Shown: piece after piece, positions 1 through 64,000 of the stretch
Numbering within the stretch: position 1 is the first letter of the stretch
Layout of the letters: every line of letters begins with the position of its first letter
Source: an uncultured Bacteroidales bacterium
GTDB lineage: Bacteria; Bacteroidota; Bacteroidia; Bacteroidales; UBA7960
Reading direction: 5' to 3'
DNA length: 64,000 bases
NCBI GenBank assembly: GCA_964624065.1
Contig: CAZUWF010000002.1
Span: 68,261 to 132,260 of the forward strand
Program-made: the position numbers and the translations under genes
The notes under the pieces: model-generated
Seen by the model: only the letters and a program-made list of their open reading frames with translations
What the model was told of the DNA's origin: nothing
Database searches by the model: none

Positions 1-513
1 ATCGCATAGCATTTTGAGAAGTTGCGATTCCTTTGAGGTAAGTTTTTGCTGCTCATTTCCAATTTTGAGAGTTTGCGAGGAGAAATCAAACTCGAATTTG
101 CCAAAATGGAAAAGGGTTTTTCCTGAATCTAATTTCACCTCCGAGCGTCTCATAATTGCATTAATCCGCAAGAGGAGTTCTTCCATATCAAATGGCTTGG
201 TCATGTAATCATCGGCACCCAACAAAAGCCCTTCGTGCACATCTTCTTTCAATGATTTGGCAGTGAGAAACAGTATGGGGATTTTCTTGTCCACCTTCCT
301 TACCTCCCTTGCCAAAGAAAAACCGTCCATCAATGGCATCATTACATCAAAAACACAAAATTGGAAAGTCTCCTTCAAAAAGGCATCCAAGGCTTCCTGA
401 CCATTTACCGAAAGGGTAACTGCAAATCCCTTGGCTTCAAGGTAGGCACAAAGAATGGTGCCAAGGTTGTGGTCATCCTCGGCCAGAAGGATTCTTATCT
501 TTTCAGTATGCAT
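1..513 (-). CDS. OmpR/PhoB-type response regulator (C-terminal part cut by window edge)
   Basis: Absent from the ORF track because it runs off the window. Reverse translation from ATG 513-511 reads MHTEKIRILLAEDDHNLGTILCAYLEAKGFAV...DVMMPLMDGFSL...FLTAK...GADDYMTKPF (receiver domain), followed by the start of a winged-helix output domain. It begins 11 nt after the kinase stop. Confidence 0.85.
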   Translation of the reverse strand, partial: MHTEKIRILLAEDDHNLGTILCAYLEAKGFAVTLSVNGQEALDAFLKETFQFCVFDVMMPLMDGFSLAREVRKVDKKIPILFLTAKSLKEDVHEGLLLGADDYMTKPFDMEELLLRINAIMRRSEVKLDSGKTLFHFGKFEFDFSSQTLKIGNEQQKLTSKESQLLKMLCD

Positions 514-524
514 TTCAAAAGTAT

Positions 525-2135
525 TTAAATGTTTTCAAAATCTTTAAACTCCTTTAATCCATAAGGGATGAAAACCGTAAAAGTGGAACCCTTGCCCAAT
601 TCACTTTCAAGGCTTATGGTGCCTCCGTGTTCTTCAACAATCGCCTTAACGTAACTTAACCCAAGTCCGAAACCCTTTACATCGTGCCTATTGCCAGTGG
701 AAACCCTGTAAAGCTTCTCGAAAATCTTTTTCTGGTTGGCCTTGCTGATTCCAATTCCGTTGTCTCGAACATGCACCAGAAGCCCCTTGCCGTTGCTCTC
801 GGTCTTGATTGTTATTTCGGGGTTTTCGGGTGTGTATTTGTTGGCGTTGTCAAGTAGGTTAACAAAAACATTGGTCAAATGCACCTTATCTGCCAAAATG
901 TAACTGTTTTCAGCACCAAGTTCGGCAAAAACCGTTCCTTTTTTTGCTTTTACTTGAATGTTAATGTTTTCGATTGAATTCGAAATTAATTTATGAAGAT
1001 CGAGGCCAACTTTTGAAAGCTTAAGCTTGCCTTTGTCAATTATCGCAGTTTGCAGTACTCTCTCGGTCATCATCGCCAACCTCTGGTTTTCCTCGTCAAC
1101 CATCCGAATGTAGCTCTGGTAAAGGTCTTCCGACTTTGCAATGTCCTTGTCCTTGAGTGCCTGACATACCAATGAAATGGTAGATATTGGCGTTTTCAGC
1201 TCGTGGGTCATGTTGTTGATGAAGTCGTTTTTCATAACCGACAGTTTCTTTTGCCTTATGACGTTGTAGAAAGTGTATGCAAATGAACTTAGGATTATTA
1301 GAATGAATATTGAAGAAATGATCAACATACCGTATGTTTGGCTAAAAATGTATCCCGCCTTATCGGGGAAATACAGGCTGAGAATTCGGTAAGGGTAGTA
1401 ATTGGGGGTAAGTTGAAATTTGTAATCACTTCCCAACAACTCCTTGGTGCTATGGGTTGTTTTCTCAAAAATGGTAATGTTATGAAAACTGTCATAAACT
1501 CCGAAGTCAAACTTGGTGTTGATCCCGCTATTTGTCAATTCTACTTTTAGCAAAGAATCAAGGACCTTTGTTTGTTCGGTCAAGGTAGGTTCGAGCTTGG
1601 CTTGAAGGGCCTTTAGTTCTTCGTTGTATTGATCGCTCAAATGAAGCCTTTCGAGAAAAATCCTTTGGTGTTCCTCCATTTTATCGTTCTCGACTGCCGA
1701 TGGGATAGTCTCGTGGCCATTTGGCCAATCAATACCATTAATGAAGGTAGAATCTTGGGCAAAAATCTCTTTGCCATTTAGCATTTCTCTTATTGTTCTC
1801 CTTGAAAATGTAACTGTTTGATTTTCGATACCCGTGGAGTTACTGCCGTTGGTTTGCTTTGGCAAGGCTCTCTTGTATTCCGTGTGCAAGGAGTCAAGGG
1901 TGGCTTTCATCACTGCTAATCTTTCGGTTTTGGCCTTTTCTGTTAGCCTCATTCGATCCAGTTCCCAAGCAAAGTATCCTTCAATTGCCCTGGTACCCCC
2001 CTCATATACCCTTCGTCCAAAACTTTCTTCCTCTATGGCAGAAGATTTGCTTATCCAATTGAGCTGGATAATTACCAATCCAATCAAAGACACGCTTATT
2101 GCAACCACCAATGAGATTAATAAAACTTTCTTCAT
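525..2135 (-). CDS. Two-component sensor histidine kinase (TM, extracytoplasmic sensor, TM, HisKA, HATPase_c)
   Basis: 536-aa ORF with an ATG start. H-box NMTHELKTPIS, N-box LLDNANKYT, G-boxes DNGIGI and GFGLGLSYV. Two hydrophobic segments flank a roughly 240-aa outer region. Confidence 0.9.
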   Translation of the reverse strand: MKKVLLISLVVAISVSLIGLVIIQLNWISKSSAIEEESFGRRVYEGGTRAIEGYFAWELDRMRLTEKAKTERLAVMKATLDSLHTEYKRALPKQTNGSNSTGIENQTVTFSRRTIREMLNGKEIFAQDSTFINGIDWPNGHETIPSAVENDKMEEHQRIFLERLHLSDQYNEELKALQAKLEPTLTEQTKVLDSLLKVELTNSGINTKFDFGVYDSFHNITIFEKTTHSTKELLGSDYKFQLTPNYYPYRILSLYFPDKAGYIFSQTYGMLIISSIFILIILSSFAYTFYNVIRQKKLSVMKNDFINNMTHELKTPISTISLVCQALKDKDIAKSEDLYQSYIRMVDEENQRLAMMTERVLQTAIIDKGKLKLSKVGLDLHKLISNSIENINIQVKAKKGTVFAELGAENSYILADKVHLTNVFVNLLDNANKYTPENPEITIKTESNGKGLLVHVRDNGIGISKANQKKIFEKLYRVSTGNRHDVKGFGLGLSYVKAIVEEHGGTISLESELGKGSTFTVFIPYGLKEFKDFENI

Positions 2136-2160
2136 TTTTCACCCCAAAGTTCATAGGTTA

Positions 2161-2168
2161 CAAAAATA
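2161..2168 (-). promoter_or_regulatory. Candidate Bacteroidota sigmaA -7 box (TAnnTTTG) for the kinase/regulator operon
   Basis: The reverse strand reads TATTTTTG, 26 nt upstream of ATG 2135. Confidence 0.4.
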
Positions 2169-2245
2169 AAAGTATAAGGAATTGCAAAAACAATCCTTAA
2201 CATAATTTAACTATGGCGGATTCGGAAATGTGGTGGTGAATTTTA

Positions 2246-2269
2246 GAAAAAAAAGCCCCTTTCGGGGCT
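2246..2269 (-). terminator. Rho-independent terminator after tRNA-Leu
   Basis: The reverse strand reads AGCCCC-GAAA-GGGGCT followed by a run of 8 T, directly downstream of the tRNA 3' end. Confidence 0.7.
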
Positions 2270-2274
2270 GATTG

Positions 2275-2358
2275 TACCCAGGGCCGGGATCGAACCGGCA
2301 CGGTATCGCTACCATTGGTGTTTGAGACCAACGCGTCTACCAATTCCGCCACCTGGGC
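2275..2358 (-). tRNA. tRNA-Leu (anticodon CAA), class II with long variable arm
   Basis: The reverse strand reads GCCCAGGTGGCGGAATTGGTAGACGCGTTGGTCTCAAACACCAATGGTAGCGATACCGTGCCGGTTCGATCCCGGCCCTGGGTA. Acceptor stem, D-loop, CT-CAA-AC anticodon loop, long extra arm and a GGTTCGATCC T-arm are all present. Confidence 0.9.
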
Positions 2359-2463
2359 AAAAACCTTGTAGGTTTTTAGGCTGCAAATTTAAGAATAAGT
2401 TTGTAACGGAAAACAAATTTCGAAAACATTTCCACAAAAAACATAGTAGAGCCATTTTATTTT

Positions 2464-2471
2464 TACTTTTG
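2464..2471 (+). promoter_or_regulatory. Candidate -7 box (TACTTTTG) for prs
   Basis: Matches TAnnTTTG 25 nt upstream of ATG 2496. Confidence 0.45.
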
Positions 2472-2495
2472 CACATAACTCAACCCATTTCGCCA

Positions 2496-3440
2496 ATGAC
2501 TTCCTCAGTAAAGATATTCACTGGATCTGCCTCGCGTTACCTCGCCCAAAGGATCTGCCATGAGTATGGAATACCGTTGGGCAAGGAAAACATTTATTTT
2601 TTTTCGGATGGTGAAATGCAGCCCTCCTTTGAAGAAACCCTGCGTGGTAGTGATGTATTTTTGGTTCAAAGTACCATCCCGCCGGCCGAGAACCTTATGG
2701 AACTACTATTAATGGTTGATGCTGCCAAAAGAGCTTCGGCAAATAATGTGATAGCCGTGATACCATATTTTGGGTTTGCCAGGCAGGATCGCAAGGACAA
2801 GCCTCGGGTACCAATAGGTGCCAAGCTTATTGCCAATCTTTTGGAAGCGGCCGGGGTAAACAGGCTTATTACAATGGATCTGCACGCTGACCAAATTCAA
2901 GGGTTTTTCGACGTTCCGGTTGACCACATCTATGCCTCCACCCTTTTTGTTCCCTACATTTTGAGCCTTAACCTACCTAATTTGGTAATGGCTTCGCCCG
3001 ACACCGGCGGCACGCGGAGAGCTGCTGCCTATGCAAAATTCACCAATAGCGAGCTGGCAATATGTTACAAGCAACGGGCCAAACCAAATGAAGTTGACCG
3101 TATGATGCTGATCGGGGATGTTGTCGGTAAGGATGTTGTAATTGTTGACGACATTATAGACACTGCTGGTTCGATAACCAAGGCTGGCAAGATGATCATG
3201 GAAAACGGGGCAAAAAGCGTCAGGGCAGTGTGTACCCACCCTATTTTTAGCGGAAATGCAATTGAAAAATTGGATGGCAGCGTTTTTAAAGAGGTAATTG
3301 TTACCGACACCATTCCACTAAAGGAAACCTCCCCTAAGATAACCGTTATAAGTACCGCCAAGTTGTTTGCAGATGTAATTAATCGGGTGAACACAAACAG
3401 CTCGATTAGTTCTTATTTCAAATTTCCAACTATGTTGTAA
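2496..3440 (+). CDS. prs: Ribose-phosphate pyrophosphokinase (PRPP synthetase)
   Basis: MTSSVKIFTGSAS...GFARQDRKDKPR...DLHADQIQGFF...VDDIIDTAGS are typical Prs motifs. The track ORF start at 2322 overlaps the tRNA, so I trimmed it to ATG 2496. Confidence 0.95.
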   Translation: MTSSVKIFTGSASRYLAQRICHEYGIPLGKENIYFFSDGEMQPSFEETLRGSDVFLVQSTIPPAENLMELLLMVDAAKRASANNVIAVIPYFGFARQDRKDKPRVPIGAKLIANLLEAAGVNRLITMDLHADQIQGFFDVPVDHIYASTLFVPYILSLNLPNLVMASPDTGGTRRAAAYAKFTNSELAICYKQRAKPNEVDRMMLIGDVVGKDVVIVDDIIDTAGSITKAGKMIMENGAKSVRAVCTHPIFSGNAIEKLDGSVFKEVIVTDTIPLKETSPKITVISTAKLFADVINRVNTNSSISSYFKFPTML

Positions 3441-4186
3441 TCATCAGGGTATGCTACACTCTGAAAGTACAAACCACAGGCAGGAACCGACAGGCCGGCC
3501 TTGCTGCGGCTCCGCGATTCGATTATTTGCCTGAATCCACCAGGCGAGGTTTTACCCAACCCAACGTCAACCAAGGTACCCACTATGGCACGGACCATAT
3601 TGCGCAGAAACCTATCGGCAGTTATTTCAAATTTCAAGAGGTCCTGTCCTGCTTCCCATCTGGCACCCATAATCTTGCACTTATAGTTACTTGCCCCCGA
3701 GTTAGCCTTGCAAAAGCTCTTAAAATCATCATGGCAAAGGAGTTGGCTTGTAGCTTCGCGCATTAACTCTAAACTCAATTCTTGTGGAACGTACCAGGAT
3801 TTGTTGATCAAGAACGGGTTTTTGGTGGTGTTTATCAAGTATTGGTAGGTTCGGCTGGTGGCACTAAACCTGGCATGAATGTGAGGTTTTACAATTTCCA
3901 TTTTCCTGACCGCAACATCAAAAGGCAAGACACAGTTTAGTTTGTAGGTTAATTGATCCAATTGATTTGATGGTAAGCACGAATGATAATCAAAATGTGC
4001 TGCAAAGCCAAGTGCATGTACTCCGGTATCGGTGCGGCCGGCACCCACCGATTCAATTTTATCCCTGAGCAGGGTGCTAAGTGCCTTGTTCGTTATTTCC
4101 TGCACCGTGATGGCATTGTTCTGGACTTGCCATCCATTGTATTCAGTTCCGTCGTATTGCAGCCAAATGAAGTATCTGGTTTTCAT
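3413..4186 (-). CDS. truA: tRNA pseudouridine(38-40) synthase TruA
   Basis: MKTRYFIWLQYDGTEYNGWQVQ...GAGRTDTGVHA (catalytic Asp motif). The track start at 4195 is TTG; the first ATG is at 4186. Confidence 0.9.
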   Translation of the reverse strand: MKTRYFIWLQYDGTEYNGWQVQNNAITVQEITNKALSTLLRDKIESVGAGRTDTGVHALGFAAHFDYHSCLPSNQLDQLTYKLNCVLPFDVAVRKMEIVKPHIHARFSATSRTYQYLINTTKNPFLINKSWYVPQELSLELMREATSQLLCHDDFKSFCKANSGASNYKCKIMGARWEAGQDLLKFEITADRFLRNMVRAIVGTLVDVGLGKTSPGGFRQIIESRSRSKAGLSVPACGLYFQSVAYPDDYNIVGNLK

Positions 4187-4206
4187 ATTTCCCAAAAAAG
4201 GATTGA

Positions 4207-5166
4207 TTAAGCAAATCTATTTGAATACCTGGAAGCAATAAGACTAATCACGAAAATTTGCAATGAATGGTAAATCATTATCGGTATGAGCATGATACCC
4301 GCCGTTGTCAAAGATCCGAATAGCACGTTTGAAAAAACGGTTCCGTGTATCAACGACTTCATCGAGCCGCAGAAAATGAAGGTAATTCTATCATTTTCGT
4401 TGAATCCTACCCGTTTGGCAACCCAATAGAGAATGACGAGAACCACAATAAACAAAATCATTACCAAAACTGTAATTATCAAGATGTTGAAGCCACCAAC
4501 TTGGGCAAAAAGACCCTTGTTGATGGAGTCTGATAAACTCTTGTAAACAATCAGTAGCACCACCACCTTGTCTAATAATGACAATCTGGATAGGTGTTTT
4601 TTTGTCCATTTTAGGAGCCAAGGTCTTAAAATTGCCCCTAAAAGCACCGGTGTGACTATCTCAACAATCATCCTAAGTAGAATGTTGCTGAAATCAAAGT
4701 TGCCGTATTTGGCGGTCAAAAATATTCCCATCCAAATTGGTGTAATCAAAATACCTATCAAACCCGAAATGCTCGCATTCAATATTGCCGCTGGTTCGTT
4801 GCCCTTGGCCACCGTAACCATTACCACCGAGGCAGCCACAGTTGATGGCAGGGCGGCAAGGAAGAACATTGCCAACCACAAGGTTTCTTGTATTCCGGTT
4901 TTGATTAAGGGATAAAACGCCAAGACCAAAACCGGGAACAGCAAGAAGGTTGCAAGCTGGATTGAGATGTGTAGGCGAAAGTTTCCCAGGCCGGCTATAA
5001 TTTTTTCGGGGCCTAATTTAAGGCCATGGAAAAAAAAATTCAAGGATATCCCTATCCGGCTTGCAATACTTATGGGCACCCCATTTTCAAAAAGTGCCAA
5101 ATCGGGAAGCACCCAGGCTAGTACCGCCGCCAAAAATAAGGCTATTACAAAATGGTTGTCCTTCAT
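4207..5166 (-). CDS. Bile acid:sodium symporter (SBF-like) family membrane transporter
   Basis: About 319 aa and hydrophobic throughout (roughly 9-10 predicted helices), with an SBF/YfeH-like layout. The track start at 5181 is TTG; the ATG is at 5166. Confidence 0.75.
   Translation of the reverse strand: MKDNHFVIALFLAAVLAWVLPDLALFENGVPISIASRIGISLNFFFHGLKLGPEKIIAGLGNFRLHISIQLATFLLFPVLVLAFYPLIKTGIQETLWLAMFFLAALPSTVAASVVMVTVAKGNEPAAILNASISGLIGILITPIWMGIFLTAKYGNFDFSNILLRMIVEIVTPVLLGAILRPWLLKWTKKHLSRLSLLDKVVVLLIVYKSLSDSINKGLFAQVGGFNILIITVLVMILFIVVLVILYWVAKRVGFNENDRITFIFCGSMKSLIHGTVFSNVLFGSLTTAGIMLIPIMIYHSLQIFVISLIASRYSNRFA
4212..4219 (-). promoter_or_regulatory. Candidate -7 box (TAGATTTG) for truA
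   Basis: The reverse strand matches TAnnTTTG 26 nt upstream of ATG 4186, inside the 3' end of the upstream symporter gene. Confidence 0.35.
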
Positions 5167-5208
5167 GTAAAAAACGACCAATAAACCATTATGCTACATA
5201 ATTGTGGT

Positions 5209-5216
5209 TACCTTTG
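5209..5216 (+). promoter_or_regulatory. Candidate -7 box (TACCTTTG) for the WtpA-like gene
   Basis: Matches TAnnTTTG 54 nt upstream of ATG 5270 and lies downstream of the track GTG at 5204, which favours the 5270 start. Confidence 0.45.
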
Positions 5217-5269
5217 CAAAGTTAGCTTTCTATTTCAAAAATGGTGCGGTATTTTTTATTCACGAAAAT

Positions 5270-6295
5270 ATGACAGGATATTCATTAAACTATTCTTCCA
5301 GGTGTTGGCGACAAAAAGGTTGTCAGATATTTTCAATACTTTTATTGATAATAGGCTCGGTGTTAGGCTTCAACTGTTGCACTTCAAAGCCTAAGACCCA
5401 TCAGCCTGAAACCCTCACCATAATTCACGCCGGAAGCTTATCTTACCCAGTAGGCAAGATTATTGAAGAGTTCAAGAAAGAAAACCCTGGGGTGATAATT
5501 CTATCTGAAGCCTGGGGAAGCAAGGCTGGGGCACGGCGCGTGATGGACCTTGAAACCAATTGCGATGTTTTTCTCTCGGCCGATTACATGGTAATTAAAA
5601 GGATGCTGGTTCCAAAGTACGCCCATTGGTACCTCAAGTTCGCAACCAACGAGATGGCCATTGTTTTTACAAAAAAATCAAGATTTTCTGACGAAATTAC
5701 CTCACAAAACTGGCTTGAGATCTTGCTGAGGCCTGGGGTGGAGGTAGGCCGAAGCGATCCTGACCACGACCCTTGCGGCTACAGGTCAGTATTTACCCTT
5801 CAGCTTGCAGAACCATTTTTCAACGATACGATAGGGCCCAGAAGGATTTTTGAAAAAAGCAAGAAGAACATCAGACCGAAAGAAACCGACTTGTTGGCAT
5901 TGTTGGAAGCAAATCACCTCGACTACATTTTTCTCTATCGAAGCGTGGCCCAGCAGCACAAGCTACCTTACATTACCCTGCCCGATGAGTTGAACCTTAG
6001 AAACCAAGATCTTGACTCACTTTACGCAACTGCCAAAGTTGAAACCGTGGGAGCAAAACCAGGCGCAAAGATTATTGAGGTTGGTGAGGCAATGGTTTAT
6101 GGTGTTACCATTCCACTTAAATCCACAAATCCAGAAATGGCCGAAAGATTTGTTAGGTTTTTGCTCGAGGCCAGCAAGGGCCTGAAAATACTGGAAAACC
6201 TCGGGCAGCCCGGTGTAGTGCCTTCAAGGTCAACCACCTTTGATTACATCCCGGAATCGTTAAGATGCTTTGCCCTGGAAGACAAGGCTCGCTGA
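5270..6295 (+). CDS. Periplasmic-binding-protein lipoprotein, WtpA/ModA-like (molybdate/tungstate-type)
   Basis: Lipoprotein-like leader (LLLIIGSVLGFNCC). HAGSLS...SADY...PKYAHWYLKFATNE...DPCGYR resembles what I recall of the archaeal WtpA oxyanion-binding family. Confidence 0.65.
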   Translation: MTGYSLNYSSRCWRQKGCQIFSILLLIIGSVLGFNCCTSKPKTHQPETLTIIHAGSLSYPVGKIIEEFKKENPGVIILSEAWGSKAGARRVMDLETNCDVFLSADYMVIKRMLVPKYAHWYLKFATNEMAIVFTKKSRFSDEITSQNWLEILLRPGVEVGRSDPDHDPCGYRSVFTLQLAEPFFNDTIGPRRIFEKSKKNIRPKETDLLALLEANHLDYIFLYRSVAQQHKLPYITLPDELNLRNQDLDSLYATAKVETVGAKPGAKIIEVGEAMVYGVTIPLKSTNPEMAERFVRFLLEASKGLKILENLGQPGVVPSRSTTFDYIPESLRCFALEDKAR

Positions 6296-6304
6296 AACCT
6301 CCGC

Positions 6305-7108
6305 TCAACCTACTTTGTAGTGAGATGCCAAAACCTTGAAAAACAACTTCGAAGGGAGTATCCTTTTAAGCAAAACCGCAAGTTTTTGGTCTAACGAAGC
6401 AATAATATACCTGTGTTTAGGGCTCTTTTTACTAACTATGCGTCCTATTTTCTTGGCAAGGATGGCTGGATCAAGCCCACCTGTTTCGTCGTTTTCGATC
6501 ACCGCAAGGGTTTTTTCGAGTGCATCCTTGTAATTTCCCTTCTTGGCATTCTCTACCAATCTCCTGTTTGATGTGAACCCAGTGTGAAAATCACCTGGAT
6601 TGACCAAAACTACCTTTACTCCAAACCTAGAAACCTCGTATCTAAGCGATTCCATAAATCCCTCAACCCCGAACTTACTGGCTGAATAAAATCCCTGAAA
6701 TGGTAGGGCCAACAGTCCGGCAATAGAACCTATGGTAATTATGGTCCCACCACCTTGGGCAATCATGTAAGGCAACGAATGCTTCGAACACCTAAACGCT
6801 CCCATAAGGTTGGTGTTGAGCTCAACCATTGATTCGGCTTCAGTGTAATCTTGCAGGGCACCCCCTAGGCCAATTCCGGCATTGTTTATCAACACATCAA
6901 TCCTACCCTGGTCTTTGACAATTGAATCTATGGTTGCCTTGACCTCAATGTCGGATGTTACGTCCATCCTAACCACTTTGATACCTTCTAGGTAGTAGCC
7001 ATCCTTTCGACTGGTTCCATACACCACGTGGCCTTGGCTCGAGAGGGTTTTGGCAATTTGAAGTCCGAACCCCGAAGACACTCCGGTAATAAAAATTACT
7101 TTTTTCAT
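6305..7108 (-). CDS. Classical short-chain dehydrogenase/reductase (SDR)
   Basis: TGVSSGFG Rossmann motif, NNAG, and YSASK catalytic Tyr/Lys. It has no -7 box of its own and sits 77 nt downstream of the alpha-oxoamine synthase gene. Confidence 0.85.
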   Translation of the reverse strand: MKKVIFITGVSSGFGLQIAKTLSSQGHVVYGTSRKDGYYLEGIKVVRMDVTSDIEVKATIDSIVKDQGRIDVLINNAGIGLGGALQDYTEAESMVELNTNLMGAFRCSKHSLPYMIAQGGGTIITIGSIAGLLALPFQGFYSASKFGVEGFMESLRYEVSRFGVKVVLVNPGDFHTGFTSNRRLVENAKKGNYKDALEKTLAVIENDETGGLDPAILAKKIGRIVSKKSPKHRYIIASLDQKLAVLLKRILPSKLFFKVLASHYKVG

Positions 7109-7185
7109 AGCAAAGAACCTTTTTTAAAGGCAAAAAAGCAACCCACTGGCAAGCGAGCTGCTTTTTGCGCAAATTTCAATAATAA

Positions 7186-8373
7186 TTATTCGATAATTCC
7201 CAGCTGTTGCGAAACTTTTTTGATGGTCTCGAGGGCAAAATCAATTTGCTCTTCGGTGTGTGTGGCCATTAGTGAGAAACGAATAAGAGTATCTTCTTTC
7301 TTAACGGCAGGTGAAAGCACTGGATTTACAAAGATTCCGTTGTCCAAAAGGATCTTGGTAAGGGTCATGGTTTTGATGTCATCGCGGACGTAAAGTGGAA
7401 TTATAGGAGTGTCGGAATGGCCGATGTCAAATCCCATTTCCCTAAAGGCCTTTTGACACTTCCTTGTGATCTTCCATAAATATTCTATGCGCTGGGGTTC
7501 CTTTTCCATAATGTCTAAGGCGGCCAAAACTGTGGCGACAGAAGCTGGGGTCATACTGGCACTAAAGATCAACGACCTTGAGTGGTGTTTCAAGAAGTTC
7601 ATCGTTTCCTTGTCGCCGGCAATGAATCCACCGAGTGACGCCATTGATTTCGAAAAAGTGCTCATTATCAGGTCAACCTGATCGGTCAAGCCAAAATGAT
7701 CGGCGGTACCCCTACCATTGCGGCCCAAAACCCCAAATGAGTGGGCATCATCAACCATCACCGTTGCACCGTATTTGTTTGCAAGCTCCACGAGCCTTGG
7801 CAGGTTGACTATGTCGCCCTCCATTGAAAAAATGCCATCAACAACTATGAATTTGACATTATCCTGGTCGCAGGCCTTAAGCTTTGACTCAAGAGACTCC
7901 ATATTATTATGGGCAAACTTCAATACCTTCGAAAAAGCCAAGCGACTACCTTCAATGATCGAAGCGTGATCGGAATCATCGAGCAAAATGGTGTCAGACC
8001 TACCCGTAAGCGACGACACTACACCGAGGTTAACCTGAAAACCAGTACTGTAGCACAGTGCAGCATCCTTGCCAACGAACTTTGCCAGCCTGTCTTCCAA
8101 CTCAATGTGAATATCGAGGGTGCCGTTCAAAAACCTCGAACCGGCACAGCCTGTGCCATATTTGTCAATGGCTCTTTTGGCGGCCTCCACAACCTCAGGA
8201 TGATTGGTGAGGCCAAGGTAACTGTTTGATCCAAACATTAATACCTTCTTTCCGTTTACTATAACCTCGCTATCTTGTTCAGATTCAATAACCCTGAAAT
8301 AGGGATAAATGCCCATAGCCATTGCCTGCTGAGGCAAGTCGTACATGGCCATCCTTTGTTGCATTAGCTTCAT
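7186..8373 (-). CDS. Alpha-oxoamine synthase family PLP enzyme (serine palmitoyltransferase / cysteate-fatty acyltransferase-like)
   Basis: FGSNSYLGL, DDSDHASIIEG, VDDAHSFGVLG and TFSKSMASLGG (PLP lysine) are AONS/Spt motifs. The track start at 8487 is TTG; ATG 8373 gives about 395 aa and lies 37 nt after a -7 box. Confidence 0.85.
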   Translation of the reverse strand: MKLMQQRMAMYDLPQQAMAMGIYPYFRVIESEQDSEVIVNGKKVLMFGSNSYLGLTNHPEVVEAAKRAIDKYGTGCAGSRFLNGTLDIHIELEDRLAKFVGKDAALCYSTGFQVNLGVVSSLTGRSDTILLDDSDHASIIEGSRLAFSKVLKFAHNNMESLESKLKACDQDNVKFIVVDGIFSMEGDIVNLPRLVELANKYGATVMVDDAHSFGVLGRNGRGTADHFGLTDQVDLIMSTFSKSMASLGGFIAGDKETMNFLKHHSRSLIFSASMTPASVATVLAALDIMEKEPQRIEYLWKITRKCQKAFREMGFDIGHSDTPIIPLYVRDDIKTMTLTKILLDNGIFVNPVLSPAVKKEDTLIRFSLMATHTEEQIDFALETIKKVSQQLGIIE

Positions 8374-8409
8374 TAGGTGTAATATTAGGTTTGATTGAAG
8401 ATTTGGACG

Positions 8410-8417
8410 CAAAGGTA
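8410..8417 (-). promoter_or_regulatory. Candidate -7 box (TACCTTTG) for the oxoamine synthase-SDR pair
   Basis: The reverse strand matches TAnnTTTG 37 nt upstream of ATG 8373. Confidence 0.45.
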
Positions 8418-8512
8418 AGATTTTTTTGATTAATGACCGTTTAGAAATTCTTTTGAGGTTTTTTTCGATTAAGAACCTACCAACCAATGCCGCAGATTAC
8501 AAAATATTTAGT

Positions 8513-8520
8513 TACCTTTG
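8513..8520 (+). promoter_or_regulatory. Candidate -7 box (TACCTTTG) for rplY
   Basis: Matches TAnnTTTG 47 nt upstream of ATG 8567. Confidence 0.45.
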
Positions 8521-8566
8521 CGGCCTAATTTTAAAAGAATAATAAAACTTAAACAATTTTTATTAA

Positions 8567-9178
8567 ATGAAAACGGTATCTATGAGCGGTTCTCTTAGAG
8601 AGAACGTAGGGAAAAAAGATGCGAAAAAGGCCAGACGCGAAGGCTTGGTACCTTGTGTGTTGTACGGTGGAGAGGAGCAAATCTTGTTCGTGGCCGAAGA
8701 AAAGGCATTCAAGGAAGTAGTTTACTCGCACGAAGTTTGTCTTCTTAACCTTGAAATCAACGGCAAGACCTATAAGGCTCTTCTGCAAGACATACAGTTT
8801 CATCCTGTAAGGGAGCAAATCTTGCATGCAGACTTTCTAGAAATTTTTGACGACAAACCAATAAAAATGGCCATTCCGGTAAAACTTTCTGGTACTAGCC
8901 CAGGTGTTTTGCAGGGTGGAAAACTTGACCTGAAACTGCGCAAGTTGTTGGTAAGGGCATTGCCAGCCAACCTGCCCGATTTCATCGAGGTTTCGATAGC
9001 CAAGCTGAAGGTTGCAGATGCAATCAAAGTTGAGCAACTTAGCGGCACCAACCTTGAGTTTCTTGATACACCCAAATCGGTCATTGTTCAAGTTAAAACT
9101 GCGCGTAACGTTATCGCTGTTTCAGCTGATGATGAAGAAGAGGGAGCCGAAGAGGCCAGTGGGGCAGCAACCGAGTAG
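8567..9178 (+). CDS. rplY: 50S ribosomal protein L25 / general stress protein Ctc
   Basis: 203 aa. The N-terminus (RENVGKKDAKKARREGLVPCVLYG) and an acidic C-terminal tail are typical of long-form L25/Ctc. Confidence 0.9.
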   Translation: MKTVSMSGSLRENVGKKDAKKARREGLVPCVLYGGEEQILFVAEEKAFKEVVYSHEVCLLNLEINGKTYKALLQDIQFHPVREQILHADFLEIFDDKPIKMAIPVKLSGTSPGVLQGGKLDLKLRKLLVRALPANLPDFIEVSIAKLKVADAIKVEQLSGTNLEFLDTPKSVIVQVKTARNVIAVSADDEEEGAEEASGAATE

Positions 9179-9194
9179 TGAGAACGAAAGTTAT

Positions 9195-9232
9195 AAATGG
9201 GCACTTGTTTCCTGGCAAGTGCCCATTTTTTT
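9195..9232 (+). terminator. Rho-independent terminator after rplY
   Basis: AAATGGGCACTTG - loop - CAAGTGCCCATTT followed by a T-run. Confidence 0.75.
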
Positions 9233-9273
9233 CACCGTTTTTTCCTATTTTTGATCCTGTAATTTTCTTGATT

Positions 9274-9858
9274 ATGAAATTTCTTGTAGTTGGATTGGGC
9301 AATTTTGGCCCCGAGTACCACGAAACGCGGCACAACATTGGCTTTATGACCGTTGACTTCTTGGCCCGGGAGCGCGAGGTGGCTTTCGAGGCTGTAAGGT
9401 TTGGCGAAAGGACTGAGTTTAAGTACAAAGGCCGAACGTTTATTTTACTCAAACCCTCCACATACATGAACCTAAGCGGACGGGCGGTGAAGTATTGGTT
9501 AGAAAAGGAAAAGATAGAGTTGGTCAACCTGCTTTCTGTAGTTGATGACATTGCACTGCCATTGGGTGTTCTGCGCCTACGTGCCAATGGGGGAGCAGGG
9601 GGGCACAATGGGCTTGAAAGCATTAATAATGTTCTTGAAACAGATCAGTACGCCAGGCTTCGGTTTGGCATTGGAAATGACTACCCCAAAGGGTTTCAGT
9701 CTCAATACGTCTTGGGCAGGTGGCAGGCAGACGAACGCGAAATAATTGATCCGAGAATTAAACTGGCCGCCGAGATGATTGTAAGTTTTGGTATGCAAGG
9801 GGTGGCCAAAACTATGAACCTGTATAATATAAAGAAGATTGACAAGCCAATAAGCTGA
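9274..9858 (+). CDS. pth: Peptidyl-tRNA hydrolase
   Basis: MKFLVVGLGNFGPEYHETRHNIGF...GGHNGL are canonical Pth motifs. The track start at 9178 overlaps the terminator, so I trimmed it to ATG 9274. Confidence 0.92.
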   Translation: MKFLVVGLGNFGPEYHETRHNIGFMTVDFLAREREVAFEAVRFGERTEFKYKGRTFILLKPSTYMNLSGRAVKYWLEKEKIELVNLLSVVDDIALPLGVLRLRANGGAGGHNGLESINNVLETDQYARLRFGIGNDYPKGFQSQYVLGRWQADEREIIDPRIKLAAEMIVSFGMQGVAKTMNLYNIKKIDKPIS

Positions 9859-10312
9859 TAGGTTATTGGTAGCCATTTGACTTCGACGTCATTTGTGTTT
9901 AACACGTTTTAGATGGTCATTTGTCTCTGCCGGCTTTGCGAGGTCTTAATTGGCGACTTTGGGGTGAAAATGGCCTGAGGCTTTTAACATAAAACTATGT
10001 GAACCATTGTGTTTTTTGTGTTAAAAAGGTTTCGGGTTGATGATTAGCCCCGTATGCCCCGACCTGGCCATCTCCACCGGCCTTTAGATTTTATTTGTCA
10101 ATTGTTCCTTTTAAATTATTCCTCAATCGAAATAGTTTCCGATCAGGTCTTTAGCCCAGGCGTGGCGGCCTTATGGTATAATAATCCCCTTAAACGAAAT
10201 CTTGATCCTTTATGCCCGACCATTACTGCAATTGGATTGTGGGCCAAGCCTCCAAAGACCTCAATCACAAGTAAAACTATCACGGCATTCGATCAAGAGT
10301 TTTGCAGAAAAG

Positions 10313-10350
10313 CAAAAAAGCCCCAAGAACTCCTTGATTTCCCGGGGCTT
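10313..10350 (-). terminator. Possible terminator after dnaK
   Basis: The reverse strand reads AAGCCCC - 19-nt loop - GGGGCTT followed by TTTT, 20 nt after the dnaK stop. The loop is long, so this is only moderately convincing. Confidence 0.45.
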
Positions 10351-10370
10351 TTCATTAAACAGCAGTTATA

Positions 10371-12275
10371 CTATTTCACCTCCTCGAAGTCAACATCAGT
10401 GACGTTGCCTTGGACTCCAGTATTGGCATCTTGATCTGGGCCTGGTTGTTCGGCACCTGATTGGCCTTGTTGTTGGCTTGCCTGATACATTTCGGTGCTT
10501 GCCGCCTGCCATGCTGTGTTCAGGGCTGCCATCGAGGCATCTATGGCAACGAAGTCTTTGTTTTTGTGCCCTTCCTTGAGGTCGGCCAAAGCTTTTTCAA
10601 TGGGTTCTTTCTTGTCGGCAGGAACCTTGTCGCCAAATTCTTTTAGTTGTTTTTCTGTTTGAAAAATCATGCTGTCGGCAGCGTTGAGTTTGTCAACCTC
10701 CTCTTTAAGCTTCCTATCCTTATCGGCATTTTCTTCGGCTTCTTTTTTCATCCTTTCTATTTCGGCATCCGAAAGTCCACTCGAGGCCTCTATTCTAATT
10801 TGTTGAGACTTACCACTTGCCTTGTCCTTGGCCGAAACGTTTAGAATTCCGTTTGCATCTATGTCAAATGTAACCTCAACCTGGGGGATGCCGCGTGGTG
10901 CGGGAGGTATGCCATCTAGGTGAAAGCGCCCGATTGTTCGGTTGCCAATTGCCATTGGCCTCTCGCCCTGCAAGACGTGAATTTCAACGGATGTTTGGTT
11001 GTCGGTGGCCGTGCTGAAGGTTTCGGTTTTCTTGGAGGGGATGGTTGTGTTGGCCTCAATAAGTTTGGTCATTACACCGCCAAGAGTTTCAATACCAAGA
11101 GAAAGAGGAGTAACGTCGAGCAATAGAACATCTTTTATCTCGCCAGTAAGAACTGCTCCCTGTATTGCGGCACCAATTGCCACAACCTCGTCGGGGTTTA
11201 CACCCTTACTCGGTTTCTTGCCAAAAAACTTCTCAACAACCTCCTGGATCTTTGGCACCCTTGTTGAACCGCCAACCAGGATTACCTCGTCAATGTCGCT
11301 GGCACTGTATCCGGCATCTTTCAAGGCTTTTCTGCAGGGCTCTAGGGTAGCCTGCACGTGTTTGTCGATCAGTTGCTCGAACTGGCTTCGAGAGAGTGTT
11401 CGAACCAAATGCTTAGGAATACCGTCAACTGGCATAATGTAGGGAAGGTTAATCTCTGTAGAGCTGGAGCTCGAAAGTTCAATTTTTGCCTTCTCTGCTG
11501 CTTCCTTCAGTCTTTGCAAAGCCATTGGGTCTTTGCGGAGGTCAATTCCCTCGTCCTTCTTGAATTCATCTGCCAACCAGTCGATAATTGTGTTGTCAAA
11601 GTCGTCGCCCCCAAGGTGGGTATCACCATGGGTAGATTTAACCTCGAAAACGCCATCGCCAAGCTCGAGGATAGAAATGTCGAAGGTTCCGCCACCAAGG
11701 TCGTAAACCGCTATACGCATTTCTTGGTTTTTCTTGTCAAGGCCGTAGGCCAACGATGCGGCAGTTGGTTCATTGATAATGCGCCTTACTTTTAGTCCGG
11801 CAATTTCTCCGGCCTCCTTGGTAGCCTGTCGCTGCGAATCATTGAAGTAAGCGGGTACAGTGATTACAGCTTCGGTAACCTCTTGTCCGAGGTATTCCTC
11901 TGCTGTTTTTTTCATTTTTTGAAGCACGATGGCCGAAATTTCTTGGGGAGAGTAAAGGCGATCATCTATCTTGACACGCGGTGTATTATTGTCACCCTTC
12001 ACTATTTGATAGGTAGCGCGTTCCCTTTCGCCTGCCACGTTATCAAAACTCTCGCCCATTAATCTCTTGATTGATGAAATGGTGCGCGAAGGGTTGATTA
12101 TGGCCTGACGCTTTGCCGGGTCGCCAACTTTTCTTTCATTGTTGTCGGTAAATGCAACAATCGAGGGAGTGGTTCTCCTGCCTTCGCTATTGGGTATTAC
12201 AACGGGTTCGTTACCTTCCATCACGGCAACGCACGAATTTGTGGTTCCTAAGTCTATTCCAATTATTTTTCCCAT
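10371..12275 (-). CDS. dnaK: Molecular chaperone DnaK (Hsp70)
   Basis: 634 aa. [21 protein letters not shown] and [14 protein letters not shown] are Hsp70 signatures. Confidence 0.98.
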
Positions 12276-12321
12276 TTTTTAAAAAGTATTTCAGGTAAAT
12301 GTTTTTTATTGCCGAAGGTAC

Positions 12322-12337
12322 GGCAATCACCGTGCCA
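12322..12337 (-). promoter_or_regulatory. Candidate sigma54 (RpoN) -24/-12 promoter upstream of dnaK
   Basis: The reverse strand reads T-TGGCACG-GTGA-TTGC-C, with exact TGGCAC-N5-TTGC spacing. The -12 GC lies about 47 nt upstream of the dnaK ATG. No TAnnTTTG box is present in this 145-nt upstream region. Confidence 0.5.
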
Positions 12338-12392
12338 ATGGTGCGAAACTCAACAATTATGGCATTATTGGCAATGAAAAATATAAAGAGAC

Positions 12393-12408
12393 TGTCAGGT
12401 TTGTGACA
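12393..12408. promoter_or_regulatory. Palindrome TGTCA-N6-TGACA (fits TGT-N10-ACA), possible enhancer-binding-protein site
   Basis: A perfect inverted repeat 56-71 nt upstream of the candidate -24 element. Confidence 0.3.
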
Positions 12409-12420
12409 AAAAGGCAGAGG

Positions 12421-14937
12421 TTAGAACTTGGCCACCAATTCTAGGTTTATAAGGCGGCCGGTCAGGCGGTTTGGAACGGCGTAGTAGAAATTGTTGGTAT
12501 CCTTTATCCAGCTGTACGACATAGTGTTCGAAAAATCTACCACGTTGAATATTTCCAAGGTAACCCAAAGGTTTTTCAGACTTCTGAATAGGGCTGATTT
12601 GTGCTTTCGCGAACCTTCGCCTACTAATTGCTTTGAAAAGCCAACATCAATTCGTCTGTACATCTCCATACGCAAAGCATTGCGAAACTTGTCGTTGGTA
12701 GGCGGCCCGAATGGCAACCCAGTATTGTAAATAAAACCAACCTGAACCTTGAAGGATGGATTGTTGGGCAGGTAATCTTGGAAGAATAGGTTGAAGTTCA
12801 TCCTTTGGTCTGTGGGTCGAGGCACGTATCCCTGCGGAAGGTTGGATTGTAGGTTTAAATCCTTGAAGATCTCTTCGGTTCGCATAAGAGAAAGACTTGC
12901 CCACGAATCGGTTCCTGGCACGAATTCGCCCGATAGTCTTAGGTCGATTCCATATGCATACCCTTTGGTGGCATAGTCGGCCAGGTACCTTATTTTTACA
13001 TCTTGAATGTTGTATGGGATTAGGTGGCTCAGGTTTTTGTAATACAATTCGGAGGTAAGCCTAAAAGGCCTCTGCCATGCAATGAAGTTCAACTCTGACC
13101 CCAATACCAATTGAAATGATTCCTGAGCCCTTGCATTGGGGTTGAGTTGCCCTTGCAGGTTGCGCAATTCGCGGTAAAATGGCGGTTGGCTGTACCATCC
13201 TCCCGAAAGCCTGAAAGTCCATTGGGGTGTCTTGCTTGGTTTGAACAAAATTGTTGTTCTGGGACTCACCAACAACTGGTTGTTATAACTCCAGTGGTTG
13301 AACCTTAAACCCGCGGTAATGAATAAACGACCGATACAAGTTTGGAGCTCCGTTGTGTTTTGCAAGAACCCCGCCGCGCGCTCCGTTTGCAGGCTTATTC
13401 TTGCAAATAGCACGTCTTGCAAAACAATTTCACCGTTGGGTTGTAAGGGTATTACGTAACCTGCAGAGTCAACCTTGGTCCACTCTTCTAGCTTGTCAAT
13501 AATATCCTCCTTTTGGAACTTTGCCCCCCAACGTAGGGTGTTTTTCTTAATTTTTGCACTGCCTGCGTGCTCAAAATTCCAAACGATGGCATTCAACCTG
13601 TTTCGAGCGTGGTTCAAGAAGCCTCCTACCCCCAGCGGTTCTCCCACAGGCTGGTTGAAATCATCGCTTCCAAAATCGGTTTCAACACGTTGAAGCCAGT
13701 ACGCACCCCCTATATCAAAGGTTTCTGACTCGTCGGTTTGAAAAATGCTCGAAGTAAACCTGAGGTTGGTGCTTTGGTTTGGCGTGTAGTTTAATGACAA
13801 GGCCCCGAGAGCAGTACGGAACTTATCCACCTCCTGCCCGTAGAAAAATACCGTGAACTGCTTTACATCCTGAATGGTGCCAAATCGCGTTGTTCTTGTT
13901 TCTGGCTTGAAGTTGAAGCTACTGTGGTTGTAGTTTGCCAGCAGGCTAACCTTAAGTTTTTGACTGAAGGTGTGCTGAGCCAACGCCTGAACATCATAAA
14001 AAAACGGGTTGTACTCGCCCTTTGTTTGAAGAGTACCCAACAAATATTGATTTGACTTGTACCTCATCCCTGCAATAATTGAGGTTTTCTTGTTGGGCAA
14101 CAAAGCATCCAGGTGCAACGAACCCTCAAGGAGGCTTACCGAGAAGCCGCCGCCAAATCTTTCTGGCCTTCGGTATTGAATATCTAGCACCGATGATAGC
14201 TTGTCACCGTACCTAGCCTCGAAACCGCCCGTTGAGAATGTTATGGACTCGGTTAAATCGGGATTGAGAAAACTTAACCCTTCTTGCTGGCCTGCACTAA
14301 TCAAAAGTGGGCGATAAATTTCGATATCCTCAACATAAACAAGATTCTCGTCAAAGTTCCCGCCCCTAACCGAATATTGCGAGGAAAGTTCGGAGGAGGC
14401 GGATACTCCCGGAAGAAGCCTAATAAGACCTTCAACCCCACCGGTTGGACCTGGTAAAACTCCAACCAGCTTGGGATCAAGCCTAACCACGTCCGACGAC
14501 ATTGCTTGTTTTTCAACGATCTTGAAGTCGGGCAGGTCGGTCAATGTAGGCTCAAGTAAAAAATCAATTATTGTGACCTCACCGGGCACAACCGAAATTT
14601 CACGGTTAATGGTAACGTAGCCAAGATGCGAGACCCTTATATAAACCTTTCCTGGAGGAACCTCCACCCTATAAAAACCGTGATTGTTAGTTGTAGTGCC
14701 CGAGGCAGTGTTTGGAAGGTAAATGGTTGCAAATTCAAGTATAACACCATCTTTTGACTTTACCGTGCCCTCAATTACCGATCGTTGCGCATTAACCTGC
14801 GCAAGCCACAAAATCAGAAATTGAAGAAGAAAAAAGTAAACCCTTTTCACTAAAAAAGAATAGCTTTCAGCTTGACATTTATTTGTTTCAAATATTATAA
14901 CTGCATCCTTTTGCAAAAATTGCAAGAAACCAGGCAT
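12421..14937 (-). CDS. TonB-dependent outer-membrane receptor with N-terminal carboxypeptidase-regulatory-like domain
   Basis: CarboxypepD_reg-like segment (GTVKSKDGVILEFATIYL...), plug region, long beta-barrel and a terminal aromatic residue (..LELVAKF). The first ATG at 14937 overlaps the upstream stop (TAATG). The signal peptide only begins at GTG 14850 (VKRVYFFLLQFLILWLAQVNAQ), so the true start is uncertain between 14850 and 14937. Confidence 0.85.
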   Translation of the reverse strand: MPGFLQFLQKDAVIIFETNKCQAESYSFLVKRVYFFLLQFLILWLAQVNAQRSVIEGTVKSKDGVILEFATIYLPNTASGTTTNNHGFYRVEVPPGKVYIRVSHLGYVTINREISVVPGEVTIIDFLLEPTLTDLPDFKIVEKQAMSSDVVRLDPKLVGVLPGPTGGVEGLIRLLPGVSASSELSSQYSVRGGNFDENLVYVEDIEIYRPLLISAGQQEGLSFLNPDLTESITFSTGGFEARYGDKLSSVLDIQYRRPERFGGGFSVSLLEGSLHLDALLPNKKTSIIAGMRYKSNQYLLGTLQTKGEYNPFFYDVQALAQHTFSQKLKVSLLANYNHSSFNFKPETRTTRFGTIQDVKQFTVFFYGQEVDKFRTALGALSLNYTPNQSTNLRFTSSIFQTDESETFDIGGAYWLQRVETDFGSDDFNQPVGEPLGVGGFLNHARNRLNAIVWNFEHAGSAKIKKNTLRWGAKFQKEDIIDKLEEWTKVDSAGYVIPLQPNGEIVLQDVLFARISLQTERAAGFLQNTTELQTCIGRLFITAGLRFNHWSYNNQLLVSPRTTILFKPSKTPQWTFRLSGGWYSQPPFYRELRNLQGQLNPNARAQESFQLVLGSELNFIAWQRPFRLTSELYYKNLSHLIPYNIQDVKIRYLADYATKGYAYGIDLRLSGEFVPGTDSWASLSLMRTEEIFKDLNLQSNLPQGYVPRPTDQRMNFNLFFQDYLPNNPSFKVQVGFIYNTGLPFGPPTNDKFRNALRMEMYRRIDVGFSKQLVGEGSRKHKSALFRSLKNLWVTLEIFNVVDFSNTMSYSWIKDTNNFYYAVPNRLTGRLINLELVAKF

Positions 14938-15587
14938 TAATTTTTCTTGAACTTGCCTTCGCGCCAAGCCTTGAAAAACTGGGCCCAGGCAAACGGGTCA
15001 AAAATTCGCATTGGTGGAGCTTGGCCTGCGTAATAGAGCCTTCCGGCAAATTGGTTCATAGACTCTCTGTAGGTCATTGCTCCATCCATTGGCATACTGT
15101 AGGATCGGTCTCGGATATCGGCTCTTTGTAAATTTTTCATGGCCCTGTCATAATCATCTTCCGGCACCTCCACATTCATAAAAGCGTACTTGAATTGCTC
15201 GCGTGTTGGCCAAGGGTAAATTACGGTTTCGGGCAGGTTAATGGTGTCGGGGCTCATAACCTGGATAACTGAGTACCGAGCCATGCTGAGCGTGTCTGGA
15301 ACCACGAAGGTAACCTCTTTAAAGCCCACGGAGGAAAATCTAACCGTGTCGAGTTCGAATACTGCCAATGAAAAGAATCCGTAAAAGTCGGTTATGGTTC
15401 CACGATTTGTGTTCTTGATCCAAACCGAAGAAAATGGTACCGAGGCTAAACTATCTCCTGTCACCACCAAACCGGATAATTGAATAGCACGCCTGGGCTT
15501 AAGTTTAATTTGAGTTTGCCCCAGTACATAATATGTTGCGGTAAGCAAGGTAATCAAAACGTAAATGAATTTTGGCCGTATCTTCAT
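14937..15587 (-). CDS. Secreted carboxypeptidase-regulatory-like domain protein
   Basis: 216 aa with a signal peptide (MKIRPKFIYVLITLLTATYYVLGQ) and a CarboxypepD_reg-like beta-sandwich (LSGLVVTGDSLASVPFSSVWIKNTNRGTITDFYGFFSL). Confidence 0.7.
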   Translation of the reverse strand: MKIRPKFIYVLITLLTATYYVLGQTQIKLKPRRAIQLSGLVVTGDSLASVPFSSVWIKNTNRGTITDFYGFFSLAVFELDTVRFSSVGFKEVTFVVPDTLSMARYSVIQVMSPDTINLPETVIYPWPTREQFKYAFMNVEVPEDDYDRAMKNLQRADIRDRSYSMPMDGAMTYRESMNQFAGRLYYAGQAPPMRIFDPFAWAQFFKAWREGKFKKN

Positions 15588-15680
15588 CGGTAAGCTAATT
15601 TGCAGGGGTAAAATTAGTTATTGTGGCTCACAAACGGTCGTTGTTGCTCCTCAAGGGGTTTTGATTTAAGCATATTTAAC

Positions 15681-15713
15681 AAAAAAATGCCGTTGATGTT
15701 TTACCAACGGCAT
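15681..15713 (-). terminator. Rho-independent terminator after rpmB
   Basis: The reverse strand reads ATGCCGTTG - loop - CAACGGCAT followed by TTTTTTT. Confidence 0.7.
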
Positions 15714-15735
15714 TAATAGATTTAGAATATTCCGG

Positions 15736-15972
15736 TTAAAAAAGATGCCCGTTTTTGCGTGCCTCTTGAATAACATTAAAAATTCCTTTTTTGTTAATGG
15801 TCTTGATCGCCTTGGCCGAAACCTTCAAAGTAATCCAGCGATCCTCCTCCGGAACATAAAACTTCTTTTCCTGAATGTTGGGCTTGAACCACCGTCTGGT
15901 CTTGGCATTAGAGTGAGAAACGTTGTTTCCGGTAATCGGTTTCTTTCCGGTAATCTGGCAAATACGTGACAT
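15736..15972 (-). CDS. rpmB: 50S ribosomal protein L28
   Basis: [34 protein letters not shown] is a canonical L28 N-terminus. The track ORF is over-extended to 16122. Confidence 0.93.
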
Positions 15973-16137
15973 TACTGTAAAATTTATATGTGCTTCCTGT
16001 AAAGTTCTATTTTTCGGGGTGCAAAGTACGTCATTTTTTCTGACATGAACAAATCTTTCAGAAAATAAATTAGGTTGCCAATTTGCAGGTTGCAATTGAT
16101 AAATAAGGAGCACATTAACCAAGGCAGTTGGCAGGGT

Positions 16138-16761
16138 TTACTTTTGCCTGTATTCTTCCCTTGATATTTCTACCACCCGGGCAAAGCTTTCCAGCCTGCC
16201 AATTACACTGGATCCCCAGTTGCCAAATGCCTCGTATGCGCTCCCGGCCAATAATTGAGATTTTCCAAAGTTTGTTGCCACAGTTTTCGAGTCGGTAATT
16301 TCTTCGCCATTTTTATCCACTGCCTTGAAATACACAAAAAGGGTATCATCCACATAACCCCATTTGCTCATTATATCTTGATCAATGGTTAAGTCAAACC
16401 TAATGTTTAGGCGGCCTGCCGAGACATTGTTTACCACAACTTGATTGATGGTGTAAGGAGAGCCTTCGAGAGCCAAGAACGGAAGTGGCTTTGACAATGG
16501 GTTGCCGTCTAAGTATTCTTTGATCTTGTTTTTCTTTTCCTCTTCTAAAGTTTCTATCTCCTGTGAAAGTTTGAAAGCGCTGGCGAGGTCTTTGGCTTTG
16601 TCGAGAGCGACTTCCTTGGCTCGGATCTTTTCCGTAAAATTCTTTTCAATGGAAGGAAATTTTCCAAGAAACTCGTTATCCACCAAATTTGAGCCGCCAC
16701 AACTTGCAAGGCAAAAAATTACAAATGCCGTTGCAAAAATTTTAAGTAAATTTTTCTTCAT
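16138..16761 (-). CDS. Hypothetical lipoprotein
   Basis: MKKNLLKIFATAFVIFCLASCGGS has a lipobox. I recognise no other motif. Confidence 0.6.
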   Translation of the reverse strand: MKKNLLKIFATAFVIFCLASCGGSNLVDNEFLGKFPSIEKNFTEKIRAKEVALDKAKDLASAFKLSQEIETLEEEKKNKIKEYLDGNPLSKPLPFLALEGSPYTINQVVVNNVSAGRLNIRFDLTIDQDIMSKWGYVDDTLFVYFKAVDKNGEEITDSKTVATNFGKSQLLAGSAYEAFGNWGSSVIGRLESFARVVEISREEYRQK

Positions 16762-16919
16762 GGTAATTTGCATTAGGGGTGATAGTGATGAAACAATTGA
16801 ATTTCAGAAACAAATTTAACATTTTTTTGATGACTTGATTTTTTTTTTAAATCTTGCCTTTAACAGATTGAATATTCTGTCTTATCTGGGCAATTCTTGT
16901 TTTTCTGGCGTTCGTTTTT

Positions 16920-16927
16920 TAATTTTG
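16920..16927 (+). promoter_or_regulatory. Candidate -7 box (TAATTTTG) for the Kef-type antiporter
   Basis: Matches TAnnTTTG 28 nt upstream of ATG 16955. Confidence 0.4.
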
Positions 16928-16954
16928 ACAAATAACAATAAAACCTTCGAATTA

Positions 16955-18646
16955 ATGAACTGGCTTTCAGTTTTGGCAGAGAACCCCTTTTACGAAATGA
17001 CCTTTATTCTGGTATTTGCAGCGATCTTGGGTTCAATCGGGCAATTTCTCAAGCAACCACTCATTGTGGTTTTCATAGCCTTGGGAATATTGGTAGGTCC
17101 CTCGGTTCTTGATGTGGTAAAATCCAAAGAAAACATTGAGCTTCTCGCCCACGTGGGCATAGCGATCCTGCTTTTCATCGTGGGTCTTAAACTTGACCTT
17201 AGAATCATACGGTCGGTAGGAAAGGTTGCCTTGCTTACTGGTATGGGACAAGTATTGTTTACTTCGCTTATTGGCTACCTCATAGGCAGGCTTTTGGGAT
17301 TCGGGAGCCTTCATAGTTTCTACATTGCCTTGGCATTAACCTTCTCAAGTACGATTATCATAGTGAAGCTCTTGTCAGACAAAAAAGAGATTGACACCCT
17401 TCACGGCCAAATCGCGGTTGGTTTTTTAATTGTTCAGGATATTGTGGTGATAATTGCAATGATTGTACTTGCCACCTTGGAAAAGGGGGGTGGAGCCAGC
17501 CTTACCTCCGAGGTAATTACTATTGTGGCTTCGGGTGTGGGATTGCTTGCAATAACATTTTTAATGATGAGGTACGTGATTCCTTGGTTGAGCCATTTTG
17601 TTGCCAAATCGATGGAGTTACTATCATTGTTTGCAATAGCTTGGTGCGTGGCAATGACCTCGGCGAGCGAGCTGATCGGGTTTAGCGGCGAAGTAGGGGC
17701 CTTTTTGGCAGGGGTCAGCCTTGCCTCATCCGACTTCAAAGAGGCCATTAGCGTAAGGCTAGTTAGCTTGCGCGACTTCTTATTGCTCTTTTTCTTCGTT
17801 GGGTTGGGTTCCAACCTAAATTTATCGGATATTGGCGCTCAGGTGCCCCCTGCACTTGTGTTTTCCGTTTTCGTGCTAGTGGGCAATCCTCTCATAGTTC
17901 TTATAATTATGGGTTTGTTGGGTTATAGGAAACGCACTGCCATACTTGCGGGCTTCACCGTGGCCCAGATAAGCGAATTCTCCCTTATTTTTGCCGGAAT
18001 GGGCCTTGCTATTGGCCACATTACCGATAGTATTTTGGGATTGATTACCTTGGTGGGGCTAATCACAATAGGCTTGTCAACGTACCTTATATTATACTCG
18101 CACCAGATATATAATGTCATTTCGCCTGCATTGAATATTTTCCAGCGCAAGGATCCCATTATGGAATCGAGAATCGAATTTGCCGAAAAAACCGAGTTCG
18201 GGGTGGTAATATTTGGAGTGGGGCGATTTGGGGCGCGGGTCATCGATATGCTCGACCAGCATCCAGAACTAGATTTTGTCGGGGTTGACTTTGATCCAGA
18301 CGTTGTTAACCATTACCAGAAAAAAGGAAAGAGAATGATTTACGGCGACATTACCGATCCCGACATATTAGAACTTGTGCCATATCAAGGAGCTATTTGT
18401 GCAATTAGTACAGTGCCAGACAAGGAGGACTCGTTGCACCTGATCCGCACCCTCAGAAAAAACGGGTACAGGGGAAAAATATACCTCACGGCCCGCAATG
18501 AAGAATTGCAAGCAGAACTCAACAGTTGCGATCTATGCAACGACTTCGAAGTTTTGATGCCATATCAGATGGCAGCCACCAATTTCTACAACGATTTCTT
18601 GAAAAACCTGGAGGAGCAAAATGAGAGTTGCCACCATAGAAATTAG
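16955..18646 (+). CDS. CPA2-family cation:proton antiporter (Kef-type) with C-terminal TrkA-N/RCK domain
   Basis: About 12 hydrophobic helices followed by a Rossmann-like GVGRFGARV segment. The track start at 16835 is an alternative codon; the ATG is at 16955. Confidence 0.85.
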   Translation: MNWLSVLAENPFYEMTFILVFAAILGSIGQFLKQPLIVVFIALGILVGPSVLDVVKSKENIELLAHVGIAILLFIVGLKLDLRIIRSVGKVALLTGMGQVLFTSLIGYLIGRLLGFGSLHSFYIALALTFSSTIIIVKLLSDKKEIDTLHGQIAVGFLIVQDIVVIIAMIVLATLEKGGGASLTSEVITIVASGVGLLAITFLMMRYVIPWLSHFVAKSMELLSLFAIAWCVAMTSASELIGFSGEVGAFLAGVSLASSDFKEAISVRLVSLRDFLLLFFFVGLGSNLNLSDIGAQVPPALVFSVFVLVGNPLIVLIIMGLLGYRKRTAILAGFTVAQISEFSLIFAGMGLAIGHITDSILGLITLVGLITIGLSTYLILYSHQIYNVISPALNIFQRKDPIMESRIEFAEKTEFGVVIFGVGRFGARVIDMLDQHPELDFVGVDFDPDVVNHYQKKGKRMIYGDITDPDILELVPYQGAICAISTVPDKEDSLHLIRTLRKNGYRGKIYLTARNEELQAELNSCDLCNDFEVLMPYQMAATNFYNDFLKNLEEQNESCHHRN

Positions 18647-19028
18647 CCTTTGGTAGTATCTTGATGGGCAATCTTATGGTTATCAGGCTTCGACTAGAAG
18701 TTTTTTCGATGTTTAAAAAAAAATATTTCAACCGGGAAAAAAATTCAATAATGGAAATGAGTTCAAATCATTGCTTTATAAGTATTTAGGTAACACAATA
18801 CCATATAAATAGTTATGTTTAACAATTTTATAACAAAAATTTAACAACATTTTTTAAAAAAAATTTGGTGGAATGAATAATGTGTTATAATTTTACATCG
18901 CCAAATGCCACAAACCAAGGTTTTAAAGACCTTTTTTTTGAAACCTGGTTGTTATTTAGAAATAATTTAAATAACCGCAAGGCTTGAAATGTTTAAAACT
19001 TGTAACACTCAATTAAACACTGAATACT

Positions 19029-19529
19029 ATGACTGCACTTGAATTCAACTACAAGCTGATGGGGCTCCAGAAAAATTTGAGTTACTTTGCATATACGCTC
19101 ACTTCCAATTACGAAGATGCTCAAGACCTTGTTCAAGAGACCTACTTAAAAGCGTTAACCAATCGCGACAAGTTTACGGATGACACCAATTTGAAGGCCT
19201 GGGCTTTCACCATAATGAAAAATACCTTCATAAACAATTACCGTCAGAGCGTGAGGAACAATACTATGCTCGACAAGACCGATGATCTGTATTTCATCAA
19301 CGTTTCAAACGAAAGCCACATTGGTTTGCCCGACTCGGCAATGTCGGTTAAGGAAATTCAAAAAGAAATCAGGAGCATCGACCCGGACCAGCGCAAAGCA
19401 TTTGAGCTGTACAACAGCGGCTTCAAGTACAAGGAAATTGCCGACCAACTCAACCTTTCGATTGGTACGGTAAAAAGTAGGATTTTCTTCACTCGCAAAA
19501 AATTGATGGAAAAGATTTCGTCGCAGTAA
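19029..19529 (+). CDS. ECF-type sigma-70 family RNA polymerase sigma factor
   Basis: 166 aa. Region 2 (DAQDLVQETYLKAL...WAFTIMKNTFINNYR) and region 4 HTH (YKEIADQLNLSIGTVKSRIFFTRKKL). No anti-sigma gene lies next to it. Confidence 0.85.
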   Translation: MTALEFNYKLMGLQKNLSYFAYTLTSNYEDAQDLVQETYLKALTNRDKFTDDTNLKAWAFTIMKNTFINNYRQSVRNNTMLDKTDDLYFINVSNESHIGLPDSAMSVKEIQKEIRSIDPDQRKAFELYNSGFKYKEIADQLNLSIGTVKSRIFFTRKKLMEKISSQ

Positions 19530-19568
19530 GTTCTTGATCATATCTAGCCGAATTTAATATTTTGTAAG

Positions 19569-19593
19569 ACCCGGTTGGTTGCCGGGTTTTTTT
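19569..19593 (+). terminator. Rho-independent terminator after the sigma factor gene
   Basis: ACCCGG - TTGGTTG - CCGGGT followed by TTTTTT. Confidence 0.65.
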
Positions 19594-19606
19594 ATGGCAT
19601 TTTTAA

Positions 19607-19614
19607 TAACTTTG
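19607..19614 (+). promoter_or_regulatory. Candidate -7 box (TAACTTTG) for aspartate kinase
   Basis: Matches TAnnTTTG 27 nt upstream of GTG 19641. Confidence 0.4.
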
Positions 19615-19640
19615 CTTCCTATTTAAAATTTGACCAAGGA

Positions 19641-20936
19641 GTGAAAGTTTTCAAGTTTGGTGGTGCCAGTATGAGTACCGGTCAAGGGGTAAAAACGGTA
19701 GCCGGTATCATTAGGGATTTTGGAGGTGACAAATTGGTGGTTGTAGTGTCGGCCATCGGAAAGACCACCAACGCCCTTGAAGAATTAACCGCCCACTATA
19801 TGGCAGGCCAGATTGAATTGATGATGGATTGCTACCGCACCGTTAAGAAAGCCCATTTTGATCTTGCCCTCGAACTTTTCGAAGACCCCAAACACTTGGT
19901 GTTCTTCCACTTGGAGCAATCGTTCTTTCACCTGCTGCGCAAAATTGAAGAGAGACCATCCAGTTCCTACGATTTTGAATACGATCGGATTGTTTCGACA
20001 GGCGAAATTGTTTCCTCCCAGATTCTCAACCACTACCTTTTGCACGTTGGTATTAGGAACCAATGGTTCGATGCTCGCAAGCTGGTAATAACCGATGCAA
20101 GTTTTCGCGATGCTAGGGTTGACTGGATTCTTTCGGGCCAGGCCATAAAAAAGGCCTTGATGCCATACCTGGCTCCCAGCGAGGGAGGCAGCAAGCCAGA
20201 GATTGTACTTACACAAGGTTTTTTGGGTGGCACCACCCAAGGTTTCTCTGCTACCCTTGGCCGTGAGGGCTCCGACTACTCGGCAGCAATTTTTGCCTAC
20301 TCGCTCGAGGCACAGGAGGTTGTAATTTGGAAAGATGTTGCAGGGCTACTCAATGCCGACCCTAAGTATTTCGAAAAAACCCTGCTCATCCCGAATATTA
20401 GCTACCAGGAGGCAATTGAACTTTCATATTACGGAGCTAGCGTAATACACCCCAAAACCCTCAAGCCACTAAACGCAAAGAACATTCCACTTCGGGTGAA
20501 GTCTTTCTTGAATCCCACTCAACCGGGAACATTAATTGACGGGACAAGCCGCAACGACTCCAAGGTTCCAAGTTTCATCTTGAAGTTTAACCAAATGCTG
20601 ATTTCAATCTTTCCGAAAGACTTTAGCTTCATTGCGGAGCAAAACTTGTCGAGGATTTTTTCTGATTTTGCCAAGAATGGCGTTAAGATAAATCTTATGC
20701 AAAACTCGGCCCTAAGCTTTTCCGTATGTTACGATTTCGACAAGATTAAATCGCCGGCACTTATCCGCGACCTTCAGGCAAACTTCAACATCAGGTACAA
20801 CACCAACCTAACCCTGATCACTGTGAGGCATTATAATCAAGCCAATCTTGACGAATTGCTTGCAGGCAAAAAGGTTATGCTAGAACAGAAAAACCGCACA
20901 ACATTGCAAGTGGTGGTGAAGGAGATTATTGAGTAA
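19641..20936 (+). CDS. Aspartate kinase (monofunctional, with ACT domains)
   Basis: V(GTG)KVFKFGGASM...VVVVSAIGKTTNALE...LGREGSDYSAA. The GTG start at 19641 is inferred from the conserved KVFKFGG N-terminus and the positions of the terminator and promoter. Confidence 0.88.
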   Translation: MKVFKFGGASMSTGQGVKTVAGIIRDFGGDKLVVVVSAIGKTTNALEELTAHYMAGQIELMMDCYRTVKKAHFDLALELFEDPKHLVFFHLEQSFFHLLRKIEERPSSSYDFEYDRIVSTGEIVSSQILNHYLLHVGIRNQWFDARKLVITDASFRDARVDWILSGQAIKKALMPYLAPSEGGSKPEIVLTQGFLGGTTQGFSATLGREGSDYSAAIFAYSLEAQEVVIWKDVAGLLNADPKYFEKTLLIPNISYQEAIELSYYGASVIHPKTLKPLNAKNIPLRVKSFLNPTQPGTLIDGTSRNDSKVPSFILKFNQMLISIFPKDFSFIAEQNLSRIFSDFAKNGVKINLMQNSALSFSVCYDFDKIKSPALIRDLQANFNIRYNTNLTLITVRHYNQANLDELLAGKKVMLEQKNRTTLQVVVKEIIE

Positions 20937-21149
20937 TCTAGGTAAGGGGCAGGGTGAACAATGATTGCACCCAAGCAAGGGGTAATTTGTATCTGGAGGT
21001 AGCTACCTTTCATAAAGGTGAGAACGCGAAACCTTAGAATCAGGAATCAGATTTTTGAAATTTGGACAAATTAATCTCTAAAATCTTAAGGCAATTAAAC
21101 TCCAAGCTTATCTCCAATCGCCAAAACTAATTATTGGGAGCTGCGGACC

Positions 21150-22856
21150 CTATTTCTTGGTGCGCCACTGGTAATTTGAGAGTCCTTCTTGAATTTGCTT
21201 GAGTCTTTCCTCGGGGGTCATATTGTTCCATTTTGTCCTTTCGGCCTCGTAGGCACGTCTTTCTTCCTCTTTTATGGCTCTTATTTGTGCCAGGTTTCGT
21301 TGTTCGAGCCTGTTTGAGAGGAAGGTCTTGGCAACCGCCGGAAACAGTTCTATGAGGAGCTCATCCTTTTCGTTCTCGGCAAGCTTGGCGCCATAGGCCT
21401 CGCAGAAATCATTATCCACTTTCTTGTGGTCTTTGGGGTTGTAAGGCACTTCCTTGGCCGAGCCCGTTATTTTCTTGCGAAACTTAGGGCTGATGGGTAT
21501 GGGTGTCCTACCGTAAAGGCCTTTTACCATATTTTCGAACTGTACCGACTTGGTGGTGTACATAGGCTTGCCGCTGTTTTCATCGAGTACGCAGTTAACC
21601 GCTTGTTGACCAACAATTTGACTTGTTGGGGTTACCAAAGGTGGGCAGCCAGAATCGAGTCGAACGGTTGGTATGATTTCCAGTACTCTTGGAAGGAGCT
21701 TTTCGAGGTTCAGCTGCTTTAATTGTGCCAACATATTGGTGTACATTCCGCCGGGCATTTCGGCCGACCTAACCTTGACATTTGGAGGGGGTAGCTTGAA
21801 ATAGCTCTCTATAAGCTGGGTTACCTTTAGCAGTTCCTTTTCCTTCCGCTTTTGGGCGTACTGTATGGCATAGTCGAACAGTTGGTCTATTTCTTTTGGC
21901 AAGGTATCGTACGAAATGTCGAATGCAAAGGGCATTTCCCGGCAAGCATCGAAGGCTGCCAGTTCCTTGCGAATTTCGGCCAGTTCTTTGTTTATGCTTC
22001 CAACGGCCTTTAGATTAATTCCGGTTTTGATCTTTAGTTTGTTGCAGAATATTTGGATTATCTCGAAGCTAGGACCGGCTGGACCGCCCGAAAAGTTGAG
22101 AATGCAGGTATCTACCACATCAACTCCGTTGATTATTGCCGAAAGCATAGAGGCCAGTCCATACCCGGGGGTACAGTGAGTGTGAAAGTTTATTGGCAGG
22201 TTAACTTCTTCCTTAAGCAATTTTACCAGGATCCCTGTTTTGATGGGCGGTATTAACCCAGCCATATCCTTGATGGTGATTATGTCGGCACCCATTTTTT
22301 CCAACTCCTGTGCCTTGCGCACGAAGTACTCTAGGGTAAATACCTTTTTGGGGATCACATTTCCCTTAAGGATTTCAAGCAGCCGTTCGGTTTTTCTGGG
22401 CTTTGGGTCAACGGTGTAGCAAACAGCACAATCGGCAATACCTCCGTTTGCCTTCACAATCTTTATTGTTGATTCAATGTTGGCCATGTCGTTGAGGGCA
22501 TCGAAGATTCGCATAATACCTATGCCTGATTTTATAGCATTTCGGTTGAACCCCTCGATGACGTTTTCAGGGTATGGATTGTACCCAAAAAGGTTGCGCC
22601 CGCGCGAAAGGGCAGTAAGGTGCGACCTGTCGCCAATGGTAGCCTTTATGGTTTCGAGCCTCGCCCATGGGTCTTCGTTGAGGTAACGCATTACCGAATC
22701 AGGTACCGCTCCTCCCCAAACTTCAATAGCGTAAAAACCAGCCTCTTGGTAATATGGAAGTACACGGTCAATTTGTGCCTGGGTCATACGTGTTGCAAAA
22801 AGCGATTGCTGCCCGTCGCGAAGGGTAATATCCCTTATTTTTAGCGTCTTGTTCAT
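21150..22856 (-). CDS. Carboxyltransferase of the oxaloacetate decarboxylase-alpha / pyruvate carboxylase-B / transcarboxylase-5S type, with no biotinyl domain
   Basis: ITLRDGQQS, IKDMAG (carbamyl-Lys context) and FHTHCTPG metal site are present, plus a PYC_OADA-like region. There is no AMKM/MKM biotin motif anywhere, and the C-terminus is a charged coil. Confidence 0.85.
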   Translation of the reverse strand: MNKTLKIRDITLRDGQQSLFATRMTQAQIDRVLPYYQEAGFYAIEVWGGAVPDSVMRYLNEDPWARLETIKATIGDRSHLTALSRGRNLFGYNPYPENVIEGFNRNAIKSGIGIMRIFDALNDMANIESTIKIVKANGGIADCAVCYTVDPKPRKTERLLEILKGNVIPKKVFTLEYFVRKAQELEKMGADIITIKDMAGLIPPIKTGILVKLLKEEVNLPINFHTHCTPGYGLASMLSAIINGVDVVDTCILNFSGGPAGPSFEIIQIFCNKLKIKTGINLKAVGSINKELAEIRKELAAFDACREMPFAFDISYDTLPKEIDQLFDYAIQYAQKRKEKELLKVTQLIESYFKLPPPNVKVRSAEMPGGMYTNMLAQLKQLNLEKLLPRVLEIIPTVRLDSGCPPLVTPTSQIVGQQAVNCVLDENSGKPMYTTKSVQFENMVKGLYGRTPIPISPKFRKKITGSAKEVPYNPKDHKKVDNDFCEAYGAKLAENEKDELLIELFPAVAKTFLSNRLEQRNLAQIRAIKEEERRAYEAERTKWNNMTPEERLKQIQEGLSNYQWRTKK

Positions 22857-22902
22857 TGTTTTCTGAGAACCTATTTTTGAAAGTGATGGCGGTTTTGAAG
22901 CA

Positions 22903-22910
22903 CAAAGTTA
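22903..22910 (-). promoter_or_regulatory. Candidate -7 box (TAACTTTG) for the carboxyltransferase gene
   Basis: The reverse strand matches TAnnTTTG 47 nt upstream of ATG 22856. Confidence 0.4.
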
Positions 22911-23121
22911 CATCTGTTTTGTTAATTGTGAATTGTTTAACAACAAAAAAGTTTTTAACTAAAACACAATGGTTTGTGAGTCAAATTAGATTGGAAAGGT
23001 TTGGGTTTTTCAAGATGAATAAAATGAGACCTTTTATAATATTTTGGTCCTATCTCAAAAATCCGAATCTCCTGGCCGCACCGCTTAATTGCAAATATAT
23101 TGTTTGGGACCGGCAGGGGAT

Positions 23122-24162
23122 TTATCCCATCCATTCTTTGTCTGGAATCGATTTGTAACGACCCCAGAACTTATAATGCGTAAGGGAAGCAAGGGCAATT
23201 ATTCTGGAAAAGAACCTGTATCTCAGCACCAAATGCTGGATGCGGTACATTAACCAGATAATTGCAATGAATATTACCGACCAAATTGTAACTTTAACCC
23301 ATAATGATTTAATCTCAAAATGGAGGACTGAATCAAGTAAAAATGTAAATGCCATCGAGCAGGTAATGCTTGCTGTTGCCATTAAGCCGTGTTCCGATTC
23401 AACGGCCCTTTGGGGGCAGTTATTCATACATTTCATGCAATTCTCGCACCTGAAGGTCCAGTAAGGACGGTTTATTTTCTTACTGATTGCATGGACTGGG
23501 CATTGATTACTGCAAGTACCGCATGAATTACACTCGGCGGTGACATAAAATGATTTGGCCAAGGCAAACCTTCCAATAATGTAGTAACCCAAGGCAATGG
23601 GTGCCAATAAAATATCTTGAATCAAATCGCGGCACGCAAGGAAATCCCTTTTACCCGAAAAAATCTTGCTTGCATGTTTTTGTGCCCGGCCGTGATTTAC
23701 CTTATGTATGTACTTTACCGTTTTTTCATTTAACGACGGGTGGATCGAAAGCCAATTTGATGGCATGTCAAAAGGAACCTGCCCCACAATCTTGTAGCCC
23801 TTGATCATAAGAAATAGTGACGCAACCAAAAACGCAATCCCGGTTAATCCAGGTGTTACAACCGCCCCTAATTTCATTGCTGCCCGTGTATTCATCAGTA
23901 CCACCCTGTTGGTGCCCCTTGGAAATTTACGGATGAAGTCAAGGGTGATTTTCGGATAATTGAAACCGTGAACCGGTGAAATCACAAGGATTAGGGTATC
24001 ATTTTTAACCGAAACCATGGGGCCCTTGCCACATTTTGCAATATCGAAAATATCGCATTCAGTCCCCATTTTAGTGGCAGAGTCCTGAAACCATAAAGCA
24101 ATTTGCCTCGCGTTTCCAGTTCCCGAAAAATAATAGATTACAGCTTTAGGAATGTTTTTCAC
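23122..24162 (-). CDS. Flavodoxin-like + 2x[4Fe-4S] ferredoxin domain membrane protein (EFR1-like)
   Basis: N-terminal YYFSGTGNARQIA (flavodoxin-like). Two CxxCxxCxxxCP motifs (CNSCGTCSNQCP and CENCMKCMNNCP). Hydrophobic helices occur mid-protein and at the C-terminus. The start codon is GTG. Confidence 0.75.
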   Translation of the reverse strand: MKNIPKAVIYYFSGTGNARQIALWFQDSATKMGTECDIFDIAKCGKGPMVSVKNDTLILVISPVHGFNYPKITLDFIRKFPRGTNRVVLMNTRAAMKLGAVVTPGLTGIAFLVASLFLMIKGYKIVGQVPFDMPSNWLSIHPSLNEKTVKYIHKVNHGRAQKHASKIFSGKRDFLACRDLIQDILLAPIALGYYIIGRFALAKSFYVTAECNSCGTCSNQCPVHAISKKINRPYWTFRCENCMKCMNNCPQRAVESEHGLMATASITCSMAFTFLLDSVLHFEIKSLWVKVTIWSVIFIAIIWLMYRIQHLVLRYRFFSRIIALASLTHYKFWGRYKSIPDKEWMG

Positions 24163-25318
24163 TTTTGCACTAATGAATTAGGCTTAAATTTTTCATCTAA
24201 TTAAACGTATAACACATACAAGCTTGGTTTTTTGAAATGAAATAGTGTTTTGGCTCCAAAGATTATTCCATTTTGAAACGGCTAAAACCTTACTTCAACT
24301 TTCTGCGAACTTCCAAATCGGCAAAACCATTGCTCTAAGGTTTTCCTTCCTCACGTTCAATCCCTCCCAAAATGAATCCTACCTATTTCTGATTGATTGA
24401 GGACAAACTGCATAGCTCTTCAAACGCTTGATTACTTAACCTTGTTTTTGGAGTTTTTCCGAGGGCCAGCAGCCGATCTCGGTCTTTTGACCTGTATTTT
24501 CGTTGTCCCCGAAGCCTAGTTGCCTGAATAATCATTGTTTTTCCAAACGAAATAAGCATTTTTAAACCTATTGGAAGGCTTTTACCAATGAATTTACAAA
24601 CTTCCGGTGTCGGTAATTTCTCAGGGAATCTCAACGAGGGACAACCACCTGCCAAGAGTTTCTATCTTGCTATCACTGGCTTTTTAAATGCACATCGAGC
24701 CCTATTATTCAGGCTGTTTCGAAAGCCAGCCCAGATCACTTCTCTGTTCACGGTTTTTGGGTAAGGTCATCGGCAACTATGAAACTTAGTTGCACATCCA
24801 GAAAATTGAATTAAAGTGTCACCCCAAAAGAACGAAAACCCAGTTTGCAACTAAATCACCTCTGAACAATAAAGAACCAAGATCTGACTACCAGGGTTCG
24901 CCAATTTATGAAGTTTCGCCCGTGGGTAATTTTTGTAAAATATGAACCAATGGAATACCACTTAGTTGAAATTATTTGCTACCCCAATAAAAAATACCAA
25001 CAAACTCCCAAGAGCGATCGTATTATTACTGTATCAATTATTTCCATTCTTGCGGCTAAGGTAAGGCAATTATTTATAAATCAACACAATGAAGTTCAAT
25101 TTTTTCAAACTATTTGTGCATAAATGCCTAAAAATCAACGATGGTTTGATGGCAAGGGCAATGCATGGGTTGTAAATATTGCAGCCTTATAAAAAGCACT
25201 GCCTGGTTGGGGCGGCACAGCAAATAATTCTTTTCCATCCACAAATCCGAAATTCCGAAAGGATTAGGATAAGGTATGTCAATTATTTGCTGGCTTTGGG
25301 CTGAATCCTAATTATTGC

Positions 25319-27085
25319 CTATTCAATCCTAATATCAAAAGGCATCCTCATCAGTACTCCGGATGATTGGTTCACGTTTTCCAGTTGCTTGAGGTAGTGG
25401 TATGCTTGTCCAAGGTTGCTTTTTAGGTATCCCTCTTTTGTGCCGCCCATATCTTCCAGTATTCTTTGCAAAAAAGGTCGTTGGGCCGGCAGTTCCACCA
25501 CCCTGTAAGTTTTTATGCCTGCCTTTTCGGCCGCCACGTCAATAGCCAGCTCGAGGCCTCCAAGTTCGTCAACCAAACCAATTTCAAGAGCTTCGGCACC
25601 ACTCCAAACCCTCCCGGCACCCACCTTGTCAACTTCTTCGGGAGTCATATTGCGGCCTGCGCCCACGTGCGAAATGAAGGTTCTGTAAATGCGACCGATT
25701 TGCTCTTCAATAATCGCCCTTTCGCGGGCTGTTAGTGGCCTGTTCAAAGAGCCAAAGTCGGCCAGCTCGTTGGTTTTAACGTTGTCGAAGGTGATGCCGA
25801 GTTTTTGATTGAAGAAGTTCTTCATGTTCGGTATCACCCCAAATACTCCAATTGAGCCAGTTATTGAATTTGGGTTTGCAATAATGTAGTCGGCCTTGCA
25901 AGCCACATAGTATCCTCCCGAAGCGGCCACATCGCCAAATGAAACTATAACTGGTTTTTCACTACGCGCAAGCTCAATCTCTCTCAATATAACGTCTGAT
26001 GCAAGGGCGCTACCTCCAGGCGAGTTGATCCTGAAAACTATGGCTTTAACCATGTTGTCGGTGCGGGCCTGCCTTATGGCTTCGGCAATAGTGACAGACC
26101 CCATCGTGGTTTCGCTGCCTTTTCCCGGCAATATTGCTCCACTACCATACACAATGGCTATCTTTTCCCTAACAGGTTTACCCTTTGAGGGAAAATTCTT
26201 GAAATTGCTCAGCGTGGCAAGATTTATTTCCGATGCCTTTTCGAGCGCCAAACGTTCCTTGATTATCTCCAAGACCTCGTCGCGGTGCTTCATACCGTCA
26301 ACAAGCCCATTGTCAACGGCCATTGATGGATCGCGGGCCACAAACCGATCTATCAAAACGATGAGATCGTCGGGTGCAATACCACGACTCTCGGCAATGT
26401 CGGCTACCACGTTGCTCCATACCGAACCCATAAAAGATTCTATTTGTTCGCGGTTCTCCTTACTCATTTTATCCAAGAAGAAAGGCTCCCCTGCACTCTT
26501 GAACTCCCCTTGACGTATAACCTGGGCTTCGATCCCAAGCTTTTCCAAGGTGCTTTTGAAAAACATTATTTCAGAGCTAAGCCCAACCAACTCGATCATT
26601 CCTTCGGGGTGCACGTAGACCTCGTCGGCAACCGTGGCAACGTAATATGCCGCCTGGTTGTAAACCTCTCCGTATGCAACTATGAACTTGCCCGAATCCT
26701 TAAAATCGAGCAGCTTTTGTCTAAGCTCGTCGGCGGTGCTCCAGCCGGTGCTTACAATACCAAGGTCAAGGAAAATTCCGGAAATGTTTGGGTCGTCCTT
26801 TGCCCTTGAAATGTTTCTCAAAAGGTCGTTGAGGCCTATTGCTCTTACCCTCTGTAGTGAAAAAGGGTCAAATGTGCCAAAAGGGTCGTCGTACCCGCGG
26901 TCAACAATTTCTTCTTCGAGGGTTAGGTGAAGCACCGTTCCAGGGCTTACATTAAAAATTTCTTGCTTCGAAATTGCACTCGAAAGAGAGCCTATCAATA
27001 GCCCGATCACCAAGAAAAACAATATGAAACCCGCAAGTATGAAACCCACCATACTCGCAAGCATGAACTTGAAAAACTGCTTCAT
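25319..27085 (-). CDS. sppA: Signal peptide peptidase SppA, 67K type
   Basis: 588 aa with an N-terminal TM helix and duplicated ClpP/crotonase-like S49 domains (GDVAASGGYY, GSIGV). Confidence 0.9.
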   Translation of the reverse strand: MKQFFKFMLASMVGFILAGFILFFLVIGLLIGSLSSAISKQEIFNVSPGTVLHLTLEEEIVDRGYDDPFGTFDPFSLQRVRAIGLNDLLRNISRAKDDPNISGIFLDLGIVSTGWSTADELRQKLLDFKDSGKFIVAYGEVYNQAAYYVATVADEVYVHPEGMIELVGLSSEIMFFKSTLEKLGIEAQVIRQGEFKSAGEPFFLDKMSKENREQIESFMGSVWSNVVADIAESRGIAPDDLIVLIDRFVARDPSMAVDNGLVDGMKHRDEVLEIIKERLALEKASEINLATLSNFKNFPSKGKPVREKIAIVYGSGAILPGKGSETTMGSVTIAEAIRQARTDNMVKAIVFRINSPGGSALASDVILREIELARSEKPVIVSFGDVAASGGYYVACKADYIIANPNSITGSIGVFGVIPNMKNFFNQKLGITFDNVKTNELADFGSLNRPLTARERAIIEEQIGRIYRTFISHVGAGRNMTPEEVDKVGAGRVWSGAEALEIGLVDELGGLELAIDVAAEKAGIKTYRVVELPAQRPFLQRILEDMGGTKEGYLKSNLGQAYHYLKQLENVNQSSGVLMRMPFDIRIE

Positions 27086-27550
27086 TTCTTTATTTTATAA
27101 TTGACGACAAATACAATTTTGAATTTGCAATATTAGTGCTTTTTAAGCAATTGCAGATGAAAGGATAAAAAATTTGACTTGAGGAGTTAGAAATTAGAAG
27201 TACTGGAGCCAATTTGCCCAACCCCCTTTAGCAGTTGCAATTTAGTTGTGATCTTTTGGCAATGTCTGCAGTGAATTGGATGTGAACCTGAAACAGGAGG
27301 CTTCGCACCAAAGCTTGGAATGTGTAAATTGTGGGTAGGCCCCGCAAGAAGAATCATTGGGGTCGGTAAGAGGGCCACCGTATGAAAAGAGAAGGACAGG
27401 TTTGACACAAAAACATAGCGTTATGTCCCGAGAGAATTTATTGTGAAAAAAAATACCTTTCGACGCCTCCAGAAAAAAAAGGAGCCGAAAAAATTAGTTC
27501 TATGGGTAAAAATGTTGAAATTTGCTGATGCAAACTCATTTACTACTGCG

Positions 27551-28045
27551 ATGAATGCTGCGTACATCCTGCTTGGAGGAAACATCGGTAATGTTGAGGA
27601 AACATTTGTCAGGGCAAGAGCCTTCATAAATGGGGTTGCGGGTTGCATTACCGCATCTAGCTCGCTCTACAAGAGCGTGCCATGGGGGTTTGAGAGCAAC
27701 AATATGTTCCTGAACCAAGCCCTCGAAATTTCGACCATCCTGCACCCTTTTGACCTGCTTTCAACGCTTCTTGAAATAGAGAAGGCCCTTGGTCGGCACC
27801 GGACAAAAAGTGGCTACCAATCAAGGATGATCGACATTGACATACTCTTTTACGAAAACTTGGCAATTTTTCAGGAAGGCCTTGAAATTCCCCATCCGCG
27901 CCTTCACCTGAGGCGGTTTGCCCTCATGCCTCTGGCCGAAATAGCACCCAATTTCATTCACCCTAAGCTCAATGTTTCGGTTGCAAAACTTCTGGAGGTT
28001 TGCCTCGATCTATCGGAAGTAGAGAAAGTTGGGGCCAAAAAATGA
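27551..28045 (+). CDS. folK: 2-amino-4-hydroxy-6-hydroxymethyldihydropteridine diphosphokinase
   Basis: AYILLGGNIGN...YKSVPWGF...NQALEIST...RMIDIDILFY...LEIPHPRLHLRRFALMPL are HPPK motifs. The track start is over-extended; the ATG is at 27551. Confidence 0.9.
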   Translation: MNAAYILLGGNIGNVEETFVRARAFINGVAGCITASSSLYKSVPWGFESNNMFLNQALEISTILHPFDLLSTLLEIEKALGRHRTKSGYQSRMIDIDILFYENLAIFQEGLEIPHPRLHLRRFALMPLAEIAPNFIHPKLNVSVAKLLEVCLDLSEVEKVGAKK

Positions 28046-28094
28046 AAAGATAGAAAGGTGATTTAAAAATTAGTTATCTTTCGGATTGCTGTTT

Positions 28095-28102
28095 TAACTT
28101 TG
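28095..28102 (+). promoter_or_regulatory. Candidate -7 box (TAACTTTG) for the deoxynucleoside kinase gene
   Basis: Matches TAnnTTTG upstream of candidate starts at 28129 and 28174. Confidence 0.4.
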
Positions 28103-28173
28103 CACGTCGTACTTCGAAATTGTCAAGAATGGTAATTATTACCAAAGACGGTTTCCAAACTTTGAAAAGAACT

Positions 28174-28815
28174 ATGAGATACAACTACATTGCCGTTGAA
28201 GGGAATATTGGGGCTGGGAAGACCACCCTTTCAACCATGATTTCCGAGAAATTTAATGGCAGGTTGATATTGGAACGCTTCGACGATAACCCCTTCCTGG
28301 CCAAGTTTTACAAAGACCAAGACAAGTACGCTTTTCCACTGGAGCTATCATTTTTGGCAGAGAGGTACCAGCAGCTAAAAAGGGAGCTTGCAAGCCAGGA
28401 ATTGTTTTCTGATTTTACAATATCAGATTACTTCCTCAACAAATCCCTGATATTTGCCCGCAAAACATTGGGAGCCGACGAGTACCAGCTGTTTTCAACC
28501 CTATTCAACATAATGAATGCCAACCTACCGAAGCCCGATTTGCTTGTTCACTTGTTAGTTTCCACCAAAAGGCTCAAAAGCAACATCGAAAAACGTGGGC
28601 GCGAATATGAGCAAGACATTGCCGTGGAGTACCTCGAGAAGATTCAAGAAAGTTACCTTGAATATCTCAAACAACAACCCAGCTTGCGCATTCTCCTTTT
28701 GGATATCAATGAACTTGACTTTGTGGCCCATCCCTTCCATTTCAACATCATTGTAGAATCAATGAACCAGAAACTCCCGCAAGGAATAACCCGCGAAAGG
28801 TTGTTGCCGTCGTAA
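28174..28815 (+). CDS. Deoxynucleoside kinase
   Basis: YIAVEGNIGAGKTT P-loop, ERF...NPFL and LSFLAERYQQL are typical of dNK/dGK family proteins. An alternative ATG at 28129 would add 15 aa. Confidence 0.85.
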   Translation: MRYNYIAVEGNIGAGKTTLSTMISEKFNGRLILERFDDNPFLAKFYKDQDKYAFPLELSFLAERYQQLKRELASQELFSDFTISDYFLNKSLIFARKTLGADEYQLFSTLFNIMNANLPKPDLLVHLLVSTKRLKSNIEKRGREYEQDIAVEYLEKIQESYLEYLKQQPSLRILLLDINELDFVAHPFHFNIIVESMNQKLPQGITRERLLPS

Positions 28816-28854
28816 TTTTTTTATGAAACCATTTGGTTATTTAAAACTTTGTTG

Positions 28855-28862
28855 TACCTTTG
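28855..28862 (+). promoter_or_regulatory. Candidate -7 box (TACCTTTG) for the tRNA-Glu/rpsT unit
   Basis: Matches TAnnTTTG 18 nt upstream of the tRNA 5' end. Confidence 0.45.
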
Positions 28863-28879
28863 CACTCCATTTTTGAGAA

Positions 28880-28951
28880 GGCCCGTTCGTCTAGGGGTTA
28901 GGACGCAAGGTTTTCATCCTTGTAACAGGGGTTCGAATCCCCTACGGGCTA
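28880..28951 (+). tRNA. tRNA-Glu (anticodon TTC), copy 1
   Basis: GGCCCGTTCGTCTAGGGGTTAGGACGCAAGGTTTTCATCCTTGTAACAGGGGTTCGAATCCCCTACGGGCTA forms a cloverleaf with a T-TTC-A anticodon loop and a GGTTCGAATCC T-arm. Confidence 0.95.
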
Positions 28952-28982
28952 CTTTGTTTCAAATTTAATTTATAAAAGCATT

Positions 28983-29237
28983 ATGGCTAACCACAAGTCA
29001 GCTAAGAAGAGGATCCGCTCAAACGAAGCCAAAAGGCTAAGGAACAGATATCACGCCAAGACCACTCGCAATGCGGTGAAAAGGTTGCGCAACACCACCA
29101 ACAAGGAAGAGGCCATCGAGAAACTTCCCCGAGTGGTTTCGTTGCTCGACAAACTTGCCAAGCGTCGCATTATACACAAAAACAAAGCCTCGAACCTCAA
29201 GTCAGGCTTGATGGTTTTTGTCAGCAAGTTAAAATAG
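28983..29237 (+). CDS. rpsT: 30S ribosomal protein S20
   Basis: [36 protein letters not shown] is a canonical S20 sequence. Confidence 0.95.
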
Positions 29238-29257
29238 TTAACTGGTAAAGCCAAAGC

Positions 29258-29329
29258 GGCCCGTTCGTCTAGGGGTTAGGACGCAAGGTTTTCATCCTTG
29301 TAACAGGGGTTCGAATCCCCTACGGGCTA
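29258..29329 (+). tRNA. tRNA-Glu (anticodon TTC), copy 2 (identical to copy 1)
   Basis: The same 72-nt sequence as 28880-28951. Confidence 0.95.
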
Positions 29330-29331
29330 CC

Positions 29332-29362
29332 AAAGGTCTTTCGCAAGCGAAAGACCTTTTTT
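29332..29362 (+). terminator. Rho-independent terminator after tRNA-Glu copy 2
   Basis: AAAGGTCTTTCGC - AA - GCGAAAGACCTTT followed by TTT. Confidence 0.8.
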
Positions 29363-29364
29363 CG

Positions 29365-29372
29365 TATTTTTG
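29365..29372 (+). promoter_or_regulatory. Candidate -7 box (TATTTTTG) for radC
   Basis: Matches TAnnTTTG 45 nt upstream of ATG 29417. Confidence 0.4.
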
Positions 29373-29416
29373 CACTGAAGGTGTGGCTGTAATCCAGCCA
29401 AATAAATCCAGGCAGC

Positions 29417-30145
29417 ATGGAAAAAAACAAGAACAACATCCACCTAGAAGAGCCAGTCAGCAAGCTTACCCGAATAAAGGATTGGGCCCTCAACGACCGC
29501 CCACGCGAGAAACTGCTAGAAAAGGGACAAACGGCACTCTCCGATGCAGAGTTACTTGCAATAATTCTTGGGTCGGGTTCGGCCAGAGAGTCTGCAGTGG
29601 ACCTGGCCAAAAGAATCCTGGCAAGTGTGGGCAACAATCTTGTGGAACTTTCGCGGCTTGGCATTGCAGAGTTGAAGCGATTCAAGGGGGTAGGGGAGGC
29701 AAAATCTATCAACATTATTGCCTCCTTAGAGCTTGGCCGTCGCCGCCGCCTTAGCCAAACCCTTGAGCGGAAGGTCATAAATTCGAGCCGCGACGTTTTC
29801 GAAATAATGCATCCAATCCTCTCCGACCAAGTGTTTGAAGAGTTTTGGGTTATTACCCTTACTCGTGCAAACAGGGTCAAAAGCACTTTCAGGATAAGCG
29901 AGGGTGGTATTGGCGGAACAATTGCCGACCCCAAGAAGATATTCAAGAGGGCAATTGACGACCACGCTTCGGCCTTGATACTTTGCCACAACCATCCCAG
30001 CGGTAATTGCTTCCCGAGCAATTCAGACAAGGATATTACCAAAAAGTGCATCGACGCCGGACGACTCCTCGATATGCCAATACTCGACCACGTGATAATT
30101 GCACAAGAATCGTTTTTCAGCTTTGCCGACGAAGGATTGATTTAG
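29417..30145 (+). CDS. radC: RadC-family JAB/MPN domain protein (UPF0758)
   Basis: HhH-like N-terminus (LSDAELLAIILGSG) and the JAMM motif HNHPSG...SNSD. Confidence 0.9.
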   Translation: MEKNKNNIHLEEPVSKLTRIKDWALNDRPREKLLEKGQTALSDAELLAIILGSGSARESAVDLAKRILASVGNNLVELSRLGIAELKRFKGVGEAKSINIIASLELGRRRRLSQTLERKVINSSRDVFEIMHPILSDQVFEEFWVITLTRANRVKSTFRISEGGIGGTIADPKKIFKRAIDDHASALILCHNHPSGNCFPSNSDKDITKKCIDAGRLLDMPILDHVIIAQESFFSFADEGLI

Positions 30146-30556
30146 GTTCGCAGATTTCAAATTACCCATTGGAGGGGTGGCGCATTTGAACCTTGATGCT
30201 TAAGTGTCCAAATAAACCACGCGCAAAATCAAATCTATTTACCTTGGAATTTAAAAAGTAAAATACTGCAACCACCATACTTGCAATACTTTGACAATAT
30301 TAATTCTGATACCCTTATTTGCTGAAGTGTTTGTTATTGGAAGCCAGGGGATGATTGTTTTGAAAATATTTTGCACATTTCGGACAAGAAGGCTAAGAGG
30401 TTTGTTTGGCAAAGTGTTCGATTTGCAAATTTTTGAAAAATCTAAATCGGAGAGCTCATTGATAATTATAACCGGTGGGGAAACAATAAAGAGTCAAATA
30501 TTTCGGATTTAAAATATTTTTTGCCCATCTTTTTCGTTTGAAAGCAAAAAGTAATC

Positions 30557-32428
30557 ATGGTAAAAGATTTTTGTAAAATCCTGTTTATAGTAGCTATTGC
30601 AGGCCACTTTGCCGCATTTGGCCAGGGTTCCTCGAGGTCAAAGGAGAATGCCACAAGGGCTTTTGAGTACCTCAATGGGATCATTGACGACCATAAGCTT
30701 TGGGTAAGCGAGGGCGATACGTTGCGATTGTCCATACAGCGATTGGCAAATCACTTTAGCGAACCATTCGACAGCGTAAGGGTGCGGCTGGAAAAATTAG
30801 ATCTTAGCACGGTCAAGGTCGGGTCAAAGTCAATTATTCGTTCTGACACCATACCTGTAAGGTGGCTTGACAAAACCAATTTCATAGTTGATACCTTCAA
30901 TTTGGAAAAAAATCCCATAGTTACTCGCAAAACTTTGGTTACACGAGTGCTTGATACAGGGACTGCCTTAACACCTGAAAAATTATTGCAGGACAAGGAC
31001 TTGCTAGAAAGGACTTTCAAGGTTGTCGACACCATTGTTGAATCGGTCATTGACAGGCGTTACCTTGACTCTCGCAAAATCACCCTCCATACCCACGAAA
31101 ATGGCAAGGTATTTCCCCCGTTGCTACCCGTTGGCAGCAACAAAACCTACCGCCTAACTCCAGATTTGAAAAAGATTGTTGTTTCTGCTTACTCCGAGGC
31201 CTTTTATCCCCTTGACCAATCACCATTTAGGCTGTTTAGGAATGTGGGGCAACCGCGGGAAATTTCCGATGCCATAGAGGTCCTTTTGAAGCATACTCAA
31301 GAGCGCGACAGCATTTTGGTTCACATAAGCGACACCCGGGGTGGTAGGTTGCCCGTGTGGCTCACCAACGGAAGCGATCGGTTTCAAAGGTACTGGGTCA
31401 AGAACTCCAAGAGCGACTCCATAAGCGTATGGATTGGCAATCCCTCCTTGCGCGACGTTGTAATGATTCTCGAGGACGAGGTTTTCATTGTCCGGGTTGC
31501 GGTGAGGCACGACGAGAATTTTCAACTGCTATCATCACCTCCCCAAAGAAGCCTGGCAAGGGTTGCGCCCCTGAGGGATCCACCAAAACTATGGACAAGC
31601 GGATTTGTGGGGTCATTGACACTCAACCAGAACTACCTTTCAAATTGGGCAAGAGGAGGTACTAGCTCCGTCTCCGGGTTGGCTGACTTGCTGCTAAGGG
31701 CAAGGTATAACAATACCGAGAACAAAACCAACTGGGAGAACAGCGCCCAGTTGCGCTTCGGCACCATTAGAACAAAGGAAAACGACAGGGTATTGCTTAG
31801 AACAAGCACCGATATTTTGGAGGTAAACTCGAAATTCAACAAGCAGCTATCGGGCAAGGTTGATTTTAGTACCTTAATGTACTTCAGAACCCAGGTGGCA
31901 AAAAACTTCAAGCAGCCAAACAACGAGCAATTGGTCTCCAAATTTCTGAATCCAGGCACTTTTACAGTAGGTATGGGTTTTGAGTACAAGCCCTTAAAGG
32001 GGTCAAGTATTAACTTTTCGTTGCTGTCATACCGAAACACCTTCGTTCTAGACACACTTACCATCAATCAGACCGCATTTGGCATAGACAAGGACAGAAG
32101 GTCAAGGCAAGAAATGGGAGGGCAATTACTTGTGAGAAATGCAGTAGATGTAACCCAAGACCTCAAGGTAAATAACTCGCTGCGTTTTTTTTCAAATTAC
32201 CTTGTCAATCCCTTAAAAGTTGACGTTAACTGGGAACTCGGTATTACGCAACGAATAAGCTGGTTTTTTTCCGTAAGGTTCAATTTCCACATGATATACG
32301 ACGAGAAAGTTCTCTTTCCGGTATTTGATAACGGGCAACCAGTTTTGTTGCCGGATGGTACCCAGAAAAGAGAGCCCAAAGCTCAAATCAATCAGTTGGT
32401 GGGGATAACCTTGTCGCTATCCCTTTAG
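30557..32428 (+). CDS. DUF3078-like outer-membrane beta-barrel protein with a long N-terminal extension
   Basis: Signal peptide present. The C-terminal half has the LSNWARGG motif that I associate with DUF3078, and alternating beta-strand patterning. The N-terminal ~340 aa are unassigned. Confidence 0.65.
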   Translation: MVKDFCKILFIVAIAGHFAAFGQGSSRSKENATRAFEYLNGIIDDHKLWVSEGDTLRLSIQRLANHFSEPFDSVRVRLEKLDLSTVKVGSKSIIRSDTIPVRWLDKTNFIVDTFNLEKNPIVTRKTLVTRVLDTGTALTPEKLLQDKDLLERTFKVVDTIVESVIDRRYLDSRKITLHTHENGKVFPPLLPVGSNKTYRLTPDLKKIVVSAYSEAFYPLDQSPFRLFRNVGQPREISDAIEVLLKHTQERDSILVHISDTRGGRLPVWLTNGSDRFQRYWVKNSKSDSISVWIGNPSLRDVVMILEDEVFIVRVAVRHDENFQLLSSPPQRSLARVAPLRDPPKLWTSGFVGSLTLNQNYLSNWARGGTSSVSGLADLLLRARYNNTENKTNWENSAQLRFGTIRTKENDRVLLRTSTDILEVNSKFNKQLSGKVDFSTLMYFRTQVAKNFKQPNNEQLVSKFLNPGTFTVGMGFEYKPLKGSSINFSLLSYRNTFVLDTLTINQTAFGIDKDRRSRQEMGGQLLVRNAVDVTQDLKVNNSLRFFSNYLVNPLKVDVNWELGITQRISWFFSVRFNFHMIYDEKVLFPVFDNGQPVLLPDGTQKREPKAQINQLVGITLSLSL

Positions 32429-32439
32429 GGATCATTCCG

Positions 32440-33591
32440 TTATGGCGGGTTGCCAATAGTTGTTCCAACCAGTCTTTTCAGCCTCTCCGCAAAAAGTTGA
32501 ATTTCAGAGTCTTTTGGGCTTTTCACCAAAGCCTTTTCAATCCAATGAAGGGCTTGTTTGTAGTTGGAGATAGCACTTTCCCTTACGGATTGAAATTGCG
32601 CAATATTGGCAATGACCCTTGCCCGCTCATCAAATTCAACGCCTATGTTGTAGTAGCACGTTGCAATGTTGGCTAAAGGGTTTGAATTGTTTGGAAACTT
32701 ACCTGTCAATTCTGTGAATATTTCTATGGCTTTTTGGTATTGCGATGAATTTTTGAAAACCAAACCTTTGGCATTCAAAAGATCGAAAGAAACCGAATCT
32801 TGCCTTGCGATAGCTCCTTCAATGGCTTCTATTGCCTGCGCCGGATTATTCCTTCCCAAGTGGTAATCGGCCAACACCAACACCAGCCTTTCACTTTTGG
32901 GAAATACCTCGATGCTCCTTTCCAACACTTGCTTGGCTCCCAGGGAATCGCCCTTGCTCAGCATTCCTAAAAAAAGTAGGTGCGATACATTATCGGAATG
33001 CCTCATACCCTCCAACCTCCTGAGGTGTACAATTGCCATGTCGAAGCTCCTATTTTCAAAGGCGGCAACGGCAGCATTGTAAAGAAGGTTGGTGTCGAGC
33101 GGAACGGCCGGCAGCTTACTTTCGGTAATATTCAAGGCAAGATCGAATGCCCTTGAAGATGTTTGGAAGTTTCGTTGGGTAAAGGTCGTGGTACCCATTC
33201 GCTGCAAGTCATTTACCAATCTTGTATATTGTGCCCTGATTTTTTTTATTAACCCTCCTCCTTTCCCAAATTTGGTGGCCATTTCGTATGATTGGTGTGC
33301 CAAGAAAAGTTGGTCGGGATATAGTTCTTGCAACGCTCGCTCGCTCTTTTTTACTCCTTCTTGATGTGCAGATTGGCAAAGTAGCCCCTTGTAATACCAT
33401 GTTTCTGGCCACTTTGACGACCTTTTTCCAATTACCAAATCGTCAATTATTCCCTTTGCTTCATTGTACTTATGGTTGGTTATAAGGTGATTAACAGTGA
33501 TGAACTTGCTCTTCTGCAATGGCGTTAAAATGGAACATCCAGACAAGAATACAATCACTCCAAAAAGGACAAGGAACCGCATGATTCGCAT
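32440..33591 (-). CDS. Tetratricopeptide-repeat lipoprotein
   Basis: Lipobox LSGCS, and repeated TPR-like A/Y/L spacing throughout. Confidence 0.7.
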   Translation of the reverse strand: MRIMRFLVLFGVIVFLSGCSILTPLQKSKFITVNHLITNHKYNEAKGIIDDLVIGKRSSKWPETWYYKGLLCQSAHQEGVKKSERALQELYPDQLFLAHQSYEMATKFGKGGGLIKKIRAQYTRLVNDLQRMGTTTFTQRNFQTSSRAFDLALNITESKLPAVPLDTNLLYNAAVAAFENRSFDMAIVHLRRLEGMRHSDNVSHLLFLGMLSKGDSLGAKQVLERSIEVFPKSERLVLVLADYHLGRNNPAQAIEAIEGAIARQDSVSFDLLNAKGLVFKNSSQYQKAIEIFTELTGKFPNNSNPLANIATCYYNIGVEFDERARVIANIAQFQSVRESAISNYKQALHWIEKALVKSPKDSEIQLFAERLKRLVGTTIGNPP

Positions 33592-33670
33592 TTTTAAAAA
33601 ACTTACAATTAACCTAACGTGATAGTCAAAGAAAAATTGGAAAATGGCTTTATCGAATTACCAGTTTTTG

Positions 33671-33678
33671 TAGTTTTG
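33671..33678 (+). promoter_or_regulatory. Candidate -7 box (TAGTTTTG) for the YjbR-like gene
   Basis: Matches TAnnTTTG 59 nt upstream of ATG 33737. Confidence 0.35.
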
Positions 33679-33736
33679 CCCAAGAACTAAAGAAGCCATT
33701 TTTACCACTCAGCACCCCACACAAAAACCGCTCATT

Positions 33737-34087
33737 ATGCACATTGAAACTTTTCGCGAATATTGCTTGGCGAAAAAGGGGGTTACCGAATGCTTTCCCT
33801 TTGACAATAAGACCCTTGTTTTCAAAATTATAGACAAGGTTTTTGCCCTTGCAGATGTTGAAGAGTTTGTATTGGTAAACCTAAAATGCGACCCCGAATT
33901 GGCCATTGAACTTCGCGAAAAATATTCGGGAATAACGGGTGGCTACCACATGAACAAAAAACATTGGAATTCCGTGGAAGTAAACGGCCCTGTGCCAGAC
34001 AAGCTGTTTTTTGAATTAATTGACCACTCCTACAATCTGGTTGCAGCAAAACTTTCAACAAAAAGTAAGAAACTCCTTTCCTGCTAA
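33737..34087 (+). CDS. MmcQ/YjbR family protein
   Basis: 116 aa. FREYCLAKKGVTECFPFD...LVFKI..KVFAL...HMNKKHWNSV is the typical YjbR pattern. Confidence 0.75.
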   Translation: MHIETFREYCLAKKGVTECFPFDNKTLVFKIIDKVFALADVEEFVLVNLKCDPELAIELREKYSGITGGYHMNKKHWNSVEVNGPVPDKLFFELIDHSYNLVAAKLSTKSKKLLSC

Positions 34088-34097
34088 TTTTTTTTCA

Positions 34098-34105
34098 TAC
34101 CTTTG
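34098..34105 (+). promoter_or_regulatory. Candidate -7 box (TACCTTTG) for the acyl-CoA ligase gene
   Basis: Matches TAnnTTTG 50 nt upstream of ATG 34155. Confidence 0.45.
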
Positions 34106-34154
34106 AAATCCATCAAACTTCTGTAATAAGGAAACATCATTTTAACCAAAACCA

Positions 34155-35927
34155 ATGGAAGTAACTCGACTTTTTGACATTGTCGAAAGATATTCGCATT
34201 TGTGCCCCGGCAAGGCAGATGCCCTTGCAGGCAGGCAAGAAAACGGTCAGTGGATCAAGTTTTCAACCGAACAATTCAAAACCAACTGCAATTATGTAAG
34301 TTACGGGTTGTTGAAGCTGGGTGTGAAAAAGGGATTCAAGATTGCCAGCATCACTTTTAACAGACCTGAATGGAATTTCCTTGATGTAGGCGCTCTTCAG
34401 ATTGGCGCCGTACATGTACCGATTTATCCAACCATAAGCGATTCTGACTACCAATATATTCTCGAACACGCAGAGGTTTCCTACATCTTCGTGGCAGGAA
34501 GGGAAATGCTTGATAGAATAAAGAAAGTATCGGCAAACATTCCGGGCATAAAGGCCATTTACTCATTTCAGAAGGCAGAAGGTTACTTGTGCCTTGACGA
34601 TCTCATAGATTTGGGTAGGTGTAATGAGAAACCCGAAAATTTAACTTCAATCAAGGATTCCATTAAACCCGATGATCTCGCAACCATTATTTACACGTCC
34701 GGTACCACTGGCACCCCAAAAGGGGTGATGCTTTCGCATGGCAACATAATAAGCAACGTACTTGCAGTTAGAGACATCCCACCATACGGGCCCGAGCACA
34801 GAGCATTGAGCTTCTTGCCCATTTGCCATATTTACGAGCGAATGCTCAACTATATGTTTCAGTACAAGGGGATCAGTATGTACTATTTAAGCAATATGGC
34901 CTTGATTGGCGACAGCTTGAAGGAAGTTAACCCGCACGTTTTTACCACGGTACCCCGCCTGCTTGAAAAGGTTTACGACAAGATATTGGCAAAGGGAAGA
35001 GCCCTAAAAGGTGTTAGGAAAAATATTTTCTTTTGGGCAAATAACATTGGATTGGCATACGAGCACGGGAAGACCTCAAAGAACCCCCTTTATTGGTTGC
35101 AACTTAAAATTGCCCGTATCGTTGTTTTTGGCAAGTGGAAGAAGGCATTGGGAAATAACCTCGACATTGTAGTTTCGGGTGGGGCAGCATTGCAACCAAG
35201 ATTGTCGAGGGTTTTTTGGGCCGTTGGCCTCAGGGTTTTGGAAGGTTACGGCCTAACCGAAACCTCGCCTGTAATAGCGGTTGAAAACTTCGATCAAAAC
35301 GGGCTCAAGTTCGGAACCGTTGGCCCGCCACTCAAGAACATCGAAGTTAAGATTGCCGAAGATGGTGAGATTCTTGTAAAAGGGCCTAGCGTGATGCTTG
35401 GATACTACAAGGAGCCAGACCTAACCGCCAAGGTTATTGACCCGAACGGTTGGTTTCACACTGGCGATATTGGCCGGTTCGAACCTCAGGGTCAATTAAA
35501 GATTACTGATCGCAAGAAGATGATTTTCAAAACCTCCTTCGGAAAGTACATTGCACCGCAAGTTATTGAGAATAAATTTAAAGAATCGCCCTTCATTGAC
35601 CAATTGATGGTTTTGGGCGAAAACCAGAGATTTGCTGCAGCCTTGATCGTTCCCGATTTTGCTCATCTAAAATCTTGGTGTCAAGCCAAGGGGATAGAAT
35701 ACACAACCAATGCCGAGATGCTTTTATTGCCCCGCATAAAAAAAAGGTTCGAAAAAGAAGTTAATCATTTTAACCAGTTCCTTGGCGATTACGAGAAAAT
35801 AGTTAGGTTTGAGCTAATTGACCACGAGTGGACTATAGAGGGCAAACAGCTAAGCGCCACACTTAAGGTAAGGCGTACACATAATGGTCAAGTTTATGCC
35901 CATCAAATTGACAAGTTGTTTGGGTAG
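34155..35927 (+). CDS. Long-chain fatty acid-CoA ligase (AMP-dependent synthetase)
   Basis: IIYTSGTTGTPKGVMLSH AMP-binding motif, EGYGLTETSP and GWFHTGDIG. Confidence 0.88.
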   Translation: MEVTRLFDIVERYSHLCPGKADALAGRQENGQWIKFSTEQFKTNCNYVSYGLLKLGVKKGFKIASITFNRPEWNFLDVGALQIGAVHVPIYPTISDSDYQYILEHAEVSYIFVAGREMLDRIKKVSANIPGIKAIYSFQKAEGYLCLDDLIDLGRCNEKPENLTSIKDSIKPDDLATIIYTSGTTGTPKGVMLSHGNIISNVLAVRDIPPYGPEHRALSFLPICHIYERMLNYMFQYKGISMYYLSNMALIGDSLKEVNPHVFTTVPRLLEKVYDKILAKGRALKGVRKNIFFWANNIGLAYEHGKTSKNPLYWLQLKIARIVVFGKWKKALGNNLDIVVSGGAALQPRLSRVFWAVGLRVLEGYGLTETSPVIAVENFDQNGLKFGTVGPPLKNIEVKIAEDGEILVKGPSVMLGYYKEPDLTAKVIDPNGWFHTGDIGRFEPQGQLKITDRKKMIFKTSFGKYIAPQVIENKFKESPFIDQLMVLGENQRFAAALIVPDFAHLKSWCQAKGIEYTTNAEMLLLPRIKKRFEKEVNHFNQFLGDYEKIVRFELIDHEWTIEGKQLSATLKVRRTHNGQVYAHQIDKLFG

Positions 35928-36061
35928 TGAAGAAGTTCCTTGATTTTCAAAATTGGTGATGATATTTGGCAGAAGGAGAGGTAACCCGACAATCTTTGGT
36001 AGTTATTCACCTTCTTGCTTTTCACACCATTCACTTTTCCGAGACCCAAAGCCGTGGTTCT

Positions 36062-36808
36062 CTATTTGGTCATTCCGCCGCAAACGGCAATTACCTGACC
36101 TGTTACGTATGCCGAAAGGTCAGAACCAAGAAAAACGCAGATGTTGGCAACATCGAGGGGGCTACCGGCACGGCGGAGAGGAATCCTCTCGGCCCAGCCT
36201 TTTTTAACTTCTTCGGGAAGGGAGGCGGTCATGTCAGTTTCGATGAATCCTGGAGCAATTGCGTTGCAACGGATGTTACGCGGCCCCAATTCTTGCGCAA
36301 TTGACTTGGTAAAACCAATCATACCAGCCTTGGAAGCAGAATAGTTTGATTGGCCAGCATTTCCGCCAAGTCCAACCACGGAGCTCATATTGATAATGCT
36401 TCCGGCACGCTGCTTCAGCATAAATTTTTGTACCGCCTTGGTTAGATTGAAAACCGATTTGAGATTTACTTGAATAACCAAGTCCCATTGTTCTTCGGTC
36501 ATACGCATAAGAAGCGTGTCGCGGGTAATGCCGGCATTGTTTACCAGGATGTCAATCCTACCAAATTCCGCCGCAACTTTATCTGCCAATTCTTCGCTAG
36601 CTGCCAATTTGCTTGCATCACTGGCATATCCCTTTGCCTTAACCCCAAATGATTCAAGTTCTTTTTCCAGCGCAGCTGCATTAACGTCGTAAGTAAGGTC
36701 AGAAAATGCCACATTGGCACCTTGTTTTGCAAACTCAACCGCAATGGCCTTGCCAATTCCTCGTGCACCACCAGTAATTAGTGCAACTTTTCCTTCAAGT
36801 AGTGTCAT
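36062..36808 (-). CDS. fabG: 3-oxoacyl-[acyl-carrier-protein] reductase
   Basis: LEGKVALITGGARGIGKAIA, NNAGI and YSASKAG. The length and C-terminus (GGMTK) are FabG-like. The ATG is at 36808; the track TTG at 36817 is rejected. Confidence 0.88.
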   Translation of the reverse strand: MTLLEGKVALITGGARGIGKAIAVEFAKQGANVAFSDLTYDVNAAALEKELESFGVKAKGYASDASKLAASEELADKVAAEFGRIDILVNNAGITRDTLLMRMTEEQWDLVIQVNLKSVFNLTKAVQKFMLKQRAGSIINMSSVVGLGGNAGQSNYSASKAGMIGFTKSIAQELGPRNIRCNAIAPGFIETDMTASLPEEVKKGWAERIPLRRAGSPLDVANICVFLGSDLSAYVTGQVIAVCGGMTK

Positions 36809-36828
36809 AATTTTCAAATTTTATTCCG

Positions 36829-36836
36829 CAAAAGTA
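36829..36836 (-). promoter_or_regulatory. Candidate -7 box (TACTTTTG) for fabG
   Basis: The reverse strand matches TAnnTTTG 21 nt upstream of ATG 36808. Confidence 0.4.
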
Positions 36837-36980
36837 GGTTTTTTAGTTAAACAAAAGGTCAAATAATTGCCAGGTGAGTATTTACATAAGGTGAGGGGTG
36901 GTGGTTTTATAGTTATAATCTTAAAACTTTAATCCTAATTTCTTATTAATCACCAATCATCACTAACTCATTACTAGTTG

Positions 36981-38015
36981 TTAATCAACGGATTCCATCT
37001 CGGGCGAGTATTCTCTCATCAAAGCTTCGACTTTCTCAACCATTTTTTTGGGGCCAACCATTATTGGAGCCCTTTGGTGGAGTGTTGTTGGCTGTAGCTC
37101 CAAAATGCGGTTGAAGCCATCGCTTGCCTTGCCTCCTGCTTGCTCGGCCAGGAAAGCCATTGGGTTGCACTCGTAAAGGAGTCGAAGCTTTCCGCGCGGT
37201 GTTTTCTTGGTGCCAGGATAAAGAAATATTCCTCCCCTAATTAAGTTGCGATGAAAATCTGCCACCATAGAGCCAATGTACCTCGAAGTGTAAGGACGGT
37301 TGGTTTCTTTGTCCTCCTCCTGCACGTATTTGATATATTTTTTTATCCCTTCGGGAAAGAAAACGTAATTGCCTTCATTTATGGAGTAGATACTTGCCTT
37401 GCAGGGGTAACGCATATTTGGATGTGACAGGCAGAAAATTCCCACCGATGGATCCAAGGTGAAACCATTCACCCCTTTTCCGGTGGTGTAAACGAGCATA
37501 GTTGACGAGCCGTAAATAACGTAACCCGCAGCCACTTGGTTTACTCCAGGTTGAAGGAGGTCATTTTCAGTAACCCTTCCAACCTCACTTAGGCGATGGT
37601 AAATTGAAAATATTGTGCCAATTGAAACGTTGGCCTCGATGTTGCTGCTTCCATCCAAGGGGTCAATTGCTATAACGTACTTGCCCAATTCGGAGAAGTC
37701 ATCATTGAAGGAGATTACATTTTCGTTTTCTTCCGAAGCAATTGCGCAGCATTCGCCGCCGCCTTTAAGCATTGTTATGAACATATCATTGGCAAACACA
37801 TCAAGCTTTTTTTGTGCCTCTCCCTGAATATTGGTTGAGCCCACCGCGCCCAGAATGTCAACAAGCCCGGCGGCGTTTATCTCCCTATTAACAATCTTGG
37901 CGGCCGTGGCAATGTCGTTCATGAGCCGTGTTAGGTTACCTTTGGCGTGTGGGTACTCTGCTTGCCTTTCTATCACGAACTCCGTTAGGGTTTTTATTTT
38001 GTAACGTGCTTGCAT
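36981..38015 (-). CDS. fbp: Fructose-1,6-bisphosphatase class 1
   Basis: 344 aa. [15 protein letters not shown] and [15 protein letters not shown] are class I FBPase signatures. Confidence 0.95.
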
Positions 38016-38053
38016 AATGTTGGGCCTGAAGGTTGGATAAGAGACTGGAATTT

Positions 38054-39034
38054 TTAAGCCAATTGCTTGGCGAGGTTAATTTCTTTGGGCGATATTATTC
38101 TTTTTGTTAATCTGAATGCCAGGTTATCAATGTCATTAAATCTTGCAATCTGGTTAAGCCACTTTTCCGGAATACTATCAAATCCATGAACCAACGCCGC
38201 CAACCCCCCTGTAACCGCACCTGTGGTGTCGGTATCTTGGCCAAGGTTAACGGCCTTTAGCACTGCTTCTTCAAAACCATTTGTTGTGAGTAGGCACCAA
38301 ACGCAGGCTTCAAGTGTGTCGATCACGAATCCACTGCTGTTTATCCTTTCTCGCTCCATCAAGCAAATATCTTGATAAAGCAAACGATAGTACATTTCAA
38401 CCTCTTCCTTTGGAGTTTCAATTTGTGCCAAGAAGTCAGGCACGATCGTCTTTAAATTTTGGTAAGCTGCAAACTTATTTGTTCCGTTGATTATTTCGCG
38501 GGCAAGTTCTAAATAGTAAAAACAGGCAATTGTTGAACGTATGTGTCCGTGTGTAATTGATCCAACTTTCATTGTTACCTCAAATCTTTTTCCGATTGGC
38601 AAATCTTTTTTGTGGAAAACCAGTGGCAGAATGCGCATCAACGACCCATTTCCGTTAGAGTTTTCATCTGTCCGGCCGGCAAGATCGGGCTGAACTCCCC
38701 TTTTTAGCATCTCGATGGCGTGAAGGGTTCCATTGCCAACGTCAAAAACACAACCCGTGGCAGTCCAGAGGTTGTTGGTGTACCAGTTGAGAATATTTTT
38801 TGATATCTCCTTTAAATCAAGGCCAATGGTAAGTGCTTCGGCCAAGCAGAAGGTTAGCGAGGCATCGTCGGACCAAGTTCCAGGTGGTTGGTCAAAGGTG
38901 CCGTATCCCACCATATCTTTAACAGGCTCCAGATCAAGTGTTTCCCTACTCTTGAATTCAACAGGTACGCCCAAGGCATCGCCAACGGCCACCCCAAAGA
39001 GAGCTGCCTTTACTTTTAATTCGAGGTCAACCAT
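38054..39034 (-). CDS. ADP-ribosylglycohydrolase family protein
   Basis: N-terminal [14 protein letters not shown] and C-terminal [17 protein letters not shown] are ARH metal-binding motifs. Confidence 0.85.
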
Positions 39035-39120
39035 AATAAAGATGTTTCGATTTCATTCGCAGTAAGAACTTAATACTCGAAATTTTAGAAAAAAATGGGC
39101 AAATGAAAACGTAAAGATAA

Positions 39121-40374
39121 TTAATCTCTTTTCAAATCCAAATCTATTATTTTTTTGGCCAATGATAATGCAGCCACCGTTGCCCTGACAATGTTTGTTT
39201 CGCGATTGTCGCCGAGTTGGAGCAGTTTTGATTCAACGCCGGTTGGCGATGCCACGGCAACCCAAGTGGTACCCACTGGTTTAGTGGGCGTTCCCCCATC
39301 GGGTCCGGCAATTCCGCTGGTGGCAACGCAGTAATCGCTTTCGGAAACCTTGCGACCATTTCGTGCCATTGCCTCCACCACCTCCTTGCTAACAGCACCT
39401 TGATTGTAAATAAGGGAACTTTTTACTCCCAGCAGGTGAGTCTTAAGATGGTTGGAGTAAGCTATAATCCCGCCCTTAAAATACCTGCTGCTGCCAGCAA
39501 CGCTTGTAATTTTATGGGCCACGTATCCTCCCGTGCAGCTCTCAGCGGTGCTGATTGTTCTACCTTGCACAACCAGCTGTTGGCCTATTAAACCTTCCAG
39601 GGTGTCGTTATCGTATCCCCAAACCAATTCAGGAATTAGTGCAATGAGCTTTTTTTCAAGGTTCAACATTTCCTCCTCGAGGTTTGCTACTTCAGTTGCC
39701 ACAGCCGAAAGTCTAAGCTTCACGATTCCTGGCGATGGGAGGTAGGCAAGCGAAACGTAAGGTGGCAGGTTGTTTTCCCAGTCGGAGATTTTGGCAGCCA
39801 AAAAGGATTCGCCCATACCCTCTGTAAGTATTGTCCGATGAATAATTGGGCTTACACCAATTTTTTCTTTCAAAAGAGGAATTACCGACCCATACATTAG
39901 GTTCTTCATCTCGTAAGGTACGCCTGGAAGTGCAATGCATACCTTACCTTCCTTTTCGAGCCACAAACCGGGAGCAGTACCAATGTAGTTACGAAGAACC
40001 CTTGCTGTTTTTGGCACCAAGGCTTGCTTGCGGTTTAGGTCGGTAATTGGCAGACCACGCTTGCTAAAAAGTGCGGCAACATCTTGCAGCACTTCATCGT
40101 CTTGGATTAATTCCGTTTCAAAATATTGGCATAATGCATTTTTTGTCACATCGTCGCGGGTTGGGCCAAGTCCTCCCGTTATCAAAACGTAGCTGGTTCT
40201 GGTAAGAGACTCAACGATAGTTTGGCGAATAATTTCTTCCGAGTCTGGTATGGTTATGGTTCTGGATACCCAAACGCCAATGCTCCCTAATTGCTGAGAA
40301 ATCCAAGCGGCATTGGTGTTGATGGTTTGGCCAATCAAAAGCTCCTGGCCTATTGTGATTAATTCTAGATTCAT
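39121..40374 (-). CDS. cinA: CinA-like protein: N-terminal MoCF-biosynthesis-type domain + C-terminal nicotinamide-nucleotide amidohydrolase (PncC)
   Basis: MNLELITIGQELLIGQTINTNAAW...ITGGLGPTRDDVT and C-terminal AESCTGG. The ATG is at 40374. Confidence 0.9.
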   Translation of the reverse strand: MNLELITIGQELLIGQTINTNAAWISQQLGSIGVWVSRTITIPDSEEIIRQTIVESLTRTSYVLITGGLGPTRDDVTKNALCQYFETELIQDDEVLQDVAALFSKRGLPITDLNRKQALVPKTARVLRNYIGTAPGLWLEKEGKVCIALPGVPYEMKNLMYGSVIPLLKEKIGVSPIIHRTILTEGMGESFLAAKISDWENNLPPYVSLAYLPSPGIVKLRLSAVATEVANLEEEMLNLEKKLIALIPELVWGYDNDTLEGLIGQQLVVQGRTISTAESCTGGYVAHKITSVAGSSRYFKGGIIAYSNHLKTHLLGVKSSLIYNQGAVSKEVVEAMARNGRKVSESDYCVATSGIAGPDGGTPTKPVGTTWVAVASPTGVESKLLQLGDNRETNIVRATVAALSLAKKIIDLDLKRD

Positions 40375-40419
40375 TATTATGCTTTTGCACGAAATTAGCA
40401 AAAATTGCCTTTTTTTCGC

Positions 40420-40427
40420 TAAATTTG
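40420..40427 (+). promoter_or_regulatory. Candidate -7 box (TAAATTTG) for the nucleoside phosphorylase gene
   Basis: Matches TAnnTTTG 54 nt upstream of ATG 40481. Confidence 0.4.
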
Positions 40428-40480
40428 TCGGTAATAATAAACCATAGCAAGAAACCGTTTCTCGAAAAAAAAATACTGAA

Positions 40481-41350
40481 ATGAGATATTACAAGGAATC
40501 GGAACTAATTATAACCAAGCAAGGCCGCATATACCACCTTGATCTTGGCCCCGACGATATCGCCGAAAATATTATTCTGGTTGGAGACCAGCATAGGGTG
40601 CCAATAGTTTCTAAATATTTTGACAGGGTTGAGGTTGTCAGGCAAGCCCGCGAGTTCATTACCCATACCGGTGAGCTGAATGGGAAGCGGATTTCGGTGG
40701 TTTCAACCGGAATAGGAACCGATAACATTGACATAGTGCTCAACGAGCTCGATGCGGTGGTAAACATTGACCTTGAAAAGAGGGTTGACAAAGAAAAACG
40801 GACCTCCCTAAACTTGGTTCGATTGGGTACCAGCGGCGCCTTGCAGCCCGACATTGAGGTTGATTCAATGGTCGCATCGGCTTACGGATTGGGTTTTGAT
40901 GGGGTTTTGAATTTCTACCGGTTTGACGAAGATAGAGTTTCGGAAAAAGACCTTTCCAAAGCTTTTATGGAATTTACCAAGTGGAACCAGAAATTGCCAT
41001 ACCCTTACGTGGTCAAAGGTTCTGAATTGCTAATGCAAAAACTTGCATTCGACCTTAAATCGGGCATTACTGCCACCGCCAGTGGTTTTTACGGTCCCCA
41101 GGGAAGGCAGCTCCGCATTCCCTTAGCACACCCCGAGCTCAACGAACAAATAGAATCTTTCAGCTTTAATGGAAACAGGATTACCAATTTCGAAATGGAG
41201 ACCTCAGCCCTTTATGGATTGGGTAAGATTCTGGGACACAACACACTAACCATTTGTACCATAATAGCCAACAGGGTTGCCAAAACCTTCAGCAATGATT
41301 ACAAGTTGGCCGTTGAAAATATGGTAAGAACCGTACTCGAAAGAATTTGA
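40481..41350 (+). CDS. PNP_UDP_1 family nucleoside phosphorylase (uridine/purine nucleoside phosphorylase-like)
   Basis: VGDQHRV, STGIGTDNIDIV, RLGTSGAL and FEMETSALY are typical of the family. Confidence 0.8.
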   Translation: MRYYKESELIITKQGRIYHLDLGPDDIAENIILVGDQHRVPIVSKYFDRVEVVRQAREFITHTGELNGKRISVVSTGIGTDNIDIVLNELDAVVNIDLEKRVDKEKRTSLNLVRLGTSGALQPDIEVDSMVASAYGLGFDGVLNFYRFDEDRVSEKDLSKAFMEFTKWNQKLPYPYVVKGSELLMQKLAFDLKSGITATASGFYGPQGRQLRIPLAHPELNEQIESFSFNGNRITNFEMETSALYGLGKILGHNTLTICTIIANRVAKTFSNDYKLAVENMVRTVLERI

Positions 41351-41625
41351 TGGGAATAGGATTGGAAGATGCGATGATTTGGTAGGGTAATGGATGGTTG
41401 GTGCCGCAATGGGCCTGTTGTGTGAGTTAACAAATAGTTTTTTGCAAGGTTATGGAGTTTAAATAGTTTTGGAGTTTACGGGTGGGTGTAAATAAACGAA
41501 TTGATTAGTAAGCATTTAGCTGTCCAAGGTTTTAATTTTCTGGATTTCATCAACAATTAGCCATTAACAATTCACCAAAAAGATTAGCTCCAATCTTTCA
41601 AACCTTTTGCTTCAACTTTTTTTAA

Positions 41626-42510
41626 ATGATTTCCAACTCAAGCATAAAGGAAATTGAAGCCTTGGTCAGGCTAATTGACGACCCTGATGGCACTGTTTAT
41701 AAGAGTGTAAGGGGGCGATTGCAGGATATTGGATATGATGCGGTTCCCTATTTGAACGATGCCCGCCATTTTTTTCCCGACCCTTTCGTGCAGGGTAGAA
41801 TTGACAGTGTTTTAAGGAGTATTAACCTCCAGGAGGTAAAAAAGAGACTCGTTGGCGATTTTGAACGGGGCTGTTACGACTTGCTTTCTTCGTGGATTAC
41901 CCTTTCGAGCCTAATATGTCCCGACATAGACGAAGACAAGATTAGGGTTGACCTGGCTCGAATAAGGAGCGATATTTGGGTGGAGCTTAACGACAACCTC
42001 ACCGCCCTGGAGCAGATGAAGGTATTTAACAGGATCTTCTTCGAGACCCACGGTTTTGCTGGAGATAGCGAAAATTACCACCTTGCCCATAACTCCTTTG
42101 TCCACAAGGTTCTTGAAAGCAGGAAAGGCAATCCGCTATCCTTGAGCATGGTTTACCTTATTGTGGCCCAAGCTCTTGATATGCCAGTCTTTGGCGTGAA
42201 CCTACCAGAGCATTTCGTGCTTGCCTACACTGGCAGGGCCTTCGATCCGGTAACACTTAAAATGAAAGACAACAAAGTGTTGTTTTACATTAATCCTTTT
42301 GGCCGAGGCCAGTTTTTTTCAACCCAGGGTGTGGAAAAGTTCATTAAGCAGCTAAAGATTGAATCGTCGCCCAAATTCTTCAACCCTTGCGACAATCGCA
42401 CTATGATTATGAGGGTAATTAATAACCTTGTGGTTGCATATTCCCTTTCTGGCGAGGTCGAAAACCAAACCGATATGGAAGCTTTAAGGGATGCTTTGGA
42501 GAAAGTTTAA
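41626..42510 (+). CDS. SirB1-like / transglutaminase-like (UPF0162) family protein
   Basis: GNPLSLSMVYLIVAQALDMPVFGVNLPEHFVLAY resembles the Transglut_core2 region of SirB1-type proteins. This assignment is from memory of the family pattern. Confidence 0.6.
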   Translation: MISNSSIKEIEALVRLIDDPDGTVYKSVRGRLQDIGYDAVPYLNDARHFFPDPFVQGRIDSVLRSINLQEVKKRLVGDFERGCYDLLSSWITLSSLICPDIDEDKIRVDLARIRSDIWVELNDNLTALEQMKVFNRIFFETHGFAGDSENYHLAHNSFVHKVLESRKGNPLSLSMVYLIVAQALDMPVFGVNLPEHFVLAYTGRAFDPVTLKMKDNKVLFYINPFGRGQFFSTQGVEKFIKQLKIESSPKFFNPCDNRTMIMRVINNLVVAYSLSGEVENQTDMEALRDALEKV

Positions 42511-42644
42511 AGGTTTTGGAGGTAAATGCGTGTAAGTTTTGGAATTTAGGGTCATATCTAATCAATTGACCTCAAATTTGTGTCTACAGCCTACATTTTA
42601 CATTAATGGTTACTGCTCGCCGATTTCTGATTCCTGGCTACCTG

Positions 42645-43838
42645 CTACACTCGCTCCAAAGCGATAGAAATACCTTGTCCCACACCAATACACATCGTGC
42701 AAAGTGCCCTCCTTTTGCTTGTGGCTAAAAGTTGATGGTAGGCCGTTGTCACAAGCCTTGCCCCACTCATACCCAAAGGGTGACCAAGGGCTATTGCACC
42801 GCCTAGCGGATTTATTCTTGGGTCGTTGTCGTGGAGCCCAAGTTGTCGGGTGCAGCCCAGCACTTGAGCTGCAAATGCCTCGTTTATCTCGATTATATCG
42901 AAATCGTCTAAGGTCAGTTTCAGTAACTTGAGTAGTTTTTTGGTTGCCGGTACAGGCCCCAGTCCCATTGTGCGGGGTGCTACCCCTGCAGTTGCCATCG
43001 CAAGGATTCGAACCTTGGGCCTCAATCCAAACCGCCTTACCGCCTCTTCTGAAGCCACAAATAGCGCGGCAGCACCATCGTTAATTCCAGAAGCATTACC
43101 TGCCGTGATGGTCTTGGTTAGGGGTTTAAGGGCGGCAAGCTTTTCTAATGATGAAAGCCTGGGGTGCTCGTCCAAATTGACTAAAACAGGGTCACCTTGG
43201 CGCTGGGGAAAGGATACAGCTAACATTTCGCTTTCAAAACTTCCGATGTCCTGAGCCAGTTTGGTTTTCTCTTGGCTCCATTGGGCAAACTTGTCTTGGT
43301 CTTCCCTGCTAATGCTCATCTCCTGTGCTATGTTTTCGGCGGTTTCCATCATACTCTCGGTTCCGTAAAGTTTGTCCAAGTTTTTGTTGACGAACCTCCA
43401 GCCAAGTGTTGTGTCGTATAGTTTCACATCTCGCGAAAAAGCTGTGGTGGCCTTGTCCATAACAAATGGAGCCCTCGACATGCTCTCAACACCCCCGGCG
43501 ACCAATAGATCGGCTTCCCCGGCCTTGATTGCCCTTGCAGCTGTGCCAATAGCATCCATTCCTGAGCCACATAAACGGTTTATGGTTGCGCCTGGTATAG
43601 ATTCGGGAAGTCCAGATAGCAGCGAAGCCATACGAGCAATGTTGCGATTGTCCTCGCCTGCCTGGTTTGCACAACCCATAATCACATCGTCAATTGATAG
43701 TGGGTCAATGCCAGGATTTCTTGCTACCAGGGCATTAATTACATGGGCAGCCAGATCATCGGGCCTGACCTCTGCCAGTTTACCGCCATAGCGGCCGATT
43801 GGGGTACGCAACGCGTCAATAATGTAAACGGGGTTCAT
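42645..43838 (-). CDS. Thiolase (acetyl-CoA C-acyl/acetyltransferase)
   Basis: 397 aa. NRLCGSGMDAI (nucleophilic Cys), NEAFAAQVL, GHPLGMSGARL and CIGVGQGIS. Confidence 0.92.
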   Translation of the reverse strand: MNPVYIIDALRTPIGRYGGKLAEVRPDDLAAHVINALVARNPGIDPLSIDDVIMGCANQAGEDNRNIARMASLLSGLPESIPGATINRLCGSGMDAIGTAARAIKAGEADLLVAGGVESMSRAPFVMDKATTAFSRDVKLYDTTLGWRFVNKNLDKLYGTESMMETAENIAQEMSISREDQDKFAQWSQEKTKLAQDIGSFESEMLAVSFPQRQGDPVLVNLDEHPRLSSLEKLAALKPLTKTITAGNASGINDGAAALFVASEEAVRRFGLRPKVRILAMATAGVAPRTMGLGPVPATKKLLKLLKLTLDDFDIIEINEAFAAQVLGCTRQLGLHDNDPRINPLGGAIALGHPLGMSGARLVTTAYHQLLATSKRRALCTMCIGVGQGISIALERV

Positions 43839-43846
43839 AACGTTGT

Positions 43847-45175
43847 TTATTTTTGAATTTCCTCAATCCTAGGTTTGAAAACCTTGAAGGCTTTGAACAC
43901 ACCGTGCACCAGATGATCAATTTCTTTTTGTGTCATCACGGTTGAAAACATACATGCAAAAGTATTTATCATCATTATTTTTTCCTCGTGGTAAAGGTAG
44001 TCAAGAACATCATTTACGAGGGTTGCTGCATCTTGCTTTTGGTAGGCCTCACGATAGGTGGTTGGCGGGGTTGGTCTGAAGTGGAATCTGAACATAGAGC
44101 CAGCACCTGTTATCGAAACTTGCACATCGGCCGCCCTAATGGCTTCTTCAAGTTGACCGATGGCGGTTTGGGTTAAACTGTTAAGGTCTTCAACTGCTTT
44201 TTGGTCAAACAACTCCATAGCAACCCTACCTGCAGTGGTGGTAATTGGATTTGCCGAAAATGTTCCGGAAAACGGAAATAGGAGCTTGCTCTCACCAGGG
44301 TCTAGCACTTTCATAATTTCGGCTTTCCCGCCAAAAGCACCCACCGGAAAACCTCCACCGATTATCTTGCCCATCGCTGTCATATCAGGCATTACCGAGT
44401 ATCTTTCTTGGGCACCTCCGTATCCAACCCTCAAGGTAACAACCTCATCGAACAGCAACAATGCCCCATTTTTCTCTGTCCATGCTTTCAGGGCTTCCAC
44501 AAAGTCATTGGTAGCGGGTAGTAGGCCTACCCTATGTGGTACTGGGTCAATGAGCACTGCGGCAATTTTGTCTGCCTGCCTGTCAAGTATGGTCAGGGTG
44601 CGTTCAATGTCGTTATAGGGAAATATAATCACATCGTCCAAGACCCCTTGCGGGGTGGCAAAAGAGAGCGGAACGCTGTTGGGGCTATCTATACTTCCCC
44701 AATTTGCGGGGCTTGAAGTTTGGCTAATTTCAGCAAAGTCGTAAGTTCCGTGGTATGCCCCTTCGGCCTTTGCAATTTTCGGACGGCCGGTGAATGCCCT
44801 TGCAGCTTTAATCATTGCCATAACGGCTTCGGTACCCGAATTGGTAAAGCGAAGCTTATCAACACTTTTAACCCTGCCACACAGTTGCTGTGCATGTGCA
44901 ACCTCAGCCTCGGTGGCCATGGTGTAAGCCGTGCCGCGGGCAACTTGCTCGATTACCGCCTCAACAATTGCTGGGTGGGCGTGACCGTGAATGAGCGATG
45001 CCATATTGTTGGCAAAGTCAGCCCTTTTAATGCCATCAATGTCGGTAACGTAGCTTCCCGAGGCGTGGGCAGCGTAAAAGGGGTGAGGTTTGTGGTAAAT
45101 CGTGTTGCGACTAACGCCGCCGGCAATAACCTTGCAGGCCTCTGCGTAAATTTCTGGTGCGGTTTTTAGGGCCAT
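43847..45175 (-). CDS. Class III (GSAM-like) PLP aminotransferase, candidate beta-amino acid / beta-aminoacyl-CoA transaminase
   Basis: GGVSRN, FTNSGTEAVMAMIKAAR, FDEVVT and MGKIIGGGFPVGAFGG (PLP lysine) give overall glutamate-1-semialdehyde aminomutase-like architecture. The gene sits between the CoA-transferase and thiolase genes. Confidence 0.85.
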   Translation of the reverse strand: MALKTAPEIYAEACKVIAGGVSRNTIYHKPHPFYAAHASGSYVTDIDGIKRADFANNMASLIHGHAHPAIVEAVIEQVARGTAYTMATEAEVAHAQQLCGRVKSVDKLRFTNSGTEAVMAMIKAARAFTGRPKIAKAEGAYHGTYDFAEISQTSSPANWGSIDSPNSVPLSFATPQGVLDDVIIFPYNDIERTLTILDRQADKIAAVLIDPVPHRVGLLPATNDFVEALKAWTEKNGALLLFDEVVTLRVGYGGAQERYSVMPDMTAMGKIIGGGFPVGAFGGKAEIMKVLDPGESKLLFPFSGTFSANPITTTAGRVAMELFDQKAVEDLNSLTQTAIGQLEEAIRAADVQVSITGAGSMFRFHFRPTPPTTYREAYQKQDAATLVNDVLDYLYHEEKIMMINTFACMFSTVMTQKEIDHLVHGVFKAFKVFKPRIEEIQK

Positions 45176-45253
45176 TGTAATGTGATGGTTTCGTTTGAAT
45201 TTATTCCAATTGATCGGCTACCGGTTTCGTGATTTGGCGGGTGGGGTTGGAGT

Positions 45254-45907
45254 TTAGTTCATCAAGCTCAATTTCGGTTCCGTGCGATCTTGCAGGTACT
45301 CCAAGGTAACTCCCGGAGCCATTTCTTTTACCACAAGTCCTTCGGATGTAATGTCAATTACCGCCAAATCTGAATAAATTCTGCTAACGACGCCCTTTCC
45401 CGTCAAGGGGTATGAGCATTGGTTTACAATTTTGGGTTCTTCGGTTTTTGTGGTATGTTGGGTCATCACAAATATTGTCTTGACACCTTGCACCAAGTCC
45501 ATAGCCCCACCAACGGCGGGTATTGCGTTGGGAGCGCCCGTTGACCAGTTTGCAATGTCGCCTTGGGCCGATACTTGAAACGCCCCTAAAACGCAGATGT
45601 CAATGTGGCCTCCTCTAACCATGGCAAAACTGTCGGCGTGGTGAAAGAAACTTGCCCCTTTAATTGCTGTTATCGGTTTTTTGCCAGCGTTTATAAGTTC
45701 ATCGTTCTCAAGGCCGGGTAGGGGAGAGGGACCAATTCCCAATAACCCGTTTTCGGTGTGGAAAATTACCTCCCTACCCTCGGGAATGTGGTTTGCCACT
45801 AGCTCCGGCATTCCTATACCCAGGTTTACGTATGCTCCATCGGGAATGTCTTTGGCTATTTTTGCAGCCATTTCATCCCGGGTCCATTTTCTTATCTCGG
45901 TGCTCAT
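45254..45907 (-). CDS. 3-oxoacid CoA-transferase subunit B
   Basis: 217 aa. HTENGLLG contains the catalytic Glu (ENG motif). It overlaps subunit A by 4 nt. Confidence 0.92.
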   Translation of the reverse strand: MSTEIRKWTRDEMAAKIAKDIPDGAYVNLGIGMPELVANHIPEGREVIFHTENGLLGIGPSPLPGLENDELINAGKKPITAIKGASFFHHADSFAMVRGGHIDICVLGAFQVSAQGDIANWSTGAPNAIPAVGGAMDLVQGVKTIFVMTQHTTKTEEPKIVNQCSYPLTGKGVVSRIYSDLAVIDITSEGLVVKEMAPGVTLEYLQDRTEPKLSLMN

Positions 45908-46614
45908 GGATACCTCCTTTGTTCTTTTAGAAGTTGATTCTCGCTAACAGGGTTGGGAACGTGAACTACTTTCTTGACGAAAATACCCGGTGTTACAACT
46001 ATTTCGGGGTCAATTTGTCCGGGCTCCACTATTTCGGAAGCCTGAACAATTGCCGACTTGGCACCCATACACATTACGGGTCCGAAGTTTCTGGCAGTCT
46101 TGTTGAAGAGTAGATTGCCATACCTGTCGGCGGTTTTGCATTTTACCAGCGAAAAATCTGCCTTTATGCCATATTCCATCACGTATGGCTTACCGTTAAA
46201 CTCGCGAATAGGTTTGCCTTCGGCCAATGGAGTGTTAACCGATGTAGGTGTGAAGAATGCTGGAATTCCGGCACCACCCGCTCTAATTCGCTCTGCGAGG
46301 GTTCCTTGGGGAACAAGTTCGAGTTCAATCTCGCCCTTGACGTACAATTCGGGAAATACCACTGAATCGGCGGTTCGCGGAAAGGAGCAAATCATTTTTT
46401 TTACTTGCCTGTTGGCAATTAACGCGGCCAGTCCAACGTATCCGTTGCCTGTGTTGTTACTAACCACCGTTAGATTCTTTGCCCCGTGGTCAATGAGGGC
46501 GTGGATTAATTCTATGGGGCTTCCTGCCTCGCCAAAGCCGCTTATCATTACGGTGGCTCCGTCAAATATTCCTGATACTGCTTCGTGAGGCGAACCTACA
46601 ATCTTGTTTATCAT
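45904..46614 (-). CDS. 3-oxoacid CoA-transferase subunit A
   Basis: 236 aa. GATVMISGFGEAGSPIELIHAL and ELELVPQGTLAERIRAGGAGIPAFFT are typical of ScoA/AtoD. Confidence 0.92.
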   Translation of the reverse strand: MINKIVGSPHEAVSGIFDGATVMISGFGEAGSPIELIHALIDHGAKNLTVVSNNTGNGYVGLAALIANRQVKKMICSFPRTADSVVFPELYVKGEIELELVPQGTLAERIRAGGAGIPAFFTPTSVNTPLAEGKPIREFNGKPYVMEYGIKADFSLVKCKTADRYGNLLFNKTARNFGPVMCMGAKSAIVQASEIVEPGQIDPEIVVTPGIFVKKVVHVPNPVSENQLLKEQRRYP

Positions 46615-46631
46615 GAATGAATTATTCTGGG

Positions 46632-48188
46632 TTACTTTTTCTTACGACCTTCTTTTATGGATTCTTCCAGTTTGTTTTCAATGCGGGCAAGCTCCTCCTC
46701 GTAAAAATGACTGTCGTTTTTGTAGGGTTTTAGGTTTACGATGGTATTTTCCTTTTCATCGTAATGGGCGAGGTAAACCTTGTCCATCCACTCCATATTT
46801 CGACCTTCGTTAAACTTAAGGGCAAATAGTTTCTCTCCCGGCAAGTCAACCGTACCTAATAAGGAAATCTTACCAGCCGATGAAGTTTGGGTAATGTACC
46901 TCGAGGGGCGGCTCAAAGAAGGCAGCTCTCGGTAAATCTTGCTGAAAATCTTGTCTATCTCGGCTACTGGCTGGTTAAAGTAGTGAAACTCTCCCGTGGG
47001 CCTGGCAAGGTACATCGAGTGGAATCCAACACCAAGCATCGAAAGAACATTGCCCAAATCAATCCAGTTTTGTGCCGATCTATCAACATCAACCTCGCCA
47101 TTTTCTTTGGTGAAAAGGCTAATGTGGTTCATCACGGGGCTTTGACTCTTTATGGTAACTCCGTGTGCTTTGAGCCTCCTAATGGCTGCAATGGTACTCA
47201 GGTTTAGAACTTCGCGCGGGGTTGAAAAATGCGACATGAAAGCCAGTTGTATACCGTTGTCATACAGCTTTTTAAAAAGCTTGAGCATTGGGTCAAATTC
47301 GGGTGTGATAACATATTCTGGATGGAATGTCAACACTCTTGTTCCCAACCTGATAGTTTTTATGTGGTTTAGGTCTTTTCGTTCTATTATGGGGTTAATG
47401 TACTCTGCAAATCGCTCAGGTTTCAAGTAACCTGCGTCACCTCCCGTAATAAGTAAATCGGTTACTTCCTTGTGGTCTTTAAGGTATTCGTGAATTTGGT
47501 TAACGTCTTTTTGCAAGAACATATCATCATCGCCGCGTACCTGTGCATGTCTGAAACAGTAGTTGCAAAAGGCAAAGCAATTCTGGGTTTGAACGTCGAA
47601 AACAAGCTTGCATTGAGGGTACTTGTGCTGGCTACCTTCTACAACTTCAACCTCCCCGTCTTCGTTAATAAACGTTGGTTTGTTAAGCTGCTGCTTGCCA
47701 TCGTGCGGATTGGTTTCCTTGATGTAATCCTTCACAATCTGGTCTTTTTCCTCTTCGGTTTTTGCCGCAAGGTAAGCCTTTGTAACATCCTGCCTTATCA
47801 TTCCTGGTTGCGGAAAAACAAGTTGAAAAACCGAGTCCTTTTCAAACTTTGCCCACTTGATGGTGTTGAGAACGTGCTTGGTGGCCATAAACCTGTAAAC
47901 CTTGATGAAGAGTTCACGTTCTTGGTGGTGACCAATGTCGAAACCATTTTCTTCGAGGATTTTCACGATTTCTCTGTAACCTTTAAGACCACTGTATTTG
48001 GGCTTGTCGGTAAAGTGGAATACCTCCTCTTCGGCAATACCTGAATGCTGTGGATAGGCTGCCTGCAATCGATTCAAAACGCCTACCGGAAGAAGGTTCT
48101 CCTTTTCAATTATTTCCCTGGTTTCGGAACTGTAGTTGTACCGGTCAATCAGTGCTTGGCACTTTTGTGGTGAGATGATTTGATTCAT
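46632..48188 (-). CDS. KamA-family radical SAM / PLP 2,3-aminomutase homologue (atypical, long form)
   Basis: CFAFCNYC (CxxxCxxC cluster), LITGGDA and SSAGK (candidate PLP lysine). Collinear by eye with lysine 2,3-aminomutase but with a longer N-terminus and an internal insertion. ATG 48188 is preferred over the track TTG at 48260 because a -7 box sits at 48258-48265. Confidence 0.85.
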   Translation of the reverse strand: MNQIISPQKCQALIDRYNYSSETREIIEKENLLPVGVLNRLQAAYPQHSGIAEEEVFHFTDKPKYSGLKGYREIVKILEENGFDIGHHQERELFIKVYRFMATKHVLNTIKWAKFEKDSVFQLVFPQPGMIRQDVTKAYLAAKTEEEKDQIVKDYIKETNPHDGKQQLNKPTFINEDGEVEVVEGSQHKYPQCKLVFDVQTQNCFAFCNYCFRHAQVRGDDDMFLQKDVNQIHEYLKDHKEVTDLLITGGDAGYLKPERFAEYINPIIERKDLNHIKTIRLGTRVLTFHPEYVITPEFDPMLKLFKKLYDNGIQLAFMSHFSTPREVLNLSTIAAIRRLKAHGVTIKSQSPVMNHISLFTKENGEVDVDRSAQNWIDLGNVLSMLGVGFHSMYLARPTGEFHYFNQPVAEIDKIFSKIYRELPSLSRPSRYITQTSSAGKISLLGTVDLPGEKLFALKFNEGRNMEWMDKVYLAHYDEKENTIVNLKPYKNDSHFYEEELARIENKLEESIKEGRKKK

Positions 48189-48257
48189 TAATTTGATGTA
48201 TTTTGGGATTCGATAATAGTCGGCAGGCAACAGTTTTGGGGTATTCGAAAACTGCCG

Positions 48258-48265
48258 CAAATTTA
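48258..48265 (-). promoter_or_regulatory. Candidate -7 box (TAAATTTG) for the KamA-like operon
   Basis: The reverse strand matches TAnnTTTG 70 nt upstream of ATG 48188. No other box lies before the four downstream genes. Confidence 0.4.
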
Positions 48266-48488
48266 TGAATTTAAAGTAGATTACCCTAAAATTTCTAATG
48301 TAATTTTTGGGGTTTCGACCCCTAAGATCTGTAAATGTATTAGGTCTAGGAAATTTTTTATTCGATTTTTTATTGTGAAAGGTAATTGACTTTTGGAAAT
48401 TAGTGAACCTTGTGCTTGGTTTGCCTCCATTGGGTTTATCGGGGTATGGTTAATTGGTTGTGGAACAAAGTTTCACCAAGGAAAGTAG

Positions 48489-49268
48489 TTAATCCAATTT
48501 AATTATAAACCTATCCGCATCCAACCAAACCGGAAATTTGTCCCTGAATCTATTTAGTTCTTCAAGGTCGAGTTGAGCTGTAAAAAGCTCTTGGGAATCA
48601 TTGGTTGCCTTGTACAATTCCTTTCCTTTAGGGTCAATGACCATAGACTCACCAAGGTATTGAAGCCCGTTGCCATCAGTGCCAACCCTATTCACTGCCA
48701 CCACGTAGCATTGATTCTCCACAGCGCGGGCGCAAAGCAAGGTTTTCCAAACTTCATGTCTGGGCGCCGGCCAGTTGGCCACCAAGAAAATGGCATCGTA
48801 GTCGTTTTGGTTGCGCAGCCAAACAGGAAACCTCAAGTCGTAGCAAATTGCAAGCAGTATTCGAAGGTTTGCGTGTTGTATCACCACCCGTCGGTTACCT
48901 GCGTTGAATGCCCCTCCTTCCCTTTCGAAAACAAAAAGGTGCCTCTTGTCGTAATAACTAATCTTTCCGTTGGGCTCGACCCACACAAACCTGTTGAAGG
49001 TTTTTTCAGCATCCCTAACAGTAAGCGAGCCCCCAATGGCAAATCCGGTGGTGTTTGAAATTTTGTTCATCCAGCCAATCGTACGACCATGCATAGTTTC
49101 GGCAAACTTGGCTTTGTTCATCGTAAAACCAGTTGAGAACATTTCTGGTAGCAACACGGAGTTGGTTGACCTTGGAGATTTTAATATTTTCTCCTCAAGG
49201 TCGAAGAGGTTTTTGTCAACGTCCTCCCAGTGTGTGTTTGGCTGTATTATGGTTACTTTATACGACAT
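48489..49268 (-). CDS. Carbon-nitrogen hydrolase (nitrilase superfamily; omega-amidase/YafV-like)
   Basis: Glu-Lys-Cys triad contexts LLPEMF, YDKRHLF and LAICYDLRFP. The ATG is at 49268. Confidence 0.85.
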   Translation of the reverse strand: MSYKVTIIQPNTHWEDVDKNLFDLEEKILKSPRSTNSVLLPEMFSTGFTMNKAKFAETMHGRTIGWMNKISNTTGFAIGGSLTVRDAEKTFNRFVWVEPNGKISYYDKRHLFVFEREGGAFNAGNRRVVIQHANLRILLAICYDLRFPVWLRNQNDYDAIFLVANWPAPRHEVWKTLLCARAVENQCYVVAVNRVGTDGNGLQYLGESMVIDPKGKELYKATNDSQELFTAQLDLEELNRFRDKFPVWLDADRFIIKLD

Positions 49269-49304
49269 GAAGTGGGTTGGGTTAAGGGATTGGGTAATTA
49301 TTTG

Positions 49305-49312
49305 CAAAGGTA
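49305..49312 (-). promoter_or_regulatory. Candidate -7 box (TACCTTTG) for the C-N hydrolase gene
   Basis: The reverse strand matches TAnnTTTG 37 nt upstream of ATG 49268. Confidence 0.45.
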
Positions 49313-49417
49313 GCTTTTCAAACTAATTCCTTGATCTTGGTTTTCCTTGGAAAAGATCCATTTGGTTGTTTTTTGTTCTTTGCCTGGCTCATTTTTCATT
49401 TCACATCCATTTTTTTG

Positions 49418-49425
49418 TACTTTTG
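49418..49425 (+). promoter_or_regulatory. Candidate -7 box (TACTTTTG) for the kinase-dCMP deaminase pair
   Basis: Matches TAnnTTTG 21 nt upstream of ATG 49446. Confidence 0.45.
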
Positions 49426-49445
49426 AGAATCATTATTTTGCTTCT

Positions 49446-50009
49446 ATGGTCGTTATAGGAATTACTGGGACGATTGGTGCGGGCAAGGGGACTGTGGTTG
49501 ATTTCCTTGTTGAACAAAAAGGATTTGTCCATTTCTCCGCCCGTGAGTTCATTGCTCGCACCATCCTCGAACGTGGTTTAACTGTTAACCGAGATACGCT
49601 TACTGCAATTGGCAACGAAATAAGGGCAAACAACCATCCGGGTTATGTTATTGAAGCCCTCTACAACCAGGCGACCCAAGATGGTAAGAACTGCATAATT
49701 GAAAGTGTTCGAACCTTGGGTGAAATTGAAATATTGCGCACAAAATCCAATTTTTTCTTGCTTGCCGTGGATGCCCGACCAAGGCTGCGTTTCAATAGGA
49801 TCAGGAAGCGCAAGTCGGAGACTGATAATGTTGATTTCGAAACATTTTTGGCAAACGAAAAAAGAGAAATGCATTCCAGCGACCCTACCAAGCAAAACCT
49901 CTCTGCCTGCATTGCCCAAGCCGATTTCATAATTTCAAACAATGGCACCGTTGAGGAAATGGTAAAGCAATTAAAAAACTTCCTAATTCGCCTTCCGCTC
50001 GATGAATGA
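49446..50009 (+). CDS. P-loop nucleotide/nucleoside kinase-like protein (dephospho-CoA kinase/adenylate kinase fold)
   Basis: MVVIGITGTIGAGKGT Walker A at the extreme N-terminus, about 187 aa. Substrate unknown. It overlaps the dCMP deaminase start by 8 nt. Confidence 0.6.
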   Translation: MVVIGITGTIGAGKGTVVDFLVEQKGFVHFSAREFIARTILERGLTVNRDTLTAIGNEIRANNHPGYVIEALYNQATQDGKNCIIESVRTLGEIEILRTKSNFFLLAVDARPRLRFNRIRKRKSETDNVDFETFLANEKREMHSSDPTKQNLSACIAQADFIISNNGTVEEMVKQLKNFLIRLPLDE

Positions 50010-50511
50010 ATTCAAAAGCCAACAAGGTCCTCCTAAAAATCGCCCCCCCTGGGACGACTATTTTATGGAAATTGCCAACACCGTTAGCAAGCGGGCTACT
50101 TGCGATCGCGGCCGAAGTGGTTGTGTGATTGTTCGCGATAGGCAAATACTCGTAACAGGCTATGTTGGGTCGCCCATAGGGCTGCCTCACTGCGATGATG
50201 TAGGGCACCAGTTAAAAAAGGTATTCCACGAAGATGGTAGCTTTACAACACACTGCGTGCGCACCGTGCATGCGGAGCAAAATGCCATCTGCCAGGCAGC
50301 CAGGAAAGGGGTTAGCATTGACGGCGCAACCCTTTACTGCCGAATGACTCCGTGTAGGGTTTGCGCAATGCTAATTATCAACTGTGGAATAAAAAGGGTG
50401 GTTTGCGAACGCAAGTACCACGTAGGAGAAGAATCAGAGCAAATGTTTGCCGATGCTGGCGTAGAATTGAATTATTTTTCTGATGAAGTGGTAAAATACA
50501 GCATGCAGTGA
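50002..50511 (+). CDS. Deoxycytidylate (dCMP) deaminase
   Basis: WDDYFMEIANTVSKRATC, HAEQNA and PCRVCA zinc-binding motifs. Confidence 0.9.
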   Translation: MNEFKSQQGPPKNRPPWDDYFMEIANTVSKRATCDRGRSGCVIVRDRQILVTGYVGSPIGLPHCDDVGHQLKKVFHEDGSFTTHCVRTVHAEQNAICQAARKGVSIDGATLYCRMTPCRVCAMLIINCGIKRVVCERKYHVGEESEQMFADAGVELNYFSDEVVKYSMQ

Positions 50512-50630
50512 ACGGCGAAAAGTGAAGAGTTAGAGCAAGGAATTGAGTGTAAATATTCGGAACAGTAAAATTTAAAAAGGATCAATTCTTAACTGCTCAT
50601 CCCCCATCCCAAACAACACATTGCAGTACA

Positions 50631-51617
50631 TTAATCGAATATCTTTACCTGGGTTTCTGCCGTTGAGCTTACGAACCCCCTGAACATTGCTGTAGTATTG
50701 AAGGGCATTGAGATGTTTCCATCCTTGTCAACGGCAATAATTCCCCCGTTTGCCCCTTGATTTTTCAACACCTCCAAAACTACACGTTCTGCCGCCTTGC
50801 TCAGGGATTGGCCGCCGTACATCATACGAGCAGATATATCGTGTGCCACAACGTTGCGTATGAAAAATTCGCCGTGCCCTGTTGCCGAAACGGCGCAAGA
50901 TTTATTGTTGGCGTAATTTCCCGCCCCAATAATTGGGCTATCGCCTATCCTTCCATACCTTTTGCCAAGCATCCCGCCGGTAGAAGTTGCCGCCGCCAGG
51001 TTACCGTTCAAATCTAGCGCCACAGCACCCACTGTTCCTCTTTTTTGGTCATCGTTTTCATGACCTCTAAGTTGAAATCTTTCCTGATTCATACGCCTAA
51101 ACTGATCCCACCTCTTCTGGTCGAAGAAGTAAGATGGCTCAACTATCTCCAGACCTTGTTCGAAGGAAAATTGTTCGGCTCCCCTTCCGGTAAGCATAAC
51201 GTGTGGCGATTCCTCCATCACTTTGCGGGCTGCAAGGATTGGATTCTTAACGGTTGTGATTCCGGCTACAGCCCCTGCATTCATTGTGGCTCCATCCATT
51301 ATTGAGGCATCAAGCTCGTTGGTACCATTGTAGGTGAAAACGGCTCCCCTACCTGCATTGAACAATGGAGAATCTTCAAGAATTACCACTGCAGCAACAA
51401 CAGCATCAATGCTACTTCCTCCGGTTTTCAATACCTCTTCACCGGCGTTTAGGGCCTCTTGAAGTTTTGAAAGGTATTCCTTCTCCAGTTCGGGTGATAT
51501 ATTTTCACGATTGATATTTCCGGATCCACCGTGTATTACCAAGGCGTACCTGCCCGAAGCAAGGGAGTGTAACGAAATGGATACCCAAACCACTAAAAAA
51601 AGGGAAGCAGTTTTCAT
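50631..51617 (-). CDS. Isoaspartyl peptidase / L-asparaginase (plant-type, Ntn hydrolase)
   Basis: Signal peptide, HGGSG, and the autoprocessing site GTVGAVALD. Confidence 0.9.
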   Translation of the reverse strand: MKTASLFLVVWVSISLHSLASGRYALVIHGGSGNINRENISPELEKEYLSKLQEALNAGEEVLKTGGSSIDAVVAAVVILEDSPLFNAGRGAVFTYNGTNELDASIMDGATMNAGAVAGITTVKNPILAARKVMEESPHVMLTGRGAEQFSFEQGLEIVEPSYFFDQKRWDQFRRMNQERFQLRGHENDDQKRGTVGAVALDLNGNLAAATSTGGMLGKRYGRIGDSPIIGAGNYANNKSCAVSATGHGEFFIRNVVAHDISARMMYGGQSLSKAAERVVLEVLKNQGANGGIIAVDKDGNISMPFNTTAMFRGFVSSTAETQVKIFD

Positions 51618-51626
51618 TACTTAAAC

Positions 51627-52298
51627 TTATTGGTTTTTCGAATCGTATTCGGCATTGAGCATTTCCAAAACTTCTTGGGTTATATCATGCTTGTCGTTGA
51701 CATAATACATGCCAAAGATCGGCGTGTACCTCAAAACGAAATCGTACTCCCTGGTTAGATTGTACCTTTCGAAGAAGTCCTGAAGCACCTTCATAACCTC
51801 GTCCATCATATCCTTTTCCCTTTTGGCCAACCGGTCTTGATATGATTCTGCCAATTGCCCGAGTTCTTGCTGACGACGTCCGAGTTCCTTTTCCTTTGCC
51901 TGCAATACATCTGCTGATGCAGACCCAGCCTGGGCATCCTTTTGAAATTTCTGAACATCGTCCTGAAATGCTCTTTGCCTTTTTGTTATATCGGCCTCCA
52001 ATCTCTTTTGCTCCTGCTCAAGATCGGTTCTAAACTTTGCGGCAAGCTTGAAATCTTGATTGAAGGTATCGGCGTTGATGTATGCAATCTTAAGGGCCAA
52101 ACCTTTTTTTTCCAATTCGCCTGTTTGGTTAGGAGCTTCATTTTCTTTCGCACTTTTCGAAAAAAAGAACAATCCGTAAAGCACTAATATCATTACAAGC
52201 ATTATGGCATTTAGGATGGTAAGGTATTTTATCCTTTTGCTTCCATTTGGTTTCTCCTCGACGGTAATTTGAGGGGTTTCAATATTTTCTATTGACAT
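51627..52298 (-). CDS. OmpH/Skp-like periplasmic chaperone family protein (membrane-anchored)
   Basis: N-terminal TM helix followed by a Lys/Glu/Gln-rich coiled coil (DLEQEQKRLEADITKRQRAFQDDVQKFQKD) typical of OmpH. Confidence 0.7.
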   Translation of the reverse strand: MSIENIETPQITVEEKPNGSKRIKYLTILNAIMLVMILVLYGLFFFSKSAKENEAPNQTGELEKKGLALKIAYINADTFNQDFKLAAKFRTDLEQEQKRLEADITKRQRAFQDDVQKFQKDAQAGSASADVLQAKEKELGRRQQELGQLAESYQDRLAKREKDMMDEVMKVLQDFFERYNLTREYDFVLRYTPIFGMYYVNDKHDITQEVLEMLNAEYDSKNQ

Positions 52299-52509
52299 TT
52301 TATTGTTTTTTTTTATTGGGATTGATTATTAAAATGAAATTAATCTGCATTCAAGTTGAAGCTTATCATCTTAAGAAATTAACTATTTAATGATCGACTG
52401 CTTTTCTTTGACACGCTTAAAGAATCTAACCGTCTTGATTCACGCTTTAGCAAAACATTGTTTCACCAAGCACCGGACAAAGTTACGCAAATAAAATAAG
52501 TTTTAATGA

Positions 52510-54708
52510 TTAGTTGCCCATTTCCGAAAGGAACCTAATTCTTACGAGTCTTACCTCTTCTTCCGAAAAGTCATCCTCACCAAGTTCTTGAAGGGCTGTT
52601 TTGTAGCAGTCTGTTTCGGCGGTTTTGAAGAAATCGAAAATCTCTTCCTCCTTATCGGGCTCAATTACTTGATTAATGAAATACCTGATGTCAATTCGCG
52701 TGCCTGAGGCAACAATGCTCTCGATTTCCGTAAGGAGTTCGTCGAAGTCAATTCCTTTCGAAATTGCCATATCGTCGAGCATAATTTTTCGGTCAATACT
52801 TTGGATAATGTAAACCTTGAGGCCCGATTTGTTTACCACCGATTTAACCACCATATCCAGCGGCCTTTCAATATCGTTTTCTTCAACGTAGCGAGCAATA
52901 AGGTCAACAAATGGCTTTCCGAACTTTAGGGCTTTTCCTGTCCCTACCCCAGTGATGTTCTTGAGTTCTTCGATGTTTAGGGGGTACTGGATGGCCATAT
53001 CTTCGAGCGATGGATCCTGGAATATGACGAAAGGAGGGAGACTGTTCTTGCGGGCGATCTCTTTGCGAAGGTCCTTTAAAAGGGCAAACAAAACTTTGTC
53101 GGTAGCACTGGTTCCTTGACCAATTGCCGAAACATTGACTTCTGAATCAGGATTGTCGTAGTCGTGGTCCTTACTCATTTTAATTGAACGCGGGTTTGCA
53201 AGGTACTCCTTTCCTGCCTTTGTCACCTTTATGGTGCCGTATTCTTCGATGTCTTTGGAAAGCAAACGCTCCACCAGGCACTGCCTTATTACGGCGTTCC
53301 AGAACTTCTCGTCATGGTCAGCACCTTTGCCAAATACCTCCAATTGATGATGTTTGCAAGTTTTTACTGGGGTTGTTGCTTTTCCCATGATTACGCTTAT
53401 GATGTGTTTTGGTTTATATAGTTGTTTTATTGCTATGACGGTTTCAATCAAGGTGCAAATATACTCCTCACCCTCAAATTTTTCTTTTGGGTTTAGACAA
53501 TTATCGCACGATCCACAGTTTTCCTGATGGTAAACTTCTCCGAAGTAATGCAAGAGAGTTTTTCGCCTACAAATTGCAGATTCGGCGTAAGAAACTGCTT
53601 CGAGAAGCAAATGTAATCCAATTTCTTGTTCGGACAATAACTTGTCTTTAAGAAATTTTTCGAATTTTTGAATGTCTTCGTAATTGTAAAATGCCACGCA
53701 GTTGCCCTCGCCACCATCGCGCCCCGATCGACCGGTTTCTTGGTAGTAGGCTTCGAGGCTTTTTGGCATATCGTAGTGAATCACGTAGCGAACGTCGGGC
53801 TTGTCGATGCCCATTCCAAAGGCAATGGTGGCAACTATCACGTCAACATCCTCCATCAAAAACCGATCCTGATTGTTTACCCTAACGGCGGATTCAAGGC
53901 CTGCGTGGTACGGCAGTGCCCTTATTCCGTTTACCTGGAAAGTCTCGGCAAGCTCTTCAACCTTTTTTCGGCTGAGACAGTAAACGATACCTGACTTGTT
54001 TTCTTGTGACTTGATGTACTTTATTACGTCTTTTATTGAGTTGCTAGTCTTGGGTCTTACCTCGTAGTATAAATTTGGTCTGTTAAAGGAGGCTTTGAAC
54101 TCCCTAGCATACAGCATGTCGAGGTTTTTCTGGATGTCTCTCTGTACTTTTGGGGTGGCTGTGGCCGTAAGTGCAATTATGGGAATCTTTTTTCCCAACG
54201 AGTTAATCACGAACCTAAGCTTCCTGTATTCGGGCCTAAAATCGTGCCCCCATTCCGAAATGCAGTGTGCCTCGTCAATTGCCATAAACGAAATGTTAAT
54301 TTCGCGCAGGAATTCAATGTTTTCTTCCTTGCATAGAGACTCGGGTGCTACGTAGAGCAACTTGGTCAGCCCATCTCGAAGGTCTTGCTTTACTTGCATT
54401 ATCTCGAGCCTGGTGAGCGATGAATTAAGAACGTGAGCAATACCATCGTAACTTGCAAAGTTGCGAATGGCGTCAACCTGGTTCTTCATAAGTGCAATGA
54501 GTGGCGAAACCACAATTGCAGTACCTTCGCTTATCAAAGCCGGCAACTGGTAACACAAAGACTTACCACCGCCCGTAGGCATTATAACAAAAGAATCGCC
54601 GTTGTGAAGAAGGTGCTTGATGATTTCTTCCTGCTCGCCCTTGAACTTGTCAAACCCAAAAATCTCTTTTAAAAGAGAACCTAGCGAAATGTCGCTTTTT
54701 ACCTCCAT
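52510..54708 (-). CDS. recQ: ATP-dependent DNA helicase RecQ
   Basis: 732 aa. MPTGGGKSLCYQLP, DEAHCISEWGHDFRPEY, a zinc-binding Cys cluster (CRRK...CGSCDNC) and a C-terminal HRDC region. Confidence 0.95.
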   Translation of the reverse strand: MEVKSDISLGSLLKEIFGFDKFKGEQEEIIKHLLHNGDSFVIMPTGGGKSLCYQLPALISEGTAIVVSPLIALMKNQVDAIRNFASYDGIAHVLNSSLTRLEIMQVKQDLRDGLTKLLYVAPESLCKEENIEFLREINISFMAIDEAHCISEWGHDFRPEYRKLRFVINSLGKKIPIIALTATATPKVQRDIQKNLDMLYAREFKASFNRPNLYYEVRPKTSNSIKDVIKYIKSQENKSGIVYCLSRKKVEELAETFQVNGIRALPYHAGLESAVRVNNQDRFLMEDVDVIVATIAFGMGIDKPDVRYVIHYDMPKSLEAYYQETGRSGRDGGEGNCVAFYNYEDIQKFEKFLKDKLLSEQEIGLHLLLEAVSYAESAICRRKTLLHYFGEVYHQENCGSCDNCLNPKEKFEGEEYICTLIETVIAIKQLYKPKHIISVIMGKATTPVKTCKHHQLEVFGKGADHDEKFWNAVIRQCLVERLLSKDIEEYGTIKVTKAGKEYLANPRSIKMSKDHDYDNPDSEVNVSAIGQGTSATDKVLFALLKDLRKEIARKNSLPPFVIFQDPSLEDMAIQYPLNIEELKNITGVGTGKALKFGKPFVDLIARYVEENDIERPLDMVVKSVVNKSGLKVYIIQSIDRKIMLDDMAISKGIDFDELLTEIESIVASGTRIDIRYFINQVIEPDKEEEIFDFFKTAETDCYKTALQELGEDDFSEEEVRLVRIRFLSEMGN

Positions 54709-54864
54709 TATAACATTATTAAAACTAAAAAACGCCTTCAGCGTTTTGCAAAATAAAATTAAACTTTTTTTCCATCCAAATTACATCCTGAATAAAAAAA
54801 GTGCAAAATAGCACTTATTGGTCCTTATTTCCTCTTTTGAAAAAACCCGTGTCGTTTTTTTTGC

Positions 54865-54872
54865 TATGTTTG
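54865..54872 (+). promoter_or_regulatory. Candidate -7 box (TATGTTTG) for lptB
   Basis: Matches TAnnTTTG 87 nt upstream of ATG 54959. Confidence 0.3.
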
Positions 54873-54958
54873 CCCAAGTTTTTATTGGCCGTAGCACGCG
54901 CACAAGGATTTTTTGCTTGAGGGGTAAACTGCAAAAACCAAATAATAATGATTGATCT

Positions 54959-55681
54959 ATGAAGCTGTACTCAACCGGATTGGTTAAGAAATACGGAAAT
55001 AGAACGGTGGTTAACAATGTTTCGGTAAATGTTGGTCAGGGAGAGATTGTTGGGTTGCTCGGCCCTAACGGGGCTGGTAAGACCACCACCTTTTATATGA
55101 TAGTTGGCTTGATAAAGCCCAACGCCGGAAAAATATTCTTCCAAAACACCGAAATTACAAGTCTGCCTATGTACAAGCGGGCCAAGATGGGCATTGGGTA
55201 CCTGGCTCAGGAGGCAAGTGTATTCAGGCATCTTACGGTTGAGGATAATATAAGGGCAGTATTAGAATTTACCGATCTTTCCAAGGGGCAACAGGCAGAG
55301 CGGCTAGAGAACTTGATTCATGAGTTTGGCCTTGAAACAGTGCGTAGTAACAAGGGGATTACCCTTTCGGGAGGCGAAAGGCGCAGGACAGAAATTGCTC
55401 GATCCTTGGCGGTTGACCCAAAATTCATCCTTCTCGACGAACCGTTTGCCGGGGTTGACCCCATTGCGGTCGAGGATATTCAAAACATTATAGCGAGCCT
55501 TAAGTATAAAAACATTGGGGTGCTGATTACTGATCACAACGTTCACGAAACCCTCTCAATTACCGAAAGGGCATACTTGCTTGTTGACGGGATTATACTA
55601 AAATCGGGCACCTCAGAAGAACTGGCCAACGATGAGGAAGTAAAGAGGGTTTACCTAGGCGAGAAATTTCAACTCAGGTAG
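54959..55681 (+). CDS. lptB: LPS export ABC transporter ATP-binding protein LptB
   Basis: 240 aa. [24 protein letters not shown] and [11 protein letters not shown]. The length and C-terminus ([10 protein letters not shown]) are LptB-like. Confidence 0.92.
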
Positions 55682-55722
55682 GTAAAAAATGAACCATAGA
55701 GGAGACCACAATTCCTGAAATA

Positions 55723-56202
55723 TTATTCCGAAATAAGAAGTACCACCGCAATTGCGGTTACTCCCTCCTGACGTCCTACAAAACCAATCTCCTCTCCGGT
55801 AGTAGCCTTGACGGAAATATTATCTGGACTTATGTTAAGGATGCCTGAAATAACCACCTTCATATCTTTGACATATGGTCCAATTTTAGGGGATTGGAGG
55901 CACACGGTTGAATCAATATTTCCAACCTTGAATCCTTTTTCAAAAATTAGGGTGGCAACTCTAGAAAGCAAAATCTTACTATCTATGCCTTGGTATGCTT
56001 TGTCGGTGTTCGGAAAGTAATGGCCTATGTCATCAAGTCCTGCAGCACCTAGGAGACCATCCATTATGGCATGAATAAGCACATCGGCATTAGAGTGGCC
56101 AAGTGCCCCCTTTTCGGATGGAATCTCAACTCCACCAATTATCAAGGGTCTTCCTTCCACCAATTGATGAACGTCATAGCCCTGACCTACACGGATGCTC
56201 AT
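55723..56202 (-). CDS. ispF: 2-C-methyl-D-erythritol 2,4-cyclodiphosphate synthase
   Basis: IRVGQGYDVHQL...GHSNADVLIHAI are canonical IspF motifs. Confidence 0.95.
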   Translation of the reverse strand: MSIRVGQGYDVHQLVEGRPLIIGGVEIPSEKGALGHSNADVLIHAIMDGLLGAAGLDDIGHYFPNTDKAYQGIDSKILLSRVATLIFEKGFKVGNIDSTVCLQSPKIGPYVKDMKVVISGILNISPDNISVKATTGEEIGFVGRQEGVTAIAVVLLISE

Positions 56203-56223
56203 AGAACTTTATTTTTTTTTGAC

Positions 56224-57420
56224 CTACCACAAAGAGGCCATATCAAAATGCAACGAAAACCTAAGCACGTTGGCGAGCGGGCTGTTTTGATTTAATGGAA
56301 CCAGGTAGGCAAAATCCAGGCCAAAAACATTGTATTTCAAACCGACACCGAGGGAGAAGAATTTCCTATCGCCCTTGGTGGCATGCTCGTGAAAATACCC
56401 GCCCCTCACTGCAAACTGCTTGCTGTACCAGTATTCAGCTCCAACTGAGAATGTGAGCTCGTTAAATTCTTCACTGAAACCTCCGGGTGCATCGAAAAAG
56501 GACTGAAAAATTCCCGCCACAACGCTCCGGTTTGGGTCGCGGCCCTTGTCAATTACCAACTCACCATTTTCGTCCCTAACAAATTGGCCGTTTTGGTTTC
56601 GCAGGTAGATTGGTGGGGTAGGAACGAGTAGTTTGTTAATGTCAAGCGAAAATGAAAGCTTATTGTAGTCGTCGAGGTCGAACGACACGGTTGGGCCCAA
56701 TCTCAGGTTGATAGGAATAAAACTGGATTTTAGTTCCTTAGAATAGGAAATTTTGTTGCCAATATTTGAGACATTTGCTCCAACCGATATTGTTGTTGGG
56801 GTCCTCGTGTCAAGTTGTTTGGTGTAGAAAACCGAAACATCGGCTGCTACTGCAACCCCTGGTTTGGTTTCAAGCCCACCTACGAATTGACCCTGGGTGA
56901 GGTTGCTGTAAATGAATCTTGAGGCTATTGCACCTGAAAAATGCTCTCCAAGTTTCCTTGCATAGGCAAAATCAATCGAAAACTCATTAGGTCTTGCCGT
57001 AAAAATCGGCTCACCAATTTCATCGGTAAAGTTTACTTGACCCAAGGAAAAGTACTTTAGCGACATAGCTAAGGTTTGCTTATCGTCAAGCTTGTAAAAA
57101 GCCGACAAGTAACCAAGATCAATATCGTTAATTAATTTCCGCAGCCAAGGGGTGTAATTGATTGATACTCCAATGTTCTTGTCAACGAATGCGTATTTTG
57201 CAGGATTCCAATGCATTGAGTTGGCATCGGGTGAGGTAGACACTCCCACATCACCCATACCTCCAGACCTGGTGTCGGGTGCTATCATCAAAAATGGAAC
57301 AGCAGTGGTTATTGTGTTTATTCTTTGTCCCAAAACATCCCCGATATTTTGACCTTCGGACACAAGGGGAGCAGCTATGAATGAAAATGCAAGAACAAGG
57401 GCTATCAAAACGTTTTTCAT
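56224..57420 (-). CDS. porV: Type IX secretion system outer-membrane protein PorV (LptO)
   Basis: Signal peptide, then TAVPFLMIAPDTRSGGMGDVGVSTSPD, the hallmark PorV N-terminal motif, in a beta-barrel-like protein. It lies next to porU. Confidence 0.88.
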   Translation of the reverse strand: MKNVLIALVLAFSFIAAPLVSEGQNIGDVLGQRINTITTAVPFLMIAPDTRSGGMGDVGVSTSPDANSMHWNPAKYAFVDKNIGVSINYTPWLRKLINDIDLGYLSAFYKLDDKQTLAMSLKYFSLGQVNFTDEIGEPIFTARPNEFSIDFAYARKLGEHFSGAIASRFIYSNLTQGQFVGGLETKPGVAVAADVSVFYTKQLDTRTPTTISVGANVSNIGNKISYSKELKSSFIPINLRLGPTVSFDLDDYNKLSFSLDINKLLVPTPPIYLRNQNGQFVRDENGELVIDKGRDPNRSVVAGIFQSFFDAPGGFSEEFNELTFSVGAEYWYSKQFAVRGGYFHEHATKGDRKFFSLGVGLKYNVFGLDFAYLVPLNQNSPLANVLRFSLHFDMASLW

Positions 57421-57458
57421 AATAGTTATTATTGGCTAAAGAAATAGAAATAAGGGTG

Positions 57459-57466
57459 CAAAGGTA
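57459..57466 (-). promoter_or_regulatory. Candidate -7 box (TACCTTTG) for porV
   Basis: The reverse strand matches TAnnTTTG 39 nt upstream of ATG 57420. Confidence 0.45.
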
Positions 57467-57530
57467 AAAATATTTAACGTATTGTGCCTAACGGTATTTG
57501 CTCGCTCATTATTGTTTGTACAAGGTTGTT

Positions 57531-60500
57531 TCATCGCATAACAATAAGTTTCTTCGCCGAAGAAGTAACCATTCCTTTTGGCGTTGAGAGGTTCAACCTG
57601 TAAACATAAACCCCGTTGGCCACCGGCCTGCCATCATTGTCTCTCGAATCCCACTCGATGGGTGGAGACTGATTTCCAGGGGTGTTTATGGTGGATTCTA
57701 ATGTTCTGACCAATTTTCCGCTAAGGTTAAAAACTTGAATTACCAAGCCGAGGTCGGTAAAGGGCATATTGTGTTGAAAGCTAAAGGTGGTGTTTTGCCC
57801 AAACGGGTTTGGGTAATTGAAAAGCCCTTCAACAACCAAACCAAAGGAACCTCTTACCACAAACTCAATTTTGACAACGGTGGGATTGTTGTGGTTATCC
57901 CAAGCCCTAAGCGTTAGTGTGTGCTTTCCTTCCGGAAGATTGAAAAATGGAAAAACAACCCTACCGGAGGTAAAACTATTCAAGTCGTATTGAAAGAAGT
58001 TATTCAAAATTATCGAAGCAGAGGTGTTTTCATTGAGAATTGCAACAATATTGTGCCCCAGTCGCCCGGTTGTATTAATCCCGTTGGCATCGCTGATAAG
58101 GGCAATCATTACAGGATTTGGGGTTGTTTCTCCACCCGAAACGAACGAAAGGGTATTCATAAACAGATTGATCTCAGGGCCTTGGTTATTGGGAACGGCA
58201 TGAGGATGCGTGCCTCCCACAATGAACTCCGAGAAGTGGCCATGGCCATCTGTTTGGCCATTGTCGAAGTAGTAACTAACCTTTCCCTTGCCAAAATTGT
58301 AAGAAATGTCTTTGGGTACCACGAACGAAAACGAAAATTGGCCATTTGTAATGCTTGCTTTTCCCTTGAAAAGGATGGAATTCTGCACCGAGAAAGGTCT
58401 TGCTAGACTTCCGGGGTCATGACCAAATGTTGAGAAGGTCAATTTTTTGTCGTACACCGTAGGATACAATATACCATTGTAGTTGATAGGATTACCCGAA
58501 TGGTCGGTAACACGTCCGGATATGGTAACGCTTTGCAGGGCCCTGATGGTATCTGGTATTTGTGTGGTTACCACATTTAATTCTGGATACCCCATTTTCA
58601 TGGAAGGATCTCCTAGCAGTACAAAGTTCTTTAAGTATACCTGAATTCCGGGACCGCTATTAACCTTTGCCTGCCTAATAAGGTCACCCAGCCTTGGAAG
58701 GTGGCCGTTTGGTTGGCGTGTAAATGCCAAGTTGGAAAAGTTAAGATTGAAGTTTTGATTGAAAGAAGACCAAGCAATTCTCGTGGAGGTAACCAATGCC
58801 GAAGCACCCCCATCGGGCTTGAGAAAAATGCGAACCCCTGCGGAGTTTTGTGCTGGATCGGGATTGTCGAAGCTTGAAAACTCGCATGTGGCTGTCAAGA
58901 AAACCGGAAGGTTGTAGGTGTTCCGCCAGGTCGTGATGTCGTCAAAGGTTACAATGCGCTCGTGTGCCAATCCATTCACCCCCCCGTGGCCAATGTAGTT
59001 GATTAGCAATGTGCCTTGGTTTATAGCTTCACTTATGGCCCTGTTTACATCAGGGTACCTTTGGCCGCCTGCCAGGCTTACTTGCTGGTAAGCATCAAGG
59101 TATATCTTTTGAATGTTATAAGTAGGAGCAATGTTGCCTATCAGGTTGGCAATTTCTTCCGAATCGGTAAAATGGGTATTATAGTCCTCATCATCGGCAA
59201 TCATCAATAGTTTATTGCGCCAGTCGGCGTGGTTAGAAACCACTCCGGCCGCTTGAAGGGTTTGATTGCTCGGATGTAGTATGTCTATCCTTTTGTTGTA
59301 CCTAATGAGCTTATCAACCACCGCCTTGGCTTCACTAATATTCCTGACAGGCAACCTACCTATTCCTAAGTCGGGTAGTCCGGTGGCATCGTGACCTTCT
59401 GAGTTGTCAAGAATTACGAAATAGTCGTCAGATTGAAGACAAAGGCTCTGATTTAACGAGTTTTGACTCTGGAATGTAGGTATAAGATTGCCTCCAAACC
59501 CAAGTATGTTGCGATTGTCGTATGTGCCGTTTCCAAATAATAGCACGTACTTGTTTGGTTGATTGCCGCCGGAGGTTTCCTTGCGGTAAAACATTTTGAC
59601 AAAATTTCTTATTGCGCCTATATCGGGTACCCCTGACGAGAACTCGTTGTAAACCTGGGAGGTTGTTACCACAGCCACGCTCAAATTATCGTTTGTGGCT
59701 CTGAATTGAGCAAGGCGATTAGCCTCTGCAACCAGCAAATCGTTGACAATGATTATTAGTTCTGCCGCTTGCATTCCGTGGAGATTTTGATTTGCAACCA
59801 CTCCTGCTAGCCTGGGTTTGAGAAATGAAGTTCCGTCAAATGCCACGAATTCGGTCAAGGTGCCCGCGCCCCTGGTAAATACCAGGGCGTTTCCCGCAAT
59901 CGAGGTTTGCTGTTGCCTAACGTTGAAGGGGTCGGAAACATCCCATACAGACACCTGTTGGCCAGCGCCTGACAGCGTGTACCGAGCCACGTTCCCGGCG
60001 CCAATAGCGCTAACGTTGCGGAAAGCCATTTGCGGCGAAGAGAAGGCAAGTTGACGGGTAATATTAATGGAGATGTAATCGAGAAAACCGCGCGAAGTGG
60101 ACGTAGGCCGGTTGTACTGAACCGTTACGTCAACTTTTCCAGGCTGATTTGGATTAAAGATCAGCTCCCTCTCCACCAAGGTGGCATAGTTGCTTATGCT
60201 GCTTTCTAGGATTACGGGATCGATGTTTTGGTTTAAGGTTGTGCCACCAGCCGCCAATGTAAACAAGCTTGAAACCCCAGACCTAGCAGCAAAACTTGAC
60301 TTCAATCTTGCCGGCTCTGTCGAAACTATGTTTGAAAAGTCAAAACTTAATGTAAGAGGAGCGCTGCTTTCGAAGGCTTCCCCAAACCAGGTTTTACCGC
60401 TTCGAAGGAGATTTCTAACTTCCCTTTCGTGAAACGCCATATCCCTGAAAGTGGTGACCTGGTGTGTTGGTGGTTCTGAAACCGAAGCCTGACTGGTAAT

Positions 60501-61385
60501 CCGCTTGCCCGGTCCGTTGTTGGTTGTAAGGAAGTAGCAACTTTCGGTTGAGTAGTAGTGTAGCTGGTGGTTAAATGCTTTGTTGGCAAGGTCGAAAACC
60601 CATTGGTTGGGCGATTGGCCGTAAAATAATATGTAATCTGAGGTGCCAAAGGCTCCTGATTGGGATCCTGAAACAAAAATAGAATTCTCTACCAAATCTG
60701 TTATTACGGGATGGCTATTACTCTCCGGGAGCATACCTCCTCCATTGCCGAATATGCGTAGGTTTGACTTGTCAATTGAAGAAACATTTATGCCCAAGCT
60801 TGCCAAATCAGATTGGTTGAGTTGATAAACTCCCGTCTTGTCAACGCAAATCTTGTACCAGTTGCCCTTTGATAAAACCGAGGTTGTTGGGTAATTGCCA
60901 CTAGATTTCGAAAAAAATTCTGTGTCTATTGCCGGCGCCTTGCTGAGACCGAATGAAACTAACCTCTCAAAAAGTCCTGTTTCCGAATTTTTTCTGAAAG
61001 GATAGAAAGACACGCTTGAGTACATTTCAGACCCCGAGCCCCCGTAGGTATGGGTTAGGGTAATTTCGCTTCGACTATACCCGCTTTCTTCAAGAATTTG
61101 TCTTTCCGGTTCACTAACAGGCTTGAAGACAGGCGATTGCAGTTCGTAGGAAAACTTTACGAAAGGCTGATCGCCAATTTCTTGGTGCAAGAATTGCGGA
61201 ACCCCAACAAAAAAATAATCATAAATGGCTCCATCAAAAGAAATTGCGGGGATCGAGAAACCGGGACCAAACGAAATTGTCTGGGGTTCCTTCCATTTGA
61301 TTTCGATAGGAATTTGTGCATCATTAGCTTGAACCATGACGCCGCCAAACGACAAGAAAAATGTAAAAAGTAGGAATCTGGGCAT
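57531..61385 (-). CDS. porU: Type IX secretion system sortase / C-terminal signal peptidase PorU (peptidase C25-like)
   Basis: 1284 aa, signal peptide and a gingipain/C25-like central region. The size and the porV/gldJ neighbourhood match the arrangement known in Flavobacterium johnsoniae. The C-terminus looks like a type A T9SS sorting domain (NGVYVYRLNL...KKLIVMR). Confidence 0.85.
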   Translation of the reverse strand: MPRFLLFTFFLSFGGVMVQANDAQIPIEIKWKEPQTISFGPGFSIPAISFDGAIYDYFFVGVPQFLHQEIGDQPFVKFSYELQSPVFKPVSEPERQILEESGYSRSEITLTHTYGGSGSEMYSSVSFYPFRKNSETGLFERLVSFGLSKAPAIDTEFFSKSSGNYPTTSVLSKGNWYKICVDKTGVYQLNQSDLASLGINVSSIDKSNLRIFGNGGGMLPESNSHPVITDLVENSIFVSGSQSGAFGTSDYILFYGQSPNQWVFDLANKAFNHQLHYYSTESCYFLTTNNGPGKRITSQASVSEPPTHQVTTFRDMAFHEREVRNLLRSGKTWFGEAFESSAPLTLSFDFSNIVSTEPARLKSSFAARSGVSSLFTLAAGGTTLNQNIDPVILESSISNYATLVERELIFNPNQPGKVDVTVQYNRPTSTSRGFLDYISINITRQLAFSSPQMAFRNVSAIGAGNVARYTLSGAGQQVSVWDVSDPFNVRQQQTSIAGNALVFTRGAGTLTEFVAFDGTSFLKPRLAGVVANQNLHGMQAAELIIIVNDLLVAEANRLAQFRATNDNLSVAVVTTSQVYNEFSSGVPDIGAIRNFVKMFYRKETSGGNQPNKYVLLFGNGTYDNRNILGFGGNLIPTFQSQNSLNQSLCLQSDDYFVILDNSEGHDATGLPDLGIGRLPVRNISEAKAVVDKLIRYNKRIDILHPSNQTLQAAGVVSNHADWRNKLLMIADDEDYNTHFTDSEEIANLIGNIAPTYNIQKIYLDAYQQVSLAGGQRYPDVNRAISEAINQGTLLINYIGHGGVNGLAHERIVTFDDITTWRNTYNLPVFLTATCEFSSFDNPDPAQNSAGVRIFLKPDGGASALVTSTRIAWSSFNQNFNLNFSNLAFTRQPNGHLPRLGDLIRQAKVNSGPGIQVYLKNFVLLGDPSMKMGYPELNVVTTQIPDTIRALQSVTISGRVTDHSGNPINYNGILYPTVYDKKLTFSTFGHDPGSLARPFSVQNSILFKGKASITNGQFSFSFVVPKDISYNFGKGKVSYYFDNGQTDGHGHFSEFIVGGTHPHAVPNNQGPEINLFMNTLSFVSGGETTPNPVMIALISDANGINTTGRLGHNIVAILNENTSASIILNNFFQYDLNSFTSGRVVFPFFNLPEGKHTLTLRAWDNHNNPTVVKIEFVVRGSFGLVVEGLFNYPNPFGQNTTFSFQHNMPFTDLGLVIQVFNLSGKLVRTLESTINTPGNQSPPIEWDSRDNDGRPVANGVYVYRLNLSTPKGMVTSSAKKLIVMR

Positions 61386-61404
61386 ATAATTGGAAAATGT
61401 AAAT

Positions 61405-61412
61405 CAAATTTA
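61405..61412 (-). promoter_or_regulatory. Candidate -7 box (TAAATTTG) for porU
   Basis: The reverse strand matches TAnnTTTG 20 nt upstream of ATG 61385. Confidence 0.45.
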
Positions 61413-61543
61413 ATCTGAAAAATTGACAAAACGATGCAAAACCTTGCCACATCCAAGTGCACTGTTATACAAACGAATGCGGAACAAAAATATTTTCGAC
61501 CTTTGTACCGTTTAGGGAATTAATGGTGGTCAGAGAGCAAAAA

Positions 61544-62527
61544 ATGAAAGGCGGAATTTTGGCAATATGTTTTTACCTGTTTCTCTCGATACCATCGGTG
61601 TCGAAAGCCCAGGATCCTATTTTCTCACAGTTTTTTTCTGCCTCCACCTACCTAAACCCGGCTTTTGCTGGGGCCAACGACTGTTCGCAATTAGTTTTCA
61701 ATTACCGTAATCTGCCTTGGTCTGGGTTCGGCACATTCTCAACTTTTAATTTTTCCATTGACACCTACTTGCCCAAGTTAAGTAGTGGGTTGGCTTTTCT
61801 TCTCACCAGCGACCATCAAGGTGGTTTGGTCTATAACAATCAAATCAGCGGCATTTACAGCCATAGAATCAAGCTTTCAGAAGATTTTTATGTAAATCTT
61901 GGGCTTCAAGGTGGCTATTTTCGCAAGAACCTAAGATGGGATAGACTAGTTTTTTCAGACCAAATTGACCCCGCCACCGGTCAAATTTTGCCACAAACCG
62001 AATCGCCTCCACCACAAACCTGGACAGATGGTGTTGATTTTTCATCTGGTTTATTGTTTTACGGAAATGGGTTTTATGGCGGATTCGGAGTGCATCACTT
62101 AACCTCGCCAAACACAGGATTTTTTGAAGCATTCGAATTGCCAAAGAAGTATACAGCCCACGCGGGATTTTTCTTGCCCGTAAAGCAAACTGGTTTTGGG
62201 GTGAACAAAAGTGAAGAAATATTTATCTCGCCAAACATTATTTTGCAGCAACAAGGCCAACACAAACGATTAAATTATGGCCTATATGCGGGCATTTCAT
62301 CCTTTGTTGCCGGAGTTTGGTTCAGACATCAGAAGCTATTGCCGGCAACGATGATTTTTTTGGTTGGATTGCAGCTTGATGGTTACAAAATTGGGTACAG
62401 CTTCGACTATTCATTATCGGGATATTCTGGTGCCTTGTATGGTGCCCACGAGGTTAGTATTTCGTATAACTTCAACTGCAATCAAAAAAACAAACGGAGG
62501 ATCATACTAAACTGTCCCATTTTTTAG
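61544..62527 (+). CDS. PorP/SprF family type IX secretion system membrane protein
   Basis: Signal peptide, then AQDPIFSQFFSASTYLNPAFAG, the family-defining N-terminus, in a beta-barrel-like protein. The ATG is at 61544. Confidence 0.8.
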   Translation: MKGGILAICFYLFLSIPSVSKAQDPIFSQFFSASTYLNPAFAGANDCSQLVFNYRNLPWSGFGTFSTFNFSIDTYLPKLSSGLAFLLTSDHQGGLVYNNQISGIYSHRIKLSEDFYVNLGLQGGYFRKNLRWDRLVFSDQIDPATGQILPQTESPPPQTWTDGVDFSSGLLFYGNGFYGGFGVHHLTSPNTGFFEAFELPKKYTAHAGFFLPVKQTGFGVNKSEEIFISPNIILQQQGQHKRLNYGLYAGISSFVAGVWFRHQKLLPATMIFLVGLQLDGYKIGYSFDYSLSGYSGALYGAHEVSISYNFNCNQKNKRRIILNCPIF

Positions 62528-62528
62528 T

Positions 62529-62536
62529 TATCTTTG
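62529..62536 (+). promoter_or_regulatory. Candidate -7 box (TATCTTTG) for gldJ
   Basis: Matches TAnnTTTG 20 nt upstream of ATG 62556, immediately after the porP/sprF-like stop. Confidence 0.45.
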
Positions 62537-62555
62537 CAAACAAATTGAAAAAACT

Positions 62556-64000
62556 ATGGTCAAGAATTTTCGTAGGTTAATTATTCTAAGCATCCTACTG
62601 ATTTCCAGCGTTTCGGTTGTTTCATGCAAAAAAAGAGCCACCTCTTCCACCACCGGTTGGAGGTATAACGATGCTTCTGCGGGTGGTTTTCAAACCGCTC
62701 AATCTCAACTGCAAGAGACCGGTCCCGGTCTAATTTTCATTGAGGGAGGTCAATTTACGATGGGTCGCACCGAACAAGACGTAATGTTTGACTGGAACAA
62801 CAGACCTCGCAAGGTAACCGTTTCTTCTTTTTACATGGACGAAACCGAGGTTAGAAACATTGATTACCTTGAATATCTCTTCTGGGTTCAAAGGGTTTTT
62901 GGCGAAACATACCCCCAAAAGTATGTTGATGCCCTACCCGACACCTTAGTGTGGAGAAGCCCGTTGGCATTTAATGAGCCTTACGTTCAAAATTACTTGC
63001 GACATCCTGCTTATGCCGATTACCCGGTTGTAGGTGTCAGTTGGGTTCAGGCAAACGAATATGCTGCTTGGCGCACTGATAGGGTTAACGAAATGATCCT
63101 CGTCAGGGAGGGCATTATTACCTGGAATACCCTTGATCAGAAAAATCATAACAACTTCAATACCGAAGCATATTTGGCTGGCCAATACGATGCCGTGGCC
63201 CGAAAGAGCCTCCGCGATGCTTCGGGTGCCGATAGGAAGGTGAGGTGGAGCGATGGCATTCTCTTACCTTCGTACCGATTACCCACCGAAGCCGAGTGGG
63301 AATTTGCAGCCGTTGGATTAATTGGCACTACCGAACACGAAATAGTTTCCGATAGGAAACTGTATCCATGGGGAGGATCGCAAAACTTGCGCTCGCCTGA
63401 TAAGAAAAGCAGGGGTAATTTTTTGGCCAACTTCAAAAGAGGTCGAGGTGATTATATGGGTGTGGCAGGTTCACTCAACGATGGTGGCGCGGGCCCGGTT
63501 GAAGTACATTCCTTCTGGCCCAACGACTACGGGCTTTACAATATGGCAGGAAACGTAAACGAATGGGTGCTTGATGTTTACCGTCCACTTACCTTCGAAG
63601 ACATTGCCGATTTAAGACCGTTTAGGGGAAACCAGTTTCAAACCTTAATGCTAGACCAAAACGGCAAACCTGTTCCAAAAGATGAATTCGGAAGATTGAT
63701 AATGAGAGACGTAACTCAAGCCGAAAATGAAACACGCCGGAATTACAGGAAATCTGATTATAGGGATTACCGAGACGGCGATTTTATGTCAAGCCTCGAG
63801 TTTTCAAGCGAATCTACCGATAGCCTCAAGCTAATGTACGAGTATGGTGTTACTTCGCTTATCAACAATGAATCACGGGTTTTCAAGGGAGGTGGTTGGA
63901 ACGACCAAGCTTTTTGGCTGGTTCCTGGCAACAGAAGGTTCCTTGACCAAAATGAAGCCGCGGCAGATATTGGGTTCAGGTGCGCGATGATTAGGGTGGG
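62556..64000 (+). CDS. gldJ: Gliding motility lipoprotein GldJ (FGE-sulfatase/SUMF1-like fold), 3' end beyond the window
   Basis: Absent from the ORF track because it is open to the window end. MVKNFRRLIILSILLISSVSVVSCKK lipobox, then GPGLIFIEGGQFTMGR...YPVVGVSWVQANEYAAWR...LPTEAEWEFAA...NMAGNVNEWVLD...GGGWND...GFRCA. Confidence 0.88.
   Translation, partial: MVKNFRRLIILSILLISSVSVVSCKKRATSSTTGWRYNDASAGGFQTAQSQLQETGPGLIFIEGGQFTMGRTEQDVMFDWNNRPRKVTVSSFYMDETEVRNIDYLEYLFWVQRVFGETYPQKYVDALPDTLVWRSPLAFNEPYVQNYLRHPAYADYPVVGVSWVQANEYAAWRTDRVNEMILVREGIITWNTLDQKNHNNFNTEAYLAGQYDAVARKSLRDASGADRKVRWSDGILLPSYRLPTEAEWEFAAVGLIGTTEHEIVSDRKLYPWGGSQNLRSPDKKSRGNFLANFKRGRGDYMGVAGSLNDGGAGPVEVHSFWPNDYGLYNMAGNVNEWVLDVYRPLTFEDIADLRPFRGNQFQTLMLDQNGKPVPKDEFGRLIMRDVTQAENETRRNYRKSDYRDYRDGDFMSSLEFSSESTDSLKLMYEYGVTSLINNESRVFKGGGWNDQAFWLVPGNRRFLDQNEAAADIGFRCAMIRV

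Follow-up and report, generated by a model that had tools for sequence, protein, structure and literature searches.

Which compound is processed by the five-gene operon of an uncultured Bacteroidales bacterium that joins a KamA-like radical SAM/PLP enzyme to a two-subunit CoA-transferase, a class-III aminotransferase and a thiolase? The initial annotation of the window (the whole 64,000-nucleotide stretch analysed) had read the locus as a beta-keto route of amino-acid catabolism, with leucine degradation as a precedent. We assessed this reading by domain scans, family models, structural comparison and the gene neighbourhoods of homologous loci.

Organization of the locus

All five genes were found on the minus strand at the coordinates first described, except for the start of the first gene (Table 1), and domain scans agreed with the families originally assigned, namely Thiolase_N/C, Aminotran_3 (GSAM-like), two CoA_trans domains and a KamA-type radical SAM domain. 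The intergenic gaps of 8, 78, -4 and 17 nt are also as first given, the negative value being the 4-nt overlap of the CoA-transferase subunit A and B genes. The TTG at 48260, previously taken as the start of the first gene, is the tail of the promoter box itself; the ATG at 48188 yields a protein of 518 aa with the same length and sequence as an NCBI-sourced database protein (P0001). Because the gene begins at this ATG, the upstream amidase is separated from the operon by 300 nt rather than 228 nt.

Table 1. Features of the operon and its upstream region
Feature	Position	Strand	Remarks
Thiolase ORF	42645..43838	-	ORF call
Class-III (GSAM-like) aminotransferase ORF	43847..45175	-	ORF call
Second TAnnTTTG match, TACTTTTG	43957..43964	-	within aminotransferase gene
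3-Oxoacid CoA-transferase subunit B ORF	45254..45907	-	ORF call
3-Oxoacid CoA-transferase subunit A ORF	45904..46614	-	ORF call
KamA-like radical SAM/PLP gene	46632..48188	-	ATG start; open frame reaches 48260
Promoter-like box TAAATTTG, Bacteroidota -7-type	48258..48265	-	consensus match alone
YafV-like nitrilase-superfamily amidase	48489..49307	-	NF007757, 265 bits (cut-off 249)

The promoter-like box TAAATTTG lies where it was reported, 70 nt 5' of the ATG at which the first gene starts. It is not the only TAnnTTTG box, as had been stated, since TACTTTTG, approximately 120 nt 5' of the thiolase start, matches as well and is possibly an internal promoter or a chance match. The motif occurs 77 times in the window compared to 62 ± 8 expected occurrences, which is no clear enrichment, and the promoter-box count is weak evidence for one transcript. 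The proposal of a single transcription unit is thus supported by the close packing of the genes and by their conserved order across loci but not by a lone promoter box. No evident intrinsic terminator was seen 3' of the thiolase gene.

Conservation and genomic context

The gene order KamA-like enzyme, CoA-transferase A, CoA-transferase B, class-III aminotransferase and thiolase is the same in nearly all of approximately 95 fetched loci, which span at least nine phyla and have unrelated flanking genes. The neighbourhood search suggested initially has therefore shown an arrangement conserved far beyond chance. The operon is hosted by Bacteroidota, Ignavibacteriota, Balneolota, Cloacimonadota, Edwardsbacteria, Aminicenantes, Krumholzibacteriia, Sumerlaeota, SAR324, and Gamma- and Betaproteobacteria, and many of the hosts appear to come from anaerobic lineages, or from anaerobic digesters and sediments. 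The upstream amidase is probably unrelated to the operon, since a homologue adjoins it in just 4 of 89 loci.

Four proteobacterial loci carry an L-piperidine-6-carboxylate (P6C) dehydrogenase, an enzyme whose product is 2-aminoadipate, in or beside the operon. The gene directly follows the aminotransferase in L081 (Ramlibacter), L086 (Rhodocyclaceae) and L102, and is located 7 kb upstream of the operon in L063 (SAR324). The L081, L086 and L063 proteins scored 758–818 bits with the P6C dehydrogenase model NF050084 (cut-off 730), and the L102 protein was identified solely by its 55% identity to the L063 copy in tblastn. As the aldehyde oxidation is effectively one-way, this context points to catabolism. 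In addition, one Cloacimonadota contig has a lysine-ketoglutarate-reductase-like (LKR) and saccharopine-dehydrogenase-like (SDH) gene pair directly upstream of the operon. These links to 2-aminoadipate come from only 5 of approximately 100 loci, none in Bacteroidales, and tblastn found no LKR, SDH or P6C dehydrogenase in the window.

The betaproteobacterial operons are shorter: L086 and the available contig of L081 lack the thiolase, and L102 lacks both the CoA-transferase and the thiolase. The functions absent from these variants appear to be precisely those that a standard beta-ketoadipate pathway would provide. A counter-indication comes from L102 and L104, where a 2-oxoacid:ferredoxin oxidoreductase accompanies the P6C dehydrogenase; this pairing could instead signal the conventional 2-oxoadipate route.

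Functional assignment of the enzymes

The KamA-like protein shares with lysine 2,3-aminomutase (LAM; KamA, PDB 2A5H) the fold, the CxxxCxxC motif (CFAFCNYC, with C204/C208/C211), the GGD SAM motif, the alpha-carboxylate arginine and the PLP lysine. However, the two proteins are 18–19% identical, and the KamA-like protein is longer at the N terminus by approximately 130 residues, contains an insertion after residue 354 and lacks the Zn-site cysteines of LAM. The best fold match of its AF2 model (pLDDT 86.7) was 2A5H, with a TM score of 0.63–0.65 over approximately 420 columns. In the alignment, R213 corresponds to LAM R134, the carboxylate-binding arginine, and K440 to LAM K337, the PLP lysine. 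R396 and T433 occupy the positions of LAM D293 and D330, the two aspartates that grip the side-chain amine of lysine. The three cysteines, R213, K440 and R396 are invariant among 88 sequences, position 433 is threonine in 74 of them and serine in the other 14, and the GGD motif is invariant in the family. The replacement of D293 by an invariant arginine and of D330 by threonine or serine led us to reject a lysine aminomutase identity. The protein fell below the cut-off of every NCBIfam KamA-family model (79.8 bits for TIGR00238, cut-off 199.2), and its family forms a single tight cluster at 50% identity, the next relative being 40% identical. The cationic R396 in the predicted distal pocket suggests a substrate with an acidic side chain, although it is not a substrate-specific marker, since the majority of distant relatives in the wider clade also carry arginine at the LAM D293 position. 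We propose that the enzyme is a 2-aminoadipate 2,3-aminomutase.

CoA-transferase subunit A (PcaI/ScoA family) scored 341.7 bits with TIGR02429 (cut-off 128.5), its best solved structure being succinyl-CoA:3-ketoacid CoA-transferase subunit A (3CDK), and subunit B (PcaJ/ScoB family) scored 303.7 bits with TIGR02428 (cut-off 243.55). By these matches, the enzyme is assigned to the succinyl-CoA-dependent PcaIJ/ScoAB family and not to the AtoDA type. The thiolase exceeded the trusted cut-offs of both NCBIfam 3-oxoadipyl-CoA thiolase models, NF006551 (650.1 bits, cut-off 605) and TIGR02430 (633.6 bits, cut-off 597), and scored 501–511 bits against the solved beta-ketoadipyl-CoA thiolases 6PCA–6PCD compared to approximately 300 bits against acetoacetyl-CoA thiolases. 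It is thus predicted to be a 3-oxoadipyl-CoA thiolase of the PcaF/PaaJ type. Acetoacetyl substrates are also accepted by PcaF-type thiolases and ScoAB-type transferases.

The aminotransferase matched PF00202 and scored 339 bits with the hemL model, under its cut-off of 527. The best solved structure was 6K8H (377 bits), a beta/gamma-amino-acid omega-transaminase of Sphaerobacter thermophilus, and the GSAM-like transaminases MesAT (2YKU) and VpAT (4AO9) scored 205 and 185 bits. All three turn beta-amino acids into beta-keto acids. Characterised GSAM-like beta-transaminases favour aromatic or small aliphatic beta-amino acids, whereas for the operon enzyme we propose a dicarboxylic substrate, as a 3-aminoadipate:2-oxoacid beta-transaminase. 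Kat, the 3-aminobutyryl-CoA aminotransferase of a variant lysine fermentation, is likewise a HemL-like class-III enzyme encoded beside a thiolase and strips the beta-amino group to give a beta-ketoacyl compound (Perret et al., 2011; PMC3149608). The Kat sequence, recovered from metagenome contigs via the forward primer of that study, is 25% identical to the operon enzyme, which was accordingly rejected as a Kat orthologue. The Kat pathway further requires kamDE, kdd, kce and AtoAD, none of which is in the operon.

Proposed pathway and its alternatives

With moderate confidence, we interpret the operon as a catabolic module for L-2-aminoadipate, the intermediate shared by lysine degradation via saccharopine, via pipecolate and via lysine aminotransferase. 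The KamA-like enzyme would transfer the C2 amino group to C3 to form 3-aminoadipate, and the aminotransferase would pass this beta-amino group to a 2-oxoacid, leaving 3-oxoadipate. The family-I CoA-transferase would then convert 3-oxoadipate and succinyl-CoA into 3-oxoadipyl-CoA, from which the thiolase would release succinyl-CoA and acetyl-CoA, regenerating the CoA donor. The net reaction would be 2-aminoadipate + 2-oxoacid + CoA -> amino acid + succinate + acetyl-CoA. Alternatively, CoA transfer could precede transamination, which would then act on the CoA ester. The general scheme of the initial annotation, from alpha-amino to beta-amino acid, beta-keto acid, beta-ketoacyl-CoA and thiolysis, is supported at the sequence level by the conserved synteny, the retained aminomutase residues and the nearest solved relative of the aminotransferase. 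Its separation from canonical lysine fermentation also holds, and Pfam scans of approximately 50 ORFs in the window detected no kamDE, kdd, kce or kal around the cluster; however, the pathway appears lysine-related after all, through 2-aminoadipate rather than beta-lysine, since the likeliest substrate is L-2-aminoadipate and the likeliest beta-keto acid 3-oxoadipate.

A divergent glutamate 2,3-aminomutase (Eam) could instead feed beta-glutamate through 3-oxoglutarate and 3-oxoglutaryl-CoA to malonyl-CoA and acetyl-CoA. Eam reportedly replaces both lysine-binding aspartates, one by a cationic residue, and so accepts an acidic side chain, much as R396 replaces D293 here; glutamate is abundant, many hosts look proteolytic, and peptidase genes are frequent near the operon in the fetched loci. 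We nevertheless regard this reading as unlikely: Eam has Lys/Asn at the two positions rather than Arg/Thr and has different operon partners, the Eam model TIGR04368 gave 70 bits (cut-off 650), the thiolase qualifies as a 3-oxoadipyl-CoA thiolase equivalog, no malonyl-CoA decarboxylase is nearby, and the context links lead to enzymes that make 2-aminoadipate. Formation of beta-lysine is very improbable, either for transamination, for which Pseudomonas B4 is said to offer a precedent, or as one half of a lysine fermentation split between loci. The JGI name of the family is lysine 2,3-aminomutase and the context genes are those of lysine catabolism, but both lysine-binding aspartates are gone, TIGR03820 gave 75 bits (cut-off 525), and neither the aminotransferase, given its distance from Kat, nor the CoA-transferase, not being of AtoDA type, fits. 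Enzymes for 4-aminobutyryl-CoA are also absent, and neighbour clustering of 89 of the loci did not find kamDE, kdd or kce in four or more of them.

The leucine precedent gained no support. There is very little likelihood that a neutral amino acid is used, whether leucine, via beta-leucine and beta-ketoisocaproate to acetyl-CoA and isobutyryl-CoA, or 2-aminobutyrate, via 3-aminobutyrate to acetoacetate. Although the general chemistry is compatible and both acetoacetate and short beta-keto acids are substrates of ScoAB-type transferases and thiolases, the invariant distal-pocket arginine would serve no purpose with a hydrophobic side chain, the thiolase groups with the dicarboxylyl (PcaF) rather than the acetoacetyl clade, branched-chain acyl-CoA genes are not nearby, and the gene context favours 2-aminoadipate. 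The pathway might also run in the opposite direction, from succinyl-CoA and acetyl-CoA through 3-oxoadipyl-CoA and 3-oxoadipate to 3-aminoadipate and possibly 2-aminoadipate, as a building block, osmolyte or lysine precursor. All steps but CoA transfer are readily reversible, and some hosts belong to halophilic or alkaliphilic lineages (Balneolaceae, Cyclonatronaceae, Salinivirgaceae), from which beta-amino-acid osmolytes are known. We judge this to be quite unlikely, given that the P6C dehydrogenase of the operon runs towards 2-aminoadipate, that PuuR-, LysR- and GntR-type regulators and uptake transporters flank the operon in the fetched loci, and that neighbour clustering of 89 loci found no conserved downstream consumer genes.

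Comparison with known routes

The proposed degradation of 2-aminoadipate would share its last two steps with the lower beta-ketoadipate pathway (PcaIJ and PcaF), and the CoA-transferase and thiolase exceed the family and equivalog cut-offs. In that pathway, however, 3-oxoadipate arises from oxygen-dependent cleavage of aromatic rings, whereas here it would come via an aminomutase and a beta-transaminase. Known fates of 2-aminoadipate lead via 2-oxoadipate to glutaryl-CoA or, through HglS, to D-2-hydroxyglutarate. They have the same entry metabolite and the same upstream enzymes (P6C dehydrogenase, saccharopine pathway), but their first reaction is an alpha-transamination and they contain a decarboxylation step; the route proposed here would shift the amine to C3 and end in thiolysis, with no carbon lost. 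We found no description of such a route, nor any mention of 3-aminoadipate as a catabolic intermediate, in the literature that could be searched, and the route is probably new. Having neither a redox step nor a decarboxylation, it would suit fermentative anaerobes.

Organization of the five-gene operon

ORF calling reproduced the tight packing of five minus-strand genes described in the initial annotation, with intergenic gaps of 8, 78, -4, and 17 nt. The real start of the KamA-like gene is the ATG at 48188, the TTG at 48260 being the final three bases of the TAAATTTG box, and the database contains a 518-aa protein of identical sequence that comes from an NCBI assembly. A single TAnnTTTG promoter box upstream of the first gene had been taken as a sign of one transcription unit. 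A second minus-strand match lies at 43957-43964, within the aminotransferase gene, and motif matches across the window are not clearly more frequent than expected (77 vs. 62 +/- 8); the single-promoter argument is therefore weak. Scans for sigma-70 promoters, terminators, and RNA folds gave nothing above shuffled controls.

Features of the operon and the basis of their annotation
Feature	Position	Strand	Basis
Thiolase ORF	42645-43838	-	Pfam + NCBIfam
Class-III aminotransferase ORF	43847-45175	-	Pfam + NCBIfam
3-Oxoacid CoA-transferase subunit B ORF	45254-45907	-	Pfam + NCBIfam, above cut-off
3-Oxoacid CoA-transferase subunit A ORF	45904-46614	-	Pfam + NCBIfam, above cut-off
Divergent KamA-type radical SAM ORF	46632-48260 as called; true ATG 48188	-	Pfam + NCBIfam

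The canonical lysine fermentation genes had been noted as missing from the cluster and its flanks, and a Pfam scan of ~50 window ORFs indeed detected no kamDE, kdd, kce, or kal (or kat); these genes were likewise absent from the neighbor clusters recurring in at least 4 of the 89 loci then fetched. The remaining DNA of the window encodes Bacteroidota housekeeping functions, among others PorV, PorP, a C25 PorU-like peptidase, DnaK, RecQ, and FBPase. On the plus strand, an AAA_18 kinase-like ORF (49347-50009) shares 8 nt with a dCMP/cytidine deaminase ORF (50002-50511). The kinase-like ORF weakly matches the model for anti-phage dCTP deaminase (47.6 bits vs. a cut-off of 400); the two ORFs may be an ordinary pair of nucleotide-salvage genes or a defense gene that has been split. 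At 21150-22856 (minus strand) the window encodes an oxaloacetate-decarboxylase alpha-subunit-like protein (PYC_OADA and HMGL-like domains). Enzymes of this type are characteristically found in the sodium-pumping decarboxylases of anaerobes, and its presence would fit an anaerobic lifestyle of the host.

Conservation and phylogenetic distribution

More than 1,300 database proteins are related to the KamA-like protein, and the named ones among the best 120 of these matches are called only 'lysine 2,3-aminomutase' or 'hypothetical protein'. We sampled 80 loci from a scan with one genome per species and ~15 more via exact-protein look-ups. Conserved synteny, which the initial annotation had proposed as a check of the system, was borne out: the order KamA-like protein, CoA-transferase A, CoA-transferase B, aminotransferase, thiolase is kept in virtually every locus with sufficient downstream DNA, while the flanks are unrelated between loci. 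The hosts include Bacteroidales (Lentimicrobiaceae, Salinivirgaceae, Marinifilaceae, and Rikenellaceae), Ignavibacteriota, and Balneolota; the operon is also found in Cloacimonadota, Ca. Edwardsbacteria, Aminicenantes, Krumholzibacteriia, and Sumerlaeota, as well as in SAR324, Shewanella corallii DSM 21332, Ramlibacter, and Rhodocyclaceae. At 50% identity clustering the KamA-like orthologs collapse to one full-length representative, and the next relative is only 40% identical. The family is tight, strongly constrained, and clearly mobile. In an Aminicenantes locus, a split ISL3-family transposase abuts the operon close upstream (L064:2824-3948), which fits a module that spreads horizontally.

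The recurrent neighbors of the operon are regulators and transporters. Of the 25 loci with a PuuR-like XRE-cupin gene, 23 have it immediately upstream of the operon; a LysR gene is a neighbor in three of the examined Proteobacteria loci, and an SSS-family symporter lies just upstream in seven loci. The nitrilase-superfamily amidase, whose membership in the system had been left unclear, was rejected as a sixth operon gene, since only 4 of 89 loci have a homolog next to the operon. In a Krumholzibacteriia locus, the thiolase is followed by a co-oriented gene for a PaaI-like hotdog thioesterase (L067:15116-15523). In three Ca. Edwardsbacteria loci (L005-L007:15748-21563), the genes immediately downstream of the operon encode an isopropylmalate/homoisocitrate-dehydrogenase-like protein, a 744-aa protein in which an HMG-CoA-lyase-like domain is fused to a family III CoA-transferase, and the large and small subunits of an aconitase/IPM isomerase. 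Assignment of these genes to a homocitrate/2-oxoadipate pathway was rejected, since every score fell under the equivalog cut-offs and the supposed synthase is the HMG-CoA-lyase-like/family III CoA-transferase fusion.

The KamA-like aminomutase

The best PDB match of the AlphaFold (AF2) model of the KamA-like protein (pLDDT 86.7, pTM 0.90) is lysine 2,3-aminomutase (LAM, 2A5H), with an E-value of 1e-12 and a target-normalized TM score of 0.63-0.65 over ~420 columns; the PDB search returned no other close structure. Alignments to LAM by phmmer, hmmsearch, and hhalign all ended at LAM residue 263. We checked the LAM sequence against its PDB copy and aligned it with the family using MAFFT and bridging relatives from the representative search, which extended the alignment as far as the PLP lysine. 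Among 88 family sequences, the cysteines of the CxxxCxxC [4Fe-4S]/SAM motif (C204, C208, and C211), the GGD motif, K440, and R213 are all invariant; the latter two align with LAM K337 and R134, the PLP-binding lysine and the alpha-carboxylate arginine. The zinc-site cysteines of LAM are missing from the family. LAM Asp293 and Asp330, which bind the epsilon-ammonium group of lysine, are replaced by R396, invariant in the 88 sequences, and by T433, which is Ser in some members. These LAM residue roles were reportedly set out by Lepore et al. in 2005, and a corresponding substitution to Lys/Asn in glutamate 2,3-aminomutase is said to have been described by Ruzicka & Frey in 2007. Taken together, the sequence features suggest a PLP- and SAM-dependent 2,3-aminomutase that would be unable to bind lysine in the manner of LAM and probably binds an anionic side chain.

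The protein scores 79.8 bits against the KamA family model TIGR00238, below its cut-off of 199.2. Arg at the LAM D293 position is also common in a wider uncharacterized clade in the alignment. One distant relative, the 882-aa protein P0266 from the representative search, carries a fused domain similar to histamine N-monooxygenase, suggesting a role in natural-product or siderophore chemistry for other members of this clade.

The thiolase, CoA-transferase, and aminotransferase

The thiolase exceeded the cut-offs of both 3-oxoadipyl-CoA thiolase (PcaF/PaaJ) models, with 650.1 bits vs. 605 for NF006551 and 633.6 vs. 597 for TIGR02430. Its nearest named solved structures are beta-ketoadipyl-CoA thiolases (~510 bits, vs. 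~300 for acetoacetyl-CoA thiolases), and we predict it to be a 3-oxoadipyl-CoA thiolase. The adjacent CoA-transferase genes, which overlap by 4 nt, encode a PcaIJ/ScoAB-type enzyme (subunit A, 341.7 bits vs. 128.5 for TIGR02429; subunit B, 303.7 vs. 243.55 for TIGR02428) that scores under the AtoD cut-off and has succinyl-CoA:3-ketoacid transferase as its best structure match.

The best model for the aminotransferase, hemL (TIGR00713), gave 339 bits, below the equivalog cut-off of 527.3. Among solved structures, the best match was 6K8H (377 bits), a Sphaerobacter thermophilus omega-transaminase acting on beta- and gamma-amino acids; GSAMs gave ~220 bits and MesAT 205 bits. Orthology with Kat, the 3-aminobutyryl-CoA aminotransferase of a variant lysine fermentation, was rejected: the two proteins share 25% identity over 428 columns, whereas the two characterized Kat enzymes share more than 65%. 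For this comparison the Kat sequence (CLOAM0809) was recovered from metagenome contigs via the published forward cloning primer (Perret et al., 2011; PMC3149608), and the C-terminus of the resulting 414-aa ORF matches the residues encoded by the reverse primer from the same study. By eye, the aminotransferases of L001-L089 appear to fall into two groups by identity to the window copy (~52-62% and 65-75%), whereas the identities of the other four operon genes vary smoothly across the same loci; there may be two aminotransferase subtypes, perhaps differing in amino acceptor.

Gene context and the probable substrate, 2-aminoadipate

Apart from L-piperidine-6-carboxylate (P6C) dehydrogenase and saccharopine-type enzymes, which occur in several independent lineages, no metabolic enzyme was found linked to the operon at more than one locus. 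Directly upstream of the operon, a Cloacimonadota contig encodes AlaDh_PNT_N-type and Sacchrp_dh-type proteins, which by their Pfam domains are a putative pair of lysine-ketoglutarate-reductase-like and saccharopine-dehydrogenase-like enzymes. In SAR324 (L063), a P6C dehydrogenase (NF050084, 817.8 bits vs. a cut-off of 730) is located 7 kb upstream of the operon, with a D-amino-acid-dehydrogenase-like flavoprotein, a polar amino-acid ABC transporter, and GntR and LysR regulators as neighbors. Beside this dehydrogenase, cut by the contig end, lies the C-terminal class-III aminotransferase part of a long PRK06148-type fusion (L063:2-1225); such fusions presumably resemble hydroxylysine kinase plus phospholyase, which would also yield 2-aminoadipate semialdehyde. 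In Ramlibacter (L081) and Rhodocyclaceae (L086), the P6C dehydrogenase (758 and 772 bits) comes right after the aminotransferase, at the position otherwise taken by the thiolase. What is missing from the betaproteobacterial variants, either the thiolase or the transferase together with the thiolase, may be what a resident beta-ketoadipate pathway would supply. A fifth link is found on a 477-kb metagenome contig (L102) with the order LysR, TctC, KamA-like protein, aminotransferase, P6C dehydrogenase, and 2-oxoacid:ferredoxin oxidoreductase, where the P6C dehydrogenase was identified by tblastn only (55% identity to the L063 copy). Such links were thus seen at five loci, a small share of those fetched, and none of the five is in Bacteroidales or in the window.

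Two Ramlibacter-like contigs (L102:9001-13734 and L104:10001-14449) carry the P6C dehydrogenase immediately followed by the oxidoreductase, which has alpha/gamma and beta subunits; L102 also encodes a small ferredoxin. The two alpha subunits share 84% identity. L104 has no KamA-like gene, and a 512-aa protein considered as a candidate for one was rejected (hhalign probability 0.25). We therefore regard the P6C dehydrogenase and the oxidoreductase as a separate pair, and the oxidoreductase may thus belong to a conventional 2-oxoadipate route rather than to the operon system. It could be a 2-oxoadipate:ferredoxin oxidoreductase or supply reductant for the radical SAM enzyme.

Proposed pathway and alternatives

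The initial annotation had proposed that the operon converts an amino acid through its beta-amino and beta-keto acids to a beta-ketoacyl-CoA that is cleaved by thiolysis, a general scheme that we consider very likely. 2-Aminoadipate as the substrate is reasonably likely. The KamA-like aminomutase would convert L-2-aminoadipate to 3-aminoadipate, which the putative beta-transaminase would turn into 3-oxoadipate; the succinyl-CoA-dependent transferase would then form 3-oxoadipyl-CoA, and the thiolase would cleave it to succinyl-CoA and acetyl-CoA. Transamination and CoA transfer could occur in either order. Such a route would regenerate its CoA donor and would include no redox or decarboxylation step. 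We infer each of its steps from sequence and gene context.

The alternative substrates and the opposite direction fit fewer observations. For a route through beta-lysine, the KamA-like protein reaches 75.2 bits against the lysine 2,3-aminomutase equivalog TIGR03820 (cut-off 525.4), and both a plain lysine aminomutase and a split lysine fermentation were rejected on the active-site residues and the model scores. A beta-glutamate route likewise accounts for less of the evidence; the score against the glutamate 2,3-aminomutase equivalog TIGR04368 is 70.1 bits vs. a cut-off of 650. The same holds for a neutral amino acid such as leucine, set beside the predicted anionic side chain of the substrate. 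Operation in the biosynthetic direction is also a poorer fit; P6C dehydrogenase forms L-2-aminoadipate essentially irreversibly. Compared with these, the catabolic route from 2-aminoadipate agrees with more of the data.

Full-text literature searches yielded no paper that treats 3-aminoadipate as a catabolite, describes an aminoadipate aminomutase, or ties aminoadipate to a 3-oxoadipyl-CoA thiolase. The kinds of enzyme are known; what appears to be new is the specificity and the route. We give a slightly better than even chance to the complete reading, in which the operon encodes an undescribed redox-neutral, carbon-conserving branch of lysine catabolism, with 2-aminoadipate converted to 3-aminoadipate by an enzyme that founds a new clade of radical SAM/PLP aminomutases, followed by 3-oxoadipate CoA-transferase and thiolase steps, and spread horizontally through anaerobic FCB-group bacteria and some Proteobacteria.

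Implications

The conservation of the operon is strong, and the finding is real and worth experimental follow-up. Since the operon is present in the cultured Ancylomarina salipaludis and Shewanella corallii DSM 21332, the proposal is directly testable. To our knowledge, the characterized specificities of amino-acid 2,3-aminomutases are a very small set (Lys, Glu, and Arg), to which the KamA-like family would add one more, and the widespread database name 'lysine 2,3-aminomutase' would need correction. If the proposal is true, 3-aminoadipate would be a genuine microbial metabolite, and 2-aminoadipate would have a new fate through which lysine breakdown reaches the lower beta-ketoadipate pathway with no need for oxygen, redox cofactors, or decarboxylation, which would account for the PcaIJ/PcaF-like genes in strictly anaerobic Bacteroidales, Ignavibacteria, and Cloacimonadota.

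Follow-up and report, generated by a model that had tools for sequence, protein, structure and literature searches.

Lysine 2,3-aminomutase (LAM) from Clostridium subterminale SB4, the KamA protein of PDB entry 2A5H, binds the epsilon-ammonium group of its substrate through two aspartates, Asp293 and Asp330, and in alignments LAMs carry Asp/Asp at these two distal positions. EpmB (YjeK), the KamA-type protein of EF-P beta-lysylation, has acidic residues at both positions as well, namely Asp and Glu in the Escherichia coli protein. Glutamate 2,3-aminomutase (TIGR04368), likewise of the KamA type, acts on an acidic amino acid, and its Asp293 position is cationic; Ruzicka and Frey are said to have reported, in 2007, Lys and Asn at the two positions. 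We know of no catabolic operon for glutamate 2,3-aminomutases. Two further systems concern the steps that could follow an amino shift: the lower beta-ketoadipate pathway, in which PcaIJ and PcaF handle 3-oxoadipate that arises by aromatic ring cleavage, and the class-III beta-transaminases (6K8H, 2YKU and 4AO9), whose characterised substrates are aromatic and aliphatic beta/gamma-amino acids.

The locus described here lies in the window, by which we mean the whole 64,000-nucleotide stretch of DNA from an uncultured Bacteroidales bacterium that was analysed. A KamA-like gene is followed there by four genes on the same strand (Table 1). Judging from sequence comparisons, we give slightly better than an even chance to the proposal that its product is a radical-SAM, PLP-dependent 2,3-aminomutase, most likely one that converts L-2-aminoadipate to 3-aminoadipate.

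Table 1. Features of the aminomutase gene and its cassette, with positions counted in the window
Feature	Position	Strand	Remarks
TAAATTTG box, Bacteroidetes-type -7 promoter-like	48258..48265	minus	About 70 nt upstream of the aminomutase ATG; pattern match, weak evidence
KamA-like radical-SAM/PLP aminomutase gene	46632..48188	minus	518 aa (P0001); proposed 2-aminoadipate 2,3-aminomutase; ORF and translation
N-terminal residues 1-95	47904..48188	minus	Predicted helical; no counterpart in the LAM alignment (hhalign begins at residue 96 = LAM 53)
TNPHDGKQxLNKP motif, residues 159-171	47676..47714	minus	Family-specific, nearly invariant; within a segment inserted relative to LAM
CxxxCxxC radical-SAM motif (CFAFCNYC), Cys204/208/211 = LAM Cys125/129/132	47556..47579	minus	Invariant in family; MAFFT, hhalign
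Arg213 = LAM Arg134 (alpha-carboxylate-binding Arg)	47550..47552	minus	Invariant in family; MAFFT, hhalign
Gly249-Gly250-Asp251, SAM-binding GGD = LAM 170-172	47436..47444	minus	Invariant; MAFFT, hhalign
12-residue insertion Ser357-Val368 (SLFTKENGEVDV) relative to LAM	47085..47120	minus	hhalign gap between LAM Val265 and Asn266
Arg396 = column of LAM Asp293 (first epsilon-ammonium ligand)	47001..47003	minus	Invariant, 27/27 family members; MAFFT, hhalign
Thr433 = column of LAM Asp330 (second epsilon-ammonium ligand)	46890..46892	minus	Thr 24/27, Ser 3/27; MAFFT, hhalign
Lys440 = PLP-binding Lys337 of LAM (SSAGK)	46869..46871	minus	Invariant; MAFFT, hhalign
3-oxoacid CoA-transferase subunit A	45904..46614	minus	TIGR02429, 341.7 bits (cut-off 128.5)
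3-oxoacid CoA-transferase subunit B	45254..45907	minus	TIGR02428, 303.7 bits (cut-off 243.6)
Class-III aminotransferase, GSAM/beta-transaminase group	43847..45175	minus	PF00202; below HemL cut-offs; proposed 3-aminoadipate transaminase
3-oxoadipyl-CoA-type thiolase	42645..43838	minus	NF006551, 650.1 bits (cut-off 605); TIGR02430 pcaF, 633.6 bits (cut-off 597)

The five-gene cassette

The aminomutase ORF runs from an ATG at 48188 to a stop codon at 46632-46634, and its start Met is the Met at which the aligned close homologues begin. A longer reading from a TTG at 48260 was rejected, as the homologues begin at the ATG and the TTG overlaps with the promoter-like box. Boxes of the TAAATTTG type show no overall enrichment in the window (77 found against 62 expected), and scans for sigma-70 promoters and terminators gave results at or below chance.

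From the aminomutase onward, the intergenic distances in the cassette are 17, -4, 78 and 8 nt—that is, 17 nt separate the aminomutase from CoA-transferase subunit A, and subunits A and B overlap by 4 nt. By sequence, the CoA-transferase is nearest to succinyl-CoA:3-ketoacid transferases, the best PDB match of subunit A being the succinyl-CoA:3-ketoacid CoA-transferase 3cdk (E 8.5e-66). The thiolase matches the beta-ketoadipyl-CoA thiolase 6pca with 511 bits (E 1.7e-152), compared with about 317 bits for acetoacetyl-CoA thiolases. The best PDB match of the aminotransferase is 6k8h (E 1.2e-111), a beta/gamma-amino-acid omega-transaminase (PMC10589169).

This gene order (aminomutase, CoA-transferase A, CoA-transferase B, aminotransferase, thiolase) is uniform in the 84 sampled loci wherever the contig suffices, with the exception of two loci in which no thiolase was detected. 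The carriers, for the most part uncultured anaerobic lineages, include Bacteroidales, Ignavibacteriae, Balneolales, Cloacimonadota, Elusimicrobia, Edwardsbacteria, and one deltaproteobacterial MAG. Outside these five genes, a neighbour is conserved in at most 11 of the 84 loci; a sodium:solute symporter (8 loci) and an HTH/cupin regulator (9 loci) recur, neither of them informative. Relatives of the aminomutase family occur in 461 species genomes from several phyla. The more distant relatives P0124, P0130 and a Bacteroidales paralogue of about 440 residues have neither the cassette nor conserved neighbours.

Alignment to LAM and the distal end of the pocket

The AF2 model of the aminomutase (pLDDT 80.7, pTM 0.84) has a LAM-like fold. 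In a Foldseek search of the PDB, 2a5h is the best match (E 4e-14; target-normalised TM 0.64) and the sole significant one, all later matches having E above 1e-3; it is also the sole significant match in the PDB sequence search (E 3e-15). That single-sequence alignment ends at residue 354, short of the Asp293 region, so the comparison was carried further by profile-profile alignment and by bridging sequences. The residue map was made with MAFFT L-INS-i using 62 bridging relatives, and also with hhalign, by which a 27-member family profile was compared with a LAM/KamA profile; the LAM reference sequence is 100% identical to 2a5h chain A. The hhalign comparison (probability 99.9%, E 2e-32) pairs residues 96-443 with LAM 53-340 over about 290 columns at roughly 24% identity, and the two methods yield one identical map; the codon coordinates were checked.

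Both methods agree with the initial annotation in lining up the radical-SAM cysteines, the GGD motif and the PLP lysine with those of LAM. In addition, Gln349 corresponds to LAM Gln258 and Tyr393 to LAM Tyr290, and the Arg213 column holds Arg in 54 of the 62 distant relatives. Compared with LAM, about 80 more residues had been noted ahead of the first cluster cysteine, and the count is 79 (204 versus 125); an insertion estimated at about 12 residues has exactly that length. The N-terminal 95 residues have high pLDDT in the AF2 model. The columns of the TNPHDGKQxLNKP motif are invariant or nearly so in the family alignment and have no LAM counterpart in hhalign; pLDDT falls below 50 at residues 163-169.

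The central observation of that annotation was the loss of both epsilon-amino-binding aspartates, and it holds, as neither MAFFT nor hhalign places an acidic residue in the Asp293 or Asp330 column. The replacements themselves had been misread, however. The first had been given as Asp to Ala with an adjacent Arg, a register that is off by one, because Asp293 pairs with Arg396 itself and not with Ala395; the second had been given as Asp to Ser, whereas Asp330 pairs with Thr433 in this protein. With the Asp pair replaced by an invariant Arg396 and a Thr or Ser at 433, the sequence leads us to expect an anionic group at the distal end of the pocket. The loops bearing Arg396 and Ser436-Ser437 have pLDDT below 50 in the AF2 model, and we only infer the pocket geometry.

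An acidic substrate was one of two options raised previously, and it fits the combination of an invariant Arg at the aligned position with 3-oxoadipate-type partners, that is, a succinyl-CoA:3-oxoacid CoA-transferase and a 3-oxoadipyl-CoA-type thiolase. The other option, a neutral or hydrophobic substrate, found no such support. It would be consistent with the absence of both Asp residues, and the same kinds of downstream enzyme (transaminase, CoA-transferase and thiolase) would serve; leucine, for example, could pass via beta-leucine and beta-ketoisocaproate to isobutyryl-CoA and acetyl-CoA, reportedly an old route of Poston that uses the same enzyme types. However, one would not expect an invariant Arg at a distal-ligand position if the side chain were hydrophobic, both the thiolase and the CoA-transferase belong to the 3-oxoadipate/succinyl-CoA type, and no branched-chain catabolic genes are linked to the cassette in the 84 loci. 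We consider such a substrate very improbable.

Other features limit how far the pocket residues can be read. Arg is also found at the 293 column in 39 of the 62 distant KamA-like representatives, which lack this operon; Arg396 is thus not family-specific and cannot alone specify aminoadipate. Glu400, nearly invariant and four residues past Arg396, may count against the aminoadipate reading. A near-glutamate-2,3-aminomutase, L103 (591 bits), has Lys/Thr at the Asp293/Asp330 positions, and because this pair is of a like type, glutamate and aminoadipate cannot be told apart by the pocket residues alone. The suggestion of a third substrate class survives in part: the protein appears not to be a lysine enzyme and to represent a distinct class, but its residue pattern, given the Lys/Thr of L103, is not of a wholly new type.

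Family boundaries and phylogeny

The aminomutase scores below the cut-off of every curated model in this group: 80 bits against 199.2 for the KamA family (TIGR00238), 75.4 against 525.4 for lysine 2,3-aminomutase (TIGR03820), 70.2 against 650 for glutamate 2,3-aminomutase (TIGR04368), 69.3 against 600 for arginine 2,3-aminomutase (TIGR04468), and 53.6 against 369.3 for EpmB (TIGR03821). As the KamA catalytic motifs are kept and the TIGR00238 score is below its cut-off, we treat the protein as KamA-like in its working and outside the curated family boundary. In the tree, a branch with SH-aLRT 100 splits its family from LAM plus EpmB, and the family forms a tight clade within a large supergroup of uncharacterised KamA-like proteins, no member of which matched any curated equivalog. 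PF12544 (LAM_C), the C-terminal domain with Zn-binding cysteines that all LAMs examined carry, is absent; LAM Cys268 pairs with Ser371, and the hhalign alignment stops at residue 443.

These results bear on a true lysine 2,3-aminomutase whose product, beta-lysine, would be broken down by the transaminase, the CoA-transferase and the thiolase in turn. Several homologues are named lysine 2,3-aminomutase by JGI, LAM is the nearest solved structure, and lysine-related dehydrogenases co-occur with the cassette. However, neither epsilon-ammonium ligand is retained, and a cation stands in place of one; the TIGR03820 score is far below its cut-off, the LAM_C/Zn domain is missing, and the tree puts the family in a clade of its own rather than within the true LAMs, the phylogenetic check proposed in the initial annotation. 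Thiolysis would, in addition, yield 4-aminobutyryl-CoA, which is not expected of a PcaF-type thiolase. We consider a lysine enzyme extremely unlikely.

A divergent glutamate 2,3-aminomutase has somewhat more in its favour. Its beta-glutamate would be transaminated to 3-oxoglutarate, which after activation would either yield malonyl-CoA plus acetyl-CoA by cleavage or lose CO2 to form acetoacetyl-CoA, and this would constitute a new glutamate fermentation route. A cation at 293 with a hydroxyl at 330 is the type seen in L103, glutamate is plentiful for protein-fermenting anaerobes, and the undetected aminoadipate-forming dehydrogenase discussed below would cease to matter. Against this stand the TIGR04368 score, the position of the family outside the canonical KamA supergroup, a thiolase that exceeds the 3-oxoadipyl-CoA equivalog cut-offs and is nearest to beta-ketoadipyl-CoA thiolase structures, and a cassette with no gene for malonyl-CoA. 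Two loci also tie the cassette to genes leading from lysine to aminoadipate semialdehyde, and its presence goes together with that of SDH-like and LysDH-like genes. We regard the glutamate reading as improbable. In 88 genomes from the phylum to which G401 belongs, no true glutamate 2,3-aminomutase scored above the cut-off, the best reaching 591 against 650 bits.

An appreciable though still unlikely alternative is some other anionic substrate, or a radical-SAM/PLP reaction besides the 2,3-amino shift, with Arg396 and Arg430 being supergroup features unrelated to side-chain recognition. Both arginines are indeed widespread in the supergroup, most members of which are without this operon, and the want of any curated equivalog match among them is consistent with this view. 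However, all catalytic features of 2,3-aminomutases are kept in our protein, and the strictly conserved partners make up a chemically closed route only when a beta-amino acid is formed first.

Proposed route and lysine-related genes

Under the favoured aminoadipate reading, the chemistry would follow that of LAM. A [4Fe-4S] cluster on Cys204/208/211 would cleave SAM to a 5'-deoxyadenosyl radical, which would take a beta-hydrogen from a substrate bound to PLP as an external aldimine, the PLP having left Lys440. The imine nitrogen would then shift from C2 to C3, while Arg213 would hold the alpha-carboxylate as its LAM equivalent does. The 3-aminoadipate formed from 2-aminoadipate in this first step would be converted to 3-oxoadipate by the cassette aminotransferase, activated with succinyl-CoA by CoA-transferase A/B, and split as 3-oxoadipyl-CoA into succinyl-CoA and acetyl-CoA by the thiolase. 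The direction of flux is presumed to be catabolic, with lysine supplied via saccharopine or lysine 6-dehydrogenase as aminoadipate semialdehyde.

Candidate genes for such an input are found in the genome of the window, which has homologues of LKR (43% identity), SDH, and the PH1688-type LysDH (E 2.7e-67 to 3abi). In a sample of 401 Bacteroidales genomes, with counts uncorrected for shared ancestry, cassette carriers are enriched for SDH-like genes, present in 29 of the 30 genomes with the cassette and in 193 of the 371 without it, and for LysDH-like genes, present in 21/30 and 108/371, respectively. In the same uncorrected counts, P6C dehydrogenase is not significantly enriched (11/30 versus 98/371, p 0.28), and in the window's own genome the curated P6C/aminoadipate-semialdehyde dehydrogenase model gave nothing above its cut-off, the best score being 200 bits. 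The step that forms 2-aminoadipate is thus left with no assigned gene in most carriers. Of the genes of classical beta-lysine fermentation, Kce (BKACE) was not detected in this genome, estimated to be 100% complete; KamD (Lys-AminoMut_A) was not detected there either, with a model that matched no control genome, so that its absence is not shown.

Two locus types place lysine genes beside the cassette. Upstream of it in L009/L010 are a LysR regulator, an L-piperideine-6-carboxylate dehydrogenase (798 bits, above the curated cut-off of 730), and a PH1688-type lysine-dehydrogenase-like gene; directly upstream in L083, from Cloacimonadota, are a LYS9-type saccharopine dehydrogenase and an AlaDH/PNT-type (LKR-like) gene. 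That such genes adjoin the cassette in just 2 of 84 locus types counts against the aminoadipate reading.

A broader proposal, which we advance tentatively and at slightly less than an even chance, is that L-2-aminoadipate 2,3-aminomutase is a new activity, that the cassette is a third O2- and B12-independent anaerobic route for lysine, and that the supergroup consists of aminomutases for anionic amino acids. An oxygen-free route of this kind to succinyl-CoA and acetyl-CoA is apparently undescribed. A literature search found no paper on a 2-aminoadipate 2,3-aminomutase activity or a 3-aminoadipate link, although the term '2,3-aminomutase' itself could not be searched. If correct, the proposal would extend the radical-SAM/PLP aminomutases by a new substrate class and provide a simple sequence rule, by which an acidic pair at the distal positions marks lysine enzymes and a cation plus a hydroxyl marks acidic-substrate enzymes. 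It would account for the way in which many uncultured anaerobes could gain energy from lysine independently of the classical B12-dependent beta-lysine pathway, and would correct the names 'lysine 2,3-aminomutase' or 'hypothetical protein' that considerably more than a thousand sequence clusters bear. Furthermore, an enzymatic link from 2-aminoadipate to 3-oxoadipate would be of interest for bio-based adipate chemistry, and the Arg-bearing KamA-like proteins of the supergroup would form a large unexplored set for anionic amino acids.

Compared with the described systems, the aminomutase shares with KamA of C. subterminale SB4 the CxxxCxxC and GGD motifs, the equivalent of Arg134 and the PLP lysine. 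It differs from LAM in having Arg396/Thr433 for Asp293/Asp330, 79 additional residues before the cluster, the 12-residue insertion and no LAM_C/Zn-cysteine domain, and in belonging to a separate supergroup and a different operon. Glutamate 2,3-aminomutase resembles it in the cation at the Asp293 position, which is reportedly Lys there and is Arg here, but groups with the canonical KamA proteins, unlike the present family. EpmB has the KamA fold and the same cofactor motifs, whereas its acidic pair is replaced here by Arg/Thr, and E. coli epmB adjoins efp, a gene that lies outside the conserved cassette. The CoA-transferase A/B and thiolase belong to the same families as PcaIJ and PcaF of the lower beta-ketoadipate pathway, but 3-oxoadipate would arise here by transamination of a beta-amino acid rather than by ring cleavage. 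Finally, the aminotransferase, nearest to 6K8H, also matches the beta-transaminases, and its proposed substrate, 3-aminoadipate, differs from the aromatic and aliphatic compounds on which 6K8H, 2YKU and 4AO9 have been characterised.

The aminomutase family among KamA proteins

The aminomutase, the KamA-like protein P0001, belongs to a large and tightly conserved family (1395 matches), the best 120 clusters of which are 64-93% identical, mostly 517-547 aa long and named "hypothetical protein" or "lysine 2,3-aminomutase" in their sources. A relative is encoded in 461 species-level genomes, and the best public-genome match is an uncultured Bacteroidales MAG (91% identity over the protein match). 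The family is covered by no curated model, and the aminomutase scores far under the cut-off of every KamA model: 80 bits against 199 for TIGR00238 (KamA family), 75 against 525 for lysine 2,3-aminomutase (LAM), 70 against 650 for glutamate 2,3-aminomutase, 69 against 600 for arginine 2,3-aminomutase and 54 against 369 for the EF-P beta-lysylation enzyme EpmB. The next relatives outside the family, found by exhaustive search of 50%-identity representatives, are only 34-40% identical and likewise fall short of the TIGR00238 cut-off.

A maximum-likelihood tree of 61 sequences recovers the family as monophyletic (SH-aLRT 100, stem 0.78), nested in a diverse supergroup of uncharacterised KamA-like proteins. 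A fully supported branch splits this supergroup from LAM, from E. coli EpmB and from the proteins that pass TIGR00238. A distinct KamA subfamily, for which the initial annotation proposed to look, is recovered, and it does not lie among the LAMs. Modelled by AlphaFold2 from the alignment of its family (pLDDT 80.7, pTM 0.84), the aminomutase has LAM 2a5h as its sole significant match in a PDB structure search (E 4e-14, target-normalised TM 0.64); the model's loops 396-399, with Arg396, and 435-438, with Ser436-437, have pLDDT below 50.

A second KamA-like family, of proteins about 435-445 aa long that share 32-38% identity with the aminomutase, is present in about 70 of the 401 Bacteroidales genomes sampled, some of which also carry the cassette. 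Its gene stands alone with no conserved neighbours, and it belongs to the same supergroup, which mostly has Arg-Asp at the columns of LAM Asp293-Leu294.

A longer aminomutase reading frame from a TTG at 48260 is unlikely, because close homologues share the Met of the ATG and a Bacteroidetes-type TAAATTTG box overlaps that TTG. PorU/PorV type IX secretion genes flank the region and identify the window as Bacteroidota DNA. The carbon-nitrogen hydrolase gene that precedes the operon by 300 nt, in the same orientation, scores 265 bits against the curated cut-off of 249 for amidohydrolase PRK10438 and is not conserved beside the cassette in other genomes.

Coordinates of features in the window, in its own genome (G000) and in sampled loci (L)
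Feature	Position	Strand	Remark
KamA-like aminomutase ORF, 518 aa	window, ATG 48188, stop codon 46632-46634	minus	ORF call and translation
TNPHDGKQxLNKP motif	window 47676-47714	minus	residues 159-171
TAAATTTG box	window 48258-48265		
Carbon-nitrogen hydrolase	window 48489-49307	minus	
LKR-like (AlaDH/PNT) gene	G000:C6:81896-83203 (L107:1492-2799)		43% identical, intact; ends 14 nt before contig end
LYS9-type saccharopine dehydrogenase (SDH-like) gene	G000:C43:11000-12334 (L016:517-1854)		starts 45 nt from contig end
PH1688 homologue, 376 aa	G000:C13:41282-42409 (L017:1495-2625)		E 2.7e-67 to 3ABI; between PCMD-domain gene and gatB
Second KamA-like family	L099:8030-9361		genome G029
Second KamA-like family	L100:8113-9420		genome G286
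Second KamA-like family	L101:8161-9468		genome G172
Second KamA-like family	L102:7860-9194		genome G026
B12-binding-domain radical-SAM gene	L009:13913-15268		after cassette
B12-binding-domain radical-SAM gene	L096:14648-16279		in thiolase's usual place
Dehydrogenase-like and fusion genes	L004:13748-17127		Edwardsbacteria MAG
Sodium:solute symporter	L025:8088-9530		example of 8 loci
PuuR-type HTH plus cupin regulator	L077:9372-9926		example of 9 loci

The cassette, its predicted pathway and links to lysine

The aminomutase gene heads a five-gene unit (gaps of 17, -4, 78 and 8 nt), followed by genes for CoA-transferase A and B, a class-III aminotransferase and a PcaF-type thiolase. This order is constant across 84 loci from several phyla wherever the contig is long enough, bar two without a detected thiolase, and every other neighbour recurs in 11 of the 84 at most. 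No cassette accompanies either P0124 or P0130, both distant relatives, or the ~440-aa Bacteroidales paralogue. Both 3-oxoacid CoA-transferase subunits exceed their cut-offs (TIGR02429 and TIGR02428), their nearest solved relative being succinyl-CoA:3-ketoacid CoA-transferase. The aminotransferase lies under the HemL cut-offs and is nearest, among solved structures, to 6K8H (E 1.2e-111), a beta/gamma-amino-acid omega-transaminase (PMC10589169). The thiolase exceeds both curated 3-oxoadipyl-CoA thiolase cut-offs; acetoacetyl-CoA thiolases match it at about 317 bits and the beta-ketoadipyl-CoA thiolase 6PCA at 511 bits.

Some loci carry other genes nearby. At L096 a B12-binding-domain radical-SAM gene replaces the thiolase, with no thiolase within 7 kb downstream, and at L030 a MATE transporter does so; at L004 the cassette is followed directly by a gene resembling homoisocitrate/isocitrate dehydrogenase, with scores below cut-offs, and by one whose 744-aa product fuses an HMG-CoA-lyase-like domain to a family-III CoA-transferase. 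The sodium:solute symporter (8 loci) and the PuuR-type HTH/cupin regulator (9 loci), each immediately upstream of the aminomutase gene in some of the genomes, are candidates for a pathway transporter and regulator.

In cassette order, an alpha-to-beta amino shift would be followed by beta-transamination, CoA transfer and thiolysis, converting R-CH2-CH(NH2)-COOH to R-CO-SCoA and acetyl-CoA. The PcaF-type thiolase and the succinyl-CoA-dependent transferase together point to R = carboxyethyl, i.e., 2-aminoadipate, which we rate at somewhat better than even as the substrate of this predicted activity. As in LAM, cleavage of SAM would lead to beta-hydrogen abstraction and an azacyclopropylcarbinyl-type migration on the PLP aldimine, and the omega-carboxylate of L-2-aminoadipate would be paired with Arg396, together with Thr433; the product would be 3-aminoadipate, and flux would run towards succinyl-CoA and acetyl-CoA. 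Since thiolysis frees succinyl-CoA, which re-primes the transferase, the cassette would be chemically self-contained. Full-text literature searches returned no description of a 2-aminoadipate aminomutase, 3-aminoadipate metabolism or the five-gene operon.

Genomic links of the cassette to lysine genes are present but sparse. At L009 and L010, where the aminomutase is 61% identical, three genes precede the cassette: a divergent LysR regulator, an L-piperideine-6-carboxylate (P6C) dehydrogenase (798 bits against a curated cut-off of 730) and a PH1688-type gene. PH1688 (PDB 3ABI) we take to be the lysine 6-dehydrogenase of Yoneda et al. (2010). In the Cloacimonadota locus L083, the aminomutase gene is adjoined by a gene for a LYS9-type saccharopine dehydrogenase and by one of AlaDH/PNT type that resembles lysine-ketoglutarate reductase (LKR-like). 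The LKR-like and SDH-like genes of the window's genome are probably one saccharopine-pathway pair split by a contig break, and its PH1688 homologue is a candidate lysine 6-dehydrogenase. In that genome, nothing exceeds the P6C dehydrogenase cut-off and Kce of the classical beta-lysine pathway was not detected; KamD was also undetected there, by a search that matched no control genome and so is no proof of absence.

Among the 401 Bacteroidales genomes, 30 with the cassette, Fisher tests that ignore shared ancestry associate it with SDH-like genes (29/30 against 193/371 of the others; odds ratio 27, p 3e-7) and lysine dehydrogenase-like genes (21/30 against 108/371; odds ratio 5.7, p 2e-5). Curated P6C dehydrogenase is not enriched (11/30 against 98/371; odds ratio 1.6, p 0.28), which counts against the aminoadipate reading and leaves most carriers with no gene assigned to the step that forms aminoadipate. 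Another anionic substrate, or another reaction, is a minority prospect of appreciable weight.

Residue correspondence with LAM

The Clostridium subterminale LAM sequence used as reference matches PDB 2a5h chain A at 100% identity, so its numbering can be used. Because the phmmer alignment to 2a5h ends at residue 354, the C-terminal half was mapped by two independent routes. One was MAFFT L-INS-i, run on 11 family members together with 62 relatives as bridges. The other compared two profiles by hhalign, that of the family (A1, 27 sequences) and one of LAM/KamA (A2), and aligned residues 96-443 with LAM 53-340 at a probability of 99.9% and E 2e-32. Both give the identical map: Cys204/208/211 correspond to LAM Cys125/129/132, Arg213 to Arg134, Gly249-Gly250-Asp251 to 170-172, Gln349 to Gln258, Tyr393 to Tyr290, Arg396 to Asp293, Thr433 to Asp330 and Lys440 to Lys337. 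At the level of aligned sequence, the protein retains every catalytic motif of a radical-SAM/PLP 2,3-aminomutase, and with them the alpha-carboxylate Arg.

Both epsilon-ammonium aspartates are indeed gone, as the initial annotation held, and neither position is acidic; the replacements it named need correction. It read Asp293 as Ala beside an Arg, a register one off: the Arg itself occupies the column, anchored by Tyr-Tyr and the PYY...R..TG motif of bridging sequences. Its Ser for Asp330 is Thr433. All 27 family members have Arg396; at position 433, 24 of them have Thr and 3 have Ser. The LAM positions equivalent to these two reportedly contact lysine's epsilon-ammonium group in 2A5H (a 2005 finding ascribed to Lepore et al.), and by homology Arg396 and Thr433 would form the distal end of the pocket.

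The anticipated displacement of the first cluster Cys by about 80 residues amounts to 79, of which about 43 are extra N-terminal residues and the remainder an inserted segment. Within it lies the nearly invariant TNPHDGKQxLNKP motif, modelled with very low confidence, which may be an active-site lid or cofactor loop. The 12-residue insertion suspected earlier is Ser357-Val368 (hhalign). The protein lacks the C-terminal Zn domain of LAM: PF12544 gives no match, and LAM Cys268 aligns with Ser371.

The distal pocket across KamA enzymes

Of 62 distant representatives of the supergroup, 39 have Arg in the 293 column, usually followed by Asp, and the aminomutase family has Arg-Pro; judged from these columns, Arg is an ancestral supergroup trait, not a family-specific determinant. 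Lysine, whose aminomutase shares the catalytic motifs, is a very improbable substrate given the two lost aspartates, and a neutral or hydrophobic one is scarcely less so beside the invariant Arg. Glutamate would suit a distal cation and is improbable, the thiolase and transferase pointing to 2-aminoadipate. The lysine-acting enzymes compared are acidic at both positions (Asp293 and Asp330 in LAMs, Asp and Glu in E. coli EpmB), whereas the aminomutase family has Arg and Thr/Ser; L103, a near-member of glutamate 2,3-aminomutase (591 bits, cut-off 650), has Lys and Thr, and thus a cation at 293 like the family. This pattern, acidic in lysine enzymes and cationic in a glutamate-like protein, supports an anionic distal group on the substrate of the aminomutase family.
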